A DNA stretch of 63,618 nt, filler included, from Pirum gemmata (lineage: Eukaryota), in NCBI GenBank assembly GCA_002812295.1. It is 21 parts of 21 records of this genome, joined end to end, with 100 filler letters (N's around TTAATTAATTAA, not from the genome) between each part and the next. Parts side by side here need not be neighbours in the genome. Positions count along the whole stretch, not along the records: positions 15,070 to 17,852 come from PDIN01004609.1; 20 more parts are not named here. One strand, given 5' to 3'. The first letter of the stretch is position 1; each line of letters begins with the position of its first letter. Below the pieces are notes generated by a model. It made no database searches. It saw only the letters and a program-made list of their open reading frames with translations, and had not been told where the DNA came from. Made by a program: the position numbers and the translations under genes. Below are positions 1 through 63,618 of this stretch, piece after piece.

Positions 1-12484: not shown

Positions 12485-12508
12485 CAAGGACTTCAAAAAA
12501 AGTCCTTG
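12485..12508. mobile_element. 24-bp TIR-only remnant CAAGGACTT..AAGTCCTTG (P-element-like footprint)
   Basis: Perfect 9-bp inverted ends; flanks catatct and gatatct match at 6 of 7. Confidence 0.55.
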
Positions 12509-12844
12509 GATATCTATATATCAGATATGTAGATAGACTATGATGTATACATTACTATACATATATATGTATACATGATATTGTATACATACATATGCAT
12601 TGATACTATCATGATATATGTACACATATGTGAGTTTATCACTGTCACCAAAAGTCATTTGGAGTATAGTTGATAGACCCTACTACCAAGCTAGCTAGCT
12701 ATAGTACCGTGATAGTAGTATCAATATCAGATAGCCTGTACAGGTAAGGGTCGCCAGTAACTGCTCCGAACCAATTTTTTCTGCCTTATATGGAATACCT
12801 TAGCAACCATTTTTGCTGACCATTTTTTTGCCTCAGGCTATAGT

Positions 12845-13076
12845 AGCAGGGGTGTGATATCTTCTGGAACTTTTTTCGAACAGATGCTTATCGAGCCAAC
12901 CTGAGTTCCATGTTCCTTATTAATAATAGGAGTTAAATAGCTTAAAATAGTAAATTTAATTATAGTATATACCAATAAAATTAATAGTATTAACATTAAT
13001 AGTAATAAAACCATAAAATCGATAAAGTTTCGGCAGCTGTTCGGTAATAATAAAATGACGTCATCTCACCCCTACT
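12845..13076 (+). mobile_element. MITE family A, copy 3, with TSD GCTATAG(T/G)
   Basis: gctatagt|agcaggggtgtgatat ... atctcacccctact|gctatagg; colinear with 1101-1331. Confidence 0.88.
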
Positions 13077-13586
13077 GCTATAGGTAGCTATAATAATGTA
13101 TCGTGTCGTATATAGCTAGCTACTAGCTAGCTAGTTAGCTGATAATGCATAGAGATAAGAGATAACATGTGTTTAGCTAAGCCTACCACGGCACCAAATT
13201 AAATTTTAGGGCATTAAATTAATAAATTTCCACATTTTTTATAAGTTACCCTTATCTAAAAAGACACAATTATGAATTTAAAAGTACCAAATAATCTGTT
13301 GGGCTGAGACGAGACGAGCAGCCCTCGAGCTAGACAACTCTCTACTGTCTAGCTAGTAGGACAGATACCCTGTAAGACTCCTGTAATCTATATAATTTGT
13401 AAAAAAAACAAAATACGTCAATTTTGCGTAATTTTTTTGTAAAATTTCTCCTCTCCGAATCTGTAGGTCTTTAAAAAAAAAAAATACTAAAGGTCTACAA
13501 ACCGAACACTCCTAGCTAGCTAGTAGCTACTACTAGCTAGTAGTTATCATTTTCTAATTATTATTATGATATCATATTATTATTAT

Positions 13587-13619
13587 CAAGGACTTCAAAA
13601 AAAGAACCTGAAGTCCTTG
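13587..13619. mobile_element. 33-bp TIR-only remnant CAAGGACTTCA..TGAAGTCCTTG with 7-bp TSD TTATTAT
   Basis: 11-bp inverted ends. The same terminus opens a longer element at 32466 and appears as a lone end at 5059-5069. Confidence 0.6.
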
Positions 13620-14263
13620 TTATTATCCATATTATTATTATTATTATATATTATTATTATTATTATTATTATTGTTTTTTCACGGTGTCTTTTCAGAGGC
13701 GTTTTAGAGATTTAAAAACAGTTTTAATTTTTTGATTTGCTTGATATCATTTGCCATTGAGATAATTAATCAATTTTAAATTTTTGACCATTTTGACGTA
13801 CACAAATTACAAAAATCATTGTAGCTAGAAAGTAGTAAACTACAAGGGATAGGGATAGGGTCTGTAGGGATAGGGTAAGTGGAAGGGTTAGGTTAGGGTA
13901 GATAGACTAGGTCACACATATATAATATGTATATATAGTGCTTGTGGGGATATAAGAGAAAGAGGGCAGCGCAGCTGCGCACTAAGGAAAAGACACGTGA
14001 TAATCCGTCCTTGCCGTTTAATATCTTGGTTTTTGATTAATCATTATACTTTAATTATGGGTATGGAGATAGCTGCCACTTTAACTTACTAACTTAACTC
14101 GCTACTGCGGTATGTAGTTTACTATCATAGTGTTAAAACTCTAACCCAAACCCTTGATTATTGGTATTATTGATGTTAAAAACTAAAAAAATATCGCTGC
14201 GGCGCCTGGGGGACATTTATTTATTTATGATACAATAATAATAATAATAATAATGATAAACAC

Positions 14264-14680
14264 CTAATCTGAAATTTTATTATTCATCACGATAATCACC
14301 GAATTGTTTCCACAAACTTGTAATTTCAAGTTTTCAAGTTTTATGACATGAAGTATATAGAATAAATCTGTACCCACATAAATCGAACCAATCTTTAGAA
14401 TCAACTGGATTATGAACAGATTTTTTACATGCTTTACAAAAGTAATGCCCCACACGTTCACCGCAAATGGTAGAAGTATTAATTAGCAACATTTGCAGAA
14501 CATCAGGTTGCAGAACATCAGGTTTGCGCTTTTTACTCGTCTTATCACTTGTAGGATCTGCTTTCCTTTTTTCAGCTCTTGGTTTTGAAGAAAAGACAAG
14601 AATTTTTACGAACATTCTTATAACCAGGTCCATATTTAAAAGTACACGGTTTTTAAAACGTTTACATACCTCAAAAGTTT
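14264..14680 (-). pseudogene. Degenerate coding fragment with a Cys/His cluster (CG..GHYFCKACKKSVH..CG), possibly a transposase C-terminal zinc-binding domain
   Basis: Basic NLS-like stretch followed by a C/H cluster split over two frames. Family not securely recognised. Confidence 0.3.
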
Positions 14681-15247
14681 TATTGTTATTGTTATTGTTA
14701 TTGTTATTGTTATTGTTATTGTTATTGTTATTGTTATTGTTATTGTTATTGTTATTGTTATTGTTATTGTTATTTTTATTGGTATTGGTATTGGTATGGT
14801 TAATATTGTTATTGTTATTGTTATTAATACTATTACTGTTATTGTTGGTGTTACTGTTACTACTGGTATTGTTATTGTTATTGTTATTGTTATTGTTATT
14901 GTTAACGTTATTGTTATTAGAAGGGCTATAAAATTAGTATTAGTATTAGTATTAGTATTAATATTAGTANNNNNNNNNNNNNNNNNNNNNNNNNNNNNNN
15001 NNNNNNNNNNNNNTTAATTAATTAANNNNNNNNNNNNNNNNNNNNNNNNNNNNNNNNNNNNNNNNNNNNTAATAATAATAATAATAATAATATGATAGTA
15101 AAAATATTGTAAAGTTATTTAGGTTGGTTTATGAAGATAATATTTGATATAAATGTATAGATATGATAGACTAGTATTTTTTTTTATATGATAATATTAT
15201 GATATCGATATGTCATAATATTATCATACATAGACTAGTATTCAAAT

Positions 15248-16518
15248 TTACCCCTTTTTTCGTTTTTTTTTGTTTTTCTGGGGTCCTAAATTCCTAATAT
15301 AAAAATGGACTGTAGATTCAGTGTAGAACTGCCAAGCCACAAAGTCATTGTCGAAACAATGACGAGTTAAGTAAAGTAATAAAATATTTCTAGCTCCATT
15401 AACATCACGATCAACTTCATAGTTACAACTACCACTCTTACATTTGAATGTTTTTCCTGTAAACTTAGGATTAATAAAGCCACATATACCACAAGTACGA
15501 CTAGTATAAGCTTCATCACAAACTACAACCTTACAACCTTGAATTACTTGAGTTTTAGCAATCAACAATTATCGAAACCTATAATGAGCCCATGAACACA
15601 TCCCACGTACAGTTTTGCTATGTAATTTACGATCAGCTTTTCTAATCATTCTACCAGTATCAAATTTTGGGATCAGAATTACTTTATAATTATTAACTAA
15701 CCAACATACTAATTTGCGATGTACATCATCGATCTTGTTCCGAATTCTATCAATTTGTCTATAATAAGCACGTTTCATGTTTTTTCTTTGCCGTTTATAT
15801 TTTTTTCCTTTCTTGTTTTGTATTTTGTCAACTATAGATTGTAACTTATCTAAGCCCAGACTCATTTCAAATATTCGTCGCATGTCTCCATCACCCCAAT
15901 GGTAAACTACACCATTATATTACTATCGTATAAGGTTTGAAAAGTACGAACACCTGGATCCATTGCAATAACACGATAAACATCATTTCTTTGATTATAT
16001 TGTTCTTCACTAATAACACCACCTCGTGGTTCTTGAGGTAAGTGGTAGTAATAATGAGCCAATCTAGTCATAGAAATTTCAAATGTATTTTTGATACTTG
16101 GTAAGTAAGCTTGTTTTTCAGTCAATCTAGGTCCACTTTTTTGTTGCATTTGTCGATTAATATAACCATCAATATAGTCATTTTGCTTTAACAATACTCG
16201 TACATCTTGTCCTGACTTCGCCTTGTATTTTCGTGAAACCTGTGCACCATTAAAAGCTCTTTCAGTCACTTTAATATTACAATTAAAGCCACGTTTACGA
16301 CGATAACTAACACTATACTCAATCTCAGGTTCACCAGCATCACTTAACTTTTCATTTACAGCTTCAGCTGAGTTTAAAGCATCCACAAACTCATTAATAC
16401 TAGCATCAGTTATTGAATCAGGAACGTCAAAATACCAAGGGTTATTTTGTTTGTTGTAATCAGACTTTAAATATGATCTTTTAATAACAATTTTAATCTT
16501 GCACTCGTTCTTTCTCTT
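15248..16518 (-). pseudogene. tnpB: Fanzor (eukaryotic TnpB-family RNA-guided nuclease), 5'-truncated and disrupted
   Basis: PWYFDVPDSITDASINEF, RuvC-I VIAMDPGVRTF, ILIPKFDT (Pro at the canonical Glu), shifted Glu in VCDEAYTSRTCGICG, CxxC zinc finger, RuvC-III DRDVNGARNI. One 5-bp frameshift insertion near 15915 and one in-frame TAA at 15569-15571. Confidence 0.93.
15290..15370 (-). ncRNA. Candidate Fanzor omega-RNA (guide scaffold) overlapping the ORF 3' end
   Basis: Perfect hairpin GUCAUUGU-UUCG-ACAAUGAC (15344-15363) just after the RuvC-III motif, followed by a weaker second stem. The position matches known TnpB/Fanzor RNAs; boundaries are uncertain. Confidence 0.45.
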
Positions 16519-16566
16519 TTACTACCATGTGAGTGAGGACTAGGAAAATTGTTAAAATGACTACGA

Positions 16567-16995
16567 TATTAATGAGTTTGTGGATGCTTTACACTCAGCT
16601 GAAGCTGTAAATGAAAAGTTGAGTGATGCTGGTGAACCTGATATTGAGTATATTGTTAGTTATCGTCGTAAACGTGACTTTAATTGTAATATTAAAGACA
16701 AGATGTACAAGTATTGTTAAAGCAAAATGACTATATTGATGGTTATATTAATCGACAAATGCAACAAAAAAGTGGACCTAGATTGACTGAAAAACGAGCT
16801 TACTTACCAAGTATCAAAAATACATTTGAAATTTCTATGACTAGATTGGGTCATTATTACTACCACTTACCTCAAGAACCACGAGGTGTGTTATTAGTGA
16901 AGAACAATATAATCAAAGAAATGATGTTTATCGTGTTATTGCAATGGATCCAGGTGTTCGTACTTTTCAAACCTTACACGATAGTAATGGTGTAG
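16567..16995 (+). pseudogene. Second, inverted partial Fanzor copy (region up to RuvC-I) with an internal deletion
   Basis: Reverse-complement match to 15907-16399. It lacks ~57 bp after ...aatattaaa and lacks the 5-bp insertion of the long copy. Confidence 0.92.
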
Positions 16996-17611
16996 ACGAT
17001 ATGGAGAAAGAAAGAGCTTTCGATTGATGCCAAAAACTTCTCAATTCGTCAACTTTGTTCCCTGCTCCCCCCACCTTCACCTTACTCCAACCTTAATAAC
17101 CTACAACCCTAGCTAGACTCCCCCAACAGGGAACTCGAAACGTCGCTATTCCGTTATCATTACCCCCCAGTATATTATGTGTTAAATATTATTATCACCT
17201 GTTTCCAGTCCTAACGACAGTGCATAGTCACAATATTCCTCTTCAGAAGTAGCGTCACTTACTATTGTCGACATGTTAGTATTAATATCAGGGCAATATC
17301 TGATGGTTCTCAATTTAAAAGCAAACTCGCTAAGTATCCACTTTCATCTCCATTCGAAGTTAGGCTCACCGTGAAGGCAGACGAACTGCAAAGTGTTACA
17401 AGAATCGACCTACTTTGAATATTATTGCTTACATACAGATGCAGAGGAAAAAGCGCAGACTGAAAAAAGATTCTATAACTAGTACTTGCCATTGCGATAC
17501 TTGTGGACCATCTACGGACACAAACACATAAGTATTCGAAAAAACAGTAAATAATTCTTCTAGTTTATTGGTAAATAATAATAATAATAATAATAATAAT
17601 ATATACGAGCA

Positions 17612-17789
17612 GAAAGATTTTCCTGTTTTTATGCCGATACCCTTATCTATACCAAATTTAGATATGGCTGGTTTGGATTTAATGTCAAAAATGTTGGTGT
17701 ACATGCCTGATTTTCGAATTAGTGCCGAAAATGCGCTCAAACATGCGTATTTCAATGATATTCCGCCGCAAATAAAGGCGATGTGTTGA
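17612..17789 (+). CDS. Terminal exon or fragment of a cyclin-dependent-kinase-like protein (subdomain XI)
   Basis: PNLDMAGLDLMSKMLVYMPDFRISAENALKHAYFND resembles CDK C-termini. An AG acceptor follows an AAT tract; upstream exons are not seen. Confidence 0.7.
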
Positions 17790-18239
17790 TTTTATTTTTA
17801 AAAATATATTTTGTTTCAGTTTTTTTTTTGTGTTTTTTGTTTTTTGTTTTTTNNNNNNNNNNNNNNNNNNNNNNNNNNNNNNNNNNNNNNNNNNNNTTAA
17901 TTAATTAANNNNNNNNNNNNNNNNNNNNNNNNNNNNNNNNNNNNNNNNNNNNATGATTTTTTTTCCAAACTAAATCTACCCCTCCAAAAAAAATTCCGAT
18001 ATAGTCTATCTATAGTCTATTTCAACACTTATCTTTATCGTTTGCAACACATTATTATCATCATGGTAAAATAAAATACTAAATTAAGTAAGCTATGGCT
18101 AAAACAAGTAAATTTGAGATATAAAATAAGAAAAATAAAACGCCAAAAAAAAAAAAGTCTAAAACAATATTTTTTTTTGTATTATTATAGTGTTATTATT
18201 AAAAACACTATGTTTTAAACTGGTATAATATGTTAATTA

Positions 18240-18690
18240 GTTAATTAATACGTTAAAATCATATTTATTCAAGTATGATAGTATATCCATAGGTGCTAGT
18301 TCTTCATTTACACATCTGTTTTGAAAATTTACCAAAAAGAAACAAACTTTTGTTACTTCATTTATCATTGGTATCATATACATGTCAACTTAGCCACCGA
18401 TGATTGCAATTTTGAACCCCTTGTCAGCCATAACTAAACTACCTTTCCATAATTTACAAAACAACTCTTTTTGATATTTTACAGTTATATCTCTATCACT
18501 TATACCACCAGGGTGACATTCTGAAACAAAAGTTACATGTCGAGTAGAAGATATTCCAACAAGAGCCTTCAAAGTATTATGATGTTTACATTCAGACCAT
18601 GTTGCACTCTGAAGTTCTCTTGAAGATGGTGTGTTTATGAAAAGTTCAGTAGCATCAATTATTAAAGCTGTGGTGGGATATTTTTCGTTA
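18240..18690 (-). mobile_element. Harbinger/ISL2EU-type DDE_Tnp_4 transposase remnant
   Basis: IIDATELFINTPSS.ELQSATWSECKHHNTLKALVGIS..FVS..GGISD, VMADKGF and terminal VCFFLVNFQ. The segment with the catalytic Glu appears deleted. Confidence 0.85.
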
Positions 18691-18716
18691 AATCATTTTA
18701 ATATATACCTTTATCG

Positions 18717-19095
18717 ATGAAACTTTTTTCCAATATATTATCTGGGTTAAACGAAGGATGTTCAAAAAATTTAATCAACAAACTTATTATTTTAAAATTA
18801 ATGAGAGCAGCATTTTATGGTTGTTATGTTTGTCTTAAAATGAAGAATGTTTTGACTGATGAGCATTATGGACCTAAAGCTTACGATATTGAAATAGAAT
18901 ATGCTTATTGTACTTGTGTGAAATGGGTAAATATGGAAAGTGTAGACATGTTGCTGGCTTGTTATTTTTAATTTATTATCATTGGAGATGGCGTAAGGAC
19001 CCAGAGAACTACAAAGTGTGTACAGTTATTCGAAGCCAGTTTAATGTTTCAGGTGATGGTAACAAAGAAGCAAGAGCAATACCAATTAAAGAGTG
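18717..19095 (+). mobile_element. SWIM zinc-finger ORF remnant (second ORF typical of ISL2EU elements), frameshifted
   Basis: AYCTC..GK.GKCRHVAGLLF...CT split across two frames, divergent from the DDE_Tnp_4 remnant. Confidence 0.7.
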
Positions 19096-19099
19096 AGAT

Positions 19100-19171
<72 letters not shown>

Positions 19172-19829
19172 GCAACAACAACAACAACAACAACAGCAAC
19201 AACAGCGCCACCAACCACAAACACAACAACCACTTACACGGCATCATTATAACAATCCATATTACAACAACCCATACCTACCACTATTTCCATACACGAT
19301 CAACGAAAACCACAACGACGATGACGATAACGATNTACCTACCACTATTTCCATACACGATCAACGAAAACCACAACGACGATGACGATAACGATTATGA
19401 TAACCACGACTATGAGCACAACTCAACGAACGAACAACGACGACGCTCACAACGCAACACAAACAGAACACACAACTACAACGAAGTCACCATGACCAAC
19501 ATCAACACCAGCAATAACGGCCACAAAAACAACACAACATACCTGCATCAGCATTCACGCCAACAACAAACACCATTAACACCCACACCATCAGCACTCA
19601 CACCAGCACCAACTGCAACAACACCACCACAGCAACAGCAGCAACAGCAGCAACATATCCACAAATCACCACGAACACACCCGTCAGGGATAAAATACAA
19701 TGAAGTATCGATGACAAAAAACCATACATACTTTTCACAAACATCCACAGCATCGCACAAAGAACATACACAACACACCACACCAGCAACTAAGATGATA
19801 GAATTAATAGAACAAACCAACTATCACAC

Positions 19830-20697
19830 ACACCTTACATTTACAGAAGCAATCAATCAATCAGACAAGGAACAATATATCGAAGCAATAGTTAGCGAAT
19901 TCAACGCAACGAAAAATTCCGAATAGTGGATAGGAAATCCGTTCCCGACAACGAACACGCACAACACAATATGGGGAATAAAAATCAAACAAGATGGGCG
20001 ATATAAAGCAAAGCTGAATCGTCGACCACCAACAGAAGATACTTACTCCCCGGTACTACCCAGTGAAGCAACACGCACACTCATAGCACATTCGGCCAAG
20101 ATAAATCAACCAATTCAGCATTACGATGTCTCAACGCATTCCTACACAAATCCACACCAACCCCACCAACATACATCAATATTCCCCAAGGCATGTACTT
20201 AATCAAAAAACTGCTATCACCAGAACAGCAACGATTACTAGCACGACATTACGACCCGAACGATCAATGTGCAATACAGGTCGGAGTAGCTAGGTATGGC
20301 AAACGTGACGCATCCATGCTCTTTAACCAAAGCATGAGTAATGTAATACGACAACACAACTATAACATACACAAAGTAAAATCATGCATAGCAATATCAC
20401 CGAATGGCAAAACGGCAGTAGGATTGTATGTAGACGACGTATCCACTGAAACACTTAGGAGAAGCACAGGTCATAATCGGCATGGAAATACAGCAAAGTG
20501 AGACCCATACGAAAATACACCAACAAAAATACATACAGAACGTTATAAACCAACTTCGAATACCAATTAACACAAAAATAAGCACACCAATGGCAACCAC
20601 ATTTGCAAAACTCATCAAACAATTAGCACACAACAACCACCACATATCCAAACGATTACTAATAGAATATGCTATAAGAAAAAACGAGAATACGTGG
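19830..20697 (+). mobile_element. Ty1/Copia LTR-retrotransposon reverse transcriptase remnant
   Basis: TFTEAIN..EAIVSEF, W.IKIK.DGRYKAKL, TYSPV, HYDVS, YGKRDA and LYVDD motifs, interrupted by stops and frameshifts. Confidence 0.85.
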
Positions 20698-20797
20698 NNN
20701 NNNNNNNNNNNNNNNNNNNNNNNNNNNNNNNNNNNNNNNNNTTAATTAATTAANNNNNNNNNNNNNNNNNNNNNNNNNNNNNNNNNNNNNNNNNNNN

Positions 20798-21281
20798 CTC
20801 TAACCTAACCCTTAACACCCAGTACCCAAACCCTAATTAATATAACCCCTAGCCCCAAAACTCCTAATACTTAACTTTGAACCCTAACCCCAATCCCAAC
20901 CGTAACCGTAACCCTTAACCGTAATTGTAACCGTAACCGTAACCCTTAGCCGTAATTGTAACCGTAACCGTAACCCTTAGCCGTAATTGTAACCGTAACC
21001 GTAACCGTAACCCTTAGCCGTAATTGTAACCGTAACCCTTAGCCGTAATTGTAACCATAACCGTAACCCTTAGCCTTAACCGTAACCGTAACCGTAACCG
21101 TAACCGTAACCGTAACCGTAACTGTAACCGCAACCGTAACCATTTACCCTAACCTTTTCCCCTAACCCTAACCCTAACCCTTTATCCAACCCCCAACCCC
21201 CAACCTCCAGCCCCTAATGCCTAACCCTAACCCTAACCCTACCCCCTTACCCTAATTTTTACCCCTTTCCCTAACCCTAAC
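20798..21281 (+). repeat. Intronic telomere-like C-strand array (CCCTAA/CCGTAA/CCTTAG variants)
   Basis: Direct reading; ends just before the acceptor at 21290-21291. Confidence 0.9.
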
Positions 21282-21291
21282 TATATTTAAG

Positions 21292-23540
21292 GTGTTTTCC
21301 CCGCCAAACCTATTGCCGAACTACAATATGAAGCTATGAGTGAATTTTTGGATTTGTGCAATGAAGAGGATTTGGAATCTGACTATTTGATTTCTAGTGA
21401 TGAGTAAGTCATATAATATTTAGAGTTAAGGTTAAGGTTAGGGTTAGGGTTAGGGTTAGTATTTAGTGTTAAGGTTGGGGTTAGGGTTTAAGGTTATGGA
21501 TTAAGGTTAAGGTTAAGGTTAGGGATAGGGTTAGAGTAAGGGGTAGGGTTAAGGTTAAGGTTAGGGTTAGGGTTAGGGTTAGGTGGTAGGATTAGGGTTA
21601 GGGTTAGGGTTAGGGGTGGGATTAGGGTTAGGGTTAGGGATGAGTTAAGGTTAAGGTTAAGGTTATGGTTAGCATTAGGATTGGGATTGGGGTTTAAGGT
21701 TAGGGTTAATGTTAGGATTGATTAAGGTTAGAGTTAGGGTTTAAGGCCACCACCACCACCACCACACACTGGTTGATACGGGAAAACATAATCGAATCAA
21801 ACCGCTCGATCCTAATTATTGAATAGTAACAATTTTGAAATGATATTCTTGTTTTTTCGAGTTTTGAATTTTTTCTATGAACTTTCTAAGAATTTCTAAG
21901 AATTTTTTAATGAAATCAGAAGTAAGTCAAGTCAATACTTAAAATTAGATCGAAAAATTTCGAAAATGTCGAACTAGTCTCGATTCGATGCCCCCCATTC
22001 CCCCCCCCCCACACATCACCCTGTTTTTTTTAATGAAATCAAAAGTGAATCAATACTTAAAATTAGATCGAAAAGTTTCGAAAGTTTCGAACTAGTCTCG
22101 ATTCGATGGTCCCCCCCCCCTCTTTGTTTATTTAACTAAAAACTAACCCTAACAAAAATAAAACAGAGAAGAAAGGTCAGAACTAATAACAGGAATAACA
22201 ATTACAAGTGGTATTATTACAAAATACCCCGACCCACAGTGACACCTCTTTGTTGATTTAACTAAAAACTAATCCGAAGAATAATAAAACAGAGAAGAAG
22301 GGTCAGAACTAACAACACGAATAACAATTACAAGTGGTATTGTTACAAAATACCCCAATCCACAATGGCATCTCTTTGTTTATAACTAAAAACCAACCCT
22401 GACAATAATAGAATAGAGAAGAAGGGTCAGAACTAACACCATGAATAACAATTACAAGTGGTTTTATTACAAAATACCCCAACCCACAATGACATCTCTT
22501 TGTTTATTTAACTAAAAACTAACCCTAACCCTAACAATAGTAAAACAGAGAAGAAGGCACAGAACTAACAACACGAATAACAATTACAATTAATAACAAT
22601 TACAATTAATATTATTACAAGATACCCCAACCCACAATGACACCTCTTTGTTTATAACTAAAAACTAACCCTGACAACAATAAAACAGAGAAGAAGGGTC
22701 AGAGCTAACAACAGAACTAACAATTACAAGTGGTATTATTACGAAATACCCCATCCCACAATGACATGTCTTTGTTGATTTAAGTAAAAACTAACCCAAC
22801 AATAATAAAACAGAGAAGAAGGGTCAGAACTAACAACACGAATAACAATTGCAAGTAGTATTATTGCAAAATACCCCAACCCACAATGCCATCTCTTTGT
22901 TTTTATAACTAAAAACTAACCCTAACACTAATAAAACAGAGAAGAAGGGTCAGAACTAACATAAATAATTGCAAGTGGTATTATTACAAAATACCCCAAC
23001 CCACAATGACATATCATTGTTTATTATCTAAAAACTAACCCTAACACTAATAAAACAGAGAAGAAGGGTCAGAACTAACAACAGGAATACCAATTACAAG
23101 TGAAATTATAACAGAGTACCCCAACCCAGTATTTGTGAGATTAGCTGAATACCAAAGTGCGCTTAAAACTTTAAATGAAAATATCAAAGCTTTGGAGGCT
23201 GAGCTAGATGATAGTTTTTTTTCAGACGATGACAATAATAAAAATTGCGACTTTCAAGAAAAAGAGGTATGTTATAATGATAATGATAATGATAATGATA
23301 ATGATAATGATATTGATAATGATAATGATAATGATGATAATGATAATGATAATGATAATGATGATAATGATAATGATAATGATAATGGTAATTATAAAGA
23401 TAATGATAATGATGATAATGATAATGCACTTAAAAATCTAAATGAAAATATCATAACTTTGGAGGCTGAATTAGATAATAGTTTTTTTTCAGATGATGAC
23501 AATAATAAAAATTGTGACTTTCAAGAAAGAGAGGTATGTT

Positions 23541-23572
<32 letters not shown>
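21292..23572 (+). CDS. Partial multi-exon gene for an acidic coiled-coil/DN-repeat protein: exon 21292-21403 spliced (phase 2) to exon 23059->23572
   Basis: tttaag|GTGTTTTCC..GATGA|gtaagt joined to aaacag|AGAAGAAGGG reads ..ISSDE-EEGSELTTGIPITSE..RLAEYQSALKTLNENIKALEAELDD in frame. No family recognised. Confidence 0.6.
21420..21745 (+). repeat. Intronic telomere-like G-strand array (TTAGGG/TTAAGG variants)
   Basis: Direct reading; starts ~15 nt after the donor at 21404. Confidence 0.9.
21771..22110 (-). mobile_element. Degenerate copy, plus partial tandem duplicate, of MITE family C
   Basis: Reverse-complement similarity to 58153-58382 (gggaaaacataatcgaatcaaac...cgaactagtctcgattcgatg). Confidence 0.8.
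22120..23130 (+). repeat. Tandem array of 8 units of ~120-140 bp, each carrying an intron 3' end plus the start of the following exon
   Basis: Acceptor AG ends at 22166, 22292, 22416, 22548, 22688, 22813, 22939 and 23058, each followed by AGAAGAAGGGTCAGAACTAA or a close variant. Confidence 0.92.
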
Positions 23573-24249
23573 NNNNNNNNNNNNNNNNNNNNNNNNNNNN
23601 NNNNNNNNNNNNNNNNTTAATTAATTAANNNNNNNNNNNNNNNNNNNNNNNNNNNNNNNNNNNNNNNNNNNNATAATATATTATTATTGTTACTATTAAT
23701 AGTAATTTTAATTAATATGAAAATACAGATTTTGAGCCATTTTTATTGCAGTACATTCCGCGTTGGTTGTTTATGTATCACATATAAAGTCATGTCTATT
23801 TAACCATTTAGTCATATTTAAAACGTCATTCACACATCCTAATAATTCATAATCATAATTTAATCCAAACAAAAGCGGGTTTGGTTGTTGTTGTTGTTGT
23901 TGTCGATGTCATTTATTTTATAACTTTTTATTTTTCTTTTCTTTTTTAAAGCTTCAAATACTATTGTAATAAATTTAAATATCAAAGGAAAAGTGTATTG
24001 TCCGTTTTTCAAGAACTTTATATTAATATATAAAAAAATTCATATTCTATGTCTGTTAATAAATATCAAGGATGTTTGAATCGAAAACAGCCGGGTGGAG
24101 GGCGTGTCGGGAGAACATTATTTCGATAAGGTTCTACAATCATATATAATATGCTAATGAAGCTAATGAAGCTAATGAAGCTAATGAAGATTATTATTAT
24201 TAATAATGTTATGGTTAATATTATAATAAATTTTATTTAGTACTTTTAT

Positions 24250-24993
24250 TTACATTAAATTTTCAATTGAGAGTGGACTAAGAATTGGGTTTATGATAAC
24301 ATTAATACTATTTTTTGTAGTGTCGCTATGGCTCTTTGGTGATAATTGAACAGGTAAATATGAACTAGTAGAGAAATTATTTTCAAAATGAAAACTAAAA
24401 TTACTAGATGGTTCTGGATGTATATAAGAATTTAAAGTATCAGCCCATATAATATGTTTAAAAAATTCAGGTTCTAAACCTTGTGTAATATAAGCGTGAA
24501 CCTTTTTTCTATAAATATAGCATAAATCCAATTCCCTTTTCGTTAATATTATTTTTTCCATTATTCCTAGTCTTACTGCGTATTTTTTGATAAACCCAAA
24601 CCAAAAATGACCTAAAACCCCACTTAGATCACTTAATTTCCAATTTTTCACTGCATCGATATCAGCATCACTGTATTGTGTAAAAGGAGCCTTGCCTAAC
24701 ATTTCTAATGCCATGTAATCAATGTCATGACCTCTACTAATGTATTCGTTGTACGAATGAGGTTGACCTAAAAGAGAGTTGTTAGGGCCTGTGAAATGTC
24801 CTTCTATTTCTTTAACATCAGGATGTAACAAAGTTTTTTGTGCTAATTTTGCTAATCCTTTTAATTGTGTTATGCTTCTTTTTATAATGGGATTCCATTG
24901 TTTAATATAATTAGTATTTTTTAAAAAAGTAAGATTGTAGGCTATAGTTGTTGATATTGTAAATATTAAAACAATACGCGTCCCTAACTGCAT
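24250..24993 (-). CDS. Hypothetical secreted protein (247 aa)
   Basis: Intronless ORF with a signal-peptide-like N-terminus and a dibasic KR after a short pro-region. No family recognised. Confidence 0.7.
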   Translation of the reverse strand: MQLGTRIVLIFTISTTIAYNLTFLKNTNYIKQWNPIIKRSITQLKGLAKLAQKTLLHPDVKEIEGHFTGPNNSLLGQPHSYNEYISRGHDIDYMALEMLGKAPFTQYSDADIDAVKNWKLSDLSGVLGHFWFGFIKKYAVRLGIMEKIILTKRELDLCYIYRKKVHAYITQGLEPEFFKHIIWADTLNSYIHPEPSSNFSFHFENNFSTSSYLPVQLSPKSHSDTTKNSINVIINPILSPLSIENLM

Positions 24994-26775
24994 AATTGAA
25001 TATAGTATTACAATATGATATACAATATAAAGTTATTTTAATAAATTTGTTATTATATAATATATAAATTTATAATATGTAATTGTTGTTAGAAATGATA
25101 GTTAAAATTTTGATAAAATAGAATGAATTGTTAGTTTTGGAGCACTTTTTTTTTTTTGGTTTGTTAATTTGTTTTCGTGTTTTGTATTTATATATTTTTT
25201 GAAAAATAATAATAATAATTAATAATAATAATAAAGTATTAGTTCCACGTCAGCTTACATAATATATATAAATATAAATTACATATGGATAAAAGTCAGG
25301 GAATATATATGATATAGTTTTTGTTGATATTAATTTTATAATTAATGAATTGTTCTTTTTTCATATTTAATATTCTTTTTTATTATTTTTTTTCTTCTTT
25401 TTTTTTTTTTGAAGGGTTTGTGTTGGAGCGTGAAGGTCTCATGGTTTTTAGACATACCATGTTAGGTAATTTATGTACATAACGAAATTATTCATAATAA
25501 TATTATGATCATATTACATGCATCTCTCATTGTAACATATCGTATCATATCATAGTCATATCATACAACCTCACCCCCATCTACCTGTAAAATATCATGC
25601 TTTTCATTTATTTTGTCACTCTAAATATTTATTTGGAGGGTTATAATCTTTAAATTGACATTTTTAAACCAATACACAGATAATAAAATATATCAAAATA
25701 TATTAAATGGATTTATATTGTATTAATTTGGTACTATTTATTGTATATTTTATGATGACAGAACAATATATATATGTATAAGAGATGCTTTAATATCGAA
25801 GAAGTTTGGAAGACATGTGTTTGGATTAAAATTTTGTTTCACACTACTTTTAAGCTTTAGAATAAGTATTAATAATGATTTGATTCTCGTTGAGTTTATT
25901 GTAATTTGCATAGAAATACCATAAATATAGACTATGATTAATATTTGTGTTGTTCTTTAAGTTTAGTTCCTAATATTATCATTATTGATTTATAAATATC
26001 TATATCTTAATTAACTAGTAAAGAATAGAATAGCCATTATAACTATAATATCATAGTTTTTATGTGGCCCAGATTTCTAGTTCAGTATTGACATTGAAAA
26101 GGTTGTTTTCTGGATGTTTTTGAGTTATGGTAGTATCCATATGTGACTTTTCAGCATTTATGATAAGTCTTTTTGTGTCAATTCTCCTATTTTTTTAAAA
26201 AAATTAGTCTTTCTCATTTATTTATATTCTATAGATATTTCATAGGGGTTATTGAAGTTGTTATCATATCATTAAAAAAAAAGATTTTTGCTTTGAAATT
26301 ACTTTTATCATAGTACTTTTTGATTATGATATGATATTGTAAACTTTTTGACATTTTTGACTATTATTTATAATATGACTTTTTTGTAGTCTGTAGAGAC
26401 TCGAGAGAGTTTTTCCAGATTTTTCACTGACCATTTTTCGTGGCGTTAAATTTGGTGTGGTAGTAGAGTGGTAGTAGGNNNNNNNNNNNNNNNNNNNNNN
26501 NNNNNNNNNNNNNNNNNNNNNNTTAATTAATTAANNNNNNNNNNNNNNNNNNNNNNNNNNNNNNNNNNNNNNNNNNNNAGTGTAAGTTAAATATAAAAGA
26601 TCACAATGCTAATAACATTATTTTTAATATTATTAATGATAATAATAATACCAATAGTACCAGTAATATTATTGGTGATATTATTTTTAATAGTACTAAT
26701 AATAATAATAATAATAATAATAATCATAATCATAATCATAATCATAGTCATAGCCATAACCATAAAAAAAAAACA

Positions 26776-27494
26776 ATGGAAGGTACTTTAGAAACCGAGG
26801 GAAGCGAGATGGAAAATTTATACCTTGCTAATAAAAACTCTTTTGTAAACCAACGAAAGTATTCTTGGTTATGGTATTTTGCGATAGCTTTCCTTGCAAT
26901 AATTATTAATATACCATTTTTTATATTAGTGTTCAATATGGTTTATTTAGATATGGACAAATATATGAAAATTTTATTTGAATTATCTAGTTATGTTAAA
27001 ACTTCAGCTGAGATAATAGATGGATACCACGCCAGTATGGTCAAGGTTACAACTTACGCCCAATCCAACTATGAGCATTATGCAGAACAATTGGAATCGC
27101 TGAACAGAAAGTCAGAGTCCCTTGGTTTCTATGCTTATTATCCCAAACTGGAAACAAAAATACTTGATGAGAAAGAAAAAGAAAGGGTTTTCGAATCTGA
27201 TAATTTAGACTTAAAGGAAATATTCAAAAAATGTTATACTAAAACGATTTCCCAAAGCAATCCAGCATTACCTCATCACATTCAGTCACGTTTAGTTGCA
27301 CAGCAAATGCTTTGGTCACTGCATGTTATGGCCATGCCAACGAATGATAATGTTTTTAATTATTCCAGTCGAAATAAGTGTAAGTTAAATATAAAAGATC
27401 ACAATGCTAATAACATTATTTTTAATTTTATTAATGATAATAATAATACCAATAGTACCAGTAATATTATTGGTGATATTATTTTTAATGGCAC

Positions 27495-27528
<34 letters not shown>

Positions 27529-29241
27529 CTGTGGACAACTCTATCTGAAGAAGATGATAGTTACGAGAGCATTAACACGCAAGTGCGGGGTAAGCTAATA
27601 AATATAACAAACACTTTAAATGTTAAATTGAAAAAATGCCATGAATTAGTAAAGTTAATTTATTATAAGAACACCAACATATTAAATGGTGCTACGTCAT
27701 TTAATGCAGCCACTGTTAATGTTACAGTTAATTCTACTATCACTACTTTTGCGGTCACAATAAATAATGATAATATTGTTAGCAATAATATCAATCGAAG
27801 TAATACCAGCAACAGTAAAGAAAACATGAATAATGATAATTATAATATTTATATAAATAATAACGTTTTAGTTTTTTTCAAATCTCTTTTGGATGACATC
27901 AACGCAATTCGAATGGATTTTCTTTCAGAAATAAAGAGTTATTTCTATTTTGCTGTGGACTCCTTGGAGTGGGTGAATGTGTTTCCAGTGACAAACGAAT
28001 CAATAACCAAATTAATCGTCCGCTTTAAAGATCCGGGTATGTTTCGCCATCATCTTTTAAAATTAAAGGAAATTTATGAGCAGATTACAATTGAATATTT
28101 GGAATCCATTAATAAACTAACACGTAGTGCAAAGGTGACGAAAGTTATGAAGAAAAAAAGCTTTGTTACACTTTTACTATCATGTTTTCTAATACCGGGA
28201 GTTTTAACTTCTGTAATTACATTGGCTGTGTTAGGCATTACTATCAAATATAGAAAAACTAGTACATTTAAATCTAGAGGCATGATTTTCATTGTACACG
28301 TGTTTATCGCGACTTTTCTTTTACTTATTTCCACTTGGTCTATGATCATTGAGAGCTTTGTTACGTTTGTTTTTATGTTTGAAGGGCATTTGGTGATGGA
28401 GTCATGGAATTATTTTAATCATTTTGCCCCTTATTTTTTTTATAATTTATTAATGTTTTCTATTGTGTGTCGTACACGCATTATTAATATGGTTTTTAAC
28501 CAAAAATGTAAAATGAAAAATAACTTGGGTGTTGGGTTCGAGAAACTGACTACGTTGGAATTGATTAGAATTTACTTTCGACCTTTTATTTATCTTATAC
28601 CGTTGCATTTAGTTTGTATTTCTGGTGATATTTATGATCTGGTAAAAACGAAGCTTTATCAGGAGAAGACCATTCAATATTTGCCATCTTACTTTGGCTT
28701 TGTGTTGTTACAAACCGCATGGTGGTCTTCGTTACCTAGGTTACTTTCCAATATTCAAATTTTTATAATAGCCTACTACACTTGGAGAGTGAGAAAATCT
28801 CCTTTAGAATACTCACAATGTTTTGTTAACCTTAGGGTCATGTTGCTATCGTTTGCGTTATTTAATACTTGTTTTATTGTTACTCTTTTTCGTCCTTATT
28901 TAGTGCGTTACTACTCAATTTACATCTTTGTTTATCAAATGTTTATCATTATCTTTTTACTGGATAATTTAAATGATGCTTATTTTAGTTATCGTGAAAA
29001 TGAAAAACATAATAATCATAATCATACGCAAGATGTTGTTGTTGATGATGATGCTAATCAGAAGCACAGTGTTGTTGTCAACGATACCAATGGCCACGAA
29101 CGCAGCAAGAAGGAATTCAATCAAAGTCACAATATCCACAATGTTGATATTAATAATGAGTCGAATAGTACTAGTGTGAGCATGTTTTTGTCTACATCAC
29201 AATTTGGTTGTGATGAAGGTTTTAATAAAAAACCTCATTAA
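26776..29241 (+). CDS. Class-C-GPCR-like multi-pass receptor (N-terminal TM + large Asn-rich ectodomain + 7TM), 821 aa, intronless
   Basis: YRK...FKSRG..F, RTRIIN.VF and TWRVRKSP.EYS patterns resemble the 7tm_3 loops; paralogous to 33224-34831. Confidence 0.72.
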
Positions 29242-29260
29242 TTAGTATTGTTTTTTTTTA

Positions 29261-29291
<31 letters not shown>

Positions 29292-30059
29292 TAAAAGATT
29301 TTGATTTAGTCTATGTATACTTGCTGTTATTATATATTATCATTATTATTATTATTATTATTANNNNNNNNNNNNNNNNNNNNNNNNNNNNNNNNNNNNN
29401 NNNNNNNTTAATTAATTAANNNNNNNNNNNNNNNNNNNNNNNNNNNNNNNNNNNNNNNNNNNNATATATATAAAATTAAAATAAAATAAATAAATAAAAA
29501 ATAAAATGAAATAAAATAAAAAGGGGTTTAAAATACTCTTAAAATAAAAAATATCGATAAAATAAAATAAAATAGACTACAGCAATCAGAATTTTTTTTA
29601 TTAGCGGCCATACGTAGTAGTGGCCCTTATCCCGGTATTGTGAAGTTATCACAGATGGCATCAATACCGGGACAGCTACCAGCAGTTATCAGAAGTTACC
29701 GTAGTGGGACAATCACAAGTATAATGATAGTATATATATATATTTCTTTATTTATATCGATAAGTTATTACCTATATAATTATTATAGAGTATTATCAGA
29801 AGTTATTCCTGTTATATACGTAATATTGGTCTGTCTAGTAGTCTATAGTCTGATATAGCCTGCTAATAATTATCATACCTGGTATCACTACTAGGACTTT
29901 GATAGTACTCTAGTATTCTGGAATAGATATAATATTATCATATCTATACCCATGTTAGAACCTAAAACAACATTTTTCATTTTTTTTTTTAAAAAAGAAG
30001 TTATTAGGGTCTATTTCACAAATTTTGTGCAAATTTTGTACATATAGTGTAAATTTTGT

Positions 30060-30270
30060 AACTAATGAACCATCTGTTTTTTTAAATTCTCCTTCATCAT
30101 TATAGTTATCGTCTACCAACTCACTACCATAAACTTCACCAGACGGCAACGTTCGTTTTCCTTTTACATTAAATCATTAACCATCCTTCCACTATCCTTC
30201 CACTGACCCTCATATTGTATTTTATCTTAAAAAATCATTTTTCCGTGCCCACATCTTATAATATGACTAT
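30060..30270 (-). pseudogene. Degenerate MORN-repeat coding fragment
   Basis: RCGHGKMIF*DKIQY, GQWKD and GKRTLPSGEVYGSELVDDNYNDEGEFKKTDG spread over frames with stops. Confidence 0.5.
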
Positions 30271-30415
30271 ATTGGAATCAAAAATAAATTTTAAAGCTTT
30301 CAGATAAAAAAAAGTCGCCAAGTATACTTTTTTATTATTATTATAGCAAAGTATATTCAAATCATTTTTTAGTCATTTTTTTCATTGTCTGGAAAATCAA
30401 AAAAATTTCAACTTG

Positions 30416-30650
<235 letters not shown>

Positions 30651-31169
30651 ATTTCCTTGCCAAAAAAACATTATTTCCTTGCAAAAAGAACAACAAACTT
30701 TGAACTTTTAATAATAAGCACGAGTCTACGAAATTAATCTCCGAAAGTAAAGGTAAAAAAGAAAAAAAGCAAAATAAAGAAATACAATAACACTGCATAA
30801 CATTTTTTCCCCCTCATCTAACCTAACCCTAACCCTAACTCTGACCACAAAACCAACCGCTCTAACCAACTCTTAACTCTAACTCTAACTCTAACCCTTG
30901 TCACTTAACTCTAACCCTAATTTATGATAATCTTAGCCCTAGGAGTAGTAGACTTCACAAGAGCGCAAAAAGTTGAATGAAGACTTTTCACACAAACACA
31001 AAAACCAAAAAATATGAGGAAAAAACAAAACAAACAAAAACAAACAATAAAACAAGTTTAAGAACCATATCAAATGCCATATTTTATTTATATAATACTA
31101 GCTGCTGCATCACATGATAATGTCAATTCTAAGCTTTCATAATTCAATCCGAGGCAATCTAAAAGGGTA

Positions 31170-31708
31170 TTTTATTAAATATAAATATTACACTCTATCG
31201 TACTCTAAAATCATCGTATACTTTACTGCCATTTATTCCCATGATATACGTCAATTACTTCCATAATTGTACCACAGGTACACTGACATCATTGTCGTCA
31301 TCAAGCATTGATTGGTACCATTCAAATCGGCTAAACAAACAGCAAGTTTTAATAAATATAAACATTACACTCTATAGTACAATACTCTAAATCATCGTAT
31401 ACTTTCTACCATTTTCTCCATGGTATAAGTCAATTACTTCCACACTTGTATAAACCGTAGGCACACTAGCATCATTATTGTCATCAAGTATTGATTGGTA
31501 CCATTCAAATTGGCTAAACAAACAACCAGTTTTATTAAATATAAACATTACACCCTATAGTGCTCTAAATCATCGTATACTTTTCTACCATTTTCTCCAT
31601 GGTATACATCAATTACTTCCACACTTGTATAAACCACAGGCACACTAACATCATTATCTTCATCAATCATTGATTGGTACCATTCACATTGGCTAAACAA
31701 ACAACCAG
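31170..31708 (-). repeat. Three diverged ~180-bp tandem copies of the tyrosine kinase 3' end (last ~52 codons, stop and poly(A)-signal region)
   Basis: Units at about 31170-31347, 31348-31529 and 31530-31708 align with 31709-31888. Confidence 0.92.
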
Positions 31709-31726
31709 TTTTATTAAATATAAACA

Positions 31727-32211
31727 TTACACTCTATCGTACTCTAAATCATCGTATGCTTTTCCACCATTTTCTCCATGGTATACGTAAATTACTTCCA
31801 CACTTGTATAAACCGTAGGCACACTAACATCATTGTCGTCATCAAGCATTGATTGGTACCGTTCAAATTGGCCAAGTAAACAACCAGTTAACACTTGAAA
31901 ATCAGGACGATGTTTTGCAGTTAACGACCAACACTGTTTCATAATATCATAAATATCAGAAGGGCAATTATTTTGACTTAGAGTGTGCCCTGATTCAAGA
32001 TAAGGAAGTAGATTCCAAAGTTTGAGTTGTTTGTAAGGTTTCTTTGCAAAATTCATTATTTCCCACAATGTAATCCCAAAAGACCAAACGTCACATTGCG
32101 GTGTATATTTTAACTCCTGCAAAACTTCTGGTGCCATCCAGGCCAATGGTAATCTTTCTTTGCAGTTAACTCTGCAGTAATCTTGGTCATTCGAAAGGGC
32201 TTTTGATAAAC
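31727..32211 (-). CDS. Protein tyrosine kinase, last exon (subdomains VII-XI plus Tyr-rich tail)
   Basis: Acceptor ctaac..caccag| at 32212, then (DF)GLSKALSNDQDYCRV..RLPLAWMAPE, CDVWSFGITLWEI, PY, CP..IYDIMKQCW...RPDF. Confidence 0.92.
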
Positions 32212-33223
32212 CTGGTGTGGTTAAAGTTAGATATAGAGGTTAGTCGCTTGGGAGGGAAGAGGAAGGGGGAGGGGNNNNNNNNNNNNNNNNNNNNNNNNNN
32301 NNNNNNNNNNNNNNNNNNTTAATTAATTAANNNNNNNNNNNNNNNNNNNNNNNNNNNNNNNNNNNNNNNNNNNNAAATTAAATGAAATGGATTTATATAG
32401 TATTAATTTGGTACTACTTATTGCATATTTTATGACGACAAAATAACTGAAAAGCACGATATATACAAGGACTTCAAAATGTTCCATTTTCCAAATTTGG
32501 TAATCTATTATATAATTTTGGTTTTTTAATCAAATTTGGTATTTTATATCATAAAAATAGTAATTAAATTGAAAAAATATAGAGGGTTTTTTCTAAATTT
32601 TTTAAATATTATTTTAAAAAAAAAAAATTATTGGGATTTTTTTACATATGTAAAGTTTTTTTCAAATATGTAAATAATTTACCAAAGTAGGTAATAAATT
32701 AAAACCTTTGGTAATTTTAATTAAATTTGGAGTTTGAAATCTCAAAAATAGTAATTATTTTGAAAAAAATATTTTTAGGAGAAAATCCTTTCAAATTAAT
32801 TACTATTTTTGATTATTTCAAGTTATTATCCAATAATAATAATGGAAATCTTGTAAAGTTTTCCTAATTACAAAAAAAAATACCAATAACAATACAGAAA
32901 TAGCTATTCTTGTAATATTTTTTAGGAGAAAATTAATTACTATTTTTGATTTGAAAGGACTAATGGACTATCACTTTTAAAAAAAAAAAAGTAAAATAAA
33001 TAAATAAAATAAAATAAGTAGAAAAAATATTATTATGTAAGTTTTTTTTCTATTATCATACAATTTTTTTTTAATCATTACTTCTTTTTTTTTCAATTTT
33101 TGAATTTTTGCTAACCGAAATTTTTGAATTTTTCGATTTTTTTGAATTTTTGACAAAATATGAGATAGTTTTTTTTTTTGTTTTTTTATCGTTTTTATTC
33201 ATATTGATATTTTAATTTTAACT

Positions 33224-34831
33224 TTATACTACATCAATCGAGCCCATTTCCATATCAACCACTTGCATTCTGGCCATTTCATCATCAGCAGTACCATCAT
33301 AAACATCATTTTTATCCCCAAAATCAACATCAATATCCGCTTCCGTTAGCATTAGTTCATTCACCAACATAATATTTTTTTCCAATATAGTTTTCTCATT
33401 TTCCTCACAAGTACTTGTTCTGTAATTTTCTTTTTTAGAAGTGTAAGATTTAAGTGCCGTACCGTTTCTTGATTTCGATTTTGAGTAATGTGTGGTTTGG
33501 TTCATAATATAATGAACATATGTTAATTCACACAAAGAATCTAACAAGTACATTACAATAAAACTTTGAATTACATATTGAAAACCCAAGGTTCCGAACA
33601 TAGAATCCTTACCATAATCAGCATCAACAATATCCCAAATTATAACAATAGAAAACGCCACAACCATAAATAATGTACATCTTAGATTAGTAATAGCATC
33701 AGAAAATTGTGTTGGTGCATCTCTTAGTTTGTAAGTGTAATAAAGTAACCAAACAACGTAAAGATAAAAAATCAAGGCTGACGGGGAAGCACTTGACGGT
33801 TTTAAACTGGGAGAAATGGCTGGACCAAAGAAATATAGAATGGGTGAAATAATAGAAATAAAAAATAACAAAACATGTATCGGTATGATTTTGAAATATG
33901 ACCATTTCGATTTGATGTCAACATTACTTTTGATGTCGAAAGCGTGAAACACTAATCTCATGCGAGAAAGCACAGCACTCATAACGGAGTTCAGGCAAAA
34001 AATGGCTAGTATAACAGTAATCGCGGTCAGAACAACATAAGACTCAAAATTCTTACGAACGTCAATAACTTGGTTTAAGTAAGTTAATGTGAAAATCATT
34101 ATTACTACTAAACACAAAACTGCACTTACTAAAAAATGTACTAAAAATTGACATCCTCTACTTTTTACACTATGGCTATCTCTTTTCCATATAATGACAA
34201 CTATAATAACAAAAACAACAAAGAAATTGATACTAAAAGAACCTATAGACAAAGTGGCTAAATATGCAATATCACTTTCGAATTCTTCATTTGAAAGTTT
34301 TAGAGCTTGCATTTCTTGCAATAAAACGGCCAAAGGTGTTGTTTTAATCAAGCTGATGTCATTGTTATCACCTTTCTGAGAGACAATTTTGTTAAAACTT
34401 AACAACAACTTTGTTTTATCACTTTGTGGAATGGTAATCATTTGGTTTAAAATTGTTTTTCCGCCCAATAAGTTCAACTCCACAGTGGTTAAATTCACCC
34501 GAGCACCACTAGTATAATTTAAAATTTTAACAAAAACTTTTGATTTTTTTTCTATTATGGTGTTAGTTTCAGATAGTTTGTTGAGGTACACCGCTATTGA
34601 ATAGGGTCGTTTGGCACAACTGACTGCAAGAAAGGGTATGTTAATAGTTAAAACGAAAGCAAAAATGCCCAACCAAATAAACCAGCCATATTTTTGGTAA
34701 GGTTCTTTATGTTTTTTATGTTTATTATTTGAATTACTTTTATCATCATTTTTCTTGCTGTTGCTCATAAAGCTTTTTCTAGAAGTAAAAACGCTTGCCC
34801 TCCTCGGAGGTACTGATGAAGACGGGGACAT
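33224..34831 (-). CDS. Class-C-GPCR-like multi-pass receptor (N-terminal TM + ectodomain + 7TM), 535 aa, intronless
   Basis: KYGW..INIPFL, WKRD..VKSRG..F, RMRLVF.AF and YTYKLRDAPTQFSD..NLR; clear paralogue of 26776-29241. Confidence 0.75.
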   Translation of the reverse strand: MSPSSSVPPRRASVFTSRKSFMSNSKKNDDKSNSNNKHKKHKEPYQKYGWFIWLGIFAFVLTINIPFLAVSCAKRPYSIAVYLNKLSETNTIIEKKSKVFVKILNYTSGARVNLTTVELNLLGGKTILNQMITIPQSDKTKLLLSFNKIVSQKGDNNDISLIKTTPLAVLLQEMQALKLSNEEFESDIAYLATLSIGSFSINFFVVFVIIVVIIWKRDSHSVKSRGCQFLVHFLVSAVLCLVVIMIFTLTYLNQVIDVRKNFESYVVLTAITVILAIFCLNSVMSAVLSRMRLVFHAFDIKSNVDIKSKWSYFKIIPIHVLLFFISIISPILYFFGPAISPSLKPSSASPSALIFYLYVVWLLYYTYKLRDAPTQFSDAITNLRCTLFMVVAFSIVIIWDIVDADYGKDSMFGTLGFQYVIQSFIVMYLLDSLCELTYVHYIMNQTTHYSKSKSRNGTALKSYTSKKENYRTSTCEENEKTILEKNIMLVNELMLTEADIDVDFGDKNDVYDGTADDEMARMQVVDMEMGSIDVV

Positions 34832-35185
34832 ATTATCAGGTTTTGGGGTTTTTTGTTTTGTATGATTATATATTATAATTTTATATATTTAGACTTATTT
34901 GGCCTATTATTTCAAAACAAGAATATTGTAAAGGTAATACCAATGAATATTGTAAAGGTAATACCAATAATGATAATAATAATAATAATAATTAATAAAA
35001 AGTAATAATAGTAATAATAACACAATAATAATAATAATTTACAACAATACCATTTTCATCAAGAATTGTAATAACATTAGCAATAATAATAATAATTATT
35101 ATAATAATAATAATAACGTATAATANNNNNNNNNNNNNNNNNNNNNNNNNNNNNNNNNNNNNNNNNNNNNNNNNNNNNNNNNNNN

Positions 35186-35664
35186 CCTTAACCCTTAACC
35201 CTTAACCCTTAACCCTTAATCCCCAACCCCTAACTCTAACCCTATCTAACCTTAATTAATCTTAACCCTAACCCTAACCCTAACCCTAACCCTAACCCTA
35301 ACCCTAACCCTAACCCTAACCCTGACCCTGACCCTGACCCTAACCCTAACCCTGACCCTAACCCTTAAAGGTGAGTACTGTCATATTTAGTATTGACGGT
35401 TCCTTTGCAGCAAGCACGTCTATGACTGGAGTAGATCCAAAGTTACAGGCTCGAGCATTAGACACGGCTCGAGTTTGGTCTTCAAAAGGATTTTTTTTAT
35501 TATATGTAAGTAGTAGATTAGATATCCAGCAAGATAATGTTTTAAATTGGTTAGCTCGTCATTCTTTTCCTTTAGGTACGGTTATTTTACCTAACCTAAC
35601 CTTAACCCTTAACCCTTAACCCTTAACCCTTAACCCTTAACCCTTAACCCTTAAACCTTAAACC
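35186..35664 (+). repeat. Telomere-like CCCTAA/CCCTTAA/CCCTGA arrays filling both introns around the LNS2 exon (35186-35368 and 35590-35664)
   Basis: Direct reading; the upstream array runs right up to the acceptor AG. Confidence 0.92.
35371..35575 (+). CDS. PITPNM: Internal exon encoding the LNS2 (HAD-like) domain of a membrane-associated phosphatidylinositol transfer protein (PITPNM/Nir/rdgB type)
   Basis: VIFSIDGSFAASTSMTGVDPK..A.D..R.W...G..LLYVS.R.D.Q...V..WLA.H.FP.G, bounded by aag| and |gtacgg. Confidence 0.82.
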
Positions 35665-35764
35665 NNNNNNNNNNNNNNNNNNNNNNNNNNNNNNNNNNNN
35701 NNNNNNNNTTAATTAATTAANNNNNNNNNNNNNNNNNNNNNNNNNNNNNNNNNNNNNNNNNNNN

Positions 35765-36061
35765 ACCCGGATAAAATGGGAGCGACATCCGCCATAGTCT
35801 ATGAGCTCAAAAATCCAAAATCTCAAATTGATCTGAAGTATGATACTACAAGACTTAGTTATATACTACATTATTAACATTAGTAGTATTAGTAGTCTAT
35901 TGTATTCTACTATATCAAATTTTGAGAAATCATCTAACTAAGAAACTCTGGTATGAACCAATGGCTAGTTTTTTTAAAAAAATAATTTGGCTAGTTAGCA
36001 TTTTAAAAAAAAAGGTTTTTAGGAAAGAAATCTAAAAAAAAATGATTTCTACAGTTTTATC
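35765..36061 (+). mobile_element. Arm of the 1698-2430 foldback element, ending ~12 bp upstream of a TATAAAT box
   Basis: gagctcaaaaatccaaaa..tatgaaccaatggctagttttt..atgatttctacagttttatc matches 2250-2430. Confidence 0.75.
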
Positions 36062-36203
36062 TGGTTTAGCAGGTATAAATATCACGAGAAAACAACAATC
36101 ACGCAGCAAAACAAAAACAACAACAATAAAACTTTCAAAAAAAATAAAAAAGAAAAAAAAGAAAATAGCAATAATTTAAAATATAATTCAACAAAACACA
36201 ACA

Positions 36204-62859: not shown

Positions 62860-63618
62860 CTACAGTAAAACAGTAATAATAAATGAAAATAATATAATAT
62901 TAACGTTACGTTATACTCGTAAACTAATATTGTTGTTATATATTGTTGTTATTATACAGATCACAGTTATAAACCATTATAATTCATGATAAATAGGTAG
63001 TTATAATATTGATAATAATAATAAATAGAATCGATAATAATATGTATTAAATTTAGCATTCGTTAGGTTTGTGTAGATTTGCTGGACGTGTCATCCTTAA
63101 CGTAAATAAGTTAGTGGTTAGGGGGAGGGGAGGGGAGGTTTAGGTTCAGGCTTAGACTTAGGCTTAGGCTTAGGCTTAGGCTTAGAGAAATAAAAAATTT
63201 AAAAAATAGTTTAATTAAAATAAAAATGTTACTAAAATAAATTTTAATAGGCCCCAACAAGTTAGAAAAATCAAAATAAAAACCACAAAATGATGAACCA
63301 TATGTAACAATATCAATAGCAACAACAACAACGGTTATAATAGTTAGTAGTGGTAGTAGTAACTGTATTATTTGGACTATAGTAGTGTTAACAATAAGAA
63401 TAATGATGAGAATGAGAATGATAGAAATGATAATGATAGTAATAATAATTTAATAACAGTACTACTACTACTTAATAGCTAACATTGAAAACTATATAAA
63501 ATTACCGGTGTAAGCATTCCTGGAATTGGTACGTAAGTATATTCGTGATCAAATGAATCTCCTGCAATTATTAGGATCATATTTACCATAATAATAATAA
63601 TAATAACAATAATAATAA

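What the first reader, a model, noticed from the sequence alone, without database searches (positions are those of the whole stretch)
15248..16518. Fanzor RNA-guided nuclease with intact catalytic motifs and only two visible lesions
Seen: three consecutive minus-strand ORFs form one TnpB/Fanzor frame. It has the DPG RuvC-I, Pro replacing the canonical RuvC-II Glu, the relocated Glu in DEAYTS, a CxxC/CxxxxC zinc finger and DRDVNGARNI. The lesions are a 5-bp duplication (AGTAAT-ATAAT-GG) and a TAA where CAA would give HYRFRQLL. The neighbouring inverted copy keeps the uninserted allele (DSNGV), so the frame can be repaired from the window itself. Established: this rearranged RuvC marks Fanzors and IS607-type TnpBs. 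Inference: recent decay implies intact copies elsewhere in a poorly sampled holozoan genome, i.e. a possibly uncharacterised Fanzor family.
Basis: partly seen in the sequence, partly recalled or inferred. Interest (0 to 1): 0.85.

Follow-up and report, generated by a model that had tools for sequence, protein, structure and literature searches.

The report
Dead Fanzor2 relic in ichthyosporean genome
This is a broken, non-coding copy of a Fanzor2 gene (a known kind of small RNA-guided DNA cutter carried by jumping genes) in what is likely a single-celled relative of animals; it has five lesions rather than two, so it is a fairly ordinary relic, although its gene family appears not to have been catalogued.

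Summary
The motifs are real and mark a Fanzor2, not a Fanzor1. A near-complete relative (P0002, 79-89% identical) matches mimivirus Fanzor2 best by sequence and by Foldseek. 'Only two lesions' is wrong; there are five:
- loss of about 171 N-terminal codons, replaced by a fold-back inverted copy
- a second 5-bp frameshift near 16482
- a 35-bp deletion of the native stop, which runs the frame into the likely guide-RNA region

Four of these are bridged by exact contigs of a public run, so they are not assembly errors. The inverted arm covers only one lesion, so the window cannot repair the gene. The arms differ at 9 of 429 bases, 8 non-synonymous, as expected if both were already dead. Sister copies, mostly 80-95% alike, exist in the same organism and most visible ones are broken. 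One matches two EukProt gene models of the ichthyosporean Pirum gemmata. No complete copy or transposase was shown. I found no ichthyosporean Fanzor in the papers or tables searched, but Fanzor2s are widespread, and this scan has reported dead Fanzor2 relics in other genomes. New member of a known kind.

The parts
16485..16568 (-). 5'-most surviving coding remnant (P0002 residues 52-79; P0137 residues 172-199); everything upstream, including start codon, N-terminal domain and HTH, is lost
   Evidence: tblastn 22/28 identical
16480..16484 (-).
   Evidence: frame change; sister contig lacks 5 letters at 16474-16483 (table 4); exact contig 16169-16739 carries it (table 8)
15923..16479 (-). REC/WED region and RuvC-I (DPG at 15960-15952)
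   Evidence: 85% identical to P0002, 86% to P0137
15918..15922 (-). Lesion: 5-bp insertion, frameshift; arose after the fold-back (inferred, because the inverted arm lacks it)
   Evidence: exact contig 15496-15960 carries it and a sister contig lacks it
15572..15917 (-). Bridge helix and RuvC-II region with Pro at the canonical Glu position (PKFD 15670-15659)
   Evidence: PF01385 E 6e-4; best PDB hit 9B0L; Pro invariant in 95 of 95 relatives
15569..15571 (-). Lesion: in-frame TAA (Gln in P0002 and P0138)
   Evidence: host ORFs use TAA/TAG only as stops, 0 internal in 3270 codons
15359..15568 (-). Shifted catalytic Glu (DEAYTS), C4 zinc finger (CxxC...CxxxxC), RuvC-III (DRDVNGARNI)
   Evidence: PF07282 E 2.4e-15
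15359..15363 (-). Lesion: scar of a 35-bp deletion between 5-bp direct repeats that removed the last codons and the native stop
   Evidence: X1 contig of depth 516 has 30 extra letters plus a 5-letter overlap at this joint (table 5c); exact contig 15105-15405 confirms the window form (table 8)
15250..15363 (-). 3' non-coding tail shared with a sister copy; likely remnant of the omegaRNA/right end (inferred from position); begins with a perfect 8-bp stem closed by a UUCG loop
   Evidence: depth of bin 15250-15339 fits ~99% cover by the sister contig; only such hairpin in the window; overall fold z only -1.3; no Rfam match; no sequence likeness to distant relatives' tails
16567..16995 (+). Fold-back inverted duplicate of 16399-15907 with 58-bp and 1-bp deletions; joined at the 5' break, leaving a 167-nt loop
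   Evidence: 429 aligned bases, 9 substitutions, 8 non-synonymous; both junctions bridged by exact contigs (table 8)
15170..15241 (-). AT-rich palindromic hairpin followed by CTAG-T; possibly an element end, possibly an unrelated small repeat
   Evidence: fold z -5.3; four other X1 contigs match here and diverge at 15228 (table 7); boundary not resolved
17613..17789 (+). Host context: last exon of a CDK-like kinase gene on the same contig (label recalled from motif likeness; Pfam gave no hit)
   Evidence: an X2 contig joins exactly after a CAG at 17612 and an organism-B contig matches 17690-17752 (table 8)

Best explanation
The locus is a pseudogene with five lesions, derived from a Fanzor2 (IS607-type TnpB descendant) that belonged to a multi-copy transposon family in a eukaryote that is likely an ichthyosporean. 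SHOWN: motifs, lesions, sister copies, and Fanzor2-type sequence and fold of the near-complete relative. INFERRED ancestor: a protein of about 575 residues (N-terminal domain, WED, REC, RuvC, zinc finger). It would bind an omegaRNA transcribed from the element's 3' end and cut DNA next to a short motif, likely helping the element persist at or return to its site; that role is by analogy with TnpB and is untested for Fanzors. INFERRED decay: a break in codon ~172 was repaired by fold-back, template-switch synthesis, which removed the 5' part and left the inverted arm. The copy then drifted neutrally and gained the 5-bp insertion at 15920. The order of the TAA, the insertion at 16482 and the 35-bp microhomology deletion is not known. 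This copy cannot make a working nuclease.
For: Relative P0002 (455 aa) aligns over the whole remnant at 79-89% and carries PF12323, PF01385 and PF07282 above cut-off. Its best PDB sequence match is mimivirus Fanzor2 9B0L, E 1e-18, with no Fanzor1 among 15 hits at E<=1. The model (pLDDT 85.9) gives Foldseek 9B0L E 3e-17, TM 0.68 versus SpuFz1 8GKH E 8e-8, TM 0.33. VIA Z is 23.1 (rmsd 3.5, 382 aligned) versus 11.8 (rmsd 5.7, 364 aligned). BFVD top hits are giant-virus 'transposases'. P0137 has an N-terminal domain homologous to that of an IS607 Fanzor2 lying next to a giant-virus capsid gene (L001; E 2e-29). Tree: window and P0002 lie inside the DPG/shifted-Glu clade (100), apart from the bacterial rows. 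Lesions are bridged by 0-difference contigs. Arms differ at 8 of 9 non-synonymous sites, compatible with neutrality (P 0.24-0.42), while family variants are 15 of 29 synonymous against 20-27% expected (P<0.005). Host: EukProt P0137/P0138 are adjacent Pirum gemmata models, and an X1 contig shares their 3-residue deletion and 1-residue insertion. A tyrosine-kinase-like ORF lies in the window (label by eye).
Against: VIA ranks three prokaryotic TnpB chains slightly above 9B0L (Z 24.7, 24.5, 23.7 vs 23.1). No Fanzor1 sequence was in the trees. No IS607 TnpA is in the window, and element ends were not defined, so the transposon type is open. The omegaRNA is inferred from position only (z -1.3). P0002 fails Yoon's strict Fanzor2 pattern because its second Cys pair is wider (107 of 120 homologues pass strict, 118 of 120 relaxed). 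The synonymous test used only 34 of the 40 best-supported of 264 variant rows. The neutrality test has only 9 sites.
Confidence: 0.87

Rival explanations
1. The relic has been kept as a hairpin-RNA source: transcription across the 429-bp inverted arms would give double-stranded RNA that silences the family.
For: Arms are 98% complementary with a 167-nt loop. Run X2, which may be RNA, has low-depth exact contigs at 15691-15896 and 17001-17252.
Against: X2 is not on record as RNA. Its depth here is 2-7 against 304 at the neighbouring exon, and no X2 contig listed spans the loop. The arms have gained unpaired deletions and an insertion.
Confidence: 0.06
2. The sequence is a bacterial pro-Fanzor (IS607 TnpB) or giant-virus contig contaminating the assembly, not a host gene.
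For: Cyanobacterial and giant-virus proteins share all motifs and 40-49% RuvC identity. The assembly consists of ~2.8-kb pieces.
Against: An exact contig links the inverted arm to flank running up to the repeat before the host exon (16947-17564), at the same depth as the element. The family also occurs in run X2 from another study of the same organism and in EukProt gene models. No close match was found in IMG/VR or GTDB (best segments 23-47%).
Confidence: 0.03
3. The gene is functional, with the lesions being assembly errors, tiny introns or TAA read-through.
For: All catalytic and zinc-binding residues are kept. GT..AG spans that restore the frame at 15920 exist by chance (10 spans).
Against: Exact contigs carry the lesions. 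TAA/TAG are never internal in 3270 host codons. The shortest frame-restoring span is 17 nt, and splicing cannot supply the missing 171 codons.
Confidence: 0.02
4. It is a Fanzor1, as the Pro at RuvC-II might suggest.
For: Pro replaces the canonical Glu, whereas mimivirus Fanzor2 has Gly (G416 in 10.64898/2026.06.23.733943).
Against: The validated Naegleria Fanzor2 also has Pro there (sequence rows seen in supplements; compared by eye). Fold, size, HTH and N-terminal domain are Fanzor2-like.
Confidence: 0.02

Closest known systems
Naegleria lovaniensis Fanzor2 (NlovFz2; Saito et al. 2023, PMC10432273)
   Same: By eye on supplement rows: same DPGVRTFQT RuvC-I, Pro at RuvC-II, shifted Glu in EAYTS, DRDxNGARNIL, and a similar N-terminal domain motif (seen here in P0137); nuclear copies in a protist.
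   Different: NlovFz2 has intact copies, a mapped omegaRNA, TAM CCG and shown cleavage. This copy is broken and untested; its family has a wider second Cys pair and an HTH-to-DPG span ~45 residues above the median of relatives (237 vs 192; 16 of 229 are as long). Identity was not computed.
Acanthamoeba polyphaga mimivirus Fanzor2 (ApmFz2/L79, PDB 9B0L; PMC11832414, PMC10530073)
   Same: Best PDB match by phmmer and Foldseek; DPG, shifted Glu and zinc finger; compact TnpB-like architecture.
   Different: About 20% identity; Gly rather than Pro at RuvC-II; virus-encoded in an IS607 element with TnpA, whereas no TnpA is seen here.
IS607 Fanzor2/pro-Fanzor elements of giant viruses and cyanobacteria (e.g. 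L001, L158-L203; Yoon et al., PMC10711439)
   Same: Same motif set; 40-49% RuvC identity; homologous N-terminal domain. Most carry TnpA upstream: 31 of 67 IMG/VR, 25 of 35 metagenome and 34 of 40 L158-L203 loci with enough flank, versus 1 of 32 more distant TnpB loci.
   Different: The window family forms its own long branch among unnamed metagenomic proteins; whether it kept TnpA or was captured by a eukaryotic transposon (Fanzor2*) is unknown.
Pirum gemmata EukProt gene models Pgem_evm2s4184 and Pgem_evm1s4184 (P0137, P0138)
   Same: Same family: 86% and 93.5% identical to the window pieces; two halves of one broken copy.
   Different: A different copy that retains the N-terminal domain and has other lesions; unannotated as Fanzor in the record.

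Membership tests
Fanzor / pro-Fanzor | DPG motif in RuvC-I | tested here: met
   15960-15952; definition from Yoon et al. passages
Fanzor / pro-Fanzor | Catalytic Glu shifted to six residues before the zinc finger; canonical Glu replaced by Pro/Gly | tested here: met
   E-AYTSRT-C, Pro 52 residues upstream; invariant in 95 of 95 aligned relatives; definitions
Fanzor / pro-Fanzor | C4 zinc finger followed by RuvC-III RD | tested here: met
   PF07282 above cut-off. The second pair is CxxxxC, so the strict published pattern (CxxC) is not matched and the relaxed one is
Fanzor (as opposed to pro-Fanzor) | Encoded by a eukaryote or its virus | tested here: met
   Same-depth linkage to host flank and presence in a second study; EukProt gene models of the family
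Fanzor | Conserved structured omegaRNA at the 3' end | tested here: inconclusive
   Tail shared with one sister copy and a UUCG hairpin, but z -1.3, no Rfam hit, no match to relatives
Fanzor | RNA-guided, TAM-dependent DNA cleavage | not testable with these tools
   Needs a bench assay; this copy cannot encode the enzyme
Fanzor2 | Compact TnpB-like architecture with HTH_OrfB_IS605 and a structured N-terminal domain | tested here: met
   For the family: P0002 PF12323, P0137 N-terminal domain, fold. Both parts are deleted in the window copy
Canonical IS607 Fanzor2 element | Serine-recombinase TnpA upstream | tested here: inconclusive
   No TnpA in six frames of the window with an 81-sequence profile, but the 5' part of this copy is lost and sister loci could not be read
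Fanzor2* (captured by eukaryotic transposon) | Terminal inverted repeats and target-site duplication, or Helitron ends | not testable with these tools
   No genome held; the left end is deleted; the right end lies somewhere in 15160-15251
Fanzor1 | Enlarged REC1/REC2 architecture, about 550-700 aa core | tested here: not met
   TM 0.33 and Z 11.8 to SpuFz1 versus TM 0.68 and Z 23.1 to ApmFz2; phylogenetic placement against Fanzor1 was not tested
Intact Fanzor gene | Open frame from start to stop | tested here: not met
   Five lesions

The most novel reading that the evidence does not exclude
The family still has a complete, transcribed member (P0002-like, ~575 aa). It would be the first ichthyosporean Fanzor2, freed from IS607 TnpA and carried by a eukaryotic element with a Helitron-like hairpin-CTAG 3' end, with its own UUCG-capped omegaRNA and a new TAM, and so a new compact editor and an independent capture of Fanzor2 near the origin of animals.
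Probability: 0.15. Interest if true: 0.55.

Novelty: new member of a known kind. Interest (0 to 1): 0.27.

Why it matters
The copy itself is inert. It adds a host lineage (likely Ichthyosporea) and a distinct sequence family to the Fanzor2 census: the published tables I searched list choanoflagellate and Naegleria Fanzors but none from ichthyosporeans. It also points to an open-frame relative (P0002) as a candidate for omegaRNA mapping and TAM testing. It opens no new mechanism: Fanzor2s are already known from fungi, molluscs, choanoflagellates and giant viruses, and several are validated.

Tried and rejected
- Whole-genome search: no genome is held; run contigs were used instead.
- Expression: no RNA holder listed. 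X2 may be RNA, judged from one exon-boundary joint; this is a hint only.
- IMG/VR with P0002 alone: no pattern match. With the alignment, 78 loci, none close.
- TnpA in the window: none.
- Rfam: one chance-level hit, mir-1244 at E 0.8.
- Conserved omegaRNA motif across relatives: none. The UUCG hairpin was in 0 of 137 tails, and the best tail alignments among 110 were to distant TnpB loci.
- I first read the 3' end as replaced by foreign DNA; table 5c showed a 35-bp deletion instead.
- I first took P0002 as a complete gene; P0137 showed 120 more N-terminal residues.
- TAA=Gln code: rejected (the same check had one ORF on the wrong strand and was redone).
- Micro-intron rescue: rejected.
- A uniquely long REC region: rejected, 16 of 229 relatives are as long.
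- Supplement search of PMC10530073 is uninformative because the control names were also absent.
- One search returned only general pseudogene papers.
- The FastTree of 234 rows has weak support near the query and nests cyanobacterial rows differently from the 61-row tree; no donor or order of transfer is claimed.

Full report
Setting. The window is a string of ~2.8-kb AT-rich contigs joined by N spacers; the finding lies in the piece 15070-17852. No whole genome is held, so copy number and lesions were checked against contigs of public runs and protein collections.

Observation. The three ORFs and all named motifs are present. The C-terminal piece hits PF07282 at E 2.4e-15 and TnpB/Cas12f models; the middle piece hits mimivirus Fanzor2 best. 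The N-terminal ORF has no Pfam or NCBIfam hit, but finds one longer relative among 671 candidates (P0002) and one of similar length among 54 (P0137).

Lesions. Against these relatives there are five. (1) The gene is cut at 16568. The first kept residue is 52 of P0002 or 172 of P0137, so the start, the N-terminal domain and the HTH are gone; an inverted copy of 16399-15907 begins at this point. (2) A 5-bp insertion at about 16484-16480 (table 4). (4) The TAA at 15571-15569. (5) A 35-bp deletion between 5-bp repeats at 15363-15359: a sister contig matches both sides with extra letters that end the frame three codons later, as in P0002 (table 5c). Zero-difference X1 contigs span 15105-15405, 15496-15960, 16169-16739 and 16947-17564 (table 8), covering every lesion and both fold-back junctions. 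X1 may be the source of the assembly, so this rules out assembly error but is not independent sampling. X2, from another study, has exact contigs at 15691-15896 and 17001-17252, which bridge no lesion.

Timing. The arms differ at 9 of 429 bases and 8 are non-synonymous. Six changes are derived in the inverted arm and two in the main arm, polarised with P0002. That fits neutral drift (expected synonymous share 20-27%; P 0.24-0.42), though nine sites is a weak test. Variants between family copies are 15 synonymous of 29 codons (P 0.0002-0.005). This used 34 of the 40 rows shown out of 264; I dropped two rows beside the indel and four in the inverted arm. So the family diversified under selection and this copy died later.

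Other copies. Of X1's contigs, 66 were laid at 80% or more (6 at 99+, 9 at 95-99, 16 at 90-95, 35 under 90), with up to six different contigs at one site. Summed depth in RuvC is 2000-4300 against 250-590 per contig; the tool warns this is no copy number. Visible sisters carry a 4-bp insertion, 71- and 124-base skips, or replaced segments. One sister shares a 3-residue deletion and a 1-residue insertion with P0138. P0137 and P0138 are adjacent EukProt models of Pirum gemmata, an ichthyosporean, and are two halves of one broken copy. The host is therefore likely this species or a close relative (inference). P0002 (Logan, 2360-bp contig) has an open frame over the whole core, but its called start aligns to Val121 of P0137, while 69 of 120 homologues have an extension of 80 or more residues. 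Whether it is complete, and whether it is from the same organism, is unknown.

Family. P0002 carries PF12323, PF01385 and PF07282. phmmer against the PDB ranks 9B0L first (E 9.8e-19) with no Fanzor1 at E<=1. The AlphaFold model (95-row alignment, pLDDT 85.9) ranks 9B0L first in Foldseek (TM 0.68) and SpuFz1 25th (TM 0.33). In VIA, TnpBs 8H1J, 8EXA and 8IAZ score Z 24.7-23.7, 9B0L 23.1 and SpuFz1 11.8, so the fold is TnpB/Fanzor2-like and does not separate those two. BFVD hits are giant-virus proteins at 20-25% identity. P0137's N-terminus aligns with that of L001's Fanzor2 (E 2e-29), which overlaps a resolvase gene beside an NCLDV capsid gene. In a 61-row tree (61 of 234 rows picked by hand, SH-aLRT only, no Fanzor1 rows), window and P0002 sit in a 17-row clade of unnamed proteins (97) inside the DPG clade (100), away from the bacterial rows. 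A scan of 1.84 billion representatives finds 7186 relatives, but only P0137 and P0138 are close; the next listed is 44%.

3' end. The tail is shared with a sister down to about 15250, and no other contig reaches below 15160. It starts with the window's only 8-bp UUCG hairpin but folds no better than shuffles overall. I call it a likely omegaRNA remnant by position only. A strong AT-rich hairpin ending in CTAG-T follows (z -5.3); its likeness to a Helitron 3' end is recalled and untested.

Mechanism. For an intact ancestor, RNA-guided TAM-dependent cutting follows from established Fanzor2 biochemistry (PMC10530073, PMC10432273, PMC11832414). Its purpose is stated as unknown in PMC10432273, with promotion of transposon spread by analogy to TnpB. 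For this copy, fold-back repair and microhomology deletion are inferred from junction sequences.

Literature seen. Passages of PMC10530073 (its supplements name no organisms). Part 1 of 7 and passages of bioRxiv 2023.08.09.552727. Passages of 10.64898/2026.06.23.733943, PMC11832414, PMC3627910, PMC11244446 (no mention of Fanzor) and PMC10432273. Supplement term searches of PMC10711439 and PMC10432273 gave 0 for Pirum, Ichthyo, Sphaeroforma and Creolimax, with Salpingoeca and Naegleria present as controls. One file of the latter was unreadable, long files may be cut, and these tables draw on NCBI sets. Full-text searches for Fanzor with ichthyosporea, holozoa or Pirum found 0 papers; subscription journals are mostly not covered. 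Against novelty: PMC10432273 already reports Fz2 in choanoflagellates, molluscs and fungi, and the validated NlovFz2 has the same motif set including the Pro (by eye). Earlier scan notes report dead Fanzor2 relics in other genomes (unchecked).

Verdict. A real but dead Fanzor2 copy from an apparently uncatalogued family in a new host lineage: new member of a known kind, interest 0.27.

Noticed in passing
run X2, window 17613-17760 and 15340-16100: An X2 contig (depth 304) joins the window exactly after a CAG at 17612, like a spliced exon, so X2 may be RNA. If so, diverged Fanzor family copies are transcribed (depth 21-57) well above this copy (about 7).
   Followed up: partly
runs X2 and X3, window 15362-15412: A high-depth contig matches only the DRDVNGARNI region and continues into a different zinc finger: a second, more distant Fanzor family in the same organism.
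   Followed up: no
window 15170-15241: AT-rich 18-bp-arm hairpin (z -5.3) flanked by two ACTAGT-containing repeats; matched by four other X1 contigs that diverge at 15228.
   Followed up: partly
window 15918-15922 and 16480-16484; X1 contigs at 15566, 15897, 15997: Insertions in this family are short AT-rich near-duplications (3-5 bp), suggesting a repair signature of the host.
   Followed up: no
window 1698-2429: Another inverted repeat, 164-nt arms 90% complementary and 404 nt apart.
   Followed up: no
window 18390-19096 and 19090-20501: Fragments resembling a DDE/Harbinger-type transposase and a copia-like reverse transcriptase (labels by eye).
   Followed up: no
window 44268-45212: ORF with three tandem ubiquitin-like domains behind a signal-peptide-like start (by eye).
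   Followed up: no
window 31727-32239: Tyrosine-kinase-like catalytic fragment, consistent with a holozoan host (by eye).
   Followed up: no
L001:2660-6176: Intact IS607 element (resolvase plus Fanzor2, overlapping frames) directly after an NCLDV major capsid gene.
   Followed up: partly
P0015: 1139-aa relative with XPG-type nuclease domains (PF00867, PF00752) fused to the Fanzor2 core.
   Followed up: no
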